Source: Methanobacteriota archaeon
Lineage (GTDB): Archaea; Thermoplasmatota; Poseidoniia; Poseidoniales; Thalassarchaeaceae
Direction: 5' to 3'
Assembly (NCBI GenBank): GCA_028355015.1
Contig: JAOMRN010000001.1
Location: forward strand, 129,229 to 193,228
Length of the DNA stretch: 64,000 nucleotides
This document shows positions 1 to 64,000 of this stretch, one piece after another. Positions within the stretch are counted from its first letter, which is position 1. The number at the start of each line of letters is the position of its first letter. The notes under the pieces are model-generated. The model worked only from the letters and a program-made list of their open reading frames with translations. It was not told the DNA's origin and did not search any database. Both the position numbers and the translations under genes were made by a program.

Positions 1-1129
1 GACCAAGTGCAACAACGATTGATCCAGTTAGTGTAGCTAAATCTATGATATAAGAGGGTTTTAGTTCGCTAGCTTTCCATAGACCATCTGCGAGAACATT
101 TCGGCCCTCAGCATCAGTATTCAAAACTTCTATTGTCTTACCTGAATAGGTGTTAATTACGTCGCCTGGACGATATGCCTCGGCACTAGGCATATTTTCT
201 GCCATACAAGTAATGCCATTAATTCGTCCTTCATATCCAGTTGCATGGAGTGCCTGAAATAAACCGAAAACAGTTGCAGAACCATGCATGTCTAGTTTCA
301 TTTCATCCATCCCAGCACTGCCTTTAATTGAAATTCCTCCGGAATCAAAAGTAATACCCTTTCCAACGATACAAGGTACTTCTGAATCTTTATTAGCACT
401 TGGATTCAAACGAAAGAATACCATGCAAGGTTTGTGTATACTTCCTTTACCAACCTCGATAAGCCCATACATCCCTTCTTCTTTGAGGCGTGCGTAATTC
501 CAAACTTCAACTTCAACATTTTGCTTATCTTTGGACCATTCAAGAGCTCTTTTTCCAAATTCTTCTGGGTATAACTTATTCGCAGGTTCATTTCCTAAAT
601 CACGTGCTAAATGAACCCCCGTAGCTATTTCATACGCCCTATTTACTGCTGAATTTAACGCATCTTGATGTCTTTCTATGGTTTGACACATTAGAGACCA
701 AGGGCCTTTTTTGTCATCCTCTTTCTTTTGATATTTATCAAATGAATAATCTCTTAGAATCATTCCTTCGGCAAAGGCAGCCATATTCTTAACATTCCAT
801 CCAGTAGTGTATCGAATTACAATTTTAGTCCCATGATTCTTTGAAAGAGATGCGAAACACTTAGCTCCCGTATCTCTAGATTTTTTAGTTGTCAAATCAT
901 TTTTTTCTCCTCCTCCTAATAGGATTATTTGACATTCTTTTGTCCAGATACTCAATGATTCACCAAGCTTACCGGTGAAAGAATCACTAGCAAAAGCAGA
1001 TTTTAATGCAATGCTAGCACTCCGATTCAGATTTGTTGTTGCATTATTTGGAGCTTTATTGCAACCTTCAAAAACAGGTATTACCATTATATTTCCAGTT
1101 TCTAAAAAACCACTTGTTGTAACTTTCAT
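1..1129 (-). CDS. pepA: Leucyl aminopeptidase, M17 family (C-terminus runs off the window start)
   Basis: Absent from the ORF track because no stop lies inside the window. My reverse translation from the ATG at 1129-1127 gives MKVTTSGFLETGN..., then IVGKGITFDSGGISIKG, MDEMKLDMHGSA, NTDAEGRNVLADGL and DLATLTGS, which are classic M17 active-site and metal-site signatures. Confidence 0.85.
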   Translation of the reverse strand, partial: MKVTTSGFLETGNIMVIPVFEGCNKAPNNATTNLNRSASIALKSAFASDSFTGKLGESLSIWTKECQIILLGGGEKNDLTTKKSRDTGAKCFASLSKNHGTKIVIRYTTGWNVKNMAAFAEGMILRDYSFDKYQKKEDDKKGPWSLMCQTIERHQDALNSAVNRAYEIATGVHLARDLGNEPANKLYPEEFGKRALEWSKDKQNVEVEVWNYARLKEEGMYGLIEVGKGSIHKPCMVFFRLNPSANKDSEVPCIVGKGITFDSGGISIKGSAGMDEMKLDMHGSATVFGLFQALHATGYEGRINGITCMAENMPSAEAYRPGDVINTYSGKTIEVLNTDAEGRNVLADGLWKASELKPSYIIDLATLTGSIVVALG

Positions 1130-1273
1130 AAGCACGCGATTATGTTCAATTATACAAAGAATTGTTTATTAAAGTCTCAACTTCAAATCAATATTAGATA
1201 ATATATAGATTATAATTAATCTAGAATTGTATATTTTAATAATAAATATTACTCGAACGCTATATTCAAGTTT

Positions 1274-1690
1274 TTATGTCCTGTAAAACATTCCTTTGGT
1301 CGGGCTCGAATCTTCGAATCCCCATTTCTCATAAAAACCACTAACATCTGCCATTAAACTAACATAGGATGATTTAGGTGCGTTTTTTCTGATATAATTC
1401 ATTATTGAATCCATCATCATAGAACCTAAACCTTGATCCTGTAATTCAGGTAATACCACCATGTCACATATATGATAGACTGTACCACCGTCTCCAATTA
1501 TTCTCCCCATACCAACAGTTCTAGTTAGATTTTCTTTTTCTTCAATAATAATTACTGAAAATAATGAATTGTTGATCCCTCTATGGACACCATCTATAGA
1601 TCTAGATGGCATACCCGCGGCTTTTCTCAGTTTCATGAAATCTTTAACCGATGGGCTCTTCTCAATTAATAAAAATACCAATCTGCTCAC
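1274..1690 (-). CDS. GNAT-family N-acetyltransferase
   Basis: 138 aa. The acetyl-CoA binding segment 'VVLPELQDQGLGSMMMDSIMNYI' matches the Q/R-x-x-G-x-G/A type. Confidence 0.75.
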   Translation of the reverse strand: MSRLVFLLIEKSPSVKDFMKLRKAAGMPSRSIDGVHRGINNSLFSVIIIEEKENLTRTVGMGRIIGDGGTVYHICDMVVLPELQDQGLGSMMMDSIMNYIRKNAPKSSYVSLMADVSGFYEKWGFEDSSPTKGMFYRT

Positions 1691-1693
1691 TCC

Positions 1694-2626
1694 CTATTTT
1701 GAAATATTATTTGCAATATGGCATGCTAAAATTTTTGTAGCAATAAGTGCAGCTGAAAACTCCGTTAAATTCGTTCCCTGTGATGTAGAAATTTCATTAA
1801 TATCTGCACCTATTACTTCAGTATCTTTAGCAGAGAATAATGATTCTATAATTTCTATTGCTCCCCAATAAGAAAGTCCTCCGGGTACTGGAGTACCTGT
1901 CGCCGGAACTAAGCTTCCATCTAGACCGTCTATATCAAATGTCAACCAGATTGGCCCCTCTATTCTTTTAATTTCATCAATCATTAAATCCCAATCCGAC
2001 AGATTAGGATTCACCTTAATCAAATCTCTAGCAAACCAAGTTCTAACTCTTTCATCATTCTGAATAATTTCTTCTTCTTCCGAACTGTAAGTCCTAACTC
2101 CTATCTGAATAACATTACCAACTCCAGCATCTAAGGCTCTTCTTATTACTGTGCCATGTGAAAATTTTTCTCCATTTAACTCATCTCTTAGATCTGCATG
2201 AGCATCAATTTGAACAATAGTTAATTTTTGCAATTCACGATTAATACTAGGGTGTTCTTTTACAGCTTCAATTAATGGTAGTAGTAAACCATGTTCTCCT
2301 CCTAAAATGATTGGAAACTGTTCGCCATTCATCCAAGGTGTAGAGAAGTTGGTGATACTCACGAGAGCTTCTTTGAGGCTAGAGACATCATTATCCCATG
2401 GTTTAGATGTATGAATTTTGAAACCACATGGCAGTTCACTCTCTAGTAATTCATCATTTATTTCGACCTGTGTGCTAGCATTAATACAGGCCTCTGGTCC
2501 AAACTCAGTTCCTTCTCTATAACTTGTTGTCATTTCATATGGAATTGGCAAAATTACAATATCGAAAGGCCCTTCTTTGTCCTCTTCAAGACCCAAAAAT
2601 GTCTTCACCTCCCCTATCTCCATCAT
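1694..2626 (-). CDS. speB: Agmatinase / ureohydrolase family
   Basis: 310 aa with arginase-fold Mn-ligand signatures 'GGEHG', 'QIDAHADLR' and 'LTFDIDGLD'. Confidence 0.85.
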   Translation of the reverse strand: MMEIGEVKTFLGLEEDKEGPFDIVILPIPYEMTTSYREGTEFGPEACINASTQVEINDELLESELPCGFKIHTSKPWDNDVSSLKEALVSITNFSTPWMNGEQFPIILGGEHGLLLPLIEAVKEHPSINRELQKLTIVQIDAHADLRDELNGEKFSHGTVIRRALDAGVGNVIQIGVRTYSSEEEEIIQNDERVRTWFARDLIKVNPNLSDWDLMIDEIKRIEGPIWLTFDIDGLDGSLVPATGTPVPGGLSYWGAIEIIESLFSAKDTEVIGADINEISTSQGTNLTEFSAALIATKILACHIANNISK

Positions 2627-2751
2627 GTTATCGAGGGACTTCCACCGATTAACCGCTTCGGGTTTAGAAAAACAAATTTGAAATCATCTTGAAGCATGGT
2701 TGATAAGTCACGCCCTTCCATACTATAGATATAGGAGGCGGTAATATCGGT

Positions 2752-3162
2752 TTGACATTAGCACAGTTGACTCAAGCCATTCGTCGTAAAGTCGATGAAG
2801 GTATGGAAACTGTTGTAGCCGAAGGCATTGCCGAACATGCTCTTGGATTCTTTGGTTTTTCAAATCGTATAATTGATAATGCATTAGAACCTAACGACAG
2901 GAATCTTTTTTATCAATTGCAAGATTATGATCTTTTAACCACGGAGTCAGAAGAAACAACACTGTGGGATGGAAGAGAATGGAGAATACATTATTGGAAA
3001 TTTAAATCATCAGCAGAGGCCTTCGCCCTAGCAGCTATGGATATGAGGAGTAAAAAGAAAGTTGATGATGATCCTTATGCCGGTATTTATGATGATATGC
3101 CCGCAAATCTTTGGAAAGAAAGGTCAGGTGAAGAAGACGATTGGGAAGAACCATTATTCTAG
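2752..3162 (+). CDS. Hypothetical acidic protein
   Basis: 136-aa ORF in a gap between flanking genes. No motif recognised. Confidence 0.4.
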   Translation: MTLAQLTQAIRRKVDEGMETVVAEGIAEHALGFFGFSNRIIDNALEPNDRNLFYQLQDYDLLTTESEETTLWDGREWRIHYWKFKSSAEAFALAAMDMRSKKKVDDDPYAGIYDDMPANLWKERSGEEDDWEEPLF

Positions 3163-3217
3163 TCATATACAAACAAAATACCAAACTCTTCAAAAGTAGG
3201 ACTCCGGAAGTTAATTT

Positions 3218-6200
3218 ATGGATGTTCGTAAGAAGGCCATTTTGACTCTCTCAATATTATTATTCAGCAGTTTTTCATCTTTGGTATTAGCAGATAGTGA
3301 AAACAACACTGAATGCATTATTCTTACAGATTGGGATTTTGATTATGAATTATTTGAGAATTCAGATGGAAATAGTTCAGTAATATTATCATCAGTTATA
3401 CATAGATATGTAGTTGAGTTTATTCCTCCCTTTATGAATGGTTCAACTCCTCATCTAATTGATTTGTCCGTAAATCACGACAGGAATAATCAGTCTATTG
3501 GGAACTCTTTGAATTCAAATATTGTTGTTGCAGGTGGTGTAATAGATATTATATTGCCTGAAGAGCCTTATTTTAGAGATGAGATTCAGCTTTCAGTTGA
3601 GACTTTAGAAGCTTCATGTTTTAGAGATATCAGAGTTACGAACTGGAATCAGCCAATTTCAGACCATGAAATAACAACTAATCGGACTTGGAGTAATAGC
3701 CTATCTGATTTTTCCCAAAATAGTTCAACGAATCTTTCTTTTGAGGGTCGAGGATGGCAACAAAGAATCGGTCAAAATTTGATTTCTAATGAATTAGGTA
3801 GTGGAAATTTTGAGATTACTAATTCGGGAGATATAGATATTGAGTTAGATTTGGATAAGGTATGGTTGAATCAAACCTATTTTGAAGAAGAATTAGTGGG
3901 ACAAGAATTTGAAATGCAGGGGCAAGGAAATCTATTTACAAGTCAAGATGGCGTATTTATTTCTGTTAACGTTACTGATGCTCAATATAACCGAACCCTT
4001 TCTCAGGAAGATTTTACAGAGCATCTGATAATTAATGGCGATGGAATAGTTCAGATGTTTAGAAATTCCGATGAAGAAGAATCAGTATCTCTAGATGGTC
4101 AAATTTCTACGTTCTATTTCGAGTCATTTGATAACAATGGTGTACGAGATTTCCAGCAAATAAACATGGCCGCATCTGCTACGAGTTTCATTGAATTTGG
4201 CGACGGAAATATAGCGCTTGAGTTAGAAGAATTTAGATTAAATGATTTGTGGAGGTATGGAGTCCAAGAAGAACAATTATTCAAGTATGTAGGAAATGGA
4301 GAGTTTAATTTCATAGTTTCGGATTCGGAGCCATATATCTACTCTAACGGGACCGTTGCTAATTTACACTTTGAAGAGCGTGATGGTTTGATTATTGTAG
4401 ATACTCTTAGAGTGGATGGAACCTACAGCGGGGATGTATCAGGTTCCTTTGGTATAATTCGATATATTGGAGAAAAAACCTCTCAAGTTAATGCATCAGG
4501 GGTTAATTTTGAAGTTAATAAGATAAAAAATGAAAATTGGTTCAATGTTTCATCGTTCTCTAATTTTCCGATTAATGAAGATTTTACTGCTGAACATAAT
4601 CTGACATATGAGTATACGGTTCCTCAGTCGAATTGGGAGAATCCAACTGTAAGATATTTGTACATTGAAGATAATGGCTCAACTTCTGATGAGTATCCGG
4701 AAGTTTCCCCTATTCCAATAGATGTTGAGAGGCCACAAGCTAATTCAATTGATGCGACACCAATAACTAAGGAAACTGGCGTAGCACCTGAAGTATTATT
4801 TTCAGGAGATAAACTTAAAATTTCTAAAAATCTAGATTTCGTACTGTCGGTACTTGTTAAAGATTCAAGAGAGGAAATTATCGATGGCCATACTGTGAAG
4901 GTTATTGACTGGGTTGGCGATTATGGAAATGACAGTTATGCATATGGTAGCATAATAAATGAAGGACTACTATCTGGACTTTTTAATTATGTGAATAGAT
5001 CTGTTATTGTGGATATGGGATTGGATGTTGATGTTGATTTTTATGAGACTCAGAAACTTGATAAAATCCGATATCCATCAGTAATTACAGCCGCCGAAAA
5101 TACACCTCCATCTTTAGAGTTAATCCAATTTAGAGAAGGTTTTTTGTATGCAGAGGGAGGTCTGGCGCACTTGGAGATAACAGTCCTAGATGTTGATAAT
5201 GATATTATTTCTGTTTATGTAGACTTGTCTAATTTTGGGTTGGGAATCATTGAACTTTCGGATAGAGGGTTCTCAGGAGACGAGGTAATTCACGATAATA
5301 TTTGGACCGCATTGGTAAATGCAGAAGGTCTTGAATTTGGTAATAAGTCTGTAGATATAGAAATGACAGATATTTGGGAAACTATTGCCATAACTAGCAG
5401 TATAGAAATACTAAACCCGGCTCCTACTATGTCGTCAATAATCTTCACACCGAGCACGGTTTATCGTGGCGATATCGTCAATGTTTCTATTGTTGCAGCC
5501 GATGCTCATGGTGTTGAATCGATTTCTTTAGAATTAATGAGTTCAGGAGGCGAATCTGTAGATCTGGTTTTCATAGATTCACAGTGGATTGGTCAGTTTA
5601 CGGTTCCCAATCAAATGGCTCCTGGAGAAAGGCTAATTCCAATTCGAATGATAGATAATTATGGTTCATCTAGAATAGTCACGGAATATTCATTAAATGG
5701 CGAAGTATTTGAATCTCTATTAAAAATAAAAAATGAAGCACCTATGATAGTTAATTATAGCATTTTCAAAGATGGCGAATTTTCTAGTGTCGTTCAAGTT
5801 CCAATGGATGGTGAACCGATTCCTCAAGTTTTGGAAGTAACTATTAATGATCCAGATGGAATCTCTTCAGTTCAAGTTAAGATGGGGCGATTAGCACCAA
5901 TTGGGCAATCTAACGACTGGATTTTGATGAATGATAATGGCCTTGATGGTGATAGAATTTCTGGTGATGGAATATATTCTCTAGAAGTTTTTGCACGTTC
6001 TAGTTTACCTAATGGTGAGCTTGAAATTTTAGTTAGAGGTACTGATATTTATCTTTCTACAACTCCTCCTGATGACCAAAGAGTAGTACTTGATTTGGAG
6101 AAAATTGATAATAATCCAGTATCTGAAAATTGGATTCTAGAAAACACCTCTTTTCTAATTATTTTAGGTTTAGTATTCACATTAATTTTATCGGCAGTAG

Positions 6201-6238
6201 GTGTATTGTTGATTTCTCGTAATTCAGAGTTTGAATAA
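3218..6238 (+). CDS. Large secreted/surface-anchored protein
   Basis: 1006 aa. It has an N-terminal signal-like hydrophobic segment (ILTLSILLFSSFSSLVLA), many N-x-S/T sequons and a C-terminal TM anchor (FLIILGLVFTLILSAVGVLLI). Confidence 0.7.
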   Translation: MDVRKKAILTLSILLFSSFSSLVLADSENNTECIILTDWDFDYELFENSDGNSSVILSSVIHRYVVEFIPPFMNGSTPHLIDLSVNHDRNNQSIGNSLNSNIVVAGGVIDIILPEEPYFRDEIQLSVETLEASCFRDIRVTNWNQPISDHEITTNRTWSNSLSDFSQNSSTNLSFEGRGWQQRIGQNLISNELGSGNFEITNSGDIDIELDLDKVWLNQTYFEEELVGQEFEMQGQGNLFTSQDGVFISVNVTDAQYNRTLSQEDFTEHLIINGDGIVQMFRNSDEEESVSLDGQISTFYFESFDNNGVRDFQQINMAASATSFIEFGDGNIALELEEFRLNDLWRYGVQEEQLFKYVGNGEFNFIVSDSEPYIYSNGTVANLHFEERDGLIIVDTLRVDGTYSGDVSGSFGIIRYIGEKTSQVNASGVNFEVNKIKNENWFNVSSFSNFPINEDFTAEHNLTYEYTVPQSNWENPTVRYLYIEDNGSTSDEYPEVSPIPIDVERPQANSIDATPITKETGVAPEVLFSGDKLKISKNLDFVLSVLVKDSREEIIDGHTVKVIDWVGDYGNDSYAYGSIINEGLLSGLFNYVNRSVIVDMGLDVDVDFYETQKLDKIRYPSVITAAENTPPSLELIQFREGFLYAEGGLAHLEITVLDVDNDIISVYVDLSNFGLGIIELSDRGFSGDEVIHDNIWTALVNAEGLEFGNKSVDIEMTDIWETIAITSSIEILNPAPTMSSIIFTPSTVYRGDIVNVSIVAADAHGVESISLELMSSGGESVDLVFIDSQWIGQFTVPNQMAPGERLIPIRMIDNYGSSRIVTEYSLNGEVFESLLKIKNEAPMIVNYSIFKDGEFSSVVQVPMDGEPIPQVLEVTINDPDGISSVQVKMGRLAPIGQSNDWILMNDNGLDGDRISGDGIYSLEVFARSSLPNGELEILVRGTDIYLSTTPPDDQRVVLDLEKIDNNPVSENWILENTSFLIILGLVFTLILSAVGVLLISRNSEFE

Positions 6239-6240
6239 AT

Positions 6241-6315
6241 TGGTACGAGTGCCGGGATTTGAACCCGGGTTCAGGCGTTGGCAACGCCCGGTGATAACCA
6301 CTACACTACACTCGT
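6241..6315 (-). tRNA. tRNA-Gly (anticodon GCC), CCA encoded
   Basis: Hand-folded cloverleaf on the minus strand. Acceptor is ACGAGUG/CACUCGU. Anticodon stem is GGGCG/CGCCU with loop UUGCCAA. T arm is CCGGG-UUCAAAU-CCCGG. The 3' end is ACCA. Confidence 0.85.
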
Positions 6316-6344
6316 ATGTATATTGGGAAACCTGAGTCACTTTT

Positions 6345-6722
6345 CTACGCGTCGGTCTGAGTTTGAGACAATTGCTGTAATAATGATTGTATTTTTTTTC
6401 TAGTTTTTCTGTAGAAATCGATTGACTTTCCAAAAGGGTCTTCTAACCCCCAATCTTCTGAAATTACTAAATTTGGGCATTTAACACCACAACCCATACT
6501 AATTATTTTATTGAATGATTCTGCGTTTATATTATCTATAGATTTTGGATATTGATTCTTAATTTCAATTCCCAATTCTTCGATAACTAATATTGCATTT
6601 TTTGCTATTTTTTGGCCAGGATTTGTGCCTGCAGATTGTGCTTCAAAACCCATATCTTTCGCTAAAGATTCAGCCATTTGGCTTCTACATGTGTTCCCCA
6701 CACATACGAATAGAAGTTTCAT
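6345..6722 (-). CDS. Low-molecular-weight phosphotyrosine phosphatase / ArsC-type arsenate reductase
   Basis: CX5R P-loop 'LFVCVGNTCRSQMAE' lies at the N-terminus. I prefer the ATG at 6722 (MKLLFVC) over the TTG at 6734 given in the track. Confidence 0.75.
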   Translation of the reverse strand: MKLLFVCVGNTCRSQMAESLAKDMGFEAQSAGTNPGQKIAKNAILVIEELGIEIKNQYPKSIDNINAESFNKIISMGCGVKCPNLVISEDWGLEDPFGKSIDFYRKTRKKIQSLLQQLSQTQTDA

Positions 6723-6834
6723 GTTAATATACAAATTGTTTCGCTTAATTAAATAAACTACAATAGTTTCTTGCGAATAATGTAGAAGTAATGTTAACTA
6801 GGGTTGAAGTATCATTTACTCTGCCCATTAATTA

Positions 6835-7848
6835 ATGTCCGATGTTCCAATTCGTCATCATCAAGGTAGTTCTGAGCAAAATGAAGAGAAACCAGAGGCA
6901 TCATCTGAACAAAAAGCTCAGATGGAACAAGCATATCAACAGATGCAGAGGAAACTTAGAATTAATAAAATTGACGAAGATATTAAACATAAAATCATGG
7001 TATTATCAGGTAAAGGAGGAGTTGGTAAATCTACTGTTGCCACCGGCCTAGCCTTATCTTTAGCACGTATGGGTAAAAAAGTAGGCATTATGGATATTGA
7101 CATAACCGGTCCAAATGTTCCCAAGATGCTTGGTTTAGAAGGAACTGATTTACATGTTGAGAATGGAAGAATACATCCAGCAATCGGTGCCCATGGGATA
7201 AAAGTAATTTCTATGGCTTTCCTAATTGAAGATCCTGATAAGCCCGTAATTTGGCGTGGTCCAATAAAATTAGGAGCAATTAATCAATTCATCGGCGATG
7301 TTGAGTGGGGTGAATTAGACGCATTAATCATAGATTTCCCTCCGGGTACTAGTGATGAGCCTTTGACCGTATCTCAAAGTCTCCCAACAATCGATGGAGT
7401 GGTGATTGTAACCACTCCTCAAGAAGTTGCACTCTTAGATAGTCGCAAGTCAATAAATTTCGCTAAAACAATTTCAATTCCTGTAATTGGTGTGGTAGAA
7501 AATATGAGTGGCTATACCATTAAAGGAGAAACAGAACCAAATACAAAAATTGCAATTCACGGGCCTAGCGGCAGTTTAATTGAGACTAATTCCGATAGTG
7601 AGGGTAATTGGTCAATTACTCTTGATGTGTTCAAGAGCGGAGGCGGAGAAGATGCGGCAGGAAATCTTTCAGTGCCATTCTTAGGATCTTTACCTTTTGA
7701 CCCCGGAATTGTTCGCGGCGGAGATGATGGTGTTCACCGAATTGTTGCCGAGCCCAGTGGGGCTACGGCTCAAGCCTTTGATAAAATAGTAGAAAAGGTC
7801 ATTGAAACATTAGAAAAGCCTAGCAGTCCAACAGTTCGCATATCTTAG
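6835..7848 (+). CDS. Mrp/NBP35/ApbC-type Fe-S cluster carrier ATPase
   Basis: 337 aa. It carries the deviant Walker A 'VLSGKGGVGKSTVA' and the 'IIDFPPGTSD' switch. Confidence 0.85.
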   Translation: MSDVPIRHHQGSSEQNEEKPEASSEQKAQMEQAYQQMQRKLRINKIDEDIKHKIMVLSGKGGVGKSTVATGLALSLARMGKKVGIMDIDITGPNVPKMLGLEGTDLHVENGRIHPAIGAHGIKVISMAFLIEDPDKPVIWRGPIKLGAINQFIGDVEWGELDALIIDFPPGTSDEPLTVSQSLPTIDGVVIVTTPQEVALLDSRKSINFAKTISIPVIGVVENMSGYTIKGETEPNTKIAIHGPSGSLIETNSDSEGNWSITLDVFKSGGGEDAAGNLSVPFLGSLPFDPGIVRGGDDGVHRIVAEPSGATAQAFDKIVEKVIETLEKPSSPTVRIS

Positions 7849-7873
7849 AGTCTTATCTCATCTAAGGGTCAAT

Positions 7874-10006
7874 TTGATGATGGTGTTCCATCTCGGACAT
7901 ATTGATAGTATGGCTGTAGGGACTAGCATCTATCTAACTTGGATTACCAGTGCTATAGTAATAAGCATAGCACTAATGCCTTTTTTTAAACCAGATTATG
8001 CTAAAATACGTATGTCTGGCTTTGTCGATATGTTTAGAAGATACTGGGCACATATGATAGTAGTGTTTTCAGTTTATTTATGGAAAGATATACTTGACCA
8101 ATTAGACAGGATTCTTATGGCAAATACTCAACTTGACATGACCCCATATGTCTATGCAATCGAAGGTGACATAGTTTTATGGATTCAAGAATCATTAAGC
8201 AATTCGATATTATCTGTAGGTCTAACTCATTTTTATGTTATGGGATTTATGGCAGTAACGTTCTCATCTTTCGTTTATCCGATATTTTTTGATGACCGAT
8301 ATATGGCAGATAGAGTATCATTATCTATGTTTTGGGTGTATATCTTAGCTATACCATTTTATTTATTTTTCAATGTGAGGGTGACAGGTAATTATATCCC
8401 CGGAATGGAAACAATAGCGTATGACTTAACTCCTGAAATTCATAATTGGTTTATCCAAATAGACCCATTTACTAATGGGATGCCTAGTTTACATATTGGG
8501 CTTCCATTTGCAATATGGCTGACTATGGAAAGATGGGATTCAGATGAGAGGTGGTTACGCTATCGAAGATTATTATTACTATTTATCACAATCACAGCAT
8601 TCACAATTTTATATCTTGGAATACATTGGGTTTCAGACATAATAGGTGGAATTTTAGTAGCAGTAATTGCTGTTGAAATAACTTCAAAGACACATAAACC
8701 TATTTGGCAGTTTGCAGATGAACGTCTGTTTTCCCGAAGATTAGCACGTGCTATTGATGATCCCAAGAAGTGGTTTTCTGAGAGTTGGGTTTTAGTTAAA
8801 AGTGTATTTCAACCACTTCAGAAACCTAGTTCTAGCCAAACTAAGGCATTTATTGCGGTTCTATTGATATTAACTAGTAGTGTGTTATTATGGGATGCTA
8901 CTCATCAAGATTTCCCTATTGAAGGGGTCAATCCAACCAAATCCGCTGGTTCTGAGGGTTGGGTCGTTGGAGTCGAAGAAATTAATGATGAAGTCAAAAT
9001 CAAACTTTGGAATGTTAGTACCCAGAATGAGAAACTTATATCTGGTATAAATTGGATTAATCCTCCTAGTATTGAATTATCTAATAATAGTCTAGTATTA
9101 TTTGATAATTCACATTTAGATTATTTTAATTTGGATAATATCTCTTCGGACGTAATAGAACCAATATTTAGTATTCAAGAAGAAATGAATTTACAACAGG
9201 TATCAATCGGTCAAAATACTAATGGTAATCCGTTTTTAGTTTTAGTTAAAAATAGTACAATCGAAATAATAGATGTTTTTACAAGTCAAATATTAATTTC
9301 AAATGAAATTAATAATTTAACTACGATTGAGGCATCTGATTCCTTCATTGCTTCTGCATTTAACACTGAAAATGGTCCAATTATCAACGTCACGACATTA
9401 TTCAATCCAAATGGTTTCAGATCTAATATAATTATTGAAAGATTTTCTAACGATCTGAATGATGAATATTTGGAAGGATTATTTGAAGTCCCTGTTGATT
9501 ATAACAATTCTACAATCTTAGATATAGAAATGGATGGTAATTTTCTTGTTGCGTTAGTTGACATCGGACCATTGAACCGTCTTATCTTAATAGATTTGTT
9601 AAGCGGAAAGCAGGAAATGATTTCCAATCCACTTTGGCCTGCTGAATCTCCAAGTATTGATGGTAACAACATAGCATTTTTACAAAGACCAATATCAGGG
9701 TCTGATTCTAATTTCGATCCTCTTGAATATAATCGAGAAGTATTCCTATGGGATATTATGGGCAGCAATGAATGGGTTCAGATTACTCATGATGATTTTA
9801 ATCAATATAATCCATATATGCTGAGTGATGGTATTACTTGGATTACAATCGATGAAGATGGGAACTCTGAATTAGTAATCTATTCGTTAGAAAAAACTTT
9901 TGAGGAGTACTCTTCAGTTGTTTTACAATCTGCAATTGTAATGCTTATACCATTGTTATTAGTTTGGTCTCATCAATCAGCTTTAGAAAGAAGATCAGAA
10001 TATTAA
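7874..10006 (+). CDS. Polytopic membrane protein with PAP2-like core and large C-terminal extracellular domain
   Basis: 710 aa with multiple TM helices. The 'SLHIGLPF ... GIHWVSDIIGG' pattern resembles the PAP2 C2/C3 motifs. The C-terminal ~350 aa are Asn/Ser-rich and end in a TM anchor. Confidence 0.45.
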   Translation: MMMVFHLGHIDSMAVGTSIYLTWITSAIVISIALMPFFKPDYAKIRMSGFVDMFRRYWAHMIVVFSVYLWKDILDQLDRILMANTQLDMTPYVYAIEGDIVLWIQESLSNSILSVGLTHFYVMGFMAVTFSSFVYPIFFDDRYMADRVSLSMFWVYILAIPFYLFFNVRVTGNYIPGMETIAYDLTPEIHNWFIQIDPFTNGMPSLHIGLPFAIWLTMERWDSDERWLRYRRLLLLFITITAFTILYLGIHWVSDIIGGILVAVIAVEITSKTHKPIWQFADERLFSRRLARAIDDPKKWFSESWVLVKSVFQPLQKPSSSQTKAFIAVLLILTSSVLLWDATHQDFPIEGVNPTKSAGSEGWVVGVEEINDEVKIKLWNVSTQNEKLISGINWINPPSIELSNNSLVLFDNSHLDYFNLDNISSDVIEPIFSIQEEMNLQQVSIGQNTNGNPFLVLVKNSTIEIIDVFTSQILISNEINNLTTIEASDSFIASAFNTENGPIINVTTLFNPNGFRSNIIIERFSNDLNDEYLEGLFEVPVDYNNSTILDIEMDGNFLVALVDIGPLNRLILIDLLSGKQEMISNPLWPAESPSIDGNNIAFLQRPISGSDSNFDPLEYNREVFLWDIMGSNEWVQITHDDFNQYNPYMLSDGITWITIDEDGNSELVIYSLEKTFEEYSSVVLQSAIVMLIPLLLVWSHQSALERRSEY

Positions 10007-11112
10007 AGTTCGGCATATCTGAACATTTCGTCTAAAGAAAACTTGGCTTTTTCTATTATTTTTTGGTCTAATTCAATAATTTGTTCAGCACGTGGTTCTC
10101 TTAGAGCTTGTAAAATATCTTCTAATAACGTTGCTTTCATATGCCTACACATAACACAAGTTCCCATAATGTTCAATTTTTGTTTTGTTTCTGCCATGAC
10201 TCTATCTGCAGTCCCACATTCCGTAATTAGCATAATGTCGGTCATCCCTTCTTGGCCTAATCTTATTGATTCTTTAATCAATACTTCACTACTTCCAATT
10301 ATATCACTTTCTTCTAAAACATCTGCTGCACATTCTGGATGACTTAAAACTTGTAAGTCAATTCCGATATTTTTAGCTCTTTCCTTCCATGATAATACTT
10401 TTTCTCCAGTGAACAGTGCATGAACTTCACAGACTCCGTCATAGATTATAACTTCCTTCTTACCTCTAAGAGAATTTTGTAAATGCTCGCCCATGAACTT
10501 ATCAGGTACAAAAATCAATTTATTACCCGGTAAGTTTTCACATATTTTCAAGTAATTACTACTAGTTACACACACATCAACTTCTGCTTTTACTTCTGCG
10601 GTAGTATTGATATAACAAGCTACGGGGACTCCAGGATATTTTTCTCTTAAATCCCTTACATCTTGAGCCGTAATACTTTCAGATAGAGAACATCCAGCTT
10701 CAGGTGAAGGGTGTAAAACTAGCTTATCTGGACTTAATATTTTAGCAGTTTCCGCCATAAATCTCACACTTGAAAATAAGATTATTTGTTGTTCTGCATC
10801 TCTAGCAGATTTAGATAATGAGTAACTATCTGATACCTCATCGGCTACACCATATACTATGTCGGGTGTTTGATATGAATGAGCTATCAAGTAGACATCC
10901 TTTTCTTTCTTTAATTGATTTATCTCTAATGTGTAAGGTGCTATTGTCTTACAGTGTTCAACAGTCCATCTTTTAGGTTGTCTAATTACTTCACTTAGCC
11001 TAATAGCCTCTTCTTCGAGTTGTTGTTCTGAGAATACTTTGGGCACTATTTTCCCACGCGGATTAGGTGCTAACGGTAGGTCCATAGACATACTAATACA
11101 GTCATTGGTCAT
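10003..11112 (-). CDS. nadA: Quinolinate synthase A
   Basis: 369 aa. It has 'LIAHSYQTPDIVYGVADEVSDSYSLS', 'SSVRFMAETAKIL' and conserved Cys positions typical of NadA. Confidence 0.8.
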   Translation of the reverse strand: MTNDCISMSMDLPLAPNPRGKIVPKVFSEQQLEEEAIRLSEVIRQPKRWTVEHCKTIAPYTLEINQLKKEKDVYLIAHSYQTPDIVYGVADEVSDSYSLSKSARDAEQQIILFSSVRFMAETAKILSPDKLVLHPSPEAGCSLSESITAQDVRDLREKYPGVPVACYINTTAEVKAEVDVCVTSSNYLKICENLPGNKLIFVPDKFMGEHLQNSLRGKKEVIIYDGVCEVHALFTGEKVLSWKERAKNIGIDLQVLSHPECAADVLEESDIIGSSEVLIKESIRLGQEGMTDIMLITECGTADRVMAETKQKLNIMGTCVMCRHMKATLLEDILQALREPRAEQIIELDQKIIEKAKFSLDEMFRYAEL

Positions 11113-11809
11113 GTTTAACCTCTTTCAAGGTATGTCACCTCCGATGCACATGGGAGAAGAGTTGGTGCCAATATGGAAACAGTCTAAAATTCTCCACAAA
11201 GGTGCTGAGGCGGTAGTAATTTCAGGATATTGGATGGGTGCTAAGGCAGTATTAAAAATTCGTAATCCTCGTTCTTATCGCCATCCTGACTTAGATCGTA
11301 GGTTAACACGCCAGCGACTATCTGTAGAAGTCCGAGTATTGAAAAAACTCCATTCTTCAGAGTTATCTTGTCCTTCATTATTGGATGCAGATTTAGATAA
11401 AGGTTGGATTCTGTTAAGTCATATTGAAGGAGAAACCTTGTATGACTCATTAGCATCTGGTAGGTCAGGATTTGAAGAGATTAGAAAATTAGGTAAATTA
11501 ATACGTCAAATGCATAATTTAGGTCTATCTCATGGTGATCTGACAACTCATAATATTATGATTAATGATTCTAACTCTCTCTTTCTTATTGATTTTGGTC
11601 TTTCTAAAATCGCTCCTGAAATAGAACAGTTAGGGCTTGATTTACAGGTATTAAATGAATGCCTAAATGCAAGTCATCATGAGTTTGAAGACGCAATTGA
11701 TGTATTGGTCGATGGATATCTTTCATTTTCAGACACATTTTCGCCATCTGGAAAAGAAGTTATTGAAAGATTTAATTCTATTAGAGGTCGGGTGAGATAT
11801 CATGCCTAA
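11111..11809 (+). CDS. bud32: Bud32/PRPK-type atypical protein kinase (KEOPS component)
   Basis: 'GAEAVV...KIR..K.YRHP.LD..L...R...E.R.L' and 'HGDLTTHNIMI...LIDFGLS' are present. The start is uncertain: in-frame ATGs lie at 11111, 11132, 11144 and 11150, and the track start at 11039 overlaps nadA. Confidence 0.75.
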   Translation: MFNLFQGMSPPMHMGEELVPIWKQSKILHKGAEAVVISGYWMGAKAVLKIRNPRSYRHPDLDRRLTRQRLSVEVRVLKKLHSSELSCPSLLDADLDKGWILLSHIEGETLYDSLASGRSGFEEIRKLGKLIRQMHNLGLSHGDLTTHNIMINDSNSLFLIDFGLSKIAPEIEQLGLDLQVLNECLNASHHEFEDAIDVLVDGYLSFSDTFSPSGKEVIERFNSIRGRVRYHA

Positions 11810-12407
11810 TGAATTGAAAATTCTTTTTGCAACAAGCAATAAAAATAAGATTAAAGAAGCCAGAGTTGTATTACAGCCATTGGGTTATTCAGTTCAGCAA
11901 TTATTAATCAATGGTGCTCCTCCTGATTTCATAGAACCACAAACTGAAGATATTGGAATAATTTCCAAATCTAAAGTCAGGCAGTCTCTAGAAATGATTT
12001 CTGGAACAGAGTTCTCTGGTTTTTCAATTTTAGTTGAAGATTCAGGATTATTTATCAATAATCTAGGTGATTTCCCTGGTGTTTATTCATCATATATACA
12101 GAAAACTATAGGAAATGACGGCATTATCAAAATTCTAGAAGATAATAAGAATCGTCAAGCCGAATATCGTGCGTGCTCTATACTTTATCAAAATGGTAAA
12201 TACTTTGAATCATTAGGGATTTGTTCAGGTAAAATTTCTACTGAAATTCGAGGTTCCAATGGATTTGGTTTTGACCCAATTTTCATTCCTGATTCAGGAG
12301 ATGGCAGAACATTTGGGGAAATGTCACAGTCGGAAAAAGACTCTAAATCTCATCGTGGAAAATCTCTGAGAATTCTTTATGAAGAACTTAGGGGGCCGTC
12401 AGAGTGA
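11802..12407 (+). CDS. Non-canonical purine NTP pyrophosphatase (HAM1/RdgB/ITPase)
   Basis: 201 aa with 'ILFATSNKNKIKEA', 'GFGFDPIFIP' and 'SHRGKSL'. Confidence 0.85.
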   Translation: MPNELKILFATSNKNKIKEARVVLQPLGYSVQQLLINGAPPDFIEPQTEDIGIISKSKVRQSLEMISGTEFSGFSILVEDSGLFINNLGDFPGVYSSYIQKTIGNDGIIKILEDNKNRQAEYRACSILYQNGKYFESLGICSGKISTEIRGSNGFGFDPIFIPDSGDGRTFGEMSQSEKDSKSHRGKSLRILYEELRGPSE

Positions 12408-12438
12408 AGATAGGTAACCGGGTCGAAGGTACGATAGT

Positions 12439-13374
12439 ATGCCATCTATGATTAGAATGACTGGTTGGTTTTCCCTAATTTTAGGGCTCATATTTTTCTT
12501 CATAATTCAAGGGAAGTTAGAATTAGTATCTTCAGTCGCTATCGGTATAGTTCTTTTATCCATTCTTACTGTTTTGATGTTCACAGGTAATCAAAAGTTA
12601 GTGCCTCCTAGTATATCCGAAGAAGTATCTCCAAAGGCAACTGCAGAAGTAGTAAAAACTTTAGAAATATCTCAACCAATTAATGAGTTAGAAAGTATTA
12701 ATGAAAAAAGAGATGAAAAACTCAGAAGAAGCCGTAGAAGAGCGAAAGATCCACCAATGCCACTACCTGCAATCCCTCCATTACCTGCTAATGATTTACC
12801 TTCTTCAATGAAAATGCCTCCCCCTCCAAGTATTGGTGCTCAAGCAGTAGCCGGTACAAAATTAGCTGAAAAATTAGTTATTACATCTGATGCTCAATCA
12901 GAAATGGAATCTGAAATAGAAGCATTTGTAGATCAACGTAGGTCAAGGCAGGCTGAAATTCGCTCTTCTTTAGAGAGAAAGCGAAGAATGGCGCTAGCAG
13001 AAAGGAGGGCTGCAAAGGCTCGTTTATGGACTGAAGTCGAAGATGGTGAAGATTTAGCTACTCTCCTAAATGATCCAAATCATGGTTTGACAATTATTGA
13101 AGAACCAGAAACTTCTGATGGCAGTAAACCACTCGGCGTTTCATATATTCGAATAGATAATATCAGAATACTGAAAATAAAAATACCTTTAGAAGTTGAG
13201 AATAAAGACAAACAAAGAAATAATTTAGATGTAATATCAGAATCTCCTGAAATTCCAAATATGCCCCCTCCTCCTGGGCTACCACCTATGCCTCCACCCC
13301 CTGGAATGCCACCTATGCCTCCACCCCCTGGAATGCCACCTATGCCTCCACCAATGGAAAAGAATCCTGAGTGA
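12439..13374 (+). CDS. Membrane-anchored proline-rich repeat protein
   Basis: 311 aa. Two N-terminal TM helices are followed by a charged coiled segment and a C-terminal PPPPG(L/M)PPMPPPPGMPPMPPPPGMPPMPPP tract. Confidence 0.6.
   Translation: MPSMIRMTGWFSLILGLIFFFIIQGKLELVSSVAIGIVLLSILTVLMFTGNQKLVPPSISEEVSPKATAEVVKTLEISQPINELESINEKRDEKLRRSRRRAKDPPMPLPAIPPLPANDLPSSMKMPPPPSIGAQAVAGTKLAEKLVITSDAQSEMESEIEAFVDQRRSRQAEIRSSLERKRRMALAERRAAKARLWTEVEDGEDLATLLNDPNHGLTIIEEPETSDGSKPLGVSYIRIDNIRILKIKIPLEVENKDKQRNNLDVISESPEIPNMPPPPGLPPMPPPPGMPPMPPPPGMPPMPPPMEKNPE
13282..13353 (+). repeat. Exact 27-bp tandem repeat (about 2.7 copies) encoding the PPMPPPPGM units
   Basis: 'ccacctatgcctccaccccctggaatg' occurs at 13282-13308 and again at 13309-13335. 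A partial third copy runs to 13353. Confidence 0.9.
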
Positions 13375-14252
13375 CATTACCGTATGTTCAAACATCAAAC
13401 ATCTTTCGAAGATACATGAATGAAGATGTAATGTTAGTTGAAAACATAGAAGTTGAGGGTACTTATCCTGAAGGTGGTTTGATTTCAGTTTGGACTTTGA
13501 ATCGTCCAGATAAACTTAATTCATTGAATTCAGAATCTCATGTCGCTCTCAAAGAGGCTTGTAGTATGGCCGAATCAAATGATTTAATCAGAGTTATTGT
13601 AATTCGTGGTGCTCCTCCCAAATTTCCACCTGAAGGGAAAAGGCCGAAACCAGTATCCTTTGCCGCAGGAGCAGATATTTCTGAATTTCTAGGTAAAAAT
13701 TCAGATGATGTAAGGGATTTTTTTGAGGATAATGCATGGGAGCGAGTTTGGAATCTTACCAAACCAACTATTGCGATGGTTGATGGTTTTGCTCTAGGTG
13801 GTGGTGCCGAGTTAGCACTTTCTTGTGACTTAAGGATCGCTTCAGATAGAGCTAAATTTGGTACGCCTGAAATTAATTTAGGGTTAATTCCAGGAGGTGG
13901 TGGTACACAAAGGCTATGCCGTCTTATTGGTTATGGTAAGGCCTTAGAGATGGTTTTGACCGGTGAGATGATTAATTCAGAAACAGCATTATCATGTGGG
14001 CTGGTCAATGCAGTTACAACTCCTGAAGAGCTTGAAAATATCGCTATGTCATTAGCAGAAAATATCGCGAAAAAGTCCCCATATACAACTAGGGTGGCTA
14101 AACGAGCAGTGCGCGCTTCCCTCGATTTATCTTTTACAGATGGGGTACTAGCAGAAAGATCAGAATTCGTGGCATTATTTGATACTGAAGATAAAGAAAT
14201 AGGTGTTCGGGCATTTCTAGAACGAAATGATGCAAAATGGGTTGGTCGATGA
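13371..14252 (+). CDS. Enoyl-CoA hydratase/isomerase (crotonase) family
   Basis: 293 aa with the 'FAAGADISEF' oxyanion loop and 'VDGFALGGGAELALSCDLRIAS'. Confidence 0.85.
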   Translation: MTLPYVQTSNIFRRYMNEDVMLVENIEVEGTYPEGGLISVWTLNRPDKLNSLNSESHVALKEACSMAESNDLIRVIVIRGAPPKFPPEGKRPKPVSFAAGADISEFLGKNSDDVRDFFEDNAWERVWNLTKPTIAMVDGFALGGGAELALSCDLRIASDRAKFGTPEINLGLIPGGGGTQRLCRLIGYGKALEMVLTGEMINSETALSCGLVNAVTTPEELENIAMSLAENIAKKSPYTTRVAKRAVRASLDLSFTDGVLAERSEFVALFDTEDKEIGVRAFLERNDAKWVGR

Positions 14253-14273
14253 TTAATTGTATTCTCTAAAACA

Positions 14274-15692
14274 CTACATTTGAATTGACTTAATCTCTAA
14301 GAATTCATCAAGCCCATGAGTCCCTAGTTCCCTTCCATTCCCTGATAATTTGTATCCCCCAAATGGAGCACTCACATTAAACGCCCCGCCATTTATGCTA
14401 ACCTGCCCAGTCCTCATCTTTTTCGCAAATTCGATTGCTCTTTCATTACTAGCTGACCATACTCCTCCCGATAACCCATATATTGAGTCATTAGCCAAGG
14501 ATAGTGCTTCACTTTCATTTTTATAAGTTGTAATAACTAGAACAGGGCCAAAAATCTCTTCTTTCCATATCCTCATATTTGGTGTTACATTTGCAAAAAT
14601 AGTCGGTTTTACATAGAATCCTTTGTCAACTCCATCAGGCATCCCCAATCCTCCTGAAATTAATGTAGCTCCTTCATTAATTCCTGACTGTATATACTCG
14701 GTGACACTAGACTGCTGTCTTGAACTAACCATCGGTCCACATCTTGTAGTCTCATCTAACGGATTTCCTACTAAGTATGAATCATTTTTTGCAGCAATAA
14801 TTTCGCAAATTTGTTCATTCATTTCTTCAGGAATTATTAATCTAGTTAGTGCCGAACAGGTCTGCCCGCTATTTTGATGACACGCCCCAATTGCTTTTTT
14901 AGCTACTAATATAGGGTCTGAGTCATCTAATGCTACATTAGCACTTTTGCCGCCCAATTCTAATGTCACTCTCTTTATTGTAGGTGCAGCAGATTGACTT
15001 ACTGATACTCCTGCTCCTGTAGATCCAGTAAATGAAACCATATCTACATCAGGATGACTTGACATATAGTTGCCAATTTCTGAACCATGTCCTGAAACTA
15101 AATTAAATACTCCAGCAGGTAAACCTATCTCGTCAAGAATATCTGCTAGTATAAATGCACTAAGAGGTGCCTCTTTTGAAGGCTTTAGTATCATTGTACA
15201 ACCTGCTGCTATAGCAGGTGCAACTTTTCCGATAATTTGGTGTAAGGGGAAGTTCCAAGGAGTAATAAAAGCACATACACCTACAGGTTCTTTGCAAATT
15301 AATGAGTTTCTTACTTCTTCTTCCCATGAAAAACTTTCAAGAATTTTCGCATAACTTCTTGAAACTACTCTTGGAGTCCCTACCATGGCCACTCTTGAGT
15401 AACCAATTGGTGTTCCAACTTCTGCGGTAATAGTTTGTGCTAATTCTTCTCCTCTTTCCTTGAAGGCGTTAGAAAGTGCATTTAGTACATCTATACGTTG
15501 ACTAATATCACTTTTCGACCATGTCTCAAATGCAGATCTTGCAGCCGCTACCGCTTTGTCTACATCTTCAGAAGAACCAACAGGTACTTTGCCGATTATT
15601 TCTTCAGTAGCGGGATTGATTACATCTATACTTCCTTTTCTTGTAGTGTCTACCCATTTTCCATCGATATACAACTGGTCTCGTACGTGCAT
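14274..15692 (-). CDS. NAD(P)-dependent aldehyde dehydrogenase
   Basis: 472 aa with 'FTGSTGAG', 'LELGGKSA' and the catalytic Cys context 'QNSGQTCSA'. Confidence 0.9.
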   Translation of the reverse strand: MHVRDQLYIDGKWVDTTRKGSIDVINPATEEIIGKVPVGSSEDVDKAVAAARSAFETWSKSDISQRIDVLNALSNAFKERGEELAQTITAEVGTPIGYSRVAMVGTPRVVSRSYAKILESFSWEEEVRNSLICKEPVGVCAFITPWNFPLHQIIGKVAPAIAAGCTMILKPSKEAPLSAFILADILDEIGLPAGVFNLVSGHGSEIGNYMSSHPDVDMVSFTGSTGAGVSVSQSAAPTIKRVTLELGGKSANVALDDSDPILVAKKAIGACHQNSGQTCSALTRLIIPEEMNEQICEIIAAKNDSYLVGNPLDETTRCGPMVSSRQQSSVTEYIQSGINEGATLISGGLGMPDGVDKGFYVKPTIFANVTPNMRIWKEEIFGPVLVITTYKNESEALSLANDSIYGLSGGVWSASNERAIEFAKKMRTGQVSINGGAFNVSAPFGGYKLSGNGRELGTHGLDEFLEIKSIQM

Positions 15693-15760
15693 GTACTTGG
15701 CGAGGAGTATCTACTTTAGATATTCACGCAGTCTAATAGTAGGGGCCTACTCCGATAATC

Positions 15761-16549
15761 ATGACTATTACAGTCGAACATTTACCAAATAGCGTTGCTT
15801 TGGTCACTTTATCAGCCGAAGCATCAAGAAATGCCTTTTCTCTTGATTCTATGGAATTAATGTCAGAAATATTTGATGATTTATTAGGGAATCCCTCTAT
15901 TAGGTCGATAGTAATGACGGGGACGGGTCGTTTTTTCTGTTCAGGAGCAGATATTGAATCCTTCGCCTCTGCAATAGACGATGGAACGATAGGGGAAATG
16001 GTTAGTGGTTTGACTTCAATATTACATCCCATGCAATTAAAAATTCGCTCATCTGAAAAAGTGTTCGTAGTTGCAATAAATGGCTCAGCTGCTGGTGGTG
16101 GATTAGGATTGGCTTTGTGTGCGGATTATCGCGTATGTGTCCCTAAGGCAAAGTTAGCAGCGGCCTTTTTCTCCTTGGGATTATCTCCTGATGGTGGAAC
16201 TACTTGGTTACTGCCTAGGCTTGTAGGTGTCCAAAGAGCTAAATGTTTCTTTTTTAACAATGAAACATGGAGTGGCGAAAAGGCGTTCCATTATGGTGCA
16301 GTTGATGAGTTAGCCGAGCAAGAAAATCTTCTTGAGAGAGCGATTAGTATTGCTGAAAGTTGGGGGAGATGGTCTGAATCTAGTCGTCGCTCAACAAAGC
16401 AACTGATAGATGCTTCAACTTCAACTTTCATGGAAACTCAACTTGAATTTGAGAAATTACTCATTACTAATTCTTCACTGACCTCAGATTTTGCAGAGGG
16501 TGTTTCAGCATTTCTCGAGAAGAGAGATCCGAAGTTTGGCGAAGAATAG
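15761..16549 (+). CDS. Enoyl-CoA hydratase/isomerase family
   Basis: 262 aa with 'FCSGADIESF' and 'INGSAAGGGLGLALCADYRV'. Confidence 0.8.
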   Translation: MTITVEHLPNSVALVTLSAEASRNAFSLDSMELMSEIFDDLLGNPSIRSIVMTGTGRFFCSGADIESFASAIDDGTIGEMVSGLTSILHPMQLKIRSSEKVFVVAINGSAAGGGLGLALCADYRVCVPKAKLAAAFFSLGLSPDGGTTWLLPRLVGVQRAKCFFFNNETWSGEKAFHYGAVDELAEQENLLERAISIAESWGRWSESSRRSTKQLIDASTSTFMETQLEFEKLLITNSSLTSDFAEGVSAFLEKRDPKFGEE

Positions 16550-16556
16550 ATTACTA

Positions 16557-16829
16557 TTATGACTCTCGTTCCCTTAGTCGAATTACGCCTATTATCACTG
16601 ACAATATGCATGCCAATGCTGCTAGATTTGATATAATTATTGCTACGGACATAATCATTAAACCATAAATTAGCCAAAGTAACAAAGCAGTACATATTAA
16701 GTGTAAAGTTGATAATGATATGCCTTCATGTTTTTCTGTAATCCACACCTCTTTTAATTGAGGAATCCAAGCTAATACTCCAAGAGTCCCTGCAATAATT
16801 CCAATTGATTCGATGAATAAGCCGACCAT
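16557..16829 (-). CDS. PQ-loop / SemiSWEET-like 3-TM protein
   Basis: 90 aa with three hydrophobic helices and a 'WIPQLKEVW' PQ motif after TM1. Confidence 0.55.
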   Translation of the reverse strand: MVGLFIESIGIIAGTLGVLAWIPQLKEVWITEKHEGISLSTLHLICTALLLWLIYGLMIMSVAIIISNLAALACILSVIIGVIRLRERES

Positions 16830-16838
16830 ATTAAAACC

Positions 16839-17729
16839 TCATTCAGGTAAATCATTTCTTTCTTCTTTCCCATTTTCCGTCCAATTATATATTCCCTTGT
16901 TAGTTTTTTTCCCTAGACTACCTTCAGATACTAAAGAATCTAATAATCGATGAGGGCGATATGAATTGTCATCGAAAGAATCTGCAAGTCCGTTAAGAAT
17001 ATCTCTTCTCACATCTAATCCCACTAAATCAGAAAGTTCCAAAGGTCCCATTGGATGTTTATAGCCCAATCTCATAGCAGTATCAATATCGCTCGCTGAG
17101 GCTACTCCTTCTGCCAGCATTCTAATAGCTTCATTTCCAAGGACTACTCCCAATCTACTTGTTGCAAATCCTGGTACATCTTTTACCAGAATTGTCTCTT
17201 TTCCCATAATTTTTCCAATTGATTGAGCCGCTACAATTGTTTTATCTGAACATTTCTCATGTTTAACTAGTTCAAGAAGTTTCATAATAGGTACTGGATT
17301 AAAAAAGTGCATCCCTATTACTCTCTCGGGACATTTTGTGACACTTGCAATAATTGATATTGGTATGCTGGAGGTATTTGTGGCAAGTATTGCGTGTTTA
17401 GGTGCAATTTTTTCTAATTGAATAAAAAGTTCTTTTTTTAATTCCATAATTTCAGGAACTGCTTCAATAACTAAATCAACTCCTTCCACAGCTTCTGATA
17501 AATCGTTATACTCTTTCAGATTCTTACTCCATTTCTCTTTATTTTCTACAGTTGTTTTTCCTTTTTCAATACCCTTATTCCAAAACAAGTTAATATTATT
17601 CATTCCTTTCTGTAAACTCTCGGGAAAAGCATCAAATAATCTTGTTTCCCAACCGCTCTGAGCGCAAACTTGGGCAATTCCTGAACCCATTGTTCCTGCA
17701 CCAATGACCGCAACCGTACGTACTTGCAT
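16839..17729 (-). CDS. 3-hydroxyacyl-CoA (3-hydroxybutyryl-CoA) dehydrogenase
   Basis: 296 aa. It has the N-terminal Rossmann loop 'VAVIGAGTMGSGIA', plus 'NTSS' and 'HFFNPVP'. Confidence 0.85.
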   Translation of the reverse strand: MQVRTVAVIGAGTMGSGIAQVCAQSGWETRLFDAFPESLQKGMNNINLFWNKGIEKGKTTVENKEKWSKNLKEYNDLSEAVEGVDLVIEAVPEIMELKKELFIQLEKIAPKHAILATNTSSIPISIIASVTKCPERVIGMHFFNPVPIMKLLELVKHEKCSDKTIVAAQSIGKIMGKETILVKDVPGFATSRLGVVLGNEAIRMLAEGVASASDIDTAMRLGYKHPMGPLELSDLVGLDVRRDILNGLADSFDDNSYRPHRLLDSLVSEGSLGKKTNKGIYNWTENGKEERNDLPE

Positions 17730-17764
17730 GGTTGGTCGTTATGGCTTTAGGCAATAGGCCTTGC

Positions 17765-18328
17765 TCATTCTTCTCTTCCATATGCTGCAAGAGCTGACTG
17801 AAATAGTCGTTGTCTTGGGACATCATGTTCTAAGAAACAAGTAAATGGCGCAACATCTTTCAATAATTCAATTGCACTTACATATGCTCCATAGATAAAA
17901 GGATCAGCAGATTCTGTAGATGGGATAATAATACCTAACTTTTCTAGACCTTTACGTGTATCTTCATCCCATATTGCATAGGTGTGATGTGTGAAATGAA
18001 GATATGATGAGAGCCTCTTAATATCAGACCTAGGTTTTTCAGTAAAACTATCTAATAATAGTGTATCGGGATATCTAATTGCGTACAATGCCAACTTTAC
18101 TTCTCTAGTAGTTTCTTCTCTCCACTCTCTCGGTCCAGAACCCATCCATTCATCAATCATATCTAGCATATTATTATCATATGGTCTCCTAACCATGTAT
18201 AGTAACTTTTCATATTCTTCTGGTTTTTGTTGTTCTGAATGATGATGTTTGTAAAATAGTTCAGTCAGTCTATCAAAGAAGGGTTTACATCTTTCTTTAT
18301 CAAAAGCTAATAGTGCGACATGTTGCAT
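17765..18328 (-). CDS. Hypothetical protein, likely partner of the upstream di-iron oxygenase
   Basis: 187-aa ORF 16 nt downstream of 18345-19487 on the same strand. No motif recognised. Confidence 0.4.
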   Translation of the reverse strand: MQHVALLAFDKERCKPFFDRLTELFYKHHHSEQQKPEEYEKLLYMVRRPYDNNMLDMIDEWMGSGPREWREETTREVKLALYAIRYPDTLLLDSFTEKPRSDIKRLSSYLHFTHHTYAIWDEDTRKGLEKLGIIIPSTESADPFIYGAYVSAIELLKDVAPFTCFLEHDVPRQRLFQSALAAYGREE

Positions 18329-18344
18329 ATAATCACCTTAATTT

Positions 18345-19487
18345 TCAGTTTCCTTTCCATTCACGGTACTGAATCCAATCTTGTTTCATATATTCATTCA
18401 TTAATTTATCTTCATCTTCTTCAGTAGGTAATACACTCACTAAGTAATCTTGATATTCTTGATCGGTACCTTCAAATTTTTCGCCCCTTATGGTATAGTT
18501 TTTTCCAGCATAATTACCGATTCCTCTATTGAATTTGTCCGATGGAATAAATAATTCAGGTTCACCCTCCTTTCTTGCACTACTAATTCTCCTCATTTCT
18601 TCGCGGAGTTCTTGGAAATATAAATCCCTACTTGCTTCATTAAGATGGCCTCTGTCTGCCTCAACATCACTTTCTCTTTCGTCATATCTACCTTTTACTC
18701 CGTAAACATAAGCCCATTGTGCACTTGTAGAATCATCGGTTCCAAACAAATCTAATCCGGTACTGATCCATTTGTTTAGATATTTTTGAAGTAATTCGCA
18801 GGGTATTACCCCTTGTTTGACGATTCTTCTAAGACCATTTGCTCCGGTTCCAAGATGGAATGATTCTTCTTTTAGCATTGGCCCCATTGAAGCAGCTAGA
18901 GGTTTGAATGATGAAGTACTAAGCATTTTCAATTGATATTTCCCATCTCGGTCGATGAAATGCGTAAAGCAAAAGAAATCTAGCCAGTGGTCAATTGGTG
19001 CATTAAATGAGCCTAAAATACGAGTGCCATCTTGTGCATTTCTTTCCAGTAATTTAGCAGCCTCTCTTACACCTTGCTCTCCGAAATATGTGCAAAGAAG
19101 GTATGCCATTTGCCAACCGTGTCTTTGTTCTTCGCACATTATCCTCATGGCAGATTTCTTGTCATATTCGGTAGGGGCGGTTGCTAAGAGATGATTTTGT
19201 TGCTCAACACTAGCGAATTCAGTATCTCCTTGTACACTGACCATGCTGATAATCGCATCTCTAATATTTTGTTGAGGTATTTGCATTCTTCTTTCCCATT
19301 TGGGCATTCCTTTGAAATCTCCAAATTCTATTTGGCTTCCTGCAGTGTCCCAATCGAACTTTATGTCGAATCTATAATCACCTAACCAGGATGGATCAAA
19401 TCCAATTCTGGTTTGCCACTCATTGAAATCTTTTATCCAAGCCTCAAAGTTTGGTGTATATCCTTCTACTATTTCGGTATCTGACAT
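18345..19487 (-). CDS. Ferritin-like di-iron oxygenase of the PaaA/BoxB (acyl-CoA-thioester oxygenase) type
   Basis: 380 aa with two E..EExxH-type iron-ligand motifs, 'MCEEQRHGW' and 'MLKEESFHLG', at ferritin-like spacing. The family assignment rests on motif recall only. Confidence 0.5.
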   Translation of the reverse strand: MSDTEIVEGYTPNFEAWIKDFNEWQTRIGFDPSWLGDYRFDIKFDWDTAGSQIEFGDFKGMPKWERRMQIPQQNIRDAIISMVSVQGDTEFASVEQQNHLLATAPTEYDKKSAMRIMCEEQRHGWQMAYLLCTYFGEQGVREAAKLLERNAQDGTRILGSFNAPIDHWLDFFCFTHFIDRDGKYQLKMLSTSSFKPLAASMGPMLKEESFHLGTGANGLRRIVKQGVIPCELLQKYLNKWISTGLDLFGTDDSTSAQWAYVYGVKGRYDERESDVEADRGHLNEASRDLYFQELREEMRRISSARKEGEPELFIPSDKFNRGIGNYAGKNYTIRGEKFEGTDQEYQDYLVSVLPTEEDEDKLMNEYMKQDWIQYREWKGN

Positions 19488-19541
19488 GTAATTGCCGAAT
19501 CGATATTAGTATATGAATAAATGTACAATTAGCATAGAGTA

Positions 19542-20402
19542 TTATTTGCCTTTGAATCTCGGTGTGCGGCGTTCAACGTAAGATGCAATACCCTCTTTAG
19601 CATCTTCAGATTGAAACAAATCTGATTGTAACTCTCGTTCTAGAGCTAGATGATATTCTAATGGTATTTCAATACCACTTTGTACACTGCGCTTAATATT
19701 TCCAATTGCTTTAGCGGCTGCGAGTGGAAGAGTAAACTGACCAGCATAATCAATAATATCCATTCTGAATTCATCTAAACTTACACTGTCGTAAATATCG
19801 TGGATAAGGTCCATCTCTCTAGCTTCTTCAAAAGAAAATTTCCGGCCGGTAACCATGATTTCCATAGCTCTTGCTTTCCCAACGAGTCGTGCTAGACGAG
19901 CAGTCCCTCCAGTACCTGCCAATACTCCTAAGGATACTTCTGGTAATCCAATCTGGAAGTTACCCTTGTGTGCAATTCTGATGTCAGCTGCCATTGCAAT
20001 TTCAAGTCCTCCTCCTACAGTATGTCCATTTAGAGCCGCAATTACCAATTTAGGGGTTTGTTCAAGACGAGATAGAGTTTCGTTAGCATGTAAGCAAAAG
20101 AAGTATTTGTATCTTGGAGAGAGTGTGTTTAGATAATTGATGCTAGCCCCCGCTGAAAAGAATTTTCCACCATGTCCAGTTAGTAAAATCACTGAAACAT
20201 CTCCGTCAAACCTCGCATTAAGTATTGCATGATCGATATCTTGCCACATTTCACGCGTGTAGGTATTTACCGAGGTTCTTCCTTCTTCTAGCGGTTTTCC
20301 ATCGGTATCTGAAATAAGCTCGATGATAGCAATACCGTTTTCGGTAACGCCATAATTCACTAGATTGTTGGGCATTGGCTCAAGGTCTGGCCATGAAGTC
20401 AT
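19542..20402 (-). CDS. Enoyl-CoA hydratase/isomerase family
   Basis: 286 aa with 'FFSAGASINYL' and 'LNGHTVGGGLEIAMAADIRIA'. Confidence 0.8.
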   Translation of the reverse strand: MTSWPDLEPMPNNLVNYGVTENGIAIIELISDTDGKPLEEGRTSVNTYTREMWQDIDHAILNARFDGDVSVILLTGHGGKFFSAGASINYLNTLSPRYKYFFCLHANETLSRLEQTPKLVIAALNGHTVGGGLEIAMAADIRIAHKGNFQIGLPEVSLGVLAGTGGTARLARLVGKARAMEIMVTGRKFSFEEAREMDLIHDIYDSVSLDEFRMDIIDYAGQFTLPLAAAKAIGNIKRSVQSGIEIPLEYHLALERELQSDLFQSEDAKEGIASYVERRTPRFKGK

Positions 20403-20452
20403 GTGACTCGCACTAACAATCCGTTAATGAAAGAAACGGAATAACTCTAATG

Positions 20453-21769
20453 TTAATTTTGAGCATCAGATTCAGTGAAAGAGAGTTTTCCCCCTCCCTT
20501 TCTTATCATATTCCATTGCTCGCCAACTTCTATAGCTCTATTACTTGGTTCCCAAATATCACGCTTCAGTGATTTTCTAAATGGCATGCGATGAACCAGT
20601 CTCCCATCGTCTAACTTCTTTTTCCTGAGCATGGATTTTTTTACTATAGGCCATAGTGCTTTTCTTATAATTCCAGGCTGGTATACCCACTTCATAAATT
20701 GTAAACCATCGCCTTTTCTTTTCTGATCTCTCATCCAATATTTGGCAACCATTTTAAATCCTCTATCTCCGACTCTATTCATCAGAAATCTATTTATCGC
20801 ACTAATTTTTATTAAGGGTACAAGCCTATTTTTGACTTCCTTCTCATAATCGCATTCTTCTAGGATTGATTGAGCTGCCAACACACCACTTGTGATTGCA
20901 TATCTCATTCCAAAACCCCACATAAAATCCTGTAACCCTCCTGCTTCACCAACATAAATTTTATTCTCATGAATATATTTTGTAGGCAAACTGAAGTCAC
21001 CCTTCCCTCCAACTCTTTTTATTGGCTTTCTATTCAATTCATAATGCTCATCATACCAAGCGATAGTTTCATTGAGATATCTCCCTGATTTTTTTTGTTG
21101 TCTCCAAAGACAGGTGCAAATTAGTCCAACTCCATCTATGATGATGAGGTATGAATATGCTCCGGGGGCGAGTTTATCATTTAGCTGGAATGCAACATGA
21201 TTGGGATGTTCAGTATGAAAAATCTCTCCGAAAGCAATAGCACTCGAATCCTTTGGCCCAGCTGCAATAATATCACAAGTATTCGGGTCGACTTTGGACT
21301 CATAATGTATTTCAGCACCAGCAGCAATAGCCATTCGTTTGAATCCTTGATCGATACAATGTTCATCAGTCCCTCTTTCCACAACTCTGAAAGCAGCGCC
21401 TTTTGTTTTTGGATTTGTAATTACATCATCCGGGTGTATTAAATCTATTATTTCAAAGGCATTTGATTTGAATTCGTCAGGATTTAAACCCCATTCTCTC
21501 ATCTCCTCAAAGAAATCAATATCACTGGTCCAATTTTCAATTCCTTGAAAATCTCCATCGAATCTAGCCCCGCTATCTTTACGGATTTCATGGACATGAA
21601 CTTCCTTTCCGGCTTTAGCAAGGATTGTTGCCGCTGCAAGACCAGATAGTCCTGCTCCAAGGATGTCAATCTTCCCGCCCATGCATTTCCGTATGAGGTC
21701 TAATGTTTGAAACGTTTGGTTATTCGCAATCAAAGAGTTCATTCGAGAATTTACTTTCGAGCATATCAA
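20453..21769 (-). CDS. FAD-dependent oxidoreductase (geranylgeranyl-reductase-like fold)
   Basis: 438 aa with dinucleotide-binding 'IDILGAGLSGLAAATILAKAGKEVHVHE'. The true start is probably internal. Confidence 0.6.
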   Translation of the reverse strand: MICSKVNSRMNSLIANNQTFQTLDLIRKCMGGKIDILGAGLSGLAAATILAKAGKEVHVHEIRKDSGARFDGDFQGIENWTSDIDFFEEMREWGLNPDEFKSNAFEIIDLIHPDDVITNPKTKGAAFRVVERGTDEHCIDQGFKRMAIAAGAEIHYESKVDPNTCDIIAAGPKDSSAIAFGEIFHTEHPNHVAFQLNDKLAPGAYSYLIIIDGVGLICTCLWRQQKKSGRYLNETIAWYDEHYELNRKPIKRVGGKGDFSLPTKYIHENKIYVGEAGGLQDFMWGFGMRYAITSGVLAAQSILEECDYEKEVKNRLVPLIKISAINRFLMNRVGDRGFKMVAKYWMRDQKRKGDGLQFMKWVYQPGIIRKALWPIVKKSMLRKKKLDDGRLVHRMPFRKSLKRDIWEPSNRAIEVGEQWNMIRKGGGKLSFTESDAQN

Positions 21770-21786
21770 GTCGGGAGTTATGAGGC

Positions 21787-22215
21787 ATGTCTAGTGACAG
21801 AATTATTGTTCGTGTAGAGGCAGAAAAACTTGAACCAGAAACTCTACGTTCTCTACTTAATATTGATAACTGTGGAAGTGTAGTTTCTTTTGTGGGATTG
21901 ACTCGTGGTAATGATAATGACGTCACCGTAGAGAGACTTGAATTCGATTCTTGGGAAGAAAAATTATCTCCAGTTCTTCAAGAAATATCAGAGTCTTCTA
22001 TTGATAAATTTAATATTCATTCCGTTGTAATTGCTCACAGAATAGGTATAGTCAAACCCTCCGAACCAATAGTCTGTATTCATGTTGGTTCTAAACACCG
22101 AGATTCCGGATTCGAAGCTTGTTCTTGGCTAATTACCGAATTAAAATTACAGGCGCCTTTGTGGAAGAAAGAAGTTAGATCAGATGGTGAGATGTGGAAA
22201 CAAGGATTGGGTTAG
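21787..22215 (+). CDS. moaE: Molybdopterin synthase catalytic subunit
   Basis: 142 aa with 'GSVVSFVGLTRG', 'HRIGIV..SE' and 'APLWKKE'. Confidence 0.8.
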   Translation: MSSDRIIVRVEAEKLEPETLRSLLNIDNCGSVVSFVGLTRGNDNDVTVERLEFDSWEEKLSPVLQEISESSIDKFNIHSVVIAHRIGIVKPSEPIVCIHVGSKHRDSGFEACSWLITELKLQAPLWKKEVRSDGEMWKQGLG

Positions 22216-22292
22216 GATTCAAATAATAGTATTCGATTTGTATACATATTCTCCGTTTGTCTGAATAACGAGTACTTCTTCCGAGAGAATGT

Positions 22293-22763
22293 ATGAGTCA
22301 CGAGGAACTAACCAATTCATGGACAGGAATTGTAGATGTAGGTAGCAAAGAAGCAGTTTTTCGTGAGGCAGTTGCAACAGGGACTCTTCAATTATCTAAT
22401 GAAGGGATTGTTGCAGTTAGTGGTAAGTCTCCCAAAGGAGATGTCAGGGAGATATCCACAATTGCATCAATACAAGCCGTGAAAGACACGCCTAGGATGC
22501 TACCTCATTGCCATTTAATCCCCATAGAAGGTTGTTCGGTCATTTGGAATATTGAGGGGGATAAACTACGATGCACTGTTACAGTAAGGACACATTGGCG
22601 AACAGGTGTAGAGATGGAAGCGCTATGCGGAGTTAATGCGGGATTATTGTGTGCATGGGACATGCTCAAATCTATCGAAAAAGATGACAAGGGGCAATAT
22701 CCGAATTCTCGAATCGATGGTGTCCATGTAGTTAGAAAGAGCAAGGGTGACCAACATCATTGA
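22293..22763 (+). CDS. moaC: Cyclic pyranopterin monophosphate synthase
   Basis: 156 aa with 'VDVGSK', 'LPHCHLIPI' and 'TGVEMEALCGVNAGLLCAWDMLK'. Confidence 0.85.
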   Translation: MSHEELTNSWTGIVDVGSKEAVFREAVATGTLQLSNEGIVAVSGKSPKGDVREISTIASIQAVKDTPRMLPHCHLIPIEGCSVIWNIEGDKLRCTVTVRTHWRTGVEMEALCGVNAGLLCAWDMLKSIEKDDKGQYPNSRIDGVHVVRKSKGDQHH

Positions 22764-22788
22764 ATGCTGATTGACCTTCGGAGGCAAC

Positions 22789-23739
22789 ATGGCAACAGCA
22801 GATTTTGAGAAGTACTTCCTTCAAGCAACTGAATCCGCTGCGATTGCAGCCTCTAAATGGATAGGTAAAGGCGATGGTAAAGCTGCTGATGGTGCTGCTG
22901 TTGAAGCTATGAGGTCAGTTTTCGACAAAGTACCTTTCAATGGTCGTGTAGCGATAGGGGAAGGCGAGAGGGACGATGCACCTATGTTATGGATAGGTGA
23001 GCCATTGGGGTCATTACAAGGTGACCCACTTTCTCCTGCTATTGATATCGCAGTTGACCCTTTAGAGTGTACTAATCATGTTGCTTATGATATGCCTAAT
23101 GCTATGGCAGTTCTTGCTGCTGCACCCAGAGGTGCACTTTTACATGCTCCAGACTGTTACATGAATAAAATTGCAGGTTCTCCTAAATTAATGGGGGAGA
23201 TATCTTTGGATGCTTCCACTGCTTACAATATTGAAGCAACTTCTAATGCTTTAGCTAAACCAATCGACAGTCTCAATGTAGTAGTTATGGATCGTCCAAG
23301 GCACGAAATTTTAATTAAAGAATTGAGAGAGTTGTCAGTAAATGTAGTTCTAATAGGTGATGGAGATATTGCTGCAGCTCTAAATGCAGCAGATCCTAAT
23401 TCAGACATTGACTTGTTGATGGGTATTGGGGCTGCTCCAGAGGGAGTAATTACTGCCACTGCATTAAGAGGACTAGGGGCTCCATTTGAAGGGCGTTTAG
23501 TTTTCAAGAATGAAGGTCATAGAAGTAGGGCTGAAGAAATGATTGATGGTGACATAGAAAGGCTATGGAAGAGAGATGATTTATGTTCTTCTGAAGACTC
23601 ATTATTTATTGGAACAGGAGTTTGTCAAGGTCGAACTAAAGGAGTGATTCAGGATGGAAATACATATTCTGTTGAATCTGAAATAATTGATGTTGCTAAT
23701 GGGATTCATAAGTTTGTAAGTGGGACTCACTCTACTTAA
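22789..23739 (+). CDS. glpX: Fructose-1,6-bisphosphatase class II
   Basis: GlpX-like 'AAIAASKWIGKGDGKAADGAAVEAMR', 'IGEGERDDAPML' and 'AVDPLECTN'. I prefer the ATG at 22789 over the TTG at 22771. Confidence 0.85.
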   Translation: MATADFEKYFLQATESAAIAASKWIGKGDGKAADGAAVEAMRSVFDKVPFNGRVAIGEGERDDAPMLWIGEPLGSLQGDPLSPAIDIAVDPLECTNHVAYDMPNAMAVLAAAPRGALLHAPDCYMNKIAGSPKLMGEISLDASTAYNIEATSNALAKPIDSLNVVVMDRPRHEILIKELRELSVNVVLIGDGDIAAALNAADPNSDIDLLMGIGAAPEGVITATALRGLGAPFEGRLVFKNEGHRSRAEEMIDGDIERLWKRDDLCSSEDSLFIGTGVCQGRTKGVIQDGNTYSVESEIIDVANGIHKFVSGTHST

Positions 23740-23802
23740 TTACAGATTGTTAAAGCGATGCCTTCATTTTCTATAGCCTTCACGTAAGCATGAGGCTATT
23801 AT

Positions 23803-24816
23803 ATGGATACTCGACTACTTGAGAAAACAGCAAGTGATTTAGTTGCAGCAGGTAAAGGAATTCTTGCAGCGGATGAAAGTAACGGTACGATGTCTAGCCG
23901 GCTTGAAGCAGTAGGTGTATCTGCGACCTCAGAAACCAGAAGGTCATATAGGACCAATCTTTTTTCTACTAAGGGGTATGAAGATTCGATTAGCGGTGTT
24001 ATTCTTTTTGATGAAACTATTAGGCAGGAAATGGACGATGGTCGTTCGGTACCCGAGGCATTATCTGCCATAGGTGTACACCCTGGGATCAAGGTAGATA
24101 CTGGTGCTAAAGATTTGGCAAATAATAGTGGCGAAAAAATTACTGAAGGACTTGACGGTTTAAGAGATCGATGCAAAGAATATTTTTCTATGGGTGCTAG
24201 ATTTGCCAAGTGGCGAGCAGTAATAAAAATCGATGACGGTATGCCAAGTAAGGCCTGTATTTCTACAAATGCTCATGCTCTAGCAAGATATGCATCAATC
24301 TGTCAGGAGCAAGGATTAGTCCCCATTATTGAACCTGAGGTTCTGATGGCAGGTAATCACAGCGCCCAAACCTGTTATGATGTAACTGCTGAGATTCTCG
24401 ACGCTACATTTGAGGAGTGTCGTATTCAAGGAGTACATTTACCAGGTGCTTTATTGAAGCCGAATATGATTATCGCAGGTTCCTTTAACTCAAATCAGAT
24501 AACGCGTGAAGAGGTCGCTAATATGACGGTTGATTGCCTTACTAGGCACGTTCCTCACGAATTACCAGGTATTGTGTTCCTGTCAGGAGGGCAATCGGAT
24601 GAAGATGCCACTGCGCATTTGAATTTAATGAATTCAATGGATACTCTGCATCCGTGGCAATTATCTTATTCTTACGGGCGGGCTTTGCTTGCAAATGCAT
24701 TGAAGACTTGGGCCGAGGGAAATCCTGAAAAAAGTCAATCAGTGTTTTTACATCGCGCGAATATGAATAGTCTAGCTCGAACAGGAGATTGGAAAATCGA
24801 TCTAGAATCAGTTTGA
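23803..24816 (+). CDS. fba: Fructose-bisphosphate aldolase class I
   Basis: 337 aa with 'GKGILAADES.GT', 'IIEPEVL' and the Schiff-base lysine context 'ALLKPNMI'. Confidence 0.9.
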   Translation: MDTRLLEKTASDLVAAGKGILAADESNGTMSSRLEAVGVSATSETRRSYRTNLFSTKGYEDSISGVILFDETIRQEMDDGRSVPEALSAIGVHPGIKVDTGAKDLANNSGEKITEGLDGLRDRCKEYFSMGARFAKWRAVIKIDDGMPSKACISTNAHALARYASICQEQGLVPIIEPEVLMAGNHSAQTCYDVTAEILDATFEECRIQGVHLPGALLKPNMIIAGSFNSNQITREEVANMTVDCLTRHVPHELPGIVFLSGGQSDEDATAHLNLMNSMDTLHPWQLSYSYGRALLANALKTWAEGNPEKSQSVFLHRANMNSLARTGDWKIDLESV

Positions 24817-24827
24817 TTCAGGGTGAC

Positions 24828-25088
24828 TTATTGTTGATTATCTTGGGCGCCAGGTCTTAGCTGCCAAACGCATATTTCATATCTTCCGGAGAGCGCCCCG
24901 CCACGTTTTGTTGTTGCAATTTTCATAATATCTTTGTCTTTAGATAAAACATTGCCCAACTGCTGAGGAGTTGTTCCATGCCTCATGGTTGAGTTTACGT
25001 GTTCTAGAATCTCTGTAGTATTCGCTTCACCCTTAGTATCTAGGAATTTTTTAATTTTTTGTCTCAGTCTAGTTGTTCTCATATTCAC
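24828..25088 (-). CDS. Small basic protein, winged-helix-like (paralog of the next gene)
   Basis: 86 aa. 'KKFLDTKGEANTTEILEHV...' aligns by eye with 'KKYLSEKPRNTTEINELI...' of the adjacent ORF. Confidence 0.45.
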   Translation of the reverse strand: MNMRTTRLRQKIKKFLDTKGEANTTEILEHVNSTMRHGTTPQQLGNVLSKDKDIMKIATTKRGGALSGRYEICVWQLRPGAQDNQQ

Positions 25089-25378
25089 CTCTCCTTTTTT
25101 TCTGGCTGTTCTCTTTCATGATGATTCACCCACTCTTCGGTAGCCCATTCCGACAAAGGTGATTTTTTACCTACTACTCCACTTCTCCTGACTCTTCCAA
25201 TTCTTACTATGGTGGGGTCGGATTCTAGTATTGCAGCCAGATCGAATGATGGATTAATATCTGTTTGCTGTGATATCAATTCATTAATTTCGGTAGTATT
25301 CCTTGGTTTTTCAGAAAGGTACTTTTTGACTAATTTTCGAATTATATCCGTATCCATAGTCATCTTTCCTTCATTCAA
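25085..25378 (-). CDS. Small basic protein, winged-helix-like (paralog of the previous gene)
   Basis: 97 aa. It overlaps the downstream paralog by 4 nt. Confidence 0.45.
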   Translation of the reverse strand: MNEGKMTMDTDIIRKLVKKYLSEKPRNTTEINELISQQTDINPSFDLAAILESDPTIVRIGRVRRSGVVGKKSPLSEWATEEWVNHHEREQPEKKER

Positions 25379-25610
25379 TCGGACACGGCTACCTGTTCGA
25401 TATAGGTAGGGTGGCGGGGGGTGATATAATGCTTCTGCAACTTATTGTTCAATTTAGTTACATATCGTTGCACTATTAATCGACTTTCTATGTTATTTTT
25501 TGGTGTTAAAATGAAAGTGGTTATTTTTCCACTAGAAATGTGTAACTTAATGTAACTAAAATGCATAATTTAATACATAGTTCTGTAGTGGTTGATTACG
25601 GAGGGAGTCA

Positions 25611-28241
25611 TTGGTGTCAGAAGATAGTGAATTTGACACAGTTCCCGGTTTTATTTCTACACCTACTAAGATACGTAGTCGATATCGCAGGAGACTTTTG
25701 AATAGACTATCAGAAGGTGGAGAGACTGTCAGTTCTTTAGCAAGAGATATAGGGCTTCAGATCCCTCATGCTTCTGCTGAGTTAAGAAGACTCAGAAACG
25801 AAGGACTGGTCTCCAGTGACTTAACTGCTGGGAGTCGTGGTGCATATTTGCATTTGACTGATTTAGGTTGGGATAGGATCCGCTCCGATGAGAGGTCAAG
25901 AGCAATAGAGGCCCTACCTTTACCATCTGAAAATGATAAGTTTTGCATCTTAGATAAAGATGGAAAAAACATATTGATTGGATTATCTTCAATTCCAAAG
26001 TCTCCTATGTTATTAATTCCAGATAGGCCACCCCAACTTGATATTATCAATCCTGATTCCATTGGAAATGAAGGGGTAAGGTGGAATTGGGCTATTTTCA
26101 AAGAAAGGAATCCTCGATGGTTCGACTTACAATCATTGACTCCTGCTCCTCCTCCTTCTCTCTCAAATGACCCTGAAAAAATTGAAACATATTCTTCTCA
26201 AAGGTCAGTTATTGGAATAATTAGAGCTAGTTTGATAGACGAAAAAAACCCAATTGCGATGACTATAGGTACCTGGTTTGACTTACCTAAGGTCAGACAA
26301 AATCCACCATTGAATGAAAATACATTCCATCGAGGAGAATGGACATTGGGAGAATGCCATGAACTCTGCCAAGAAATAAGGCCTAAAGTACCTTTAATTG
26401 CTATTCTGCCTGATAGTCTTTCAAAAACAATGCTCCTAAGAACCGCCAGAATAAATTCTCTAATTATTGCTGATTTAGGTGGATTAAATCTTGAAAGTGA
26501 CCATTATCCTCTATCTGCTCTTGAGTTTTGGATAATGAAAGCCCATCCTAGACTTCCTAAATCTGAATTAAAGAAAAGAGTACAATCATTAAGCGATCGA
26601 ATAATGTCCACACGGAAAGTTCGAACGGATGATTCTACTTGGCGTAAGTTTAGGAGAGACTGGAGTAATACAATCTTCACAACTGATGAAGAGTCAATAA
26701 GGAAACTTGACATTAGGGGGTTGGGTAAATATGCAGTGGAATCATTAGTTAGTTGGGTTATATCCTCAGAAGAACGGCCACCATTAGTTTTAGAACTCGA
26801 TGACGATATCTCTAGTGAAATTCAGTCATCAGCAATCATACATCCAAAACTTAGGGTACTTATCAAAGATAGTATCTCTTCGTCAACAAATTCTCTGAAT
26901 CTTCTTTATCCAGACTATCTAAGGCCGTTGCCATGGTTAAGACTTCAAACATCTTCTGGAGAAATAATCCCATTAAAGTTGGTAAATGATATACCCAGTA
27001 ACCTACCAATAAATGATGACTTGATTTCTGAAGAAATTACTCCTTGGAAAATAGTCGGCCTTACTAGTTTTAGTGGATACAAGCATGATGAACTGGAGCA
27101 AGGTTATCTTTCTATGGCTCAATCTGCCATTTCCCAATTTCCCAATGGCAATGAAGAGTGGGCTAACCAAATGGAAGCACGTTATCCAATCGCCGCTTGG
27201 ATAGCATCTCCCAAGCATACTCGATGGCCTAGATGGCAACGCCTCAAAGATCGCATCTCAGTAGAATGGTTAATTCTATTCGATATAGACCATATTCCTC
27301 TCGATAAACTAGCTGAACTTGCAGATGAGGCCACCGAAGAAATACTTGATTATTTTGCAGGGGAATTAGAGAGAAAGATAAGAGAAGAACGAGAGACGAT
27401 AATTAGGACTAGACCGGCAGTAGATTCCATCGATGCCTCTAGTGGAACTGCTTGGGTTGCTGGACAATTCCTAGCAAATGCTGCTTGGATTCCCGACTAT
27501 CTACATAATGATTTAACCGAATGGTCATTACAAGCCTGGTTAGCATCTCCACCTAAAAATTCTCTCAATGCACTTAAAGGCGTTTCTTGGTTATATTCTG
27601 CGAAAAGAGGCCAAAATGATAATTTCCCTGAAGTAATAAATAGGATTTTACTCAAAGGCCAAAATTTGTCAAGTGATCACGATCTTAAGATATGGTCGAC
27701 GTTAATTAGCCACACAATTGATAATAAAGAATTGACTAATGAAGAGATCAATCTAATCATCGAGAGGTTACCTTATGATTGGTGGGCTCATTTATCCTCT
27801 GAAATATTGTTAAGGTTACTAAACAATGATTCTCTAACTGAATGGTTATTATCAAATTCTAAGCCTTGGATTGCCCTTGTGTTGAGGCCTTCTGGTGAAT
27901 TAGGTAATGCACCAGGTCTTGAAGATTTTTCACACCCTGGATTTAACCCTGAAATTTATTCGCTATTAATTCGTAAACTCAGAGGGCGTAGGGAAAGAGA
28001 AGGGCTGCCTGAATCAGCTAATTCTCTAGTAGATCTTCTGGATGCAATTGAATCATCAATTCGAAATGTCCCTCCCAATCCAGGGAAAACACATCTTCTT
28101 TCGGGTTGGCTCGCTCAACCTTTACATAAATGGCCAGATATACCTCCTGAAGTAGCATTTAGTGGTAATGCAGAGATTGGAGAAAGATTAATTTCTAAAA
28201 AGACTGGTTTCTCCGAAAATATGGCTTCAATAAATCTTTAA
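25611..28241 (+). CDS. Large protein with N-terminal ArsR-like winged-helix domain, otherwise unknown
   Basis: 876 aa. The N-terminus 'LSEGGETVSSLARDIGLQIPHASAELRRLRNEGLV' looks like an HTH. The remainder has no recognisable motif. Confidence 0.5.
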   Translation: MVSEDSEFDTVPGFISTPTKIRSRYRRRLLNRLSEGGETVSSLARDIGLQIPHASAELRRLRNEGLVSSDLTAGSRGAYLHLTDLGWDRIRSDERSRAIEALPLPSENDKFCILDKDGKNILIGLSSIPKSPMLLIPDRPPQLDIINPDSIGNEGVRWNWAIFKERNPRWFDLQSLTPAPPPSLSNDPEKIETYSSQRSVIGIIRASLIDEKNPIAMTIGTWFDLPKVRQNPPLNENTFHRGEWTLGECHELCQEIRPKVPLIAILPDSLSKTMLLRTARINSLIIADLGGLNLESDHYPLSALEFWIMKAHPRLPKSELKKRVQSLSDRIMSTRKVRTDDSTWRKFRRDWSNTIFTTDEESIRKLDIRGLGKYAVESLVSWVISSEERPPLVLELDDDISSEIQSSAIIHPKLRVLIKDSISSSTNSLNLLYPDYLRPLPWLRLQTSSGEIIPLKLVNDIPSNLPINDDLISEEITPWKIVGLTSFSGYKHDELEQGYLSMAQSAISQFPNGNEEWANQMEARYPIAAWIASPKHTRWPRWQRLKDRISVEWLILFDIDHIPLDKLAELADEATEEILDYFAGELERKIREERETIIRTRPAVDSIDASSGTAWVAGQFLANAAWIPDYLHNDLTEWSLQAWLASPPKNSLNALKGVSWLYSAKRGQNDNFPEVINRILLKGQNLSSDHDLKIWSTLISHTIDNKELTNEEINLIIERLPYDWWAHLSSEILLRLLNNDSLTEWLLSNSKPWIALVLRPSGELGNAPGLEDFSHPGFNPEIYSLLIRKLRGRREREGLPESANSLVDLLDAIESSIRNVPPNPGKTHLLSGWLAQPLHKWPDIPPEVAFSGNAEIGERLISKKTGFSENMASINL

Positions 28242-28289
28242 TTAGGTTTTAATAATATTATTTTTGATTTGTATTGAAACGATGAGTTA

Positions 28290-28640
28290 TTGAATAAGTG
28301 TTGGTTAGATTGACCTGCCCAACTGGCAACACCGAGTTGACAAAACCCCCAGCCGGAGGTAATAGGATGAAACTCGGTACCACAGATATGGGTCTCCGTC
28401 TGTCGAAGACCAGAGTGACTTATTGTGTAATAATTGAAGAGATTATTCCTTTCAGAATGACCTCTGGCGCAATACAGACGGTATGGATTGTGTAAGGTCC
28501 CCTGTTGACCGAAAGGGATGATTCTAGGGACTACCCCACAATCCAACATACGTCCTGGGGTGGGGTCAGGAGTCAGAGCATGAAAGTGCGGTGAAAGGCT
28601 CCGTTACACTCCGGGGCACACTTTACTTCCGCAGTTCTCA
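28290..28640. ncRNA. Structured non-coding RNA candidate (class unresolved)
   Basis: A locally GC-rich ~350-nt stretch with only implausible Cys/His/Trp-rich ORFs. I found several perfect helices by hand: 28332-28339/28371-28378, 28396-28403/28474-28481, 28484-28492/28537-28545 and 28583-28590/28617-28624. Two helices contain positions that are G.U on the minus strand but C.A mismatches on the plus strand, which mildly favours the minus strand. Confidence 0.4.
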
Positions 28641-28667
28641 AGTCATATGTGTATAGTTGGAAGGTCA

Positions 28668-29684
28668 ATGAAGAGCCTTGGACTTGTTGGGGGGACATTC
28701 GAATTTTTCCATATAGGTCATCAGAAATTGATTGAAACAGGTCTTTTGTTTTGTAAAAATTTAGAGATATGGGTTGTTTCAGACAATATTGCTCAGCAGA
28801 AAGATCCACGAATTCAATCTTGGCAAAAAAGATGTGATAATATTAAATCTCATCTTTCCGAAAGTGACAATTCTAGAGTTTCATTCCATGAGTTAGTTGA
28901 TGAATTTGGTGCTGCAAGTTATCATGTAGATGCTAAGGCAATTTTTTGCACAAATGAAACTATAGGGAATTGTGTAAAAATTAATAAAATTAGGGTTTTG
29001 AACAATTTAGATGAATTAGCGATTGTTGAGGTACCGCATGTTTATTCTAGAGATGGTAAAGTAATTTCTAGTACTAGGATAAGGAATGGAGTTATCGATA
29101 TATATGGTAATAACTGGTTTGATAAAATCTCCTTTGGCTCTGATATCCATATAACAAAAGAAGCAGAAACTTTGCTGAAAGAACCTTTTGGCACTCTATT
29201 CGAGGGCCCTGAATCCGATCATTCTATTGCCATTAAAAAAGCATTAGATTCAATTATAGAGAATAATTCTCCAATAATTGGAGTCGGTGACGTAACCGTA
29301 AAATCATTACAGGATATAGGCAATATTGCGAATATTGCTTTAATTGATGAAAAAACAAAGCGTATGGTGTGGGAAGGGTTTAGAGAAATAGATCAATCTC
29401 TATATGATTGTGTAATCGAATGCCAGAATCCCCCTGGCATGCTAACGAAATCATTATTCGAATCCTGTAAAATTGCTATTGATAATTGGACCATTAATCG
29501 CCTTAAGACACTGATCGTTGTTGACGGTGAAGAAGACCTGGCTCCTCTTTTATTGCATCTACTGGCTCCAATAAATGCAGCTATATTATACGGTCAACCG
29601 AATCAAGGTGTTGTGGTAAGGATTACTGGTTTGGATTCTAAATCTCGTTGTCAGAGTTTGATTAATCTTTTTGAAGAAAGATAA
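28668..29684 (+). CDS. Fusion of archaeal phosphopantetheine adenylyltransferase and DUF359-type GTP-dependent dephospho-CoA kinase
   Basis: The N-terminal nucleotidyltransferase motif is 'GGTFEFFHIGH'. The C-terminal half has 'VGDVTVKSL...ALIDEKTKR' and 'VDGEEDLAPL'. I prefer the ATG at 28668 because 28647 would run into the RNA candidate. Confidence 0.7.
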   Translation: MKSLGLVGGTFEFFHIGHQKLIETGLLFCKNLEIWVVSDNIAQQKDPRIQSWQKRCDNIKSHLSESDNSRVSFHELVDEFGAASYHVDAKAIFCTNETIGNCVKINKIRVLNNLDELAIVEVPHVYSRDGKVISSTRIRNGVIDIYGNNWFDKISFGSDIHITKEAETLLKEPFGTLFEGPESDHSIAIKKALDSIIENNSPIIGVGDVTVKSLQDIGNIANIALIDEKTKRMVWEGFREIDQSLYDCVIECQNPPGMLTKSLFESCKIAIDNWTINRLKTLIVVDGEEDLAPLLLHLLAPINAAILYGQPNQGVVVRITGLDSKSRCQSLINLFEER

Positions 29685-29691
29685 TATTACA

Positions 29692-30282
29692 TCATTCTAC
29701 TTTTGAACTCAGATTCAAAGCCAATCCAAATGCTACTAATGAAATCATTACAGAATAGACACCAGGGTCGACCCATGTGGTATGTTTTATACTCCAAACA
29801 ATGTAGAACAATATCCCTATTATTACAAGCCAACTTGAAATCATTTCTTTCATATTATCTGCTTTGATAGTGTTCTTTACAAAATCACTATTTGGTAAAT
29901 CTAAAATCCAAGATATAACACCTCTTGAGGAAACATCCTCTCCAGCATCTACCTGAGTATTTGCTTTCTTCATGCCATAATCACCTGCTCCAATTAAGAT
30001 AACTCCAAATATTGCAAATACTGCATCGTCAATAACAAAACCGGTATCATTTGCTGCAAAGGCCTCCCCTGAAAATCCTAGGAAACCTAGCCAAGTAACC
30101 TTGTAACCAGGTGAATAAGCACCCTCAAATATATTTACAATTGATAGTATTATCACCCAAAAACCTAGCATCACTGCAGCAGTTGAAACCATGCTACTTG
30201 GTTTTGTTAGAGCCTCATTCCAGTCTGTCTGAGTCATGTTTATCACAGTCGGCGACCTACCCTTTTGGTTTAACGGTTTCAT
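29692..30282 (-). CDS. Hypothetical membrane protein
   Basis: 196 aa with about 5 hydrophobic helices. Confidence 0.5.
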   Translation of the reverse strand: MKPLNQKGRSPTVINMTQTDWNEALTKPSSMVSTAAVMLGFWVIILSIVNIFEGAYSPGYKVTWLGFLGFSGEAFAANDTGFVIDDAVFAIFGVILIGAGDYGMKKANTQVDAGEDVSSRGVISWILDLPNSDFVKNTIKADNMKEMISSWLVIIGILFYIVWSIKHTTWVDPGVYSVMISLVAFGLALNLSSKVE

Positions 30283-30296
30283 CGATGGTATAATCC

Positions 30297-31535
30297 TTAA
30301 AGTCTACTTTGTAGCATATATTTTCCTTGAGCGGCTTCTTCTATTTGGGGGTCATTAAGACTTAGAATCTTAATTGAATCTATAGTTTTAGGTATTGCAG
30401 AGTTTACTTGTTTACTACGGCCACCTCGGCCTTTACTGACATTCCTAGCCATAATTAATCCGAGAGTATCCAATTCATTGATTAGTGCTGAGATTCTTCT
30501 TGGAGTTAGAGGTTCAATATTTATCTTCATACATGCTTGAGAATATGTTCTGAAAATTTCTCCTGTAGATATATTTCTTGTTCCATTTTCTTCATTTATT
30601 ATTATGCAAAACAACACTAATTTTTGATGTAGAGGCAGAGTTCTCAAAACAGGAGTCACTTGGTCATGTTCAAGTTGAGATTGAGCTAAACGAACATGCT
30701 TAGGATCAACTTTAGTTTGAGATCTTTGCTCGGCTTTCTGTACTGAAATTCTCAATAAATCCAAGGCTCTTCTTGCATCTCCATGCTCTTGTGCTGCTAA
30801 AGCAGAACATAATGGGATGACTCCACTTTCTAAAGAATCAATCTTTAGTCCCGTACGAACTCTTTCTTGTAATATGTCCTGAATTTCTTGAGCCCCATAT
30901 GGGTGAAAAACAATATCCTCTTGGCTCAATCTTGAGCTAACACGCGGATCTAATTCTTGTGTGAAATTCAAGTCATTGCTAATACCAATAATACAGCATC
31001 TAGCATTTTTTAATATTGTATTTAAGTTAGTTAAACTATAAAGTAAACCTGAACCAGCCTTAGCAACTAGATTATCAATTTCATCTAAAACTAAGATATG
31101 TACCCCCCCTACTCTGTCCATCCGTTGTATAAGAGTTTCAAGTACTCTATCAGTTGGCCAACCGGTGAATGGTATAGGCGAGTCTCCACGTTGGTTAAGT
31201 TGACTGGCAAGAGTCTGAACTACTCTATACTTAGTATCGACATTTCTACAGTTTACTTCATAGGTTTGGACCGGATGTCCCATCTGCCTACCCTTCTCAA
31301 GTAATTGGCCTAGAACAAATCTTGTCACTACTGTTTTACCAGATCCTGGTACTCCATAAAGTACCATATTAGATGGGATATGGCCATTTAATGCATCGAC
31401 CAGATTTCTTACTAATGACTCGACTTCCTGTTCTCTATGAGGCAGATTACTAGGTTCGAAAGCATGGTCAAATGCTTTACGATCTATGAAAAGAGACTCT
31501 TGTCCGAGAATTTTCTCGAAAATATTTCCCTCCAT
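30297..31535 (-). CDS. cdc6: Orc1/Cdc6 replication initiator
   Basis: 412 aa. It has Walker A 'GVPGSGKT', Walker B 'LVLDEID', sensor regions and a C-terminal winged helix ('LINELDTLGLI'). Confidence 0.9.
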   Translation of the reverse strand: MEGNIFEKILGQESLFIDRKAFDHAFEPSNLPHREQEVESLVRNLVDALNGHIPSNMVLYGVPGSGKTVVTRFVLGQLLEKGRQMGHPVQTYEVNCRNVDTKYRVVQTLASQLNQRGDSPIPFTGWPTDRVLETLIQRMDRVGGVHILVLDEIDNLVAKAGSGLLYSLTNLNTILKNARCCIIGISNDLNFTQELDPRVSSRLSQEDIVFHPYGAQEIQDILQERVRTGLKIDSLESGVIPLCSALAAQEHGDARRALDLLRISVQKAEQRSQTKVDPKHVRLAQSQLEHDQVTPVLRTLPLHQKLVLFCIIINEENGTRNISTGEIFRTYSQACMKINIEPLTPRRISALINELDTLGLIMARNVSKGRGGRSKQVNSAIPKTIDSIKILSLNDPQIEEAAQGKYMLQSRL

Positions 31536-31924
31536 TTTTTATCACCACTGTGTTATGTTATCTCTCGTGTCCTATTACCATACTCGGAGAAGGTCGCTAG
31601 AACAACGGGGATTCTTGACGAGACGCTTGGAGGTAATAAGTGATTCCAAACCGAGGTGAGGTAAGGCTTAGATTTTATTCCTTTAGTATGGTTTATATCA
31701 AAGTGTTCTCATTGTTAATTTTTCGCAATTAATACTTATCCAGTGACTTATTTTCTTTCTTTTTTTAACATTTCAAAACATTGTCTCTTAGATGATGAAT
31801 TTTTAATACATTAATCTTTTTTTTTAAAACAAATAATTTCCTTCTACAAACTTCTTAAATTTATTTTTTTAGAGATTTTTCTATTGAATATTAAAGAATA
31901 TTTTTTTCTGCTATATAATGGAAG
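31536..31924. other. Candidate replication origin (AT-rich unwinding region next to orc1/cdc6)
   Basis: A 389-bp non-coding gap upstream of cdc6. A moderately GC-rich block at 31560-31670 is followed by an extremely AT-rich section (31680-31920) with many T tracts of 7-10 nt. Confidence 0.45.
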
Positions 31925-32728
31925 TTATTTTTCTTCACCTTTTTTTAACAATCTGACTGGCCCATTTTCATCAAATATTATTGCATCCCCATCTTCTAGT
32001 TGATGAACATTTTCAGGTAACTCAGGTATTGGAAAACCTTCGGAATTATTTTTTGAGCTTGCATAATTATGAGTGACTAAAATCATTTTATCAGGGTTTC
32101 TTTCAGAAAGATCTTTTACGCCTTTAGGTGTGTAATGGTAAGGGAAATCTCCTATGTCTGGCATACCCATTTCTAAAATTATGACATTGGCATTTACAGT
32201 TCTTTTCTCAATTTCTTCACAAGGCCCCGAATCTCCACAATGTAATACTACAAACTTATTTTTATGTTTTAATTCATAGCCGTGTGGATCGGTTTCAGGG
32301 GTATGACACACGGGAAATCTTTCGAATTTCCAGTTAGTGCCTGTAAGTTCTGCCTCTTCCATTTCATTCCAATTAGCCATTGTATCAAACTCATTTTCTA
32401 AGCTTCCTGGAAATCCCATATTACATAGATTAGTTAGAAATTCTTTACCTCTAGGTCTTAGATAAATATTCAGTTCTTGTTCATTCTTTGTATCAGAAAT
32501 ATATTTTCTTTCTAGTAAAAAGAATGGGAACCCGAATGTGTGATCTGCGTGCCAATGTGTGAATAATAAATGACTAATTTGGGAGGTTCTGATTCCAAAT
32601 TTTCGGAGTTGAGGAATTAGTGATGGAGGCGCGTCGATCATAATTTTTCGATCAATCACTGCTAGTGCATGTGATCTCCCTAAAGGTGTAAAGGCATTGC
32701 CAGTACCTAGGAAGTCGATGCGACTCAT
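31925..32728 (-). CDS. Metallo-beta-lactamase-fold hydrolase
   Basis: 267 aa with the 'LFTHWHADHTFG' HxHxDH motif. Confidence 0.7.
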   Translation of the reverse strand: MSRIDFLGTGNAFTPLGRSHALAVIDRKIMIDAPPSLIPQLRKFGIRTSQISHLLFTHWHADHTFGFPFFLLERKYISDTKNEQELNIYLRPRGKEFLTNLCNMGFPGSLENEFDTMANWNEMEEAELTGTNWKFERFPVCHTPETDPHGYELKHKNKFVVLHCGDSGPCEEIEKRTVNANVIILEMGMPDIGDFPYHYTPKGVKDLSERNPDKMILVTHNYASSKNNSEGFPIPELPENVHQLEDGDAIIFDENGPVRLLKKGEEK

Positions 32729-32851
32729 AGTTGTCGACTAGGTATCTCAGACTTGACTTAATCGCTTCGAAGGTGACTTAATACTGCTCTTCTTCAGCAT
32801 CTATTCATAAACAGGTTTCAACTCGGGCAGTATAATAGTTGAGGTGTTGTA

Positions 32852-34132
32852 ATGACTGTCTGGAACGCAAAAAATCCCTATACATCTAAATTAACTGAGA
32901 ACTATGTTCTTAATGGTAAAGGTTCAGGTAAAGAAACTCGCCACATAGTCTTCGATTTAGGAGACTCTGGATTAGAATACAAGGCAGGTGATGCGCTGGG
33001 TGTAATACCCATTTGTCCTCCTGAAATAGTAGCCGATCTTCTCTCGTTGGGAGGTTTCACCGGTGAAGAGCAAGTAGAGACTAATCTGGGTATTTGTAGT
33101 CTACATGAAGCATTATCTACGAGATATGAGGTTCATAGAGTCTCGAAAAAATGGATTGAAGGTCTCGGTTCAAGGGTAGTTTCAGGTGATGGCCCTATTG
33201 AAATCAAAATAGTTAGTCGAGATAGAGTTTCAACATCGGATGGTTCAACTGTTATGAGTTGGAATGGTTCAGGGAATGAAGATGATTTGCCATCGGGTTA
33301 TTCTGAGATTATTTCTCCAAATGATCCTGCTGAGGAACTTTGGAATAAATTAACCTCTGATCCAAAATCCATGGAAGACTATATGTGGACTAGAGATTAT
33401 GTTGACACTCTTAGGGATTTCAGTAATATTTCATTCACTCCTCAAGAATTTATTGATGGCATGGACCGATTAAAGCCTAGACTTTATTCTATAGCTAGTA
33501 GTCCTGAGTTTGAACCAGGTACAGTTCATTTAACCGTAGGAATTGTACGTTATAGTTATCATGAACGAGATAAGGCCGGATTAACTACGGGCTATCTCTC
33601 GGATAGATGTATAGTTGAAGAAACTCCAATTGGTGTATTCATGTCCCCTACTAGGTCATTTATTTTACCTGAAAAGGGAGATGTTGACTGTATTATGGTA
33701 GGTCCTGGTACCGGAATAGCTCCATTCAGGGCTTTTTTACAACAAAGAGATTTGAATGGTGACAGCGGTCGGAATTGGTTATTCTTCGGAGACTGGACTG
33801 AGGAAGGCGAGTATTACTACAAAGAAGAAATGGATGATTGGAAAGATCGAGGTATACTCAATAAACACGACCTTGCTTGGTCACGTGATGGTTCCGAGAA
33901 GGTTTATGTCCAGCATTTGATGAGAGAAAATGGTTCCGAAATATGGGATTGGATTCATGGCGGTGGATATTTCTACGTCTGTGGAGATAAATCCCGAATG
34001 GCTAAAGATGTACATCAAACACTGATTGATATTTGTTCTGAGCATGGTGAAATGAGTCAAGAAGATGCTAAATCTTTCGTTGAAGAAAGTATGATGAAAA
34101 AGGAAAAGCGTTACTTGCGAGATGTCTATTGA
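32852..34132 (+). CDS. FAD/NADPH-binding ferredoxin-reductase-type protein (CysJ / P450-reductase C-terminal module, no flavodoxin domain)
   Basis: 426 aa with 'RLYSIASSP', 'GPGTGIAPFRAF', 'YVCGD' and a C-terminal 'RYLRDVY'. Confidence 0.7.
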   Translation: MTVWNAKNPYTSKLTENYVLNGKGSGKETRHIVFDLGDSGLEYKAGDALGVIPICPPEIVADLLSLGGFTGEEQVETNLGICSLHEALSTRYEVHRVSKKWIEGLGSRVVSGDGPIEIKIVSRDRVSTSDGSTVMSWNGSGNEDDLPSGYSEIISPNDPAEELWNKLTSDPKSMEDYMWTRDYVDTLRDFSNISFTPQEFIDGMDRLKPRLYSIASSPEFEPGTVHLTVGIVRYSYHERDKAGLTTGYLSDRCIVEETPIGVFMSPTRSFILPEKGDVDCIMVGPGTGIAPFRAFLQQRDLNGDSGRNWLFFGDWTEEGEYYYKEEMDDWKDRGILNKHDLAWSRDGSEKVYVQHLMRENGSEIWDWIHGGGYFYVCGDKSRMAKDVHQTLIDICSEHGEMSQEDAKSFVEESMMKKEKRYLRDVY

Positions 34133-34191
34133 TTGTTAAATTTAGGATTTTTTTTCCGATGCAATCATAGTGTACCTTTCGTTGCCAGAGA

Positions 34192-35529
34192 ATGATGTTT
34201 AGAAGAGTCCTCATTGCAAATCGTGGAGAAATCGCTCTACGAATTCTTCGTTCGCTACATTCATTAGGTATAGAGGCGGTAATGATATATGGCCGAGAGG
34301 ATAGGATATCGACTCCTGTAAGATTGGCAGATGAATCCGTATATATCCCTCGCGATGACCCTCTGGCGTCTTACTTAGATATCGAAGCAATTGTTGCAGC
34401 CGCCAAAGAGGTGGGAGCCGACGCAGTTCATCCAGGTTATGGTTTTCTCGCTGAAAATCCTACCTTTGCGAGAAGACTTTCTGAAGAGGGGATAATTTTC
34501 ATTGGTCCCAGCCCTGAAGTTCTTCAATTATTAGGCGATAAAATTACTGCTAGAGAGGCGATGTCAAAAGCGGGTCTTCCTATTGCTAGAGGTTCACCAG
34601 GTCCTATATCAAATCCGGAAGAAGCGTCAATAATCGCTGAAGAAATTGGTTTCCCTGTAATCATAAAAGCGGCAGCCGGAGGAGGTGGTATAGGTATGCA
34701 AGTGGTAGAATCTTCTGAGGAATTTGAATCTGCTATGCAACTTTGTCAAGGGCGTGCACTTTCTGCTTTCGGCGATGATAGAGTATTTTTAGAGAAATTT
34801 ATCGAAGGTGCACAGCATATTGAATTCCAAGTTTTGGGAGATGGTAAAGATGCGATTCATTTTGGTGAAAGATTTTGTTCAATCCAAAGAAGGCATCAGA
34901 AAATACTTGAAGAAGGTCCTTGGTTATCCGAAGAAATAAGGCAAGAAATTGGCAATAAAGTAGTCGAGGGCGCTAAGGCAGTAGGGTACTGTGGATTAGC
35001 TACGTTTGAGTTTCTCAGGGATTCTAATGGAGATTTTTATTTTTTAGAGGTTAATCCTAGAGTACAAGTTGAGCATACGGTTACAGAAATGATTACTGGG
35101 ACTGATTTAGTATCTTTAGGAATAAGGGTAGCATCGGGCGAAGAAATAAGGCTTAAGCAGAATGATATTAATATCAATGGTCATGCCATACAAGTTAGAT
35201 TAAATGCAGAAAATCCTGTTACTTTAGCACCATCTCCTGGTAAATTATGGGAATGTCACTGGCCTGGTGGTCCTGGTGTGAGAATTGACACTCACGCTTA
35301 TACTGGTTACGACATGCCTTCTTCATTTGATAGTCTGTTAGCGAAATTAATTGTTTGGGCTCCTTCTAGGGATGAATCTATTGCAAAATTGAAAGCGGCT
35401 TTATCGGAAACGAAATTATTGGGTGTTGATACTTTAATCCCACTACATCAAGCGATTTTATCAGAAGATGACTTCCGTAAAAGAAATATTACTATACACT
35501 ATCTCGAAGAACATAAAAACTTGTTATGA
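34192..35529 (+). CDS. accC: Biotin carboxylase subunit of an acyl-CoA carboxylase
   Basis: 445 aa with 'VLIANRGEIALRI', 'HPGYGFLAEN', 'KAAAGGGGIGM' and 'EVNPRVQVEH'. Confidence 0.9.
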   Translation: MMFRRVLIANRGEIALRILRSLHSLGIEAVMIYGREDRISTPVRLADESVYIPRDDPLASYLDIEAIVAAAKEVGADAVHPGYGFLAENPTFARRLSEEGIIFIGPSPEVLQLLGDKITAREAMSKAGLPIARGSPGPISNPEEASIIAEEIGFPVIIKAAAGGGGIGMQVVESSEEFESAMQLCQGRALSAFGDDRVFLEKFIEGAQHIEFQVLGDGKDAIHFGERFCSIQRRHQKILEEGPWLSEEIRQEIGNKVVEGAKAVGYCGLATFEFLRDSNGDFYFLEVNPRVQVEHTVTEMITGTDLVSLGIRVASGEEIRLKQNDININGHAIQVRLNAENPVTLAPSPGKLWECHWPGGPGVRIDTHAYTGYDMPSSFDSLLAKLIVWAPSRDESIAKLKAALSETKLLGVDTLIPLHQAILSEDDFRKRNITIHYLEEHKNLL

Positions 35530-35541
35530 GGAGGTAGTATT

Positions 35542-36504
35542 TTGGAAATAGTGATTGTAGGGAGTATTGGTTATGACGATATATCGACTCCCGAAGCAGA
35601 GGGTTCAGACCTATTAGGAGGCGCAGCTACGTATGCTGGTTTATCAGCAGCCTTCCATAGCCTAGATGATAACCAAAAATCTCCTAAAATAGGTATTGTA
35701 AGCGCAGTTGGACAGGATTTTTCTACATCTGATCAATTAAAACTAGAATCTTCTGGATTAAATCTTGCAGGAGTAGTGATGCGAAATGGCGATACATTCC
35801 GGTGGTCAGGTAAATATCAAGGTTCTATGGAAAATGCTCAAACTATTTCGACTGATGTCAATGTATTAGAAAATTTCAATCCAGAGGTGCCAGAATCGTG
35901 GAGAACCCCTCAAGTGTTGTTCTGTGCTAATACTCATCCTGCAACTCAAGTTTCGGTATTAGATCAATGCCCCAGCGCAGTAATTACAGCCCTTGATTCT
36001 TTTATGTTATGGATAAAGGAAGAAGAAAAAACACTTTCAGAAGCTCTTCGTAAAGTCGATATAGCAATACTGAATGAAGAAGAAGTCTGTGCTATCGCTC
36101 ATGATGATGTTCTTCCCCGTGCTATTAGCTCTCTTCAGTCAGGTTCTGCTTTGTATGGTGGAGAGTCGGCTGGTCATGGTCCACGTTGTATCATTGTCAA
36201 GAGAGGGAGTAGTGGAGTACTTGCTAAGTTTCCATTTGGATTTATTGCCCTACCTGCTTACCCGATAGCCAATGTTGTCGATCCTACTGGATGCGGTGAT
36301 TCATTTGCTGGTGCATTTTTAGCAAACATATCTGGGAGGCCAGGTGCATTGAATGATATCGATACTATTCGTAATGCTTTAATTCATGCAACTGTTACTG
36401 CATCTTTCACAATAGGTGGCTTAGGGACTTCCAGTATTTCTAAAATTCAGCGCGGATTGTATCATGCAAGATTAGATAGATTTAGAAGAATTGTCGGTTT
36501 GTAA
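35542..36504 (+). CDS. PfkB-family carbohydrate/nucleoside kinase
   Basis: 320 aa with the 'DPTGCGDSFAGAF' signature. Confidence 0.75.
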   Translation: MEIVIVGSIGYDDISTPEAEGSDLLGGAATYAGLSAAFHSLDDNQKSPKIGIVSAVGQDFSTSDQLKLESSGLNLAGVVMRNGDTFRWSGKYQGSMENAQTISTDVNVLENFNPEVPESWRTPQVLFCANTHPATQVSVLDQCPSAVITALDSFMLWIKEEEKTLSEALRKVDIAILNEEEVCAIAHDDVLPRAISSLQSGSALYGGESAGHGPRCIIVKRGSSGVLAKFPFGFIALPAYPIANVVDPTGCGDSFAGAFLANISGRPGALNDIDTIRNALIHATVTASFTIGGLGTSSISKIQRGLYHARLDRFRRIVGL

Positions 36505-36505
36505 T

Positions 36506-38341
36506 TTATTCCAATCTTCTGATACCTCTTACATGTCCTGAATCATCTTTATTTGAAGTTCTACGCATTTGATTGAATTTCAACATAGGTTGTTCTTCAG
36601 CAATTAATACTGTAGGGCTATGTTCTTCACCTCTTGAAACACGATTAACTACTTGGTCCATAGCATCTCTTCCAGATAGAGAAGGCTTGGTATTATTTAT
36701 GTTTAGAATTCTATTATTCGCGCTATCTGCTTGATGTTCTTGATCACTCCTTAGCCTTAGGTGCTGTTGAGTTTGAAACCTAGATTTTTCGTTTACTTCG
36801 ATTCCATCTGGGTCACCATATTCTGAGGCATAACTTAGATTTTCGCTCATGTAATTACGAGATCTAGGTACTAAAATCCTCTCAAGAATACCCAATTTTC
36901 TTTTTCTAACCGGCGGTTTTCTTAGTACTAACCGCCCGTCTCCAAGCGAATTAGCAATTTTCAATAATCCGGGGAATTCTCCTAAGTCAGTAGGTTCAGG
37001 TAATGCAGCATTAATTTGTGCTTCTCTTCGTAATGATTGTTGAGCTCTAGCTTTTTTTACCAAGCCTGGTTTACATTCTATTCTCACGGCTTCATCCGTT
37101 GGTGCAGGTAATAGGCCGTTCTGATAATTATTCATTGGGCTACGTTTTAATCCATTAGCAGCCTTTATCATTTCTGCACTCGATATTGGTCTTTCGTGTA
37201 TTTCTGTTCCTGTACTGTATGCCCCAAAGATTGAGATTTCAGAATCATTATTCTTATTTCGTTGTTCAATATATTGTTCAGGTGCAGAATAAGATGATTC
37301 TTGTAAAGGCGGTGGTGAATAATTTACAGGTTCTGTTAATGATGATGGGGCAGGGTCAGCATCAAACATTCCACCTAATTCAAAACCAAACATATCAGAA
37401 CCCATATTTTCAGTATCGAACTCGGTACGATTTTCTGTTTTTTTCTCATTATACCACGATGGTTCATTTCTACCCCATGTTTGTTGATATGCCGAAGTTC
37501 TTTCAGTAATTTCTTGCCTATTCTCATTTAAATTTACATGTGTATTAAAATTTGTATCTATAATTGGTACTTGAGTTTCAAAAAGTGGTATATTCTCCTC
37601 AGGATGGAGTCTATTGTAATCGACTGGGGGTTCATTATAATCTTGTAAGGGCTGAATTTGATTATCAATATCTATTTTTGTCTCTTCTATATTTGGTGCA
37701 CTAAGGAGCCTTTTCGGTTTCATTATAGTATTTGTACTTCTAAATTCTCTTTCTAAGGATGCTTTTGCTTCTGCAACTGATTGACCATTACTTACCTTTT
37801 GAATAATCATTTGTATTCTTAATAGAGTTTCTTGATCATTCAACCTCGATTGAATTATGTGTCTGTCTCCAATATTAGTTTCAATAACTAGTGCGGGATT
37901 TTTGAATAGAAAGTATGAGATTGCTGAACTAGCACCTAGAATCGAGACAGCATATCCGAGAGGTGGAATTAATGCTGTAGCGCCTAAGTAACAGGCGGCT
38001 CCCCCCCATAACACAGTACCTGCAGGTACTTTTGGAATATCGATACTCCTAGTTCTCGAAATAGAAGCCAAATCAAGTCTTATACCCTTTTTTAGGCTAT
38101 TTGATAGAACTAGCTGACGCTGAGTTATGGCAATCCTGAATTTACCCCCTACCCCAACCAAAGAGAGGTTGCCGAACAGTGCCGACTCTCCCTCATCCGG
38201 TCGGGCATTACGCCCGAACGTGTGCATCCAGCACGCGAGCGACTCATTGACGATATAATAACTCGGTTCATTGACCCGATAAATCAGTCTCTTCGTGTAC
38301 GTTTTGTCTCTCGCCGTTTTTTTAGAAAACGGTAGTGCCAA
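36506..38341 (-). CDS. Hypothetical protein with central TM segments
   Basis: 611 aa. No motif recognised. It overlaps the upstream gene by 20 nt. Confidence 0.5.
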   Translation of the reverse strand: MALPFSKKTARDKTYTKRLIYRVNEPSYYIVNESLACWMHTFGRNARPDEGESALFGNLSLVGVGGKFRIAITQRQLVLSNSLKKGIRLDLASISRTRSIDIPKVPAGTVLWGGAACYLGATALIPPLGYAVSILGASSAISYFLFKNPALVIETNIGDRHIIQSRLNDQETLLRIQMIIQKVSNGQSVAEAKASLEREFRSTNTIMKPKRLLSAPNIEETKIDIDNQIQPLQDYNEPPVDYNRLHPEENIPLFETQVPIIDTNFNTHVNLNENRQEITERTSAYQQTWGRNEPSWYNEKKTENRTEFDTENMGSDMFGFELGGMFDADPAPSSLTEPVNYSPPPLQESSYSAPEQYIEQRNKNNDSEISIFGAYSTGTEIHERPISSAEMIKAANGLKRSPMNNYQNGLLPAPTDEAVRIECKPGLVKKARAQQSLRREAQINAALPEPTDLGEFPGLLKIANSLGDGRLVLRKPPVRKRKLGILERILVPRSRNYMSENLSYASEYGDPDGIEVNEKSRFQTQQHLRLRSDQEHQADSANNRILNINNTKPSLSGRDAMDQVVNRVSRGEEHSPTVLIAEEQPMLKFNQMRRTSNKDDSGHVRGIRRLE

Positions 38342-39314
38342 TAATGCGCATGGGCATGGCGTCTAATTGAGAAATAATTACCGGAGGGCTCCGTTCTAAC
38401 CTTGTCCATAGGGGTACCTCCCAATCAACAGTTACAATTGACTTTTCTTTATTGGTAATTCTTCCAACTACAAATTGCATATCTACTGCTGCATGTATTA
38501 TGTCACCGACCTCTAACTCTCGCTTCTGGAAAGGCGCTTTGTTTATTTCAAAAGTAGATTCAGTATTCTTAATTAACGCTCCTGAATCTAAATGTGTAAC
38601 CATACAACCTCTGTGTAACGTTTCTTCTCTAAGATTTCTTATTGCTAAGCCAACTCTATCTCCTGATACAGCGATTTCTACATCATCATCCATTACTTGT
38701 AGACTTCGAACAATCCCATTTTCTTCTGCAGGTAAAACCTGTATTGTATCGTGTTTAGATACAGAGCCAGATTGTACATATCCGATTGCCACTAAACCAA
38801 CTCCTTTAACATTAAAATGTTGGTCGACTGGTATAATTAAACTTCCTTCATTTCCTTTTGTATATTCCATTAGAGAAAATAACTTCTCTCTAATTTCATG
38901 TTCATCAGGTACGGTTTCAAATAAATCCCAATCTTTTAGTCCCGATTGATGAATAATCATTTTCACCTGCTCAGGATCTACCCAACCTCCAGATTCAGGA
39001 TTTATTATTATGAGTCCTTTTTTTATTCCAGCACATCCAAAGGATACGCAAATCTCCCCTAATGATGCATCTACTTTCGAAACCTCAATAATTCCGACTT
39101 TGGCTACATTTAACACTGAAAGCAAAGGCCTTATCTTTTCAGGATGTTTAAGTGGTCTTAGTAATGAAATTATTTGTGTAACTCCATTTCTTTCTTCTTT
39201 GAATACATAAGATTCAATATCTCTAACATCTCCTTTTTTAGCGATACTTCTGGCAAGATTTTCCGAACCAACGAAGGCAATATTGAGTACAGGCACAAAT
39301 ATCCGAATAGCCAT
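38322..39314 (-). CDS. EF-Tu/SelB-like protein with degenerate G domain
   Basis: 330 aa. 'PVDQHFNVKGVGLVAIGYVQSGSVSKHDTIQVLP' is an EF-Tu domain II beta-barrel. The N-terminus 'IAFVGSENLARS' lacks a GxxxxGK(S/T) P-loop. Confidence 0.55.
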   Translation of the reverse strand: MAIRIFVPVLNIAFVGSENLARSIAKKGDVRDIESYVFKEERNGVTQIISLLRPLKHPEKIRPLLSVLNVAKVGIIEVSKVDASLGEICVSFGCAGIKKGLIIINPESGGWVDPEQVKMIIHQSGLKDWDLFETVPDEHEIREKLFSLMEYTKGNEGSLIIPVDQHFNVKGVGLVAIGYVQSGSVSKHDTIQVLPAEENGIVRSLQVMDDDVEIAVSGDRVGLAIRNLREETLHRGCMVTHLDSGALIKNTESTFEINKAPFQKRELEVGDIIHAAVDMQFVVGRITNKEKSIVTVDWEVPLWTRLERSPPVIISQLDAMPMRIIGTTVF

Positions 39315-39353
39315 CCCTTGTTGAAAGGAACGGTGACAAAGTTATCGTTATGT

Positions 39354-39812
39354 TCAACTCATAGCTTCTCTTGCTCTTTGGGCAGCATTCCATAAATCCT
39401 TTTCCTCATCAGTTATTGGTTTGAATTGTGGTATATTAATTGCCTTCATATCTCTATCGATAGCAACCATGAAAAAGAAACCAGAGCAAATTTCTTCTCC
39501 AATCCATTCAGACCTTGATAATCTACAAGATATGACATGTATACCCGCCGTCCTTGGAGAGGTCCAAACTACTTTTGCGGTGGTGCGAATAACATCTCCT
39601 TGGTATGCAGGTCTTCTAAATTTTAGTGCATCTACTGATACAGTGACAAAATTTCTATGAGCGAACTTAGATGCTGCCATTCCAGCAGCGGTGTCCATTA
39701 TCGCCATTAGCCTTCCTCCAAATAATGTATCTAGAGCATTGGTATCTCCTGGAAATACCTCATTTAGTTGTATTACTGGGTCTGTGGAGTAGGCCTCATC
39801 CATGTCTATCAA
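39354..39812 (-). CDS. Hotdog-fold acyl-CoA thioesterase
   Basis: 152 aa with 'GGRLMAIMDTAAGMAA'. Confidence 0.7.
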   Translation of the reverse strand: MIDMDEAYSTDPVIQLNEVFPGDTNALDTLFGGRLMAIMDTAAGMAASKFAHRNFVTVSVDALKFRRPAYQGDVIRTTAKVVWTSPRTAGIHVISCRLSRSEWIGEEICSGFFFMVAIDRDMKAINIPQFKPITDEEKDLWNAAQRAREAMS

Positions 39813-39916
39813 GTCCTCTCAAACACTCATCAAACTTGAAACCATCATATTGTTTTTACGAAAATAACTCATTTTCGAACCGTTGTATTCAATCCTGAGT
39901 ACTGTTTCGGACAGCC

Positions 39917-40714
39917 ATGGAGATGCCGGAGTTAGTCTGGGGTGAATATCATTTCAAAGACCCAGAGGTTGGTAAAATCATCTTTTGGCCACATATCCCA
40001 TGTTTACGCATGCCTTCTAAATTAAGATCTCATTCTAGTTTCCATGGAATTGCATTTATGACCTCATCAATAGATTTGAAGTCATGGATAGTTGAAGCAG
40101 AGCAAGAACAAGATAGTCCCGGAGTTCATCGTGATTCTGCGATTGCATCAGGAACTGTACTTGGAAGATTAATGAGTGATTTGAATGAATTAGATGTAGA
40201 TGGGCCAATGATTCCCGACCCCGAACAAATACGTTTACTTTTACATGCTCAAAACTCAAGAGGGGGCATTCCCGTTTATGCTATTGAACCAAGTCTTGAT
40301 GATGAAAAATGGGTTGAATGGCAGATAAATAGTGCAGATCAACAAGTGACCTATTCTAATTTAATCCTTACTTTAACTACCGGTCGGCGTTGGAAAAAAA
40401 TAAGAAAAAATGCAATTAGTTCAGTTTCATTATCTAAGGGTGTTAATGCTGATTTAGGGGCTGCATCAGCATCAGCAGCGACATGGTGGATAGAAGAGCA
40501 GCGAGGTATTTCTGAAGAATTAGTTGCTTTGAGAGATAATAGATTTGTTTCTCGAATAAGAGGAGCATTAAGAGACCTACACAATAGTAGGGTTGATGAT
40601 ACTGAAGCACAGGAGACTACTTTGTTAGTACCCATCCATCAGGCTTGGCTGCCTTCCATAAAGAAGGCAATTGGTTCTTGTTTGGATATTGAATTGATAA
40701 ATCCGGAGGAGTAA
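39917..40714 (+). CDS. Hypothetical protein
   Basis: 265-aa ORF. No motif recognised. Confidence 0.45.
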   Translation: MEMPELVWGEYHFKDPEVGKIIFWPHIPCLRMPSKLRSHSSFHGIAFMTSSIDLKSWIVEAEQEQDSPGVHRDSAIASGTVLGRLMSDLNELDVDGPMIPDPEQIRLLLHAQNSRGGIPVYAIEPSLDDEKWVEWQINSADQQVTYSNLILTLTTGRRWKKIRKNAISSVSLSKGVNADLGAASASAATWWIEEQRGISEELVALRDNRFVSRIRGALRDLHNSRVDDTEAQETTLLVPIHQAWLPSIKKAIGSCLDIELINPEE

Positions 40715-40716
40715 AT

Positions 40717-41244
40717 ATGGATGAGACAAAAATAAATTTAGATATTGAAACACAGACTTTTCGTTTTACTTCATCTAAACCAATTAATCAAGATGAAGCA
40801 GTTAGTCTAGCGAATGGTGTCTTATCTGGAGAATATGTAGTTATAATTCATGAAAATCCACATGCAACACTAGTAATAGAGCCCGAAGGTTCTGTTTTAG
40901 TGCATGGAATCTCAAGAAGTGAAGTTGCCCGCCTCGCGGTCCAAGAATTACTGCTGACATTAGGGATGTCAGATGAATGGTTAATTGTAGATTCGGGAGA
41001 AATGATTATCCGTTTCTCAATAGGTAGAGCAGTATTGATGGATTTAGCGGCAGATAGGTTTTCTGAGATCAATTATGATACTCGAATTGGAGCCTTAAGA
41101 ATAAATGCAGAAAGGCATAAGTGTACAATTTTATTATTCAATAACGGCCATGGTGTGATTCTCAAACAAACATCCAAGAGAATTGCTGAAATGGCAATAA
41201 GATATTGGTCATCACAATTAGACGATGAAGGCGCATTGGCGTGA
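40717..41244 (+). CDS. Divergent two-repeat TBP-fold (TATA-binding-protein-like) protein
   Basis: 175 aa. Two internal repeats end in 'ATLVIEPEGSVLVHGISRSEVARLAVQELL' and 'CTILLFNNGHGVILKQTSKRIAEMAIRYW'. These resemble the 'LLIFSSGK.V.TGAKS......A' strand-helix units of TBP. Confidence 0.4.
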   Translation: MDETKINLDIETQTFRFTSSKPINQDEAVSLANGVLSGEYVVIIHENPHATLVIEPEGSVLVHGISRSEVARLAVQELLLTLGMSDEWLIVDSGEMIIRFSIGRAVLMDLAADRFSEINYDTRIGALRINAERHKCTILLFNNGHGVILKQTSKRIAEMAIRYWSSQLDDEGALA

Positions 41245-42134
41245 GAAATATGTTTGAGAATGGTCGGTGGATAGGGCCGATATTAGACCAACACATGCAT
41301 CTTGATCGAAATAATCGTTTTTTTGAGGCGATTAATGAATTTGTTATTTCAGGTGGTACTGCAATTAATTTGGTACACAAACCCGATTTCTCTAATCTCC
41401 CAGAGTCTCCTTCTGATTATAGAAAAGCATACCAAAATACTTTACAAATGGCCGCAGAAGTACGTGATAAATTTGGAATCAGTGTCTCTGTGATACTTGG
41501 ACCTCATCCAGTAGCATGGGAGCATCAAATTCATACTATAGGTTTAGAAAAATCTAGCTCTCTTCATCTCCAAGCGGTTAAGATCGCATTAGAATACATT
41601 TCTTCTGGAGATGCGATATGTTTGGGAGAAGTCGGGCGCCCTCACTATCCAGTAAGTGATGAAATTTGGACAGCCTCTAATGAGTTATTGTTAGAAATAA
41701 TGAAATTAGCAGCAGAAGCAAAAACAAGTATACAATTACACGTGGAAGATAATGGTGAGGAAACATATTCTGATCTAGCAACACTTTGTGACAAAGCCAA
41801 ATTATCTAGGCATCTTGCTATAAGGCATTATGCTCCTGCGGATATTAGTGAGGAATTCACTCATGGTTTAAGTGCAACTGTAAGTGTAGGAAAGGGCAGC
41901 CTATCAAAAATTGTTGAAACACTTCCAAGGTCTAATTCATATTGGGGAATGGAGACAGATTTCTTAGATGATGAAAAAAGACCAGGTGCAGTACTCGGCC
42001 CTAAGACAATACCCAAAAGAACTCATCAATTATCCAGTTTGTTAATTGAGAATGGTTATTCAGAAGATCAAGTCTCCGAGATTTTAAATAATATCCATTT
42101 TAATTGGCCTCAGATTCTTTATTCAATTATGTGA
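41241..42134 (+). CDS. TIM-barrel metal-dependent hydrolase (TatD-related)
   Basis: 297 aa with an N-terminal 'DQHMHLD' and later His/Glu/Asp ligand candidates. Confidence 0.45.
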   Translation: MRNMFENGRWIGPILDQHMHLDRNNRFFEAINEFVISGGTAINLVHKPDFSNLPESPSDYRKAYQNTLQMAAEVRDKFGISVSVILGPHPVAWEHQIHTIGLEKSSSLHLQAVKIALEYISSGDAICLGEVGRPHYPVSDEIWTASNELLLEIMKLAAEAKTSIQLHVEDNGEETYSDLATLCDKAKLSRHLAIRHYAPADISEEFTHGLSATVSVGKGSLSKIVETLPRSNSYWGMETDFLDDEKRPGAVLGPKTIPKRTHQLSSLLIENGYSEDQVSEILNNIHFNWPQILYSIM

Positions 42135-42355
42135 AACGCGAACTTAAGTTTTGGAGTAAATGTCATCACGCCTCCTCCTAAGAACATGAGGACACAGATA
42201 GCAAAAAAATCAAATTCACCTATTGGTAAGGGACGATTAATTACTTCTTGTATTACTAATCTTAGTATTGGTCCATTTATTGGTAAGAAGAGTACCATAA
42301 ACAAAATACCAATTCTCTGACGTACAAGCATAATACTCCGATATGCTACTAACAT
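42119..42355 (-). CDS. Small hydrophobic protein
   Basis: 78-aa ORF with 2-3 TM-like segments. Confidence 0.35.
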   Translation of the reverse strand: MLVAYRSIMLVRQRIGILFMVLFLPINGPILRLVIQEVINRPLPIGEFDFFAICVLMFLGGGVMTFTPKLKFAFHIIE

Positions 42356-42409
42356 TTGAACAGATGTAACCGAACTAGTTTAGAAAGGCCCTATGCTCGG
42401 ACGGTCAAC

Positions 42410-42484
42410 GCGCCTGTAGTGAAGGGGTTATCACCTGAGGTTTCCAACCTCATGTCCCGGGTTCAAATCCCGGCGGGCGCACCA
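42410..42484 (+). tRNA. tRNA-Gly (anticodon UCC), CCA encoded
   Basis: Hand-folded. Acceptor is GCGCCUG/CGGGCGC. D stem is GUGA/UCAC. Anticodon stem is UGAGG/CCUCA with loop UUUCCAA. T arm is CCGGG-UUCAAAU-CCCGG. The 3' end is ACCA. Confidence 0.9.
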
Positions 42485-42542
42485 AAATAATCACAAACTT
42501 CTAATCTATCATATTGAAACACCTTTCCCCCTCCGTCAGACT

Positions 42543-44429
42543 ATGTCTGACAAGGAAGTCACTACGATGTCTAATGAAATTGGAATAAGTAAAGATAGTT
42601 CTGATATCGTAGACGATAAACAAATAGTCGGTCGTAAAATCTGGAGAATAGTACCATATTTGAAGAGATATTGGAAAAGAGCATTGGGTGGAGTAGTTAC
42701 TAATGGTATAGCCCGAGCTTTCGACTTAATACCATTTGTTGCTATAGGGATGGCTGCTGATTATTATAGAGATGAACTAATTCCAGATTCAATTATTGGT
42801 GACTTTGTTACATCCGATATTCTTCCTTCCTTGGGCCCAATGAATTCAGTAGAGTTTGGTTTTGGTTTCTTGATTCTAATGTGTTTTACTTGTCTTGCTA
42901 TTTTCCAGGGTCTTAGTAATCAACTTTGGCAATCAACTGCTTACATGGCTCAACATGACATTCGAATGGATGCTACTGATTCATTGATGGCGATGGAAGC
43001 ATCATATTTCGAAACGCGACAAACTGGTAATCTGATGTCTGTTTTATCAGCTGATGTGGCTCAATTAGAAGATATAATTTCTGACGCTAGTACTAGTATG
43101 ATACGTTTAGTCATGACATTCGCCACTGCATTTGGTATTATGTTCTGGATGTCTCCCACTTTAGCTGTAATTTTATTCGCTCCTTTAGCCCTAATTGTTC
43201 CTATGGTAGTATGGTTTTCCACTAGAGTCCAACGTAAATATAGGAAGACAAGAGAAAGTACTGGAGGAATAGTAGCCATACTAGAAAACGTATTATCAGG
43301 TATAACCGTTGTACAAGCTTACAATGCTACTAGCTTTGAAAGTTCTAGGATAGGGCGACAAAGTGGAGATTATCGTGATCAATCTATTTCTGCGGCATTC
43401 GTTAGAAATCGTTTCATTCCCGGAATCTATGTTGTTGCAGGTATCTCATTCGGCCTTCTTGTTTCAGCAGGTGGGTGGGTTATGGCTTCAGGTGAGATCA
43501 CGGTGGGGCAGTTCGTCACATTTCTTTTGATATCAACTAGAATGACTATGCCTATGTTCATATTGGGTATGCTTCTTAATCAGTTACAGAAAGGTGAGGC
43601 TTCTTCCAAGAGAGTATTCGCAATAATTGATTTAGAACCATCAATTTACGATAAAGAAGGTGCCATTGAATTAGATGGACCAATAACCTCTATTTCTTTC
43701 GAGGATGTATCTTTCTCCTATCCCTCGTCTGAAGGAAATGTCCTCAATGGTATTTCTTTTACTGCATCTTCTGGTGATTCACTAGGCGTCATGGGACATA
43801 CCGGTGCAGGGAAAAGTACAATTCTAAAATTAGTAGAAAGGTTTTACGAGCCCCAGAGTGGTGAGATTCTAATTAATGGTATAAGTATAAATGAATATTC
43901 TATTAAATCTGTAAGGAATAGGATTGGTTTCGTATCTCAAGAACCATTCCTCTTTTTCGGTACCTTACGTGAAAATATAGCTTATGCGCGTGATGCCACT
44001 AATGATGAAATTAAGTCTGCTTTGGAAACAGCGGGTGCATTGGAATTCACCTCTAAATTACCTGAAGGAATTGATACGATGGTAGGTGATCGTGGTGTGA
44101 TGCTTTCAGGAGGCCAAAGAGCACGCATAAGTCTAGCGCGAGCACTTCTTAATAATCCTGATTTATTAATTCTCGATGAAGCAAGTGCTGCCTTAGATGC
44201 TGAAACTGAAAAGAGAATTCAACAATCTCTTTTCGGGGGATCTAATGGTGGTAAAAAGAGAATTACTATTGCCGTCGCCCATAGGTTGGCGACAATAAGA
44301 AACTCGGATGAAATAATTGCATTAGTTGATGGTGTTATTGTAGAACGTGGAATACATAATCAATTAATCGAAAATAACAATGTTTATGCATCTCAATGGT
44401 CAATTCAAACGGGGGAAATTGATTCTTAG
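42543..44429 (+). CDS. ABC exporter, fused TMD-NBD (MsbA/multidrug type)
   Basis: 628 aa with Walker A 'GHTGAGKST', signature 'LSGGQRARISLARAL' and Walker B 'LLILDEASAALD'. Confidence 0.9.
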   Translation: MSDKEVTTMSNEIGISKDSSDIVDDKQIVGRKIWRIVPYLKRYWKRALGGVVTNGIARAFDLIPFVAIGMAADYYRDELIPDSIIGDFVTSDILPSLGPMNSVEFGFGFLILMCFTCLAIFQGLSNQLWQSTAYMAQHDIRMDATDSLMAMEASYFETRQTGNLMSVLSADVAQLEDIISDASTSMIRLVMTFATAFGIMFWMSPTLAVILFAPLALIVPMVVWFSTRVQRKYRKTRESTGGIVAILENVLSGITVVQAYNATSFESSRIGRQSGDYRDQSISAAFVRNRFIPGIYVVAGISFGLLVSAGGWVMASGEITVGQFVTFLLISTRMTMPMFILGMLLNQLQKGEASSKRVFAIIDLEPSIYDKEGAIELDGPITSISFEDVSFSYPSSEGNVLNGISFTASSGDSLGVMGHTGAGKSTILKLVERFYEPQSGEILINGISINEYSIKSVRNRIGFVSQEPFLFFGTLRENIAYARDATNDEIKSALETAGALEFTSKLPEGIDTMVGDRGVMLSGGQRARISLARALLNNPDLLILDEASAALDAETEKRIQQSLFGGSNGGKKRITIAVAHRLATIRNSDEIIALVDGVIVERGIHNQLIENNNVYASQWSIQTGEIDS

Positions 44430-45135
44430 AGGTGATTTTTTGGAGATACAATGGATAACTGTAAATCCAGGGAAAGTATACCTTGGCTCTGACAATCGTT
44501 CAATTATTTTTGGAGGAATTGGTCCTCGTCATGAAGTAAAAATTGATTATGAATACGAGATTTCATTCTTGCCTATTTCTCGAGAAAATGCTTCTAAGAT
44601 ATTAGAATCAACTGACTGTTATATTGCTTCTGAATCAGAGTGGGAGTTAGCATTCCAACAGGATTTAATTTCGGGAAATAATGAATTAGAAGAACTATCC
44701 GATCGAATAAGGGGATCTTATTGGTCCAAATATTGTGATGGTAGATCATTCATAGAGGATGATTGGATAATGAAAGTCGCACGTACCTGGAGTTCTGGAA
44801 ATGTTTCTGCTAGTCCAATCAATAAAGATAATAATTCAGATTACATAAGGTTAGTTAAGAGACCTAGTAATGACATGTTTACTACCGAATCTCCACAATT
44901 GCCCGAATCTTCGAATAAGTCTCGATTAATTCTTGAAGAATCCGCTATCTCGCTAATTTTTGGCATAATACCTTCTTTTCTATGGGCTCACTTCAATGCG
45001 AGTGAGGGATATATTTTAGAAGGCTGGTTAAATCTTGTTTTTGGTGGTATTTTTATTGGGATATTCACAGTTATTTTTTGGAGACCTCGGACTAAATCAT
45101 GGCGAATAGGGAATAATTGCAACTCAATGAAGTAG
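44380..45135 (+). CDS. FGE/SUMF1-like domain protein with C-terminal TM helices
   Basis: 251 aa. 'PGKVYLGS...GPRHEVKIDYEYEIS' and 'ASESEWELAFQ' resemble the formylglycine-generating-enzyme fold. The start is ambiguous: the ATG at 44380 overlaps the ABC gene by 50 nt, and an in-frame TTG lies at 44440. Confidence 0.4.
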   Translation: MFMHLNGQFKRGKLILRGDFLEIQWITVNPGKVYLGSDNRSIIFGGIGPRHEVKIDYEYEISFLPISRENASKILESTDCYIASESEWELAFQQDLISGNNELEELSDRIRGSYWSKYCDGRSFIEDDWIMKVARTWSSGNVSASPINKDNNSDYIRLVKRPSNDMFTTESPQLPESSNKSRLILEESAISLIFGIIPSFLWAHFNASEGYILEGWLNLVFGGIFIGIFTVIFWRPRTKSWRIGNNCNSMK

Positions 45136-45293
45136 TTCTAATTCAAACTTTCCTCAACAATCTAGTATTCGCTTTCCTATATCAATTTTCCAATTCTTTC
45201 TATAAATCACTATCCTCAAAATCGTTTGGCTCTATTGTAAAAAGTGCTTTGATAAACTTCCAAAACATCTTACTCACTCCTTTCTCCCATTTT

Positions 45294-45962
45294 TTACCAC
45301 TCCTTTGTTCGAAACTTCCCCAATGTTCCATAGGTAATACTTTCTGATCTTGGGAAAGGAATTATGACGTTTTTCTCCATATTAATTCTTCTTAGATTTT
45401 GTATAATCCATTGGCAACCGAATGAAGCTGCATTGATGAAACCGAATTGAATATTTCCTGAATCTACTGCACCTTCATATTGACAAGATCCTGGCTTTTG
45501 ATTTTTATCTGTTACTTTATCTATTTCTAAATTTGTAACTGTGTTGTCAATAGCCATGAAATTATCTCCTCTACATCTCAGATCTACCCATCTACAATCT
45601 GTTGAATGAACGACCATTCTAGCTTCTGATGAATCTACGCAAACAACTATCAAGTCATTATCAACAATTTCTTGCTTATTTCTAACATCTTTGGCATGAG
45701 GAATTATTTCTAATCTTCCATTTTCAAAACATTTCAAATTCCTATAAGTTGCATTAACTTTCTTCTCACCTATGTTCGAAGGAAAAAATCTCTGATGAAA
45801 TATATTACTTTCTTCTACTTCATCCGAGTCATACAGATTAATTTTAATATTTTCAAATTTTGTTGCTAAGTCTCCTTGAGACAAAGATGGTATCAATAAT
45901 GCAGCTACATTTGAACCAATCCCACCGACCCCTATTATTGCTATACTTAATGCATGATTCAT
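45294..45962 (-). CDS. ThiF/MoeB/E1-like adenylyltransferase (minimal, 222 aa)
   Basis: It has the Rossmann loop 'IAIIGVGGIGSNVAALL' (45903-45938), then 'LYDSDEVEESNIFHQRFF', 'GEKKV' and 'DLIVVCVDSSEARMVV'. This is the canonical order of E1-superfamily motifs. The start overlaps the E2 stop as ATGA, and a GGAGGA Shine-Dalgarno sequence lies upstream. Confidence 0.8.
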   Translation of the reverse strand: MNHALSIAIIGVGGIGSNVAALLIPSLSQGDLATKFENIKINLYDSDEVEESNIFHQRFFPSNIGEKKVNATYRNLKCFENGRLEIIPHAKDVRNKQEIVDNDLIVVCVDSSEARMVVHSTDCRWVDLRCRGDNFMAIDNTVTNLEIDKVTDKNQKPGSCQYEGAVDSGNIQFGFINAASFGCQWIIQNLRRINMEKNVIIPFPRSESITYGTLGKFRTKEW

Positions 45963-46723
45963 TGAAAATCCTCCAAATTAGAAAATACATTTTCATATAA
46001 TTTCATCTGTGTTGTTTTTTGTGATTCTTCCCAATAACTCCAATCATTACTTATGTTTTTTAATATCAAATCTCTCTTATTTGCAAATGAAAATTCACTA
46101 TCAGTTTTATCCAATTCGATTAACCATTCACTATATTGACTTATTTTATTAAAATCTATACCTTCCGAATTATTACCTTGAAACCAACTAATTATAATTC
46201 CTTTAATCATAGCTGTTCTCAAAGTCCTCATGTTCCTATCAAGTACTGAAGTCATATCTTCAGACAAACAATTCATTACAGAAACAATATGATCACCGGA
46301 CCAAAAAAGATGGTTTACAGAAGTTTTTACATCTAAGCAAATATGCTGCCAGCGCCCCTCTGAATGATCATACCAATGTGTTTCGAAATGAATTAATTTT
46401 TGAAATGTGAATAAGATTGATTTTAGATTTCTGTGACTCAACTCAACTTTTTGAATTCTTTTAGATAATAGATTTGCAATTCTTGATTCGAAAGATAATG
46501 TTAATCTATAATTAATTCCAGATTCTCTGCCATTTATGAAAATATGACATTTTCTACTTGAGTCGTATCCATCATCTATCGTGCAATCAATCGCTGCTCC
46601 AATTCTTTTCCTCTCAGATTCAATCCATTCTAGTGATTTATTGTGTGCATCTAAATTAGGGGTAATATATCTAAAAATTCCATTCTTTCTCTCTGGTGTA
46701 TATTCTTCTTCATTTCCTATCAC
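45959..46723 (-). CDS. UBC-like E2 ubiquitin-conjugating-enzyme homolog
   Basis: 254 aa. 'KLIHFETHWYDHSEGRWQHICLDVKTSVNHLFWSGDHIVSVMNCL' parallels the eukaryotic E2 core 'F.T.I.HPNI...G.ICLDIL...WSPA..I..VL.SI'. The candidate catalytic Cys129 codon is at 46337-46339. The start is GTG with GGAGGTG 5 nt upstream. Confidence 0.65.
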   Translation of the reverse strand: MIGNEEEYTPERKNGIFRYITPNLDAHNKSLEWIESERKRIGAAIDCTIDDGYDSSRKCHIFINGRESGINYRLTLSFESRIANLLSKRIQKVELSHRNLKSILFTFQKLIHFETHWYDHSEGRWQHICLDVKTSVNHLFWSGDHIVSVMNCLSEDMTSVLDRNMRTLRTAMIKGIIISWFQGNNSEGIDFNKISQYSEWLIELDKTDSEFSFANKRDLILKNISNDWSYWEESQKTTQMKLYENVFSNLEDFQ

Positions 46724-46948
46724 TCAAACACCTCCTAAATTTTCGATTTTTTCTTCTTCCTCTAACACAAGAGCACGATATGCTGTAACTCCTGTCAAAA
46801 TTTCTCTTATCTTAATCAATATCGATAAGTTTCTTTCAATATAATTCGTTAATGATAAAATAGTATCTGGATCTAAATTATGTCCGTTATTTTCTATTAT
46901 CTGTATGATTAATTGTATATCATCTTTCATAGACAAATCTTCAATCAC
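46724..46948 (-). CDS. Small acidic protein of unknown function inside the Ubl operon
   Basis: 74 aa. The start is GTG with a GGAGGTGA Shine-Dalgarno sequence 6 nt upstream. It overlaps the JAB stop by 1 nt and abuts the E2 start. Confidence 0.5.
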   Translation of the reverse strand: MIEDLSMKDDIQLIIQIIENNGHNLDPDTILSLTNYIERNLSILIKIREILTGVTAYRALVLEEEEKIENLGGV

Positions 46949-47451
46949 TATTCATCACCTCCTAGATTATGATTAAGAATCCCATAATAGACCATTTTAG
47001 CTAATTTTGATTTGACATTATATGCCAGATATTCATTATGTCCTAATACGATGCATGAATTCATCACAGATTTCCATGCATTAATTGTCATCCAATCTCT
47101 TTCGCTGAAATATGCTCTTCCTGAAGGGTGAGTATGGATACAACATTTAATTGGTAATTGCATTTTATTACCATTAGTCAATTCATCTTCATGATTTATG
47201 AATGATACCAAAGAAGATGTCCCACTGCTAATGTATAAATCATCTTTATCATCAATAATAACCATCACTTCTATTTCATCTAGTTCGTCTACAGACGTTT
47301 TCCATATTGCTGTCATAAAGACTTCAGTGGAATTGTTAGGGAAGAGATATTCTATATCATCCGCCATATCATTATGTACATCTCGTATATGCTGCTTCCA
47401 ATCTACTTCATTTTCTATTATATTTTTATTTTTTATTTGTTTTATTTTCAT
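46948..47451 (-). CDS. JAB/MPN (JAMM) metallopeptidase
   Basis: 167 aa. 'HTHPSGRAYFSERD' (47095-47136) is an exact HxHx7Sx2D JAMM zinc motif. An AAGGAG Shine-Dalgarno sequence lies upstream of the ATG. Confidence 0.85.
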   Translation of the reverse strand: MKIKQIKNKNIIENEVDWKQHIRDVHNDMADDIEYLFPNNSTEVFMTAIWKTSVDELDEIEVMVIIDDKDDLYISSGTSSLVSFINHEDELTNGNKMQLPIKCCIHTHPSGRAYFSERDWMTINAWKSVMNSCIVLGHNEYLAYNVKSKLAKMVYYGILNHNLGGDE

Positions 47452-47544
47452 TTTATTTTCTCCTTTTTATTTATCCATCAACATAGAGTGTACCCTATCC
47501 TGACTTACGTTAATCCGGGCTCTTTCGAGCAAATAATCAGTCAA

Positions 47545-47754
47545 TCAACCGAACACAATACGTGGCATCACTCTCACGGTTCCAACTGTAGACCAATCTG
47601 CTTCAGCCAATTCTCCTGGCTCAATCATCTGTCCTCCAGCGAAAACCCAACGCTCATTGTCAGACACGAGATCAACAGTCTCTCTCTGAGTCAATAAAGC
47701 GATGGTGTGCCCCGTATGGTCAGCAATTTCGACTTTTGTCGTTATGTTTTCCAT
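47545..47754 (-). CDS. Ubiquitin-like beta-grasp protein (ThiS/MoaD-like) ending in a free C-terminal Gly
   Basis: 69 aa. The tail '...GTVRVMPRIVFG*' resembles the '..GD.V.I.PPV.GG' tails of ThiS/MoaD. The terminal Gly codon at 47548-47550 is followed directly by TGA. A GGAGGT Shine-Dalgarno sequence lies 7 nt upstream of the ATG. Genomic linkage to E1/E2/JAB supports the call. Confidence 0.6.
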   Translation of the reverse strand: MENITTKVEIADHTGHTIALLTQRETVDLVSDNERWVFAGGQMIEPGELAEADWSTVGTVRVMPRIVFG

Positions 47755-47846
47755 TACGTTACCTCCTTTTCTTCATATTTTTTTCTAGGTCTTGCACCTT
47801 CTCAAATGTCATTAACACGCCAACATTTACACATGTCCTCGTTCAA

Positions 47847-47963
47847 CTATTCCCAGTCTTGAGCTACAAATGCGCCACCAATCATTCCAGTGATTGGTGC
47901 ACAAGTCATTGTGCCCACGACCAAACCAACAGTTCCGCCTACGATCGCTTTTAGCAATCCCAT
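47847..47963 (-). CDS. Glycine-zipper hydrophobic micro-protein A (38 aa), unannotated in the ORF track
   Basis: My translation is MGLLKAIVGGTVGLVVGTMTCAPITGMIGGAFVAQDWE*. The ATG is at 47963-47961, with an AAGGAG Shine-Dalgarno sequence at 47975-47980 (minus-strand sense). It is preceded by a conserved leader repeat. Confidence 0.6.
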   Translation of the reverse strand: MGLLKAIVGGTVGLVVGTMTCAPITGMIGGAFVAQDWE

Positions 47964-47974
47964 AACATATCACG

Positions 47975-48080
47975 CTCCTTGTTTGTGTCGTCTCTGTGCC
48001 CGAGACACGAGCCCTGTTTCCTTTCTAACAGGAAGTCATCGCATTTGCGAATAGAGTGTGTTCGGTCACTCGTCACATCC
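47975..48080 (-). repeat. Leader repeat copy 1 (upstream of micro-protein A)
   Basis: It shares with copy 2 the blocks CTCCTTGT, CTGTGCCCGA, CCCTGTTTCCTTTC.AACAGGAAGTCATCG..TTTGCGAA and ACTCGTCA.AT (plus-strand reading). It contains the hairpin CCTGTT(48013-48018)/AACAGG(48027-48032). Confidence 0.8.
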
Positions 48081-48191
48081 GCCGTCATATCCGTCTATGC
48101 CGTCCCAGTTTCCTGCAAGCAGAATTGGGATTGCTAGCGGTCCAACAACGACCGCTGCAGTGCCTGCAGCTATCCATCTCAATATTCCTAT
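48066..48191 (-). CDS. Glycine-zipper hydrophobic micro-protein B (41 aa), paralog of A, with ATA at the position of A's ATG
   Basis: Translation (I/M)GILRWIAAGTAAVVVGPLAIPILLAGNWDGIDGYDGGCDE* aligns residue for residue with peptide A over the first ~18 aa. AAGGAGGTG lies upstream. The aligned start codon is ATA (48191-48189), and an in-frame TTG lies at 48182-48180. Confidence 0.45.
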   Translation of the reverse strand: MGILRWIAAGTAAVVVGPLAIPILLAGNWDGIDGYDGGCDE

Positions 48192-48199
48192 ATTTTCAC

Positions 48200-48307
48200 C
48201 TCCTTGTGTTATTTCACTTCTGTGCCCGAAGTTCAGGCCCTGTTTCCTTTCCAACAGGAAGTCATCGTGTTTGCGAAAAAAATCACGTCCGATTACTCGT
48301 CATATTT
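48200..48307 (-). repeat. Leader repeat copy 2 (upstream of micro-protein B)
   Basis: The same conserved blocks are offset by 225-227 nt from copy 1. The hairpin arms are identical and the loop differs by one base. Confidence 0.8.
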
Positions 48308-48405
48308 TCTATGTCATTCTGATTATCATCCGGAAAGAAATCCACTAGATTCTCTCCAGCAATTGCTAAGTATGCTAAACGCCATAAAAACTCTTTAATT
48401 CTCAT
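48283..48405 (-). CDS. Possible third micro-ORF (40 aa) overlapping the stop of the membrane-protein gene
   Basis: Translation is MRIKEFLWRLAYLAIAGENLVDFFPDDNQNDIENMTSNRT*. Its 3' end occupies the same position in leader copy 2 that the 3' end of peptide B occupies in leader copy 1. Confidence 0.25.
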   Translation of the reverse strand: MRIKEFLWRLAYLAIAGENLVDFFPDDNQNDIENMTSNRT

Positions 48406-49534
48406 TATGTTCTACCTCATCCTCAACCCAGACAGGGCGATTCATCCATACGAATACGATCAAAATCGTTGCTAATCCAATTACAATAAATGTCGAAAAT
48501 ATTGTACCATCAACAATCCACGCTACTGCTAGAATTGGATTTGAAAATAATCTGCCTTGATTTCTCGAGTATTCTCTAGGGCATCCTTCTAAATTTAATT
48601 TTTCAAACCCCCATTCAACTTCTTTTTTGAGAATCGGGAATAACACGGCTGTACCTCCGGTTATCATTACGATTCCAAAGAACCATGTAGACTCAAATAA
48701 CAACATCAACGCTGAAATAAAGGTTATAATCAAACCAATATTCACAAGAAATCTATCTTCAATTATACGCTCTAATATCCCCGGTACAGCAGCTCCTATC
48801 AATGTAGAGATAGCGATAATTCCTCCAAGCGAAATTATCTCGGGTTGGTCTGAAATCGCTATAGTACCGGTAAGAATAATCACAAGTCGAGAAATAGATA
48901 CACTGTTGTTTAGAAATCCCTCAAGGAACGCCAAGATGGCTGGATACTGAAAAGTATCGACCCACCTAAGATGATTTTTTGCTCTAGTTTCTTTTCCGTC
49001 AGAAATTATATCTTCTTCTCTTGAGATAATTATTAATGCGAATAAAAGGAAACTCAAAGACAGGATCAATAGCAGCCCAGAACCTAACCATTCAACAAAG
49101 AAAGCCGCAGCCATAATCAAGATTATTCCACTTGCTTTCTCAAAGCAATTCCAGAGCTTAAAATTCATATCTGATTGGTGCTGGAGTTTGTAGAAAGCTG
49201 GCCAAAACGAGCCCACATAGAATCCTGAGAAGACGCCTCCACAGAGAATAAAGATCAATTCTTCAAACTGCCATGCACAAATGAAAAATAAGAAAGAAAT
49301 AACTCGTAATTTCACCGAATTACTGATTATATTCCAATTGAAATTAATATTAGAAGCATTCAACAACCCTGATGTTGCAGTAGCCGCAATCAACATTGTA
49401 ATATTTAGAGCAAGCAGTCCTATATCTCCACTTATTTCGTAAGCTAATTTGTACCCCCCTATCGTCCAACCTGCCTTCTCTGCCGCCTGTATAAGCCATC
49501 TAATCCCATATATCTTGATTTTTCTATTATTCAT
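48395..49534 (-). CDS. Polytopic membrane protein (transporter-like, about 10-12 TM helices)
   Basis: 379 aa, almost entirely hydrophobic helices with one central charged loop ('SREEDIISDGKETRAKNH'). This gives an MFS-like two-halves layout, judged from topology only. Confidence 0.45.
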   Translation of the reverse strand: MNNRKIKIYGIRWLIQAAEKAGWTIGGYKLAYEISGDIGLLALNITMLIAATATSGLLNASNINFNWNIISNSVKLRVISFLFFICAWQFEELIFILCGGVFSGFYVGSFWPAFYKLQHQSDMNFKLWNCFEKASGIILIMAAAFFVEWLGSGLLLILSLSFLLFALIIISREEDIISDGKETRAKNHLRWVDTFQYPAILAFLEGFLNNSVSISRLVIILTGTIAISDQPEIISLGGIIAISTLIGAAVPGILERIIEDRFLVNIGLIITFISALMLLFESTWFFGIVMITGGTAVLFPILKKEVEWGFEKLNLEGCPREYSRNQGRLFSNPILAVAWIVDGTIFSTFIVIGLATILIVFVWMNRPVWVEDEVEHNEN

Positions 49535-49535
49535 T

Positions 49536-49760
49536 TCTTCACCTTTTTATTGTATCTATTATGTCATACCTAAATTTATTTTTACACGAAAATAAAACTT
49601 TTTTTCTTATCTTATCTATTATGTAATACCTTAGTTTTTGAAATCTCCGAAGAGAGAATCCTTCTTAAGTCTTTTATTATGTCATACCTAAATTTATTTT
49701 TTAATAATTGATATATTTTTTTCTTTTCATATCTAATATGTATTACCTTTTAATTAAAGT
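49536..49760 (+). repeat. Four direct ~59-bp tandem repeat units in the divergent intergenic region
   Basis: Core (T)ATCTATTATGT(C/A)ATACCT(A/T)A.TTT starts at 49557, 49617, 49675 and 49734 (spacings 60, 58 and 59). Units 1 and 3 share the identical stretch ATTATGTCATACCTAAATTTATTTTT. Each core is preceded by a T-rich/CTT tract. Confidence 0.85.
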
Positions 49761-49767
49761 TATAAAT
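49760..49767 (+). promoter_or_regulatory. Candidate archaeal TATA box for the RNA polymerase gene
   Basis: TTATAAAT is centred about 30 nt upstream of the ATG at 49795, with no Shine-Dalgarno sequence. This geometry fits a (near-)leaderless archaeal transcript. Confidence 0.3.
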
Positions 49768-49794
49768 CAGATATCTTTCCCAGAAAATGTTAGT

Positions 49795-52700
49795 ATGGAT
49801 AAATCAGAAGAAATTACCACCAAAGTCGTAGTTGATAACGATGAAGTCAGTATCAGTAATCTCATTCAGCTCCTTTCACTAGAAATTGCTAAAGGCACAG
49901 AAGAAAATGATTCATATAAAGGGGGCATTACTCAACAAGATATTGAAGCGTTCAAGCAGGAATTTTCTTCTAGTCAGAGATTTGACCTACATCTCATAAG
50001 ATCTTGGATAAAGACCTTGAAACAACACCAAAATAAAGAATCAGAAGTCTCTAGACGCGAATATTTCAATAATAATTATGAATCATCACTAGGGAAATTG
50101 TATGAATTACCTGAAAAAGAACCTGAAAAATCTTGGTATGATTGGCATATTCATGAAGGGCATAAACTTGGTTATCAACTAGAAGATTTGATGCACCTGA
50201 AATCTGATCTAAGGATTCTACGCCCCAAAAATGATTATTTATTTAAAGTCGCTCTTCAATCCCGAGTAGAAAAAATGGCGGAAGGAAATAGCTCAATTAA
50301 GATATTAGATGGTGATGTACGAAGGCGTGAACAATCGCAATCTGATGACACATCAAGGAAACTTATAACTTCTTTTTCAAAATCATTCAATAATGTGTTT
50401 TCAAATAAGATGGATAAATATGTTGTTCATAGTAACGGAACATCGAATACTTATTGTAACCTATCTATAAAAACCATAGAAGAAATCATTCAAACTTCAG
50501 ATGAAGAGGGGTTATTTGAGAAGATATCAAAAGTATGTGTCCGATTACTAATTAAGGAATCTAGAGAAAAAGAGAGAAAGTCAAGATGGGACAGAAAAAT
50601 GAAAAAGAAGACTGAGGGATATACTAAATATACGGATATATGCCTTATTGAGAAAAACTTTATCATAGGATTGTCGGAATATATCGAAGATAAATTAAAC
50701 AAAGGGTTTCAAAACAAAAAAGAAAGCCTTCAAGAAGATGGAAGATGGATTGGATTGATAAATGCTGACCAAATAAAATTGAATAATACCTTTCTACGCG
50801 CCTCGAGGATTTTTTCACAATTAATAATAGCAGCATTAAATTCTGAGGGATGGATTCAAAGAAGGGCGGGTACATATAATGATTTTTTGTTACATTTACC
50901 AGTCGATGATGATGACAAAGAATCAAAAAATAAGGTGTCAGGACAACATAGAAATATGATGTCTTTTTCTGATAAATTGAAAAAAGAAGTTGCCCCTTGT
51001 GAACTTAGAGATTTTAAAACACGAGAAGAAAATGCAATATTTAGAGTATTAAGGAATGACACGCATAGATACATGTATTGCTGCCCTAGTGATCATAAAA
51101 TTAGTCCTGAGAAAACATCGGGTGGCTACATCAATACAGATTCTAAATCCGGTAGCTCTGTTGGGCTTACTGTTACTAAAGAAAAAAAGATTAGTAAGAT
51201 TACTAATAAATCCTCTCTCTTTTCTTGTAGTAAAAAAAGGTTCGAATATAATAATGAATCTCTCAGAGCATTAAATATTCTTCAAAAAACACAATGGGAA
51301 ATAAATTATGATTTATTGCAGTTTATATCTCTATCAATTGATACTGAGCTTCAGGGTACCTCTTATGCGGATATTCAATTAAAAGAAATATTTAGAAAAT
51401 CATTCTATTATGATGAAGAAATTGAAAACATAAGAGATAGAGATAGACGTAGGTTTGAGAATATAGAGAGGCGTAAACGTTTAACATATATTGGAAGAAT
51501 CTTGAGTCATAATGCCAATGTATTTTGGCATTCATGGGCCTTTGATTGGCGAGGAAGATTAATTGCCAGAGCTCCCATTTTAAGTCCACAAAAATCAGAC
51601 ATCGATCGTTCACTGATTCGATTTAAGGAATGGAAAGAATTAGGCATTAATGGATGGAAATGGTTCAGGATATTTTTATTCAATTTTTGTAAAGAAGATC
51701 CTTATTGGCTCGATGACCAACCGTCAAAATCATTTTCTAAAGATGAAAAATGCAAATGGATTGATAGGAATAAATTAAGAATCAAATCATTAATTAATAA
51801 TATTGATGACCCTAAGGTAATCGCATATCTCGATTTAAATAAATCTCCAATGCCTAAATCTGAAACTTTTCAGAGAATTTCTGTATTGCTTGAATATAAA
51901 AGAATATTAGATGAATACAATGATAAAAAAGATTGGTCCAAAGTTACCTCTGGGCATCCAATTCACTTCGATGCTTCTTCAAATGGCTATCAGCATCTCT
52001 CTCTTCTAATAAATAATAAGCAATTAGCAAAAAAAGTTAACGTTTTACCGAATGAAGTAAAGAATGATATCTATCAAGAAGTTGCAGATCAAGCGATAGA
52101 GAATTGGGATAATAATCAAAGTAAACTTAAAAAATATTTATTAGAAAACTTCAACGAATTAGATAATGAACAGCTTAATTCTATCAAAAATTCTGTTTTT
52201 AATAGAAATTTAGCTAAATTACCTACTATGACTTCTATTTATGGTGCTAAAGACTATGAAAGTTGTTTCATTGGAAGTAACGGAAAAGGAAAACCTAAAT
52301 TTATCAAATCAGGAAAAGTTTGGGTTTGTTGCTGGCATGAAGATTCTCCAATATATCAGAATTTAAGTAAATTAAATAACATAAAATTTTTAGGTCCCAA
52401 TGGATATTTTTCTGAAGATAAGTTTGTTTCTCCAGATAAGAAAGTTTTGAGGCAAAATATATTTGTTGAAAATTTGATTACAGATTATAAAAAATCAATT
52501 GAAGAAGTCACAGGCGGTGCATATGAGCAATTGACTCAGAAATTAAAAAAACTTGTTAATAAAGGCAAAAAACCAGATATCAGTTGGAAACTAGATGATG
52601 GTTCCCAGATTTGGCATTATTATCCAGCGAAGCAAGTAGTTACTAATTATGATTCAACTTCATCTCTAAAATTACTTATCGATACAGATGCTCTGAATTT

Positions 52701-53718
52701 TTCACCGAAGAATAGGGTTGATATTTTACATAAATTAAATGAGTTATCGCACATTTACCCTATGTGTAAGATCGATGATAAATTTATTGAAGAAGCAATA
52801 ATGAATTACAATAAATGGGTTGGAAATGACGAAGATTTTTTTGGAAAGAAAATTGTTGAACTTAATAATAACCTATACATTGGAGAACCTACTTCTTCTA
52901 AATCTAAGTTGCCATGGAAGATTTTATCTCTAAGGTCAGAGGATATAATTTCATTAAAGGAAGTAGATATAAAATTAGAGAAAATCTATAAAAAAATTGG
53001 TAATACAAAAAAACCAGTAAAAAATGAAAAAAAGAAAAAAGAGAAGAAGATTCTACTTAAAAAGTTAGTAAATGAGCAGAGAAAATTAAAAGAAGAAAAA
53101 AAAGAATTAGAGAAATTAATTGATGAAGAACAAACTGATAGCGAGAAAGCGGAGTTAGAATTCCAACGCAGTAATGAAATTCATAATTATTGGGCGGCTA
53201 TATATTATCTCTTCAAAATGTACCCCAAATCTTCATCACAAGATTTACTCAGAGCTATAGAACAACATATGATTCGTAAATTAGAAGATTCCGATGATGA
53301 ATTTATCAAAGCCTGTAAAATGGCGTTTAATATATCGACTAAATGTAATTTCATTGATTATGATGGTAGGGCAGATAAAAGAAGAATTTTATCTGGAATT
53401 TCCCCTAATTTCATACATTCTCTAGATGCTTATCATATGAGATCTTCAATTATTAAATTTTCTGAATCTGTTAAAAACCCATCAATTTGGGCTGTTCATG
53501 ATTCCTTTGGAACACATGCCTGTGATATAGGAAGTTATATTGAAGTAATCAAAGAAATGTTTTTGGGAATGCATAAAGAAAAAGATTTGAACAAATGGTG
53601 TGAAGAAATATCAAAAGAAAATGGCATTGAAGTCAAAGAAGATTCAATTGGGGATCCAGATTTTCGTAACGAGTTAATTAATGGAGAAATTCAGATATCT
53701 GATTTTTTCTTAAGTTGA
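49795..53718 (+). CDS. T7/T3/mitochondrial-type single-subunit DNA-dependent RNA polymerase (about 1307 aa)
   Basis: 'WAFDWRGRL' (DWRGR at 51544-51558) matches T7 'DWRGRVY'. 'IHFDASSNGYQHLS' is motif A, with the Asp codon at 51970-51972 (T7 'DGSCSGIQHFS'). 'LAKLPTMTSIYGA' is motif B, with Lys at 52216 and Tyr at 52240 (T7 'TKRSVMTLAYGS'). 'SPNFIHSLDAYHMR' (53401-53442) matches T7 'APNFVHSQDGSHLR'. 'WAVHDSFGTH' is motif C, with Asp at 53500-53502. The C-terminal 'SDFFLS*' resembles T7 'DFAFA' and mitochondrial 'YFFS'. I prefer the ATG at 49795 over the TTG at 49708. Confidence 0.9.
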   Translation: MDKSEEITTKVVVDNDEVSISNLIQLLSLEIAKGTEENDSYKGGITQQDIEAFKQEFSSSQRFDLHLIRSWIKTLKQHQNKESEVSRREYFNNNYESSLGKLYELPEKEPEKSWYDWHIHEGHKLGYQLEDLMHLKSDLRILRPKNDYLFKVALQSRVEKMAEGNSSIKILDGDVRRREQSQSDDTSRKLITSFSKSFNNVFSNKMDKYVVHSNGTSNTYCNLSIKTIEEIIQTSDEEGLFEKISKVCVRLLIKESREKERKSRWDRKMKKKTEGYTKYTDICLIEKNFIIGLSEYIEDKLNKGFQNKKESLQEDGRWIGLINADQIKLNNTFLRASRIFSQLIIAALNSEGWIQRRAGTYNDFLLHLPVDDDDKESKNKVSGQHRNMMSFSDKLKKEVAPCELRDFKTREENAIFRVLRNDTHRYMYCCPSDHKISPEKTSGGYINTDSKSGSSVGLTVTKEKKISKITNKSSLFSCSKKRFEYNNESLRALNILQKTQWEINYDLLQFISLSIDTELQGTSYADIQLKEIFRKSFYYDEEIENIRDRDRRRFENIERRKRLTYIGRILSHNANVFWHSWAFDWRGRLIARAPILSPQKSDIDRSLIRFKEWKELGINGWKWFRIFLFNFCKEDPYWLDDQPSKSFSKDEKCKWIDRNKLRIKSLINNIDDPKVIAYLDLNKSPMPKSETFQRISVLLEYKRILDEYNDKKDWSKVTSGHPIHFDASSNGYQHLSLLINNKQLAKKVNVLPNEVKNDIYQEVADQAIENWDNNQSKLKKYLLENFNELDNEQLNSIKNSVFNRNLAKLPTMTSIYGAKDYESCFIGSNGKGKPKFIKSGKVWVCCWHEDSPIYQNLSKLNNIKFLGPNGYFSEDKFVSPDKKVLRQNIFVENLITDYKKSIEEVTGGAYEQLTQKLKKLVNKGKKPDISWKLDDGSQIWHYYPAKQVVTNYDSTSSLKLLIDTDALNFSPKNRVDILHKLNELSHIYPMCKIDDKFIEEAIMNYNKWVGNDEDFFGKKIVELNNNLYIGEPTSSKSKLPWKILSLRSEDIISLKEVDIKLEKIYKKIGNTKKPVKNEKKKKEKKILLKKLVNEQRKLKEEKKELEKLIDEEQTDSEKAELEFQRSNEIHNYWAAIYYLFKMYPKSSSQDLLRAIEQHMIRKLEDSDDEFIKACKMAFNISTKCNFIDYDGRADKRRILSGISPNFIHSLDAYHMRSSIIKFSESVKNPSIWAVHDSFGTHACDIGSYIEVIKEMFLGMHKEKDLNKWCEEISKENGIEVKEDSIGDPDFRNELINGEIQISDFFLS

Positions 53719-53725
53719 AGCTAAA

Positions 53726-54820
53726 CTATCTTTCTCTATCGTCTATCTGAAGGCCAGATTTCCCTCTTAAAATTCTAACCCAACCGGTTAATACTCCCAT
53801 TCCATAGTTCCAATGTAATGTGTAAGTTGCTATTGAGGACAGAAAGATAGTTTTCTTTGTTTTACTCGGAGAGTTACCTTTCCAAGATCCATACCATGCT
53901 AATAGATTATACAATAGAATTAGTGTTGGTAATGTATGAACTCCTAATCTAGGTAAGCCCATAGGTACTGTAGATAATCGAATATCCCAGAAATCAGGCC
54001 ATGCCAATCCTCCATTTACTAGACCCCAGAAAAAGAATCCAAATGCTGCTATAACTATTGGAGGAAAAAATGCAACTGCTGTATGCGTAGGTGCTCTTAG
54101 TTCAGGGTATTGATGACTGGCTAAAGTTCTCACAAGTCCATAGTTCCTAATTTGTTTCTTAACTCTTGAAAGGTCTCTTCTTCTATGCCACATAATGGCT
54201 GTTCTATCTGTCCATAGTTTCTTTCCAGTCATCCTGATTCTATGATCAAGCATAACATCTTCAGCTCCTATTGCGCCTTCATCAAATCCACCAATTTCTT
54301 CAAGAACTGAACGTCTATATGCACAATTAACTCCTGGAAGTTGGTTGACTTCATCTAGGTCTTTCTTACCTACTTTACCGTAATTAGTTCCGGCAGTAAA
54401 TATTGTACTACAGAATGCAACATCAATTACTTGTTGCCACATTGTTGATTCATCAACTGGGGCAAAATTAGGGCCCCCTACTCCACTTACCTCTTCTCTA
54501 GAAAACCATGATACTAACTTTTCAACCCAATCCTTGGGTACAATTACGTCATCATCTGTGAATAGTATAACTTCTGATTCAGTAGCATTGATTGCAATGT
54601 TACAAGCATCTGCTCTAGTTCTAGAACCTTCATCATCTATGAATTGAATATTATTTTTTTCACAAATTTTTTTCCCTGGGTCATTTGTAGGTCCAACTAC
54701 GACTATTTCACAGGGTCCTGAATAGGTTTGATTGCTTAACCCTTTTAGGACAATATCTAGTTCTTCATGATTCCTAACACTAGGAATGATTACAGTGACT
54801 GAGTGATTACTCACGACCAT
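53726..54820 (-). CDS. Family 2 glycosyltransferase with C-terminal TM region
   Basis: 364 aa with 'VTVIIPSVRN', 'ILFTDDDVIVP' (DxD) and a hydrophobic C-terminal third. Confidence 0.8.
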   Translation of the reverse strand: MVVSNHSVTVIIPSVRNHEELDIVLKGLSNQTYSGPCEIVVVGPTNDPGKKICEKNNIQFIDDEGSRTRADACNIAINATESEVILFTDDDVIVPKDWVEKLVSWFSREEVSGVGGPNFAPVDESTMWQQVIDVAFCSTIFTAGTNYGKVGKKDLDEVNQLPGVNCAYRRSVLEEIGGFDEGAIGAEDVMLDHRIRMTGKKLWTDRTAIMWHRRRDLSRVKKQIRNYGLVRTLASHQYPELRAPTHTAVAFFPPIVIAAFGFFFWGLVNGGLAWPDFWDIRLSTVPMGLPRLGVHTLPTLILLYNLLAWYGSWKGNSPSKTKKTIFLSSIATYTLHWNYGMGVLTGWVRILRGKSGLQIDDRER

Positions 54821-54858
54821 GCGTAAGCGTCAATGCTTTCAATAACATCGATGAACAA

Positions 54859-55608
54859 TCAAGGATCATTTGTAACTCTTGGAGCTAAGAAGTAAACCCA
54901 ACTAGCTCCTCCGTCATTACTATTCCAAGTAAGCCGCAAAGGATATTTATCTTGGAATTCTAAAGTTACAGCATCAGTTAGTCCGCTAGCAAGTTTTCTT
55001 GTCAGAGGGTCTAAAAATTGTAAAGAATAAGTTGAATGAGTAGGGTTTGGGGCTACCAATTCGCTTAGTTCTCCTGCATCAAATCTAACATTAACTGATT
55101 CACCTGCTTCTACCGTGACGGACACACTCATTTGATTTGTATCTAAACTCAAATCTACTAATTCGCCTACGAATTTTGCAGCTCTTAATGCATTAGATAA
55201 TTTAGTCGGATCAATAGTTGCTTTGCTATCGAAAGTTAGTTGAGGCATCTTAGGTTCATTCATAGTTCCTGTATCTAATCCTCTTAAAATTCGATGCACT
55301 GCGCCCACTCTCACATTAATTGCACCTATTGCTTCATCATAATCTAACTCAACTAAATCAGAGGGTCCCGCAAGACTCAATAAATCTCTTAATTTAGCTA
55401 GTTCTAGACCTATTTCTACCGGTTCAACCTCATATGTTTCAAAGCAAGCATCTCCTATTGTGGCAGATAATAATGCTACATGTGAACCATCTACTACATT
55501 GATGTGAAGTCCATTCTCACCCCACACTAATTTTGCTTCTTCTGTTAACACAGAAAGCAAGTCTACTATTTCCTTCATTAATTGCGTGTTTGCTGTGACT
55601 CTCAACAT
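54859..55608 (-). CDS. pcn: DNA polymerase sliding clamp PCNA
   Basis: 249 aa. It is colinear by eye with archaeal PCNAs ('...SLQFLDPL...', C-terminal 'YFLAPRV'). Confidence 0.85.
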   Translation of the reverse strand: MLRVTANTQLMKEIVDLLSVLTEEAKLVWGENGLHINVVDGSHVALLSATIGDACFETYEVEPVEIGLELAKLRDLLSLAGPSDLVELDYDEAIGAINVRVGAVHRILRGLDTGTMNEPKMPQLTFDSKATIDPTKLSNALRAAKFVGELVDLSLDTNQMSVSVTVEAGESVNVRFDAGELSELVAPNPTHSTYSLQFLDPLTRKLASGLTDAVTLEFQDKYPLRLTWNSNDGGASWVYFLAPRVTNDP

Positions 55609-55709
55609 AATGCCGCCCCTTTCTTAACTTACCCTTGACTGCTGGTTATTCATGCTTCTGTTTGAGCAATTAGTTATTTAAGAATAGATTTCATTCTTTT
55701 TTCACTAAT

Positions 55710-56084
55710 TTATTGATACTCTCTAAACTTATGTCCACATTCAGAACAAGTGCACATTTTTGTTTCAGGTTCATCAGAAGACCTAGTTTGTTGCATCCAA
55801 ACAAATATCTTTTTACAATCACACTTAGGGCATATATAGCTGTCCTCATACAAAATCCCTCTAGCTTTATCTTCCCCGCGAGTCCTATCATCTCTTTCCT
55901 TAACTTCTACAGATGTTATCGCTGCTCCTAGGTTAATTGTTTCTCCTGTCATTGGGTCAGTAAATTCTGCTCCTTTCCCATCTTTTCCTGCTAGAGGGCC
56001 TTCATAGCCACACGTATAATTGGTGCATCTAATATTCCCATTTGCTTCCATAAAACCTAACGTACCACATTCTGGACAAAACAT
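55710..56084 (-). CDS. tfs: Transcription factor S / RpoM-like zinc-ribbon protein
   Basis: 124 aa. It has an N-terminal 'CPECG...C..C' ribbon and a C-terminal 'CPKCDCKK..VWMQQTRSSDEPETKMCTCSECGHKF' with the acidic SDEP loop. Confidence 0.75.
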   Translation of the reverse strand: MFCPECGTLGFMEANGNIRCTNYTCGYEGPLAGKDGKGAEFTDPMTGETINLGAAITSVEVKERDDRTRGEDKARGILYEDSYICPKCDCKKIFVWMQQTRSSDEPETKMCTCSECGHKFREYQ

Positions 56085-56182
56085 AACTTCTCACAACCAG
56101 TTGATTTCTATCTTCAACCGAATAGTGGTAAATCAATGTCTTATTGAACATTACTCATCCAAGACCAGAAATATCTTCTAAA

Positions 56183-56557
56183 TTATGAAAACAATCCAAT
56201 TCCAATCTTATATCCTGACCATGCCAAACCAATACTTCCCATAATTGTCAGAGTAACATAAATCATCGCATTAGAAAATTCATTTTCAGATAGATTAACG
56301 GTGTCCATTGCGAAAGCAGACATAGTGGTAAATGCTCCAAGAATACCAGTTCCAAATAGTAATAGATTATCTTGACTAATTAATGCATCAGCAGCGATAG
56401 CACCAAACATAATCCCAAGTAACAGTGATCCGATTAGATTCACCGTTACAGTGCCATAAGGAAGCCCTTCTGATGGCATAATATCTGAAATAATATATCT
56501 TAAAATGGCTCCTATAGCACCACCAATACCTACCAATAGCATCAGCCTACCATCCAT
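56183..56557 (-). CDS. crcB: Fluoride channel CrcB/FluC
   Basis: 124 aa with 'GGAIGAILRY', 'GTVTVNLIGSLLLG' and 'GILGAFTTMSAF'. Confidence 0.85.
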   Translation of the reverse strand: MDGRLMLLVGIGGAIGAILRYIISDIMPSEGLPYGTVTVNLIGSLLLGIMFGAIAADALISQDNLLLFGTGILGAFTTMSAFAMDTVNLSENEFSNAMIYVTLTIMGSIGLAWSGYKIGIGLFS

Positions 56558-56583
56558 AACCCTGCCAATAGATACTAGTTTTC

Positions 56584-57639
56584 ATGCCTTCGCTCGGAAT
56601 CGCGAGATTGAAGCCTGAAGTCGATGTCGAAGAGTCCGTGCGTATCATCTATGACTGGAGATTGGCCCGTGTTATAGACGATAATGAAGTGATTATTGAT
56701 GAATTATATTGGAACAGAGTCTCAACCAAGTCTCTAGTAAATCGTCTTTCAGATTTACAATCAGGTAGAATGACTTCTGAAGCACGTTCCTTGAAAGAAA
56801 GGTTCCCTGACGCTATTCCTGATTCTTTAGGGGTATTGTCATGTTCTGATTGGCCTGAATTATCCGAAGACGAAGTTCAGAAGTTCACTGAGGCGTCAAC
56901 TCGTTTAGCTAAGCGTGGTGTTGCAGATTCTTCAGGAGACATCGATAGACGTCTAGATATGATGGTAGGTGCAAATAATGAACTCAGATCATCTTGGACC
57001 ACTCTTGAAGCCAGATGCATTGAGTGGATTGGTCTTTTTTTATCTGAACTTGATCTTGATAAAATGAGAAGAGAAATACCAGAGATAGTTTCCTCATCTT
57101 CATCAATTAATGAGGTTGCTGAACGATTTGAAGTTCCCGAAACTCTTCACCAACCCTCAGAAGACGAGTGGAGAGTTGTAAAATCTCAAGCACAATCAGT
57201 AGTTGATATTGCAGATAGGTTATCAAATCATGAAAATGCAATTAGAGTTCTAGCGAATGATTACTTGCCTAGTTTATCAGCATTAATTGGTCCTATTGGC
57301 GCTGCGAAATTAGTAGTTTTAGCAGGTGGAAGAGAACGATTAGCCCGTATGCCGTCAGGCAGTCTACAGGTATTAGGGGCGAATGCTGCTATGTCTGCAC
57401 ATCGACGAGGCGCACCTCCACCTAAGCATGGGGCAATTCTGTTTTCGATGCCAGCAGTCAGTCGTAGCCCTCGCTGGGTTCGAGGTAAAGTAGCAAGATA
57501 TTTGGCAGGTAAAGCAAGTATAGCTGTAAGAATAGATCATTTTAATGGTGAACCGTGGACTAAGGAAGAAGTTTCGAAAATACATAAAGAAGCAGAGTCG
57601 ATAAAAGATAGATTCCCAAAACCTCCTAAAAGGAAGTGA
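56584..57639 (+). CDS. nop5: Nop56/58 (Nop5) box C/D sRNP core protein
   Basis: 351 aa. The Nop domain reads 'IGAAKLVVLAGGRERLARMPSGSLQVLGA' and 'PKHGAILF..P.V...P...RGKVAR.LAGK.SIA.RID'. Confidence 0.9.
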   Translation: MPSLGIARLKPEVDVEESVRIIYDWRLARVIDDNEVIIDELYWNRVSTKSLVNRLSDLQSGRMTSEARSLKERFPDAIPDSLGVLSCSDWPELSEDEVQKFTEASTRLAKRGVADSSGDIDRRLDMMVGANNELRSSWTTLEARCIEWIGLFLSELDLDKMRREIPEIVSSSSSINEVAERFEVPETLHQPSEDEWRVVKSQAQSVVDIADRLSNHENAIRVLANDYLPSLSALIGPIGAAKLVVLAGGRERLARMPSGSLQVLGANAAMSAHRRGAPPPKHGAILFSMPAVSRSPRWVRGKVARYLAGKASIAVRIDHFNGEPWTKEEVSKIHKEAESIKDRFPKPPKRK

Positions 57640-57643
57640 ATTT

Positions 57644-58357
57644 ATGGCTCGAAGAAAACCTCAGAAATTAGCATGGGGGATACGTAAAGAGGGTCGTTCA
57701 TTGTGGACCCGAAATGCCGTAAGGGGTGTTTCAGTTAGAGGCGAGAAAAGGAAAAAAGACAGTCGCATTGAATGGCGTCACTGGGACCCTAATAAATCCA
57801 AAGTGGCTGCTAGCCTACTAAAAAGTAAGAAAGAGACTAGCCTGATGATTCCAGAAGTAGGTTCAACTTGTCTGTACTTGGGTGCGTCTTCAGGAACCAC
57901 AGTTAGTCATATTCACGACCATGTCTGTGGCTCAGGAAATCATCATAATGGTCAAATTATAGCCGTAGAGATAGCTCCAAGAATGATGAGAGATTTGAGT
58001 AAATTATCCGAAAATAGGCCCGGCTTGATTCCAGTTTTGGGAGATGCCAGAAATCCATTATCAATTGCTCCTTATCTTAGAGGAAAAGTAGATTGGATTC
58101 ATCAAGATATTAGCATAGCAGATCAAACGAAATCATTTTTACATATTTCAGAGATATTTCTCAAAGTTGGAGGGATTGGACTATTATCACTCAAAGCTGC
58201 TAGTGAAAGATGGATTGAAGGCGGCGATGATTCCAGATTTGAACAGGCCAAGGAATTAATCGAAGCAGATAGGACAATTTCTTTACTGGAGAATATTGAT
58301 ATCTCTCATTTTGAATCTCAACATCGAGTTTTTGTTATTCGAAAAAATAGTAATTAA
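57644..58357 (+). CDS. flpA: Fibrillarin rRNA/tRNA 2'-O-methyltransferase
   Basis: 237 aa with 'WDPNKSKVAA' and SAM motif 'CLYLGASSGTTVSHIHD'. It lies immediately downstream of nop5, as is typical in archaea. Confidence 0.9.
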   Translation: MARRKPQKLAWGIRKEGRSLWTRNAVRGVSVRGEKRKKDSRIEWRHWDPNKSKVAASLLKSKKETSLMIPEVGSTCLYLGASSGTTVSHIHDHVCGSGNHHNGQIIAVEIAPRMMRDLSKLSENRPGLIPVLGDARNPLSIAPYLRGKVDWIHQDISIADQTKSFLHISEIFLKVGGIGLLSLKAASERWIEGGDDSRFEQAKELIEADRTISLLENIDISHFESQHRVFVIRKNSN

Positions 58358-58731
58358 TTATCCAGAAGTAGTCCCAAACCACCAATACTTCCAATAATTA
58401 GTAAAAATCCTAGGATGACTAAAATAGTGACACCAGTTACAATCCAACCTAATATCTGTGCTGCTTTTGCCATACTTGCATCTGGATGTCCTGGTTGACT
58501 ATTTGTGATTGTCAACGCTCCATTCGCTAAAATAATCGCAGGGATCGAGCAGCATATTCCACCACCTCCTGATCCAACTAGTAACACTGCTCCTATCGAT
58601 GAAAGAACGATTGCCAGAACGGCGTTTGTTTGGGTATATTGACCGACTGACGCCGCTTGAACTTGAACTGCGCTATTTGGATTCTTAGTTGGATTCGCCC
58701 AAGGTATTTCTTCACCATTATCCATGTTCAC
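58354..58731 (-). CDS. Small membrane protein
   Basis: 125 aa with 3 TM-like helices. Confidence 0.45.
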   Translation of the reverse strand: MNMDNGEEIPWANPTKNPNSAVQVQAASVGQYTQTNAVLAIVLSSIGAVLLVGSGGGGICCSIPAIILANGALTITNSQPGHPDASMAKAAQILGWIVTGVTILVILGFLLIIGSIGGLGLLLDN

Positions 58732-58825
58732 CCTACATGTAATCTATTATTGAACTATTCTATATTTATTTCATAAGACATATGTAGATAGTCAATATAA
58801 TGTAATCACCTCCTATGGTTCAATC

Positions 58826-59674
58826 ATGCCAGAAATGCCAGAGGTTGAAACGGTTCGCCGGGGACTTGTTCCACATTTGGTAGATACTACGATTAGTTTT
58901 GTAGATTTAAGGCGCCCAAACCTTCGTTTTCCGTTCCCCTCTGATTTTGAAGAAACACTGACTGGAGTTAAGATTGAGAAAATAGATAGGCGTTCTAAGT
59001 ATCTATTATTTCGTCTATCTAACGGATATACTTGGATGAGTCACCTTGGAATGACCGGAGTTTGGACTATTGGTTCAGATGGTTCAGGTAAACACGATCA
59101 TGTATATTTTGAATTTGATGATGGAGCTAAAACTGCAGTATATACTGACCACAGGCGTTTTGGTTTCATGGATACATTTCTGACATCCAAAGAGTCAGAG
59201 CAGAAATGGCTATCTAGTCTTGGCCCTGAACCTCTTACTGAAGAATTTACTACTGAAATTTTGAAGTCTAATCTTCAAGGTAAACGCTCTCCAATAAAGA
59301 GTACATTATTAGACCAGAGAGTAGTCTCTGGGCTTGGAAATATATATGTCAGTGAGATACTTTTCCGTTGTAAAATATCACCTTTAAGAACTGCAGCAGA
59401 GGTTGCAGGTAAAAGTAAGAAAGTTGGAGTCAAGGTGCAGCGTATTTTTGAGCATACAAATCAAGTTATAGCAGAAGCAATAATGGTAGGCGGTTCAACA
59501 ATTTCAGACTTCAGAGGCGTATCTGGAGAGTCTGATTTGGGTTATTTCGCGCAACAATTCAAAGTATTCAATCGTGAAGGTGAAGAGTGTGTAACTGAGT
59601 CATGCAAAGGAACTATTCTGAGGATAGTTCAATCAGGTCGTTCTACTTTTTATTGCCCTAAATGTCAACGATAA
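58826..59674 (+). CDS. mutM: Formamidopyrimidine-DNA glycosylase (Fpg/Nei family)
   Basis: 282 aa. It has the N-terminal 'MPEMPEVE' catalytic Pro/Glu, the H2TH region 'LLDQRVVSGLGNIYVSE' and the C-terminal zinc finger 'C....C...GRSTFYCPKCQ'. Confidence 0.9.
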   Translation: MPEMPEVETVRRGLVPHLVDTTISFVDLRRPNLRFPFPSDFEETLTGVKIEKIDRRSKYLLFRLSNGYTWMSHLGMTGVWTIGSDGSGKHDHVYFEFDDGAKTAVYTDHRRFGFMDTFLTSKESEQKWLSSLGPEPLTEEFTTEILKSNLQGKRSPIKSTLLDQRVVSGLGNIYVSEILFRCKISPLRTAAEVAGKSKKVGVKVQRIFEHTNQVIAEAIMVGGSTISDFRGVSGESDLGYFAQQFKVFNREGEECVTESCKGTILRIVQSGRSTFYCPKCQR

Positions 59675-59675
59675 A

Positions 59676-60464
59676 TCACTTCAATATTTGTTTTACAATA
59701 ATTAATTGTAACCACATGGGGGTTATTCTTGTAACTAGAGGTAATGGCTTATTTACTATTCCTGGCATTACCTCCCTTCTCCCTTTACGCATGGACTTAA
59801 TCGCAATATTTGCTACTTTATTTGCAGGTACTGCAGATAATTTTTCCATTCTACTAAGTTTCATACCTGCAACCTCTTGGAATCCTGTTACTACATAACC
59901 AGGGCAAAGTGCAGTCACTGTAACTCCTCTTTTTTTCAATTCTTTATGTAGCGCTCTTGAATACGAGAGGACATAGGCTTTTGTTGCACAATATACTGCA
60001 AACCCTGGTCCTGAAATATAAGCTGCAATAGATGCAACATTCATTATTTTCCCACTTCCTTTTTTGACCATCCGATTGCTGAATTCATGAGTTAATTTAG
60101 TTAATGCATGAATGTTTAGATCAATCATTTGCAATTGCCTTTCTGATTGCATTTCAGTGTGATTTCCTAGTATACCAAAACCCGCATTATTAACTAAAAT
60201 ATCGACTTCATCAACCTTTTGAATCACACTGTTAATGCCTTGTTCAGTAGTTAAATCAGCTACAATGACTTCACAATCGATATTATATTTTTCAGTCAGT
60301 TCTTTAGATAATTTTTCTAGTTCATTTTTTCTTCTAGCGCAAATAACTAGGTCACAATTCTGAGAGGCCAATATTCTCGCAATTTCCATACCTATGCCAC
60401 TAGAGGCACCAGTCACTAGAGCGCGTTCCTTATCCATAATCCTCACAATGCGTCCCTCTTGCAA
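59676..60464 (-). CDS. Short-chain dehydrogenase/reductase
   Basis: 262 aa with 'ALVTGASSGIGMEIA', 'NNAG' and 'YCATKAY'. Confidence 0.85.
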   Translation of the reverse strand: MQEGRIVRIMDKERALVTGASSGIGMEIARILASQNCDLVICARRKNELEKLSKELTEKYNIDCEVIVADLTTEQGINSVIQKVDEVDILVNNAGFGILGNHTEMQSERQLQMIDLNIHALTKLTHEFSNRMVKKGSGKIMNVASIAAYISGPGFAVYCATKAYVLSYSRALHKELKKRGVTVTALCPGYVVTGFQEVAGMKLSRMEKLSAVPANKVANIAIKSMRKGRREVMPGIVNKPLPLVTRITPMWLQLIIVKQILK

Positions 60465-60608
60465 TACCCGTATAATATCATGTTTAGTTTATATGTTTTG
60501 GAACTCAATGAAATAATCCAATACCTGTGTGCGCGGCAAATCATAACTTCTCTAGTTTTTGCTTGGTTGATATATGGTTAGGGAATAGTTGTTTATGGTA
60601 GTGATTAA

Positions 60609-61208
60609 ATGAGTACAAGTAAGAAAAATAAAAATATTTGGAGTCTGACTTTAGTTAGGTCAGGAGGATATACAATTAATGATGAATTAGAAGATGCTAT
60701 ATTTTCATTTGGTAGGACTGCTGAGGAAGTCAAAACATTCCCCAAACATCGAATACCGAAAGGATTAGTGAATTTACTAAAAAGAACTAATTTAGACGAA
60801 GAAGCTCTTGAAACAGGATTTTTTATAGAAATTTCGTCTAAATTAGTTAACCAAAAAGATTGGTTTAAGTTTGAAAATATTATTTCATCACAATCTAAAT
60901 CGTCCTGTCCCCATAGCTCCTCAGTAAGAGGCGTATTTTCAATAGTTGATGGATTTGATACCTTTGAATTAAACACTTTTCCTTGGGCCGGTTCCATGCC
61001 TAATCAGTTGTGGATAAGACCTAGCCCACTAGATGATATGACCTTGGCATGGGTACTTTCTCAAGACAAAATTCTTCGCAGCGATGTTAATGAACAAAAA
61101 ACTCTACATGACTTTTGGGAATTAGAAATAAGCAATCCTAAGCCTATTGAATATTTACGTCTTCCACCACCTCCAGAAACTCCATACAACTTCTTCGACG
61201 AAGAATAA
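60609..61208 (+). CDS. Hypothetical protein
   Basis: 199-aa ORF. No motif recognised. Confidence 0.4.
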   Translation: MSTSKKNKNIWSLTLVRSGGYTINDELEDAIFSFGRTAEEVKTFPKHRIPKGLVNLLKRTNLDEEALETGFFIEISSKLVNQKDWFKFENIISSQSKSSCPHSSSVRGVFSIVDGFDTFELNTFPWAGSMPNQLWIRPSPLDDMTLAWVLSQDKILRSDVNEQKTLHDFWELEISNPKPIEYLRLPPPPETPYNFFDEE

Positions 61209-61250
61209 TTAGAATAACATTGATGAGTATTATGTTTCCGAACACGGTTT

Positions 61251-61883
61251 ATGACATACACCATGCAACATAAATTGACTACCGAATTTATTGGAACATT
61301 TTTCCTTTCCCTTACTGTTTGTACTGCTGCAGTTTATGGTTCAGCGGGAGATTATGCACCATTTGCTATAGCATCGGCACTGATGGTTATGATCTATGCT
61401 GGAGGGCATATATCTGGGGCTCACTATAACCCTGCTGTAACTGTCTCAGTATACCTTAGAGGTGCTTGTGACAAGGATGATGTTCTACCATATATTGCTT
61501 CACAGATAGTAGCAGCAGTTTCTGCTGCTTTGATTGTAGAAAGGTTACTATTTCCTGATGCCCCTACACCTGAAATGTTTGAGTTAGGGACTGAGGCTGT
61601 AGTAGCAGAACTTCTCTTCACTTTCGCATTAGCCTATGTGATTTTGAATGTTGCAACTACTGAATCTACTTCAGGTAATGGTTACTATGGTGCTGCTATT
61701 GCACTTGTTGTACTTGCAGGTGCAATGACAGTAGGAAGTATTTCTCTTGGTTCATTCAATCCCGCAGTAACTAGTGCCCTAATCGTATCTGGGAAAGTTA
61801 GTCTTGCTGATTCATGGATGCATTTCGCTCCACAATTCATTGGAGCAGTTTTAGCAACATATGTTTACAAATTTACCCAATGA
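61251..61883 (+). CDS. Aquaporin/MIP-family channel
   Basis: 210 aa with two NPA boxes, 'SGAHYNPAVT' and 'GSFNPAVT'. The start may be the ATG at 61263. Confidence 0.85.
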   Translation: MTYTMQHKLTTEFIGTFFLSLTVCTAAVYGSAGDYAPFAIASALMVMIYAGGHISGAHYNPAVTVSVYLRGACDKDDVLPYIASQIVAAVSAALIVERLLFPDAPTPEMFELGTEAVVAELLFTFALAYVILNVATTESTSGNGYYGAAIALVVLAGAMTVGSISLGSFNPAVTSALIVSGKVSLADSWMHFAPQFIGAVLATYVYKFTQ

Positions 61884-62050
61884 GATAGTTCATAACTCTC
61901 ACCCCATATCCCATCTCATGGCAACTACCAAGAGAAAGAAATGTCTTGTTCTTGATACAGTTCCAGAAACAGGTGAGTTCTGTGAATATTGTGCATATGC
62001 TCATTCAGTATCGAAATTTTAGTTTCGTTTATATACCGTCAAGATGAACT

Positions 62051-62500
62051 ATGAATATGAAATGGGATGTAGTAATTTCTAAATCGATTGAAGATCAAAA
62101 TGAAGACTTAGGGATTTTTAATTGGAACTTCAAAAGTAGTAATACCCACTTGGGCTTGAACACTCAGGTTTCAGAGAAGGTTAAAGACCGTGAATGGGCT
62201 CTAAGGGTTAATTCATCTCTATTACATGGGATTGAAGATGGTTCTGAAGTTTGGGCTCAGGAAATTTTTCTCATTCCTAAGACAAACGAGAAGAAATCTT
62301 ACTCAGGTAAGACGAAGATTTTCTATTCTAAGTCATTACAAACTATTGGAAACCAGATCGGTCTTATCGAATTAGTTAATGATGAAATTAAAGAGGGAAT
62401 TTGGGGCGTTAAACATAATCCATTATGTTTTAATATTCATAATAGAGAACCTTGTTGGCATATCAGATTGCATAAAATAAGTAATGCTGAAGAGGAATAG
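62051..62500 (+). CDS. Hypothetical protein
   Basis: 149-aa ORF. No motif recognised. Confidence 0.4.
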   Translation: MNMKWDVVISKSIEDQNEDLGIFNWNFKSSNTHLGLNTQVSEKVKDREWALRVNSSLLHGIEDGSEVWAQEIFLIPKTNEKKSYSGKTKIFYSKSLQTIGNQIGLIELVNDEIKEGIWGVKHNPLCFNIHNREPCWHIRLHKISNAEEE

Positions 62501-62648
62501 GTGTTGAGCCGAATGATGTACCTGTTGAGCTCAACAGAAAAACTAAACTATTGAGTCCAATAGCCTATTTTGTTATGAGTTTACTACCTATTGACGCCAA
62601 TAGGTGTTGGAGTCAACAGGAAGAAAAATCACATGTTGGCGTCAACAT
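62501..62648. repeat. Array of five related short palindromes plus one half-site (half-site yTrTTGr)
   Basis: The five palindromes are CTGTTGAGCTCAACAG (62522-62537, perfect 16-mer), CTATTGagtcCAATAG (62548-62563), CTATTGacgcCAATAG (62588-62603), TGTTGgagtCAACA (62605-62618) and ATGTTGgcgtCAACAT (62633-62648). A TGTTGAG half-site lies at 62502-62508. Confidence 0.85.
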
Positions 62649-62791
62649 ATTGCGAGTTATGAAATTAAATATTTACAACTTTCACTAGTCTGATACTATT
62701 GTAATCATATGACTCCGAGGATGATTCAGATTCCGATGGAGATGATTTTGATTCATTTGTTGATTGGGCAGACTCTGTAGTTTGATTTTAT

Positions 62792-64000
62792 TCACATATT
62801 TCTGCGGAACTTTCCACCAGTCTCGAATAGTGCTTGTGTAACTTGTCCAACAGTACAATGTTCTACAATTTCCATCATTACTTCAAACAGGTTTCCACCT
62901 TCTCTAGCCACTTGTTTGAGTCTTGCTAGACCTTCTTCAGCTTCTTTAGCATGATTTTCTTTGAATGCTTTATTTCTGTCTATTACCATCATTCTTTCTT
63001 CTTTATCTGAACGTGTAACTTCAATGTCGAATTCTTCTAATGATAGCGAATTATCTACTCCCTCTTCGAAGGTGTTTACTCCGATAATTGGTAATTCTCC
63101 AGAGTGTTTTCTATGTTCGTAGATCATTGATTCATCTTGTATTCTATTTCTTTGATAATTTACTTCAAGAGCTCCAAGAACACCACCACGCCTATGCATT
63201 TCTTCGAATATTTTCAGTATCTCTTCTTCGACAGAATCAGTTAACCAATCTGCTACATGTGATCCTTGTAGTGGATTCTCATTTTGTAACCATCCATATT
63301 CTTTCGAAAGAATAAGTTGGATTGCTACTGCGTCTCTTACTGTGTCTTCAGTAGGTGTTCCAAATGCTTCATCTCGGGAGTTTGTGTGTAATGAATTTGC
63401 ATTATCTGCAAGTGCATAAAGTGCTTGTAATGTAGTACGATAATCATTCCATGTATATTCCTGAGCGTGTAATGATCTCCCACTACTTTGTATGTGATAC
63501 TTCAGTTTCTGACCCCGCTCATCAACTCCATACATGTCACGCATAGCAATAGCCCAGATTCTCCTACAGACTCTACCAATTACTGCATATTCAGGATCCA
63601 TTCCATTCGAGAAGAACCAACTAAAGTTTCTCAAGAATTTATTTGCATCTAATCCTCTAGAATTGAATAACTCAACATATGTTAGACCATTAGATAGAGT
63701 AAGAGCCGCTTGAGAAATCGGGTTAGCACCTGCTTCTGCAATATGGTATCCTGAGATTGAAACGAAGTAATGATTTCTTACTTCATTATCTACATAAAAC
63801 TCAGCAACATCACCCATCATTCTTAGTGCAGTATCTAGATTGAAAACTAGAGTATTTTGACCCATAGATTCTTTCAGTTGATCTGCTTGAACAGTTCCTC
63901 TAACAGTGTTTAGAGTTCTAGACTTAATTTCAGCATGTTCTTTCTCATCTGGTTCACGTCCATTTTCTTCTTCGAACTTCTTCACTTGTTGCCTAATTGC
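62792..64000 (-). CDS. Acyl-CoA mutase large (catalytic) subunit, methylmalonyl/isobutyryl-CoA mutase family (N-terminus beyond the window)
   Basis: The reading frame stays open to the window edge. 'RGTVQADQLKE' and the following TIM-barrel region are typical of B12-dependent acyl-CoA mutases. No B12-binding domain is present at the C-terminus. Confidence 0.8.
   Translation of the reverse strand, partial: AIRQQVKKFEEENGREPDEKEHAEIKSRTLNTVRGTVQADQLKESMGQNTLVFNLDTALRMMGDVAEFYVDNEVRNHYFVSISGYHIAEAGANPISQAALTLSNGLTYVELFNSRGLDANKFLRNFSWFFSNGMDPEYAVIGRVCRRIWAIAMRDMYGVDERGQKLKYHIQSSGRSLHAQEYTWNDYRTTLQALYALADNANSLHTNSRDEAFGTPTEDTVRDAVAIQLILSKEYGWLQNENPLQGSHVADWLTDSVEEEILKIFEEMHRRGGVLGALEVNYQRNRIQDESMIYEHRKHSGELPIIGVNTFEEGVDNSLSLEEFDIEVTRSDKEERMMVIDRNKAFKENHAKEAEEGLARLKQVAREGGNLFEVMMEIVEHCTVGQVTQALFETGGKFRRNM

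What the first reader, a model, noticed from the sequence alone, without database searches (positions are those of the whole stretch)
47847..48405. Unannotated tandem glycine-zipper micro-proteins upstream of the Ubl operon
Two paralogous ORFs of about 40 aa fall below the ORF-track cutoff. They encode MG(L/I)L(K/R).I..GT...VVG... hydrophobic Gly/Ala-rich cores followed by acidic tails (QDWE, and DGIDGYDGGCDE). This composition recalls GxxxG glycine-zipper membrane peptides such as class II bacteriocin-like peptides and small pore-forming toxins.

They sit between a transporter-like membrane protein and the Ubl machinery, on the same strand. They could be effectors, substrates of conjugation, or exported toxins with the membrane protein acting as exporter or immunity factor.

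A possible third, dissimilar 40-aa ORF (48283-48405) overlaps the stop of the membrane-protein gene.
Basis: partly seen in the sequence, partly recalled or inferred. Interest (0 to 1): 0.68.

Follow-up and report, generated by a model that had tools for sequence, protein, structure and literature searches.

The report
Archaeal membrane micro-protein genes with pseudoknot leaders
Two real, strongly conserved genes for ~40-residue membrane peptides sit just upstream of a ubiquitin-like conjugation operon in an abundant marine archaeon, and each is preceded by a previously undescribed hairpin-plus-pseudoknot RNA leader.

Summary
Both micro-ORFs lie on the minus strand: A at 47847-47963 and B at 48066-48191.

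They are real genes. The exact A peptide is indexed in 344 blocks of public marine assemblies. pN/pS is 0.055 for A and 0.19 for B, and variation sits at third codon positions.

The host is a Marine Group IIb archaeon (Poseidoniales), not a bacterium.

B belongs to a narrow family: one TM helix plus an invariant acidic DGIDGYDGG tail. Across diverged lineages it accompanies homologs of the same Ubl/p254/ThiF module, and elsewhere it overlaps a CDC48 ATPase gene. ORF3 (48283-48405) is a frameshifted relic of a third B-type unit.

Each micro-ORF carries an ~86-nt leader: invariant UGACUU, a hairpin, a compact H-type pseudoknot, an A-rich spacer and a long Shine-Dalgarno. The structure is 95% paired (20-50% in slid controls), 13 of 16 pairs show compensatory changes, and no Rfam family matches. 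B starts at ATA behind a perfect SD.

The bacteriocin/exported-toxin reading is not supported. The most likely role is membrane-embedded partners of the soluble Ubl machinery, with translation tuned cistron by cistron by the leader. That role is inferred, not shown.

The parts
47847..47963 (-). Micro-ORF A: 38-aa glycine-zipper membrane peptide (ATG start, TAG stop)
   Evidence: ORF listed. The exact peptide is in 344 blocks of public assemblies. pN/pS is 0.055, with variable sites 4/0/13 by codon position. Nearly every codon shows synonymous variants. AlphaFold predicts helices 2-19 and 23-36, pLDDT 72.
47961..48047 (-). Leader A. Coordinates: UGACUU 48033-48038; hairpin H1 48013-48032; pseudoknot strand GCUC 48009-48012 pairing with GGGC 47998-48001; hairpin H2 47990-48006; SD AAGGAG 47975-47980 followed by C-GUGAU; ATG 47961-47963.
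   Evidence: Covariance-model hit of 94.6 bits, E = 4.8e-23. Covariation. No Rfam match.
48066..48191 (-). Micro-ORF B: 41 codons, ATA at the start position, one TM helix plus the acidic tail NWDGIDGYDGGCDE
   Evidence: Sequence. The family has 94 clusters. pN/pS is 0.19, or 0.075 for ATA-start genes alone. AlphaFold predicts a helix at 2-23 and a disordered tail. An exhaustive search finds only 30 representatives.
48187..48273 (-). Leader B. Coordinates: UGACUU 48259-48264; H1 48239-48258; pseudoknot strand GCCU 48235-48238 pairing with GGGC 48224-48227; H2 48216-48232; perfect SD GGAGGUGA 48196-48203; ATA 48189-48191.
   Evidence: Covariance-model hit of 82.7 bits, E = 9e-20. Direct repeat D1, 85% identical to leader A. 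H2 reads ACUUC/GAAGU here and GUCUC/GAGAC in leader A.
48283..48405 (-). ORF3: frameshifted, decayed third B-type unit, overlapping the end of the membrane-protein gene
   Evidence: The DNA alignment with B genes shows tail homology extending past the stop codon and a 1-nt deletion. No TM-like segment remains. No leader is detected.
47755..47846 (-). Conserved spacer between A and the Ubl gene, with an AAUGACAU box, candidate hairpins and the SD GGAGG
   Evidence: Alignment of 22 distinct spacers shows invariant blocks. The flanks of the first hairpin differ between lineages but stay complementary (CAUG/CGUG versus AGCG/CGCU). Not analysed further.
47545..47754 (-). 69-aa Ubl candidate ending in ...IVFG
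   Evidence: Weak but consistent phmmer similarity to ubiquitin (E = 0.01, residues 3-61). Follows the array in 36 of 38 cases.
45294..47451 (-). Soluble enzyme genes: JAB 46948-47451, p74 46724-46948, p254 45959-46723, ThiF E1 45294-45962
   Evidence: Pfam ThiF E = 3e-12 and Prok-JAB E = 9e-5, the latter below the curated cut-off. The E1 resembles UBA5, E = 4e-4. p254 and p74 have no family match. JAB, p74 and p254 have no TM-like segment; ThiF has only one N-terminal hydrophobic window (residues 4-27, KD 1.96).
48395..49534 (-). 379-aa polytopic membrane protein with at least 7 TM-like segments and no known family; fast-evolving and co-conserved
   Evidence: Homologs at 30-100% identity lie upstream of the array. 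Transitive homology links it to the L019 and L004 proteins.
49557..49699 (-). Two 25-nt SP6/T7-like promoter look-alikes (AAATAAATTTAGGTATGACATAATA, 49675-49699 and 49557-49581) plus a degenerate third copy, all pointing toward the membrane gene, the array and the Ubl operon
   Evidence: Analogous repeated boxes occur in L002, L007, L009 and L086.
49708..53718 (+). Divergently transcribed single-subunit T7/N4-like RNA polymerase (1336 aa)
   Evidence: Pfam RNA_pol E = 5e-41. PHROG RNA polymerase E = 5e-72. About 26% identity to phage RNAPs. Homologs sit next to the array in many lineages.

Best explanation
SHOWN:
- A and B are real protein-coding genes of a Marine Group IIb archaeon.
- They encode a two-helix glycine-zipper peptide (A) and a single-pass peptide with an invariant acidic DGIDGYDGG tail (B).
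- They are fixed components, in the order (C)-B-A-Ubl, of a conserved module.
- That module contains a polytopic membrane protein, a Ubl, JAB, p74, p254 and a ThiF-type E1. It usually also has a T7-like RNA polymerase with SP6-like promoters.
- Each micro-ORF in this sub-lineage has its own ~86-nt sense-strand RNA leader. In order, the leader is UGACUU, hairpin H1 with an 8-nt purine loop, and an H-type pseudoknot, followed by an A-rich spacer and an extended SD.
- In the pseudoknot, the linker NCCY pairs with the first four loop bases GGGN of hairpin H2. The SD reads AAGGAG-N-GUGAU.

INFERRED:
- The module is transcribed as a long polycistronic RNA. The leaders act as intercistronic cis-elements that give each tiny cistron a defined, protected 5' structure and an exposed ribosome-loading site.
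- Output is tuned per cistron. The recurring swap to an ATA start with a perfect GGAGGUG SD is one such setting.
- A shared trans-factor or ligand probably reads the invariant loops.
- The peptides, together with the 379-aa protein, form the membrane-embedded arm of an otherwise soluble Ubl-conjugation machine. They act as anchors or adaptors rather than free toxins.
For: Coding status:
- The exact A peptide is in 344 blocks.
- pN/pS is 0.055, 0.19 and 0.075, with variation biased to third positions.
- The B family has 94 clusters.

Leader structure:
- No Rfam hit.
- MAFFT alignment of 24 leaders: 94.5% of cells paired against 23-47% when slid, 11 of 16 pairs with double changes, 0 of 500 shuffles reaching the score.
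- RNAalifold predicts the same two hairpins independently.
- Alignment of 46 distinct leaders: 95.0% paired against 20-50% slid, 13 of 16 pairs compensatory.
- Pseudoknot pair types are GC21/AU13/UA5 and CG40/UA4. These columns were not constrained by the search pattern or the model.
- About 50 G.U cells exist only on the sense strand.

Specificity of the leader:
- Only 2 hits in the 64-kb window, next best 14 bits.
- Every true hit from the metagenome scan precedes an MG... micro-ORF.

ATA start:
- 24 of 96 units have ATA, always with GGAGGUGA.
- The same arrangement arose in an A-type gene in L071/L038.
- A 1-nt indel in the leader shifts the frame of the upstream extension, so that extension is not coding.

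Module membership:
- 36 of 38 A units are followed by a Ubl homolog.
- B-type peptides occur with Ubl, p254, ThiF and RNAP homologs at 24-60% identity.
- B's stop overlaps the start of the next gene, with the SD GGAGGUGA encoded in B's tail codons (L027, L082). In L027 that gene is a CDC48 ATPase.
- The enzymes show no TM-like segment apart from one N-terminal hydrophobic window in ThiF (residues 4-27). The micro-proteins and the 379-aa protein are the clearly membrane-embedded parts.
Against: - There are no expression, proteomic or interaction data of any kind.
- The anchor/adaptor role rests on synteny and translational coupling only.
- By the positive-inside rule, B's acidic tail probably faces outward. 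It may therefore not contact cytosolic enzymes.
- No alternative fold that sequesters the SD was found, so how the leader regulates is unknown.
- The invariant UGACUU is unexplained.
- Lineages such as L086 have the same peptide trio with no leader, so the leader is not essential to the module.
- Two related contigs (L046, L078) have the array without a Ubl gene downstream.
- The leader set was partly selected by a pattern that fixes the H2 loop and closing pairs, and by a stem filter. This inflates the percentage paired for H1 and H2, but not for the pseudoknot.
- AlphaFold confidence is only moderate (pLDDT about 71-72).
Confidence: 0.45

Rival explanations
1. The peptides are membrane-permeabilising effectors of an antiviral, abortive-infection type Ubl module. 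The leaders and the weak ATA start keep them nearly silent until the module, driven by its own RNA polymerase, is triggered.
For: - Prokaryotic Ubl/E1/E2/JAB operons are known or suspected defence systems (Bil, CBASS Cap2/Cap3, Bub; PMC11601596 read, papers listed).
- The ThiF protein hits PADLOC CBASS E1-E2 models.
- A has a glycine-zipper motif typical of pore formers.
- The locus is low in GC, lies next to a tRNA-Gly gene and borders a variable cassette slot.
- The RNAP and membrane protein evolve fast, at 30-38% identity where the Ubl is 94-96% identical.
Against: - A is frozen in sequence, including polar residues within the membrane segment, and is at least as conserved as the Ubl.
- B is repeatedly translationally coupled to soluble partners, including CDC48. 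That fits stoichiometric complexes better than a toxin.
- No PADLOC model other than the E1 matches.
- No sensor or cyclase is present.
Confidence: 0.22
2. The leader is a new riboswitch-type sensor. It would be a hairpin plus H-type pseudoknot aptamer that binds a small ligand or ion and sets translation of small membrane proteins handling that ligand.
For: - Invariant loop and linker nucleotides are combined with covarying stems.
- The compact pseudoknot is followed by an A-rich tail and an SD, an architecture resembling small pseudoknot riboswitches.
- The element is duplicated per cistron.
- B's invariant (DGx)3 acidic tail suggests cation binding.
Against: - No alternative SD-sequestering fold or terminator was found. 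The SD is unpaired in all predicted folds.
- The associated genes are not transporters or enzymes of any known ligand.
- The leader is absent from related lineages that have the same genes.
- No match to any of 4227 Rfam families.
Confidence: 0.12
3. The peptides are substrates of the Ubl system, i.e. conjugation targets whose modification controls their turnover or assembly.
For: Tight synteny with the Ubl and E1 genes. A has one invariant lysine, K5.
Against: Most B-type peptides have no lysine at all; position 5 is R or S. Dedicated substrates encoded in the operon are not a feature of the known Bil, Bub or SAMP systems covered in the papers read.
Confidence: 0.08
4. One reading: exported class-II-bacteriocin-like toxins, with the neighbouring membrane protein acting as exporter or immunity factor.
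For: The peptides are small, hydrophobic and Gly/Ala-rich, and they lie next to a polytopic membrane protein.
Against: - The host is an archaeon.
- There is no cleavable double-glycine leader; the conserved N-terminus MGLL(K/R) runs straight into the helix.
- No C39-peptidase ABC exporter is present.
- Conservation is extreme rather than diversifying.
- B-type peptides also occur coupled to CDC48 or E1 operons.
Confidence: 0.04
5. The conserved 'leader' acts at the DNA level, as a promoter or hairpin promoter for the adjacent T7/N4-like RNA polymerase, rather than as an RNA structure.
For: An RNAP gene and SP6-like promoter repeats are nearby. The window copies contain ATGACAT, which resembles the invariant UGACUU box. 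N4-type virion RNAPs are known to use hairpin promoters (background knowledge).
Against: - In L002 the ATGAC segment is the variable part of the promoter repeats.
- In the window, the extended SP6-like word occurs only in the RNAP-membrane spacer.
- UGACUU is invariant across lineages whose RNAPs are only 32-37% identical, and in L003-type loci with no adjacent RNAP.
- About 50 G.U pairs work only on the sense strand.
Confidence: 0.05

Closest known systems
Prokaryotic Ubl-E1-E2-JAB operons (Bil/BilABCD, Bub, CBASS Cap2/Cap3; Iyer et al. 2006, PMC1779556; PMC11601596)
   Same: A small Ubl ending in Gly, a ThiF-type E1 and a JAB peptidase lie in one operon. One related locus has a JAB-E1 fusion, as in BubCD. 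The locus is next to a tRNA gene and in a variable region.
   Different: - The host is an archaeon.
- No recognisable E2: p254 matches no Pfam, NCBIfam, PADLOC or PDB family.
- There are extra parts: p74, a polytopic membrane protein, a T7-like RNAP and 2-3 membrane micro-proteins.
- The papers read mention no small TM peptides or structured leaders as components.
Glycine-zipper small membrane proteins (Pfam Gly-zipper_Omp PF13488, DUF1269 PF06897)
   Same: Peptide A has GxxxGxxxG and a second GxxxG, and is predicted to form two short helices.
   Different: The matches are far below threshold (E = 0.71 and 0.14). A is a stand-alone 38-aa protein with invariant T/C/P residues and a QDWE tail.
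Small H-type pseudoknot cis-regulators (preQ1-I, SAM-II/SAM-V and guanidine-III riboswitches; the T4 gene 32 leader pseudoknot)
   Same: A compact H-type pseudoknot (4 bp + 5 bp, L1 3 nt, L3 ACA) sits just upstream of an A-rich single-stranded stretch and the SD.
   Different: There is no sequence or structure match to any Rfam model. It has an extra 5' hairpin with a conserved purine loop and a UGACUU box. No ligand or binding protein is known and no SD-sequestering alternative was found. The host is archaeal.
Downstream-peptide motif (glutamine-II riboswitch) of marine cyanobacteria
   Same: A structured leader from marine metagenomes that specifically precedes very short ORFs.
   Different: The fold and sequence differ, with no Rfam hit. 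The peptides differ, the host domain differs, and here one copy precedes each cistron of a tandem array.
Type I toxin-antitoxin small hydrophobic toxins (Hok, TisB, Fst) with structured 5' UTRs
   Same: Single-helix peptides of 30-40 aa are preceded by structured leaders and translated weakly.
   Different: Protein conservation is strong. The genes form a fixed tandem array inside an enzyme operon. No antisense RNA is evident (not tested rigorously). The SD is exposed rather than sequestered.
Intercistronic processing and stabiliser hairpins of T7 polycistronic mRNAs
   Same: A T7-like RNAP with its own promoters lies upstream, with structured elements between short cistrons.
   Different: The elements here are a hairpin plus a pseudoknot rather than RNase III sites. 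Most archaea lack RNase III (background knowledge). Processing has not been shown.

Membership tests
Any Rfam 15 RNA family | Covariance-model score at the gathering threshold, or at least E < 10 | tested here: not met
   Only tRNAs were found in the window. A sensitive scan of 47750-48450 gave two chance-level hits (mir-60, snoR111; E = 2.7 and 4.7). The same result was obtained on four homologous loci.
H-type pseudoknot (structural class) | Two helices in the order a-b-a'-b', supported by covariation, with sterically feasible loops | tested here: met
   The linker NCCY pairs with loop bases GGGN (96.7-96.9% paired; pair types GC/AU/UA and CG/UA). H2 has 5 bp, L1 is 3 nt and L3 is ACA.
Riboswitch | Conserved aptamer structure | tested here: met
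   Invariant loops with covarying stems across 46 distinct leaders.
Riboswitch | Expression platform: an alternative fold that hides the SD or forms a terminator | tested here: not met
   The SD is unpaired in MFE and consensus folds. A covariation scan found no pairing partner for the SD region.
Riboswitch | Direct ligand binding | not testable with these tools
   Requires in-line probing, ITC or similar.
Pfam glycine-zipper families (PF13488, PF06897) | HMM score above the curated cut-off | tested here: not met
   10.3 bits against a cut-off of 25 (E = 0.71), and 12.9 bits against 26.9 (E = 0.14). The GxxxGxxxG motif itself is present.
Class II bacteriocins | N-terminal double-glycine (or Sec) leader cleaved on export | tested here: not met
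   The conserved N-terminus MGLL(K/R) leads directly into the TM helix. There is no GG cleavage motif ahead of a mature domain.
Class II bacteriocins | Dedicated ABC exporter with a C39 peptidase, plus an immunity gene | tested here: not met
   The nearby ABC protein has only ABC_membrane and ABC_tran domains, and L007/L009-type loci show other genes in its place. Immunity function is not testable here.
Bil-type (BilABCD) ubiquitin-like defence operon | E1 adenylating enzyme | tested here: met
   Pfam ThiF E = 3e-12. UBA5-like in the PDB, E = 4e-4.
Bil-type (BilABCD) ubiquitin-like defence operon | JAB/JAMM peptidase | tested here: inconclusive
   Prok-JAB E = 9e-5, but 22.8 bits is below the cut-off of 25. 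The motif HTHPSGRAYFSERD is present.
Bil-type (BilABCD) ubiquitin-like defence operon | Ubl with a beta-grasp fold and C-terminal Gly | tested here: inconclusive
   phmmer to ubiquitin gives E = 0.01 over residues 3-61. The protein ends in ...VFG. No structure was predicted.
Bil-type (BilABCD) ubiquitin-like defence operon | E2 (UBC-fold) enzyme | tested here: not met
   p254 and p74 have no Pfam, NCBIfam, PADLOC, PHROG or PDB match. A fold-level test was not done.
Bil-type (BilABCD) ubiquitin-like defence operon | Antiviral function | not testable with these tools
   The host is uncultured.
Type I toxin-antitoxin | Overlapping or adjacent antisense RNA antitoxin, and toxicity of the peptide | not tested
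   No archaeal promoter or transcript data are available. G.U pairs show that the conserved structure is on the sense strand.

The most novel reading that the evidence does not exclude
The hairpin-plus-pseudoknot leader is a new class of ligand- or ion-sensing regulatory RNA, i.e. a riboswitch, in Archaea. It would gate translation of membrane micro-proteins that form the membrane arm of a self-transcribing ubiquitin-like conjugation system with its own T7-like RNAP. That system would be a previously unrecognised, possibly antiviral, membrane-directed Ubl pathway in the most abundant planktonic archaea of the surface ocean.
Probability: 0.12. Interest if true: 0.88.

Novelty: new variant of a known kind. 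Interest (0 to 1): 0.7.

Why it matters
[quoted passage not shown] Almost nothing is known about their regulatory RNAs or small proteins. This locus supplies a covariation-supported structured RNA motif that is absent from Rfam. Structured cis-regulatory RNAs are rare in Archaea.

**New micro-protein families.** It also supplies two to three families of conserved micro-proteins, which are called only as 'hypothetical protein' or missed altogether.

**Start-codon tuning.** It shows a natural, recurrent pairing of an ATA start codon with a perfected Shine-Dalgarno, which indicates deliberate tuning of translation.

**Scope of prokaryotic Ubl systems.** The micro-proteins are fixed parts of an archaeal Ubl/E1/JAB module that appears to have its own T7-like polymerase and promoters. 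They are also linked elsewhere to a CDC48 unfoldase. If they anchor or target that machinery at the membrane, this would extend prokaryotic ubiquitin-like systems to membrane-associated functions. It would also give defined parts for heterologous tests.

Tried and rejected
1. **Rfam.** Gathering and permissive scans of the window, the region and four homologous loci found nothing.
2. **Strict leader pattern in viral contigs.** No hits.
3. **Strict leader pattern in genome contigs.** One hit in a Thermotogae MAG that lacks the H1 5' arm. Treated as chance.
4. **Anti-SD pairing by UUCCU/UGACUU.** Works only for CCUGUU-type stems and is not conserved (reading). The covariation scan found no partner for the SD.
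5. **UGACUU as the core of the T7-like promoter.** Rejected. ATGAC is the variable part of the L002 promoter repeats, and in the window the extended promoter word occurs only upstream of the membrane gene.
6. **RNA-level constraint on the in-ORF word GGGCACA-AUGACUU in gene A.** Rejected. Synonymous sites there vary freely in the wider set, and the word occurs in 13 of 24 CDS.
7. **Annotation of other B-type contexts.** Pfam and PDB searches of the genes next to the CDC48-linked and P0034-type B peptides gave nothing.
8. **The 583-607-aa protein that replaces the RNAP in L004/L019.** Unrelated to the RNAP.
9. **P0099, a 435-aa member of the A cluster.** An FtsX-like permease that was mis-clustered.
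10. **PADLOC, PHROGs and NCBIfam on the module proteins.** Only the E1 and the RNAP are recognised.
11. **Literature.** No description was found of this module, these peptides or this motif.
Full report
**1. What is in the sequence**

All features lie on the minus strand.

- ORF A (47847-47963) encodes MGLLKAIVGGTVGLVVGTMTCAPITGMIGGAFVAQDWE.
- ORF B (48066-48191) encodes (I/M)GILRWIAAGTAAVVVGPLAIPILLAGNWDGIDGYDGGCDE. The codon at its 'M' position is ATA, preceded by GGAGGUGA. The mechanical ORF list shows only a 62-aa TTG-initiated ORF that runs through the upstream conserved region.
- ORF3 (48283-48405) overlaps the end of a 379-aa membrane-protein gene.

Downstream on the same strand are:

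| Gene | Coordinates | Evidence |
|---|---|---|
| 69-aa Ubl candidate | 47545-47754 | phmmer to ubiquitin, E = 0.01 |
| JAB-like peptidase | 46948-47451 | Prok-JAB E = 9e-5, below the curated cut-off |
| p74 | 46724-46948 | no family match |
| p254 | 45959-46723 | no family match |
| ThiF-type E1 | 45294-45962 | Pfam E = 3e-12; UBA5-like E = 4e-4 |

Upstream, and divergently transcribed, is a 1336-aa T7/N4-like single-subunit RNA polymerase.

**2. Host**

Neighbouring genes in homologous contigs include PCNA, TFIIS, Nop and fibrillarin. The window's exact PCNA, and close relatives of its Ubl, are deposited under 'Candidatus Thalassarchaeaceae archaeon', 'Candidatus Poseidoniales archaeon' and 'Euryarchaeota archaeon'. 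A B-type peptide is deposited under 'Candidatus Thermoplasmatota archaeon'. The window is therefore from a Marine Group IIb archaeon. GC is about 37%, dropping to 30-35% over the module, which lies next to a tRNA-Gly gene. A 'Marinimicrobia' label on one MAG is probably a binning error.

**3. The micro-ORFs are real genes**

The exact 38-aa A peptide is indexed in 344 blocks of the assembly collection. It occurs on contigs whose flanking genes differ.

From 96 leader-plus-ORF units collected in 59 loci, Nei-Gojobori counts give the following:

| Set | pN/pS | Variable sites by codon position (1/2/3) |
|---|---|---|
| A | 0.055 | 4/0/13 |
| B | 0.19 | 9/6/30 |
| B, ATA-start only | 0.075 | 5/1/22 |

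Nearly every codon of A shows synonymous variants with the amino acid kept.

A profile search of 5.8 billion proteins returned 94 clusters. An exhaustive HMM search of 1.84 billion representatives returned only 30 at E ≤ 0.001, almost all of them micro-proteins. These are narrow, previously uncharacterised families.

- **A.** Invariant residues include K5, G10, G13, G17, T18-M-T-C21, P23, G26, G29-G30 and Q35-D36. AlphaFold predicts helices at 2-19 and 23-36, pLDDT 72.
- **B.** The family shares MGLLR, one helix (residues 2-23, pLDDT 84 there) and a disordered, nearly invariant tail, (N/S)D(W/M)DGIDGYDGG(C/S/G)D(D/E).
- **C.** A third, shorter type (MGFLKWLLLGSGAAYFEHTVSGDDDDDC) occurs in some loci.
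- **ORF3.** This is a decayed B-type unit. Its last 45 nt align with the tail of B genes, continuing past the stop codon, with a 1-nt deletion. It has no hydrophobic segment left.

**4.

A 59-nt direct repeat (85% identity) precedes both ORFs. Homologous loci keep the same architecture with entirely different stem sequences.

I searched metagenomes with a pattern that fixes only UGACUU, the H2 loop with its closing bases, and GGAG. This returned 51 loci. About ten are chance hits without hairpins. Every other hit has both hairpins and is followed by an 'MG...' micro-ORF.

Covariation statistics:

| Alignment | Cells paired | Slid controls | Pairs with double changes | Shuffles reaching the score |
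|---|---|---|---|---|
| A2, 24 leaders, two hairpins | 93.8% | 28-44% | 9 of 12 | 0 of 500 |
| A2, with pseudoknot | 94.5% | 23-47% | 11 of 16 | 0 of 500 |
| A5, 46 distinct leaders, with pseudoknot | 95.0% | 20-50% | 13 of 16 | 0 of 500 |

RNAalifold predicts the same two hairpins independently.

A covariance model built from these leaders finds only the two copies in the 64-kb window (94.6 and 82.7 bits; next best 14 bits). In the fetched loci it finds 86 copies. Some are divergent copies that the pattern never selected, and all of those precede A- or B-type ORFs.

An all-against-all column scan then exposed a third helix. The four bases directly 3' of H1 (NCCY) pair with the first four bases of the H2 loop (GGGN). 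Pair types are GC21/AU13/UA5, CG40/UA4, CG36/UG9 and UG25/CG17/GC2, and 96.7-96.9% of cells are paired. Neither the pattern nor the model constrained the linker columns, so this support is unbiased.

The result is a compact H-type pseudoknot: 4 bp plus 5 bp, L1 of 3 nt, and L3 reading ACA.

About 50 G.U cells exist only on the sense strand, so the structure belongs to the mRNA.

No Rfam family matches.

Caveat: the H2 loop and its two closing pairs were fixed by my pattern, and I applied a stem filter. The percentage paired for H1 and H2 is therefore somewhat inflated. The divergent model-only hits and the pseudoknot are the cleaner evidence.

**5. Translation signals**

ATG-start units carry AAGGAG-N-GUGAU(A). 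From general knowledge, this reads as a bulged complement of the 16S rRNA 3' end; I did not test it here.

The 24 ATA-start units all carry an uninterrupted GGAGGUGA, with 7 nt between GGAGG and ATA. The same ATA plus GGAGGUG arrangement arose independently in an A-type gene in L071/L038.

The ORF extension upstream of ATA is not conserved as protein, because a 1-nt length difference in the leader shifts its frame between the window and L002. Initiation at ATA is therefore inferred. A TTG at codon 3 or 4 cannot be excluded, but its spacing from the SD is poor.

**6. Genomic association**

- 36 of 38 A units with enough downstream sequence are followed within 86-187 nt by a Ubl homolog. The two exceptions are related contigs, L046 and L078.
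- p254 and ThiF follow the Ubl gene. A homolog of the 379-aa membrane protein is present in all locus types, directly or by transitive homology.
- The RNAP is adjacent in most loci and is replaced by an unrelated ~600-aa protein in others.
- Other B-type family members were looked up on their own. They again sit with homologs of the Ubl (40-60% identity), p254 (24-34%), ThiF (44-47%; in L082 with a JAB-like region) and the RNAP.
- In L086 the trio of a short TM peptide, B and an A-like glycine-zipper peptide precedes the Ubl gene. The three are translationally coupled and have no leaders. The order C-B-A-Ubl is therefore old, and the leader is an innovation of one sub-lineage.
- In L027-L030 a B-type gene overlaps the start of a CDC48-family AAA ATPase.
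- At such junctions in L027 and L082, the codons for B's tail spell GGAGGUGA(U), which serves as the SD of the next gene.
- The enzymes lack clear TM segments; only ThiF has an N-terminal hydrophobic window (residues 4-27). The micro-proteins and the 379-aa protein are the clearly membrane-embedded parts.

**7. Mechanism**

Shown:
- The peptides are real, conserved membrane micro-proteins.
- They have a fixed place in a Ubl/E1/JAB module.
- A sense-strand hairpin-plus-pseudoknot leader is specific to them.
- An ATA start paired with a perfect SD recurs.

Inferred, about 0.45 overall:
- The leaders are intercistronic cis-elements on a long transcript. They give each tiny cistron a defined 5' structure and an open ribosome-loading site, and they set relative output.
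- The peptides, with the polytopic protein, form the membrane arm of the Ubl machine. They act as anchors or adaptors, consistent with translational coupling of B to soluble partners and to CDC48.

Rivals:

| Rival | Confidence |
|---|---|
| Membrane-permeabilising effectors of a defence module | 0.22 |
| Leader is a riboswitch | 0.12 |
| Ubl substrates | 0.08 |
| Leader is a DNA-level RNAP promoter | 0.05 |
| Bacteriocin-like export | 0.04 |

Still unexplained: the invariant unpaired UGACUU, the invariant H1 purine loop, and the function of B's (DGx)3 tail. By the positive-inside rule that tail probably faces outward. Its composition suggests cation binding. Both points are inference only.

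**8. Comparison with known systems, and novelty**

The enzymes resemble Bil, Bub and Cap2/Cap3-type Ubl operons. No E2 can be recognised, and the host is archaeal. The published descriptions I read do not include small TM peptides, structured leaders or a dedicated RNAP.

The leader resembles small pseudoknot regulators in architecture only. A resembles glycine-zipper peptides in motif only.

I rate this a new variant of known kinds. Structured 5' leaders, membrane micro-proteins and prokaryotic Ubl operons are each known, but here they are combined in an undescribed way. Interest: 0.70.

Noticed in passing
window 49557-49699 (-) and 49708-53718 (+): An archaeal chromosome carries a T7/N4-like single-subunit RNA polymerase. 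Beside it are tandem SP6-like promoter look-alikes (AAATAAATTTAGGTATGACATAATA x2 plus a degenerate copy) that point at the membrane gene, the micro-ORFs and the Ubl operon. Lineage-specific versions occur in L002 (4 copies), L007/L009 (TATAGGTGATACTATC) and L086 (AATTACTTACCAC(T/A)AT, once before the micro-ORF trio and once before the Ubl gene). This suggests a self-transcribing module.
   Followed up: partly
window 48189-48203 (-); L071:3490-3576; L038:463-549: An ATA codon sits at the start position, always paired with an uninterrupted GGAGGUG(A) SD. The arrangement arose independently in B-type and A-type genes, and those ORFs remain under purifying selection. This looks like near-cognate initiation used as a tuning device in an archaeon.
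   Followed up: partly
window 47755-47846 (-): The spacer between A and the Ubl gene is as conserved as coding sequence. It has an AAUGACAU box, a conserved 12-nt loop (UGUARAUGUYGG) flanked by arms that differ between lineages but stay complementary, and a GGUGCRA hairpin. It may be a second, different structured leader for the Ubl gene.
   Followed up: partly
L004:5330-5560 (also L003, L005, L008, L010); L019:3400-3530: In loci with a third upstream unit, the C-type peptide or the first B' peptide is preceded by a different conserved region of about 200 nt. It has hairpins with varying stem sequences (e.g. CACCUCCGCAUUCG...GUGGGGGG versus CAACCUGGCAUUGG...GCCGGGUG). It is not in Rfam.
   Followed up: no
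L027:5001-7288 (also L028-L030): A B-type micro-ORF overlaps the start of a CDC48-family AAA ATPase gene, inside an operon of otherwise unrecognisable proteins (738, 250, 149, 164, 157 and 536 aa). No leader is present.
   Followed up: partly
L082:500-525, L084:450-473, L027:5100-5125: The codons for the conserved B tail (…DGGxDE) spell GGAGGUGA(U/C). This serves as the SD of the next gene, whose start overlaps B's stop (TGATG or TAGTG). The tail sequence may therefore be constrained at both the protein and the RNA level.
   Followed up: no
window 46724-46948 (-): The 74-aa protein ends in ...ENLGGV. A diglycine one residue from the C-terminus is reminiscent of a Ubl precursor processed by a JAB peptidase, although the protein looks helical from its sequence.
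   Followed up: no
L082:1730-2959: In a related module the ThiF E1 is 409 aa long and has a region similar to the window's JAB protein (27% identity, E = 8e-5). This is a JAB-E1 fusion, as in bacterial BubCD.
   Followed up: no
window 48395-53718 versus L004:2256-5184 and L019:401-3275: The slot upstream of the array is a cassette site. It holds either the RNAP with the membrane protein next to the array, or the membrane-protein homolog followed by an unrelated 583-607-aa protein on the opposite strand. The RNAP and the membrane protein are only 30-38% identical between lineages whose Ubl is 94-96% identical.
   Followed up: partly
L046:3400-5400 and L078: Two related contigs carry the B and A units with their leaders, but a 298-aa unrelated ORF follows instead of the Ubl gene. 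This could be a rearranged locus or an assembly chimera.
   Followed up: partly
window 48274-48282 (-): A run of seven T lies immediately upstream of leader B, just after ORF3 and the membrane gene. It could be an archaeal oligo-T terminator, which a T7-like RNAP would probably ignore.
   Followed up: no
clusters 2 and 3: The exact Ubl and ThiF proteins of the window are deposited in one NCBI MAG labelled 'Candidatus Marinimicrobia/Neomarinimicrobiota bacterium' (contig of 451 kb). All other evidence is archaeal, so this is probably a mis-binned or mislabelled MAG.
   Followed up: no

Follow-up and report, generated by a model that had tools for sequence, protein, structure and literature searches.

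The window, the whole 64,000-nt stretch of DNA analysed here, carries on its minus strand two leaders of ~100 nt, one ahead of each of two micro-ORFs, pepA and pepB. These are tiny membrane-peptide genes, and a protein search with pepA from locus L003 showed that a wider family of pepA-like peptides exists. The polymerase gene adjacent to them encodes 1336 aa and matches PF00940 (E 4.7e-41), and the small proteins of the island include one of 74 aa and the Ubl. The features of the locus, all on the minus strand, are as follows (SD, Shine-Dalgarno block).

47847..47963, minus strand: pepB micro-ORF, 38 aa (MGLLKAIVGG...AQDWE), ATG at 47963, served by leader copy 1
47969..48068, minus strand: leader copy 1, intercistronic, from the pepA stop codon to pepB; covariance model R1 97.1 bits, E 2e-19
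47969..47989, minus strand: CA-rich unstructured spacer GACACAAAC, then extended SD AAGGAGCGUGAU, by complementarity to 16S
47990..48012, minus strand: candidate H-type pseudoknot of 23 nt, from P2 and linker/loop covariation
48012-48009 with 48001-47998, minus strand: putative S1 of copy 1 (linker/loop helix), GCUC x GGGC; L1 = GU
48006-48002 with 47994-47990, minus strand: S2 (= P2) of copy 1, GUCUC x GAGAC, from covariation; L3 = ACA (47997-47995)
48013..48032, minus strand: P1 hairpin, CCUGUU / loop AGAAAGGA / AACAGG; six stem versions with compensatory changes
48033..48038, minus strand: single-stranded UGACUU (usually AUGACUU), identical across all 28-30 distinct leaders
48039..48050, minus strand: P0, small variable hairpin UCGC-AAAU-GCGA adjoining AUGACUU, weakly supported by structure prediction
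48066..48182, minus strand: pepA micro-ORF, TTG start, 38 aa (MRWIAAG...GNWDGIDGYDGGCDE), served by leader copy 2
48195..48294, minus strand: leader copy 2, preceding pepA; covariance model R1 93.7 bits, E 1.2e-18
48196..48215, minus strand: copy 2 spacer GAAAUAACAC and SD AAGGAGGUGA, a perfect 9-nt complement of the 16S 3' end
48216..48238, minus strand: copy 2 candidate pseudoknot, from covariation; S1 GCCU (48238-48235) x GGGC (48227-48224)
48232-48228 with 48220-48216, minus strand: copy 2 S2, ACUUC x GAAGU, from covariation; L3 = ACA
48239..48264, minus strand: copy 2 UGACUU (48264-48259) and P1, CCUGUU / GGAAAGGA / AACAGG (48258-48239), from the sequence
49555..49748, minus strand: context outside the leader, four SP6-like words (T)AGGTATGACATAATAGA pointing toward the membrane-protein gene and the micro-ORF operon

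The two leaders start 226 nt apart, in agreement with the 225-227 nt given in an earlier, sequence-only reading of this DNA. All the identical blocks named there (TGACGAGT, TTCGCAAA..CGATGACTTCCTGTT.GAAAGGAAACAGGG, TCGGGCACAG and ACAAGGAG) were found, and the 6-bp hairpin CCTGTT/AACAGG with an 8-nt loop is present. Over a 59-nt core (47993-48051 vs 48219-48277, plus-strand coordinates) identity reaches 85%, and a 30-nt core pattern matches exactly the two leader sites in the window, with none expected from 100 shuffles. Within the genome, leader and leader are 70% identical, whereas the pepA and pepB coding sequences are 52.5% identical, the level of shuffled sequences (50.6%), because the two encode different peptides. 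The earlier remark that the leader far exceeds the coding parts in conservation holds for this comparison and fails between orthologous loci, where the pepB coding sequence is better conserved than its leader (98% vs 78% and 89% vs 66%). The earlier reading had overlooked three points: that another hairpin besides the first covaries, that the linker pairs with the loop, and that ACAAGGAG belongs to the extended SD.

Covariance model R1 recovered 48 leaders at 78-105 bits from 24 marine metagenome contigs and from genomes G000 and G110, the latter a sister genome carrying two leaders. All 48 lie in gene (sense) orientation directly upstream of pepA or pepB, their 3' ends falling 5-17 nt short of the start. 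Sought elsewhere in the genome and in related islands, as had been proposed, the motif was found only at the micro-ORFs of this operon: the two copies described here are the only ones in the whole 1.5-Mb genome, and leader-bearing genomes number 2 of 151 in the family, with no further site within them. The leader is confined to one operon, and all copies belong to one narrow clade with ~6 stem lineages. There are also homologous islands without the leader, in which the micro-ORFs overlap; since these function without it, the leader is not essential to the system. Comparison of contigs and islands found no gene specific to leader-bearing islands, and a scan of viral contigs with the leader pattern gave no match.

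Several apparent occurrences were set aside. Beyond the sister genome, a pattern scan of the genome collection gave two chance matches (in Zixibacteria and Acidobacteria), and metagenome loci L026 and L030 were likewise matched by chance; in each case the covariance model did not recognise the pattern site. Short BLAST matches within the family (20-30 nt, E around 0.02) were taken as noise, and a weak covariance-model match in another genome (G007) was rejected as lying inside a 214-aa coding sequence. An Rfam 15 search of the window with E up to 10 gave no match overlapping the leaders, the Rfam scan at gathering threshold returned two tRNAs and nothing else, and a scan of locus L003 gave no match. 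Box C/D or H/ACA sRNAs, a tRNA-like cloverleaf and a bulge-helix-bulge were considered and dropped, the required boxes not being conserved among leader types. The leader, probably an RNA control element, has not been catalogued before.

The fold was assessed across the collected leaders by the pairing of its stems, which is kept in 94.6% of 444 cells against 22-46% in a control in which the partners were slid. Compensatory changes occur at 10 of 16 pairs, and the covariation score was reached by none of 500 shuffles. P1 exists in six stem versions (CCUGUU/AACAGG, UCUAAAU/AUUUAGA, GCAGGAU/AUCUUGC, GCGAGAU/AUCUUGA, UCUGGAU/AUCCAGG and GCUUGAU/AUCAAGC), with a loop that stays near GAAWAGGA throughout. 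P2 likewise has six versions, all of them 100% paired, with compensatory changes in four of its five pairs; between the two copies in the window, 3 of 5 P2 pairs differ and all are still paired. At the position of P0 other leaders have different hairpins (AUGAU/AUCAU, AGAGAU/AUCUUU, GAAGAU/AUCUUC, CUCUA/UAGAG), and A-rich type-2 leaders have none.

Covariation also ties the P1-P2 linker to four bases in what would be the P2 loop, a pattern suggestive of either an H-type pseudoknot or an alternative hairpin. The linker/loop helix (S1) is 96.7% paired and shows the exchanges GC to AU (15/11) and CG to UA (26/4), its support coming from just two informative pairs with four exceptions; isolated column pairs may correlate through descent, all leaders belonging to one narrow clade. 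S1 and P2 can be drawn as crossing helices, and the same covariation also fits a mutually exclusive alternative hairpin, the isolated predicted energies of P2 and the linker/loop hairpin being similar, within about 3-5 kcal/mol. G-U wobbles were found in both P1 and the linker helix. They are tolerated on the sense strand only, so the fold is assigned to the mRNA-sense strand.

While the stems change, the unpaired bases AUGACUU, the P1 loop and CGGRYACAG stay fixed. Against the most divergent locus (L033), AUGACUU is identical at 7 of 7 positions, L1 plus L3 at 4 of 5 and the SD block at 11 of 13, while pepB keeps just 32% of its synonymous codons, synonymous sites being nearly saturated. A possible long-range partner within the pepB coding sequence, where two leader words stand side by side (GGGCACA-AUGACUU), was rejected because it is not kept at the synonymous sites of that locus. 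These data support the earlier proposal of a function at the nucleic-acid level: the fold lies on the sense (RNA) strand and is under both structural and sequence constraint. The leader also has what marks a structured cis-acting mRNA leader in general, that is, a fixed orientation and position, and compensated helices together with conserved unpaired nucleotides, as judged against the shuffle and slide controls.

Further downstream, the leader has the block AAGGAG-N-GUGAU, which over 9-11 nt is complementary to the 3' end of the 16S rRNA encoded in the same genome. That end reads ...GGAUCACCUCCU and its complement AGGAGGUGAUCC, to which leader copy 1 matches at 10 of 11 positions. The SD is predicted to be mostly unpaired (mean 0.63) and is open in every predicted state, with no on/off logic apparent. 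No conserved helix hiding the SD or involving the start codon was found in the leader alignment, and a candidate SD-sequestering helix or anti-SD was discarded for want of helix-level support, many isolated column pairs correlating merely by descent. A further predicted hairpin straddles the pepA stop codon.

Taken together, these results lead us to favour, if by a modest degree, the view that the repeat acts in cis as a structured part of the operon mRNA, a 5'-UTR or intercistronic leader before each micro-ORF that serves as an operator for a trans-acting factor. From 5' to 3' the proposed leader would comprise an optional P0, the single-stranded AUGACUU, P1 (6-7 bp) with its conserved 8-nt GA...GGA loop, a 23-nt module, a 9-11-nt CA-rich unstructured spacer and a 9-11-nt SD complementary to the 16S rRNA tail. 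In the 23-nt module, P2 (5 bp) would be joined by 4-5 bp formed by the linker with the P2 'loop', and the two helices would make up an H-type pseudoknot (L3 = ACA) or else belong to alternative hairpins. So folded, it may let each micro-ORF be translated on its own, from a strong ribosome site that stays exposed, while in leader-less relatives the same micro-ORFs would be translationally coupled through their overlap. The invariant loops and the pseudoknot could form an operator at which a trans-acting factor, most likely a protein, docks and adjusts how well the peptide messages are translated or how long they last, as happens at the T4 gene 32 pseudoknot and unstructured RBS region. Overall, the function of the leader is most likely that of a translational operator or insulator; we infer that transcripts run through the leaders, and likewise any 5' ends. 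A cis-regulatory leader or regulator binding site had been named earlier as a fallback, and it is the option that the covariation and the invariant unpaired bases favour, with the binding partner putative.

A related but unlikely explanation is that the leader is a passive stabiliser or insulator without a dedicated trans-acting partner, in which hairpin and pseudoknot block 5'-to-3' decay or endonuclease spread and separate the cistrons. The peptide messages would then be long-lived and independently translated, as with an exonuclease-resistant element or a 5' stem-loop stabiliser. Consistent with this are the structures placed 5' of each micro-ORF with the SD left open, the extra hairpin across the pepA stop codon, and the reliance of leader-less relatives on translational coupling. 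In addition, a fast single-subunit polymerase such as T7 RNA polymerase leaves its transcript uncovered by ribosomes. However, a physical block needs stems, not fixed loops, and here AUGACUU, the P1 loop and CGGRYACAG are invariant while the stems drift with compensation, which indicates sequence-specific recognition or tertiary contacts.

Rather improbable, in our estimate, is a riboswitch or conformational switch in which P2 and the linker/loop hairpin exclude each other, or a ligand stabilises the pseudoknot, so that a small molecule, an ion or temperature controls the peptides. Covariation supports both helices, whose isolated energies lie within about 3-5 kcal/mol of each other, and the small size and conserved junction bases recall small H-type pseudoknot riboswitches (preQ1-I, SAM-II, guanidine-III). 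Against this stand four points: no Rfam model matches, even with E allowed to reach 10; no conserved helix that could act as an expression platform includes the SD or start codon; the leader occurs in a single operon of a single clade, a distribution not typical of metabolite sensors; and no metabolic gene is controlled. The broader idea that P1 and the pseudoknot represent a sensor RNA of a new archaeal class, a switch that answers to a ligand, an ion or a protein and gates membrane micro-proteins, strikes us as something of a long shot. If true, it would join the very few riboswitch-like regulators that archaea are known to have, as the first from the uncultured Marine Group II, and the micro-proteins under its control would be those heading a ubiquitin-like conjugation operon that a phage-type polymerase transcribes.

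Endonucleolytic processing, in which the intercistronic hairpins or UGACUU would mark cleavage by some archaeal nuclease to yield peptide-sized messages, fits the repetition of an intercistronic unit ahead of each micro-ORF and the invariant single-stranded hexamer, yet we regard it as distinctly improbable. The T7-style RNase III processing hairpins put forward in the sequence-only reading find no support, as the stems are 5-7 bp against about 20 bp for RNase III, and a profile search (PF14622) found no RNase III domain in the 84%-complete genome, the control search matching 8 bacterial genomes. For cleavage by the splicing endonuclease, no bulge-helix-bulge motif is visible.

The other candidate raised earlier, a DNA-level promoter of the adjacent T7-like polymerase in the form of a duplex or an N4-type extruded hairpin, is largely refuted, and we consider it highly improbable. 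In its favour are the PF00940 polymerase next door, the short repeated phage-promoter-like words that precede the micro-ORFs and the Ubl gene in other clades, and the ATGAC common to the leader and the SP6-like word, ATGACWT being locally enriched (7 copies in 1.9 kb). However, the longest invariant run in the leader is the 7-nt AUGACUU, with no 17-23-bp duplex word, and its flanks vary or co-vary as RNA stems. SP6/T7-like promoter words are confined to the spacer between the polymerase and membrane-protein genes, where three SP6-like matches with up to 3 mismatches stand against 0.15 expected, with none in or near the leaders. Across three polymerase sub-clades (36-67% identity) the spacer holds three different words (AGGTATGACATAATAGA; TAAGGTCATAGATA; AACAGTATAGGTGATA), while the leader invariants are the same in all three. 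The sister genome has its two leaders and no PF00940-type match, in an assembly that is 80% complete, and on contigs of types 2, 3 and 5 the polymerase was not found within 3-5 kb upstream. As for an N4-type hairpin, the sense-strand wobbles would turn into A-C mismatches if the template strand were the one to fold, and the loops are 7-8 nt here against 3 nt in N4 promoters. The leader is independent of the polymerase's promoter words; the SP6-like words at 49555-49748 are better candidate promoters for this enzyme.

Least credible of all is a functionless remnant of a tandem 'leader plus peptide' duplication, its similarity kept by gene conversion: the units are tandem, and conversion does occur, the two leaders of locus L039 being identical over the P1-P2 region, but neutrality cannot explain why the stems change with compensation, why unpaired bases stay invariant where divergence is saturated, or why the leaders are retained on 24 contigs, and covariation has already refuted this reading.

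With the leader taken as an RNA structure rather than a promoter, control of the operon would have two layers, candidate promoters upstream of the membrane-protein gene and leaders acting after transcription. The leader would be a regulatory choke point for an unusual set of genes that brings together a phage-type RNA polymerase encoded on the chromosome, conserved membrane micro-proteins and an operon for ubiquitin-like tagging, in Marine Group II, an abundant and uncultured ocean group. To our knowledge, few structured cis-regulatory RNAs have been catalogued for archaea, and a search of Rfam and the literature found none described in Marine Group II. The covariance model and pairing scheme can be used for probing, reporter assays, pull-downs and the annotation of unannotated micro-genes in metagenomes.

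Among known systems, promoters of the T7/T3/SP6 class resemble the leader in lying beside a PF00940 polymerase, and it is the (T)AGGTATGACATAATAGA words at 49555-49748 that we take to resemble the SP6 promoter ATTTAGGTGACACTATAGA; unlike such promoters, the leader does not track polymerase divergence and persists without a polymerase. The intercistronic RNase III sites of T7 (R0.3, R1.1 and others) are also hairpins between cistrons, in an operon that is here probably read by a phage-type polymerase, but they are irregular duplexes of ~20 bp cut by host RNase III, whereas the leader helices are 4-7 bp with conserved loops. The preQ1-I, SAM-II and guanidine-III riboswitches are small, contain a pseudoknot and sit in the 5'-UTR just ahead of an SD, and the Downstream-peptide (glutamine-II) motif also lies ahead of tiny ORFs in marine microbes. 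The leader differs from these in having no Rfam match, in placing the SD outside the pseudoknot, and in occurring in one archaeal operon only.

The k-turn leaders of archaeal mRNAs bound by L7Ae are reportedly small protein-bound elements with tandem G-A pairs that regulate translation. An L7Ae gene is present in the genome, on contig 12 at 99130-99351, and in five of the six P1 versions the loop places 5'-GA...GA-3' directly on the stem (GAAUAGGA, GAAAAUGA, A-GAAAGGA and others; GAAUAUGG does not fit), a layout that we presume to be that of a k-loop. Unlike a k-turn leader, the leader here has neither a three-nucleotide bulge nor a C-stem. For the T4 gene 32 operator, where a 5' pseudoknot of ~28 nt leads into an unstructured region with the RBS (PMC535899), there are differences in that the candidate pseudoknot of the leader is 23 nt rather than about 28 nt, an extra conserved hairpin and AUGACUU precede it, the spacer is CA-rich rather than built of UUAAA repeats, the host is archaeal and the trans-acting factor is putative. 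The two are alike in having a compact pseudoknot 5' of an unstructured A-rich RBS tract, in being intercistronic and in serving one message only (PMC535899).

The two repeats are a structured, cis-acting mRNA leader. On the minus strand, a stretch of ~100 nt lies 5' of each of two 38-codon ORFs, pepA and pepB, in a genome whose 16S rRNA fits the archaeal model.

Features of the region
Plus strand, divergent from the other genes: T7-like polymerase (PF00940, E 4.7e-41)
Minus strand, first part of operon: 379-aa membrane protein; 40-aa ORF overlapping its end; leader-pepA; leader-pepB
48182-48066, minus strand: pepA, 38 codons starting at TTG, ...GNWDGIDGYDGGCDE
47963-47847, minus strand: pepB, 38 codons, MGLLKAIVGG...AQDWE
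Minus strand, after leader-pepB: 69-aa ubiquitin-like protein (Ubl); JAB protein; 74-aa protein; 254-aa protein; ThiF/E1 protein

The sequence-only reading had described two similar copies spaced 225-227 nt apart. The spacing was confirmed as 226 nt, with a common core of 59 nt that is 85% identical, and every identical block it listed was found in both copies. A 30-nt core pattern matched only the two leaders in the window (0 expected) and only these two sites in the whole 1.5-Mb assembly. The claim that the leader is more conserved than the coding parts held within the genome, where the leader copies are 70% alike versus 52.5% (the shuffled level) for the pepA and pepB coding sequences, but not at orthologous loci, where pepB exceeds its leader. 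The difference within the genome simply reflects that the two genes encode different peptides.

A scan of a genome collection identified the same element in a same-genus genome, Thermoplasmatota archaeon SFB_27D_50_5 (G110). A degenerate pattern derived from four leader copies matched 26 metagenome contigs; two of these, and two genome-collection matches, were set aside as chance, about the number expected from the information content of the pattern, and a covariance model of the leader (R1) recognises none of them. R1 returned 48 leaders on 24 contigs (78-105 bits), including divergent copies missed by the pattern, and all 48 are in gene orientation immediately 5' of pepA or pepB. Among 151 genomes of the family, only the present genome and G110 carry the leader, with two copies each. 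No Rfam family matches it, and the literature search turned up no description of a comparable leader or of this set of genes.

The leader contains two hairpins, P1 and P2, whose stem sequences vary while pairing is retained. P1 occurs as CCUGUU/AACAGG, UCUAAAU/AUUUAGA, GCAGGAU/AUCUUGC, GCGAGAU/AUCUUGA, UCUGGAU/AUCCAGG and GCUUGAU/AUCAAGC, and P2 as GUCUC/GAGAC, ACUUC/GAAGU, GCCUC/GAGGC, AUCUC/GAGAU, GCUUC/GAAGC and ACACC/GGUGU. Across 30 distinct sequences, pairing in P2 is 100%, with compensatory changes at 4/5 pairs, and the apparent pairing of P1 is 88%, the shortfall being an alignment artefact of its 6-bp version. The seven bases of the P2 'loop' are nearly invariant (GGRYACA), and its R and Y co-vary with the P1-P2 linker (GC<->AU 15/11, with 4 exceptions; next pair CG<->UA 26/4). 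The resulting linker/loop helix is 97% paired, compared with at most 63% in slid controls. With a fifth pair it is incompatible with P2, and the energies predicted for the two hairpins in isolation are similar. Without the fifth pair, it forms with P2 an H-type pseudoknot topology (helix S1, 4 bp; L1, 2 nt; S2, that is P2, 5 bp; L3, ACA), which would explain why every base of the P2 'loop' is fixed. The combined scheme has 94.6% of cells paired (22-46% when slid), compensatory changes at 10/16 pairs and a covariation score reached by 0/500 shuffles; the sample is one narrow clade of about six stem lineages, where shared descent by itself makes single pairs of columns correlate, so that weight can be placed only on consistency across whole helices. 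By these comparisons the P1 and P2 hairpins are established and the linker/loop helix probably forms; together with P2, it would represent either an H-type pseudoknot or a switch between hairpins. Because P1 and S1 contain G-U wobbles, the fold belongs to the sense strand. A small hairpin, P0, adjoins AUGACUU in most leaders, in five different sequences, and is missing from one leader type.

In comparison with L033, the locus that has diverged most, only 32% of pepB's synonymous codons are retained, yet the leader is identical at 7/7 positions of AUGACUU, 4/5 of L1+L3 and 11/13 of the ribosome-binding block. The latter, noted earlier as ACAAGGAG, runs on as AAGGAG-N-GUGAU, and is a 9-11-nt Shine-Dalgarno sequence because it complements the 3' terminus of the 16S rRNA encoded in the same genome (GGAUCACCUCCU). 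A CA-rich tract 5' of it is predicted to be unpaired, and the modelled leader fold never sequesters the Shine-Dalgarno.

Leader words also occur elsewhere in the operon. On its strand, ATGACWT is present in 7 copies within 1.9 kb (window 47806-49685; ~0.45 expected from the window-wide rate): at the promoter-like words described below, the 3' end of the 40-aa ORF, both leaders, within pepB and in the pepB-Ubl spacer. In the pepB coding sequence (47897-47917), GGGCACA-AUGACUU-GUGCAC places both leader words side by side inside a small hairpin; L039 has a paired change (GGGUACA...UGUACAC), and L033 does not keep the sequence. The 40-aa ORF (MRIKEFLWRLAYLAIAG..., 48283-48405, minus strand), which lacks a leader and overlaps the 3' end of the membrane-protein gene, ends in another frame as ...TATGACGAGTAA, similar to the CDE-stop end of pepA, and probably belongs to the micro-peptide family as a third, partly decayed member.

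Stems that drift while the loops and a single-stranded hexamer stay fixed point to sequence-specific recognition or tertiary folding, and not to a mere physical hairpin such as a passive stabiliser would need. This pattern, together with a Shine-Dalgarno that is never sequestered, makes an operator/insulator more likely than the alternatives of a riboswitch or switch, an archaeal processing site or a passive stabiliser. As an operator/insulator, the P1-pseudoknot module would make each micro-ORF a separate unit of translation whose very strong ribosome site is exposed, and could offer a surface on which a trans-acting factor docks to adjust translation or stability.

The proposal that the leader is a promoter of the neighbouring polymerase is not supported. 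Its contiguous invariant bases number only 7, and it stays the same across polymerase sub-clades although promoter-like words change. Four SP6-like words, (T)AGGTATGACATAATAGA, lie in the spacer that separates the polymerase gene from the membrane-protein gene, all directed into the operon; sub-clades with polymerases at only 36-44% identity have TAAGGTCATAGATA and AACAGTATAGGTGATA in the same place, and none of the three was found near leaders. Moreover, in G110 the two leaders are present and the Ubl operon is complete, and no polymerase homologue was found in its 80% complete assembly; on six contig types, neither polymerase nor membrane gene was found within 3-5 kb upstream. The wobble pairs also argue against a template-strand hairpin promoter of the N4 kind. 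T7-style RNase III sites, also suggested earlier, are contradicted by helices of only 4-7 bp, and no RNase III domain was found in the genome (84% complete).

The spacer words themselves (window 49555-49748, minus strand; L023 1830-1962; L039 5213-5414) occur as 2-4 tandem copies facing the micro-ORF/Ubl operon and change by sub-clade with polymerase divergence, which looks like polymerase-promoter co-evolution. In G110, the place of the polymerase and membrane-protein genes is taken by a GC-rich intergenic region 5' of the first micro-ORF (L003 950-1160), which has an unusually stable predicted fold (-61.5 kcal/mol, z -2.9) and no Rfam match.

The sequence-only reading had counted absence of the motif from gene-keeping islands against a signal. 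Such absence is seen in more distant islands, where polymerase, Ubl operon and three micro-ORFs are all retained, and in other pepA-bearing clades too; the leader is thus a lineage-specific solution, not a system requirement. In the distant islands, the micro-ORFs adjoin or overlap one another (ATGA-type junctions) behind a different short word, AATTACTTACCAC; the leader appears to substitute independent initiation for translational coupling. Clade-specific words (AATTACTTACCAC, AGACTTACCAG, AAAAGGTGGCAAA) stand immediately 5' of the micro-ORFs and the next gene in leader-less clades, and are possible internal promoters for the single-subunit polymerase:

L082: 3860-3880, 4245-4268
L101: 2955-2970, 3345-3362
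L107: 2810-2825, 2968-2983, 3005-3020

At some loci, Ubl and JAB are separated by an additional ~570-nt insert (L024 7133-7706; L054 2086-2487); in G114 the insert codes for a 133-aa protein that has MORN-like GxW repeats. Peptides resembling pepA (...LPNDWDGIDGYDGG-acidic tail; L088-L097) occur widely in marine metagenomes, in operons of other types, immediately 5' of a CDC48-like AAA ATPase in one and with a 409-aa ThiF protein in others, the peptide gene being tightly coupled to its neighbours in all.

What this analysis adds is statistics on covariation, a helix between linker and loop, the match to the 16S rRNA tail and an explicit rejection of both the promoter and the RNase III interpretation. 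The archaeal host and unusual operon would lend the element its interest, within a narrow distribution and with an inferred function. Among known systems, the P1 loop, by inspection GA...GA atop the stem in 5/6 versions, has a layout similar to a k-loop, a resemblance only; archaeal L7Ae regulates translation via leader k-turns (PMC5539422, PMC6298567), and an L7Ae gene is present in the genome. The closest worked example for the leader architecture is the T4 gene 32 operator, in which a 5' pseudoknot is followed by an unstructured ribosome-binding region (PMC535899).
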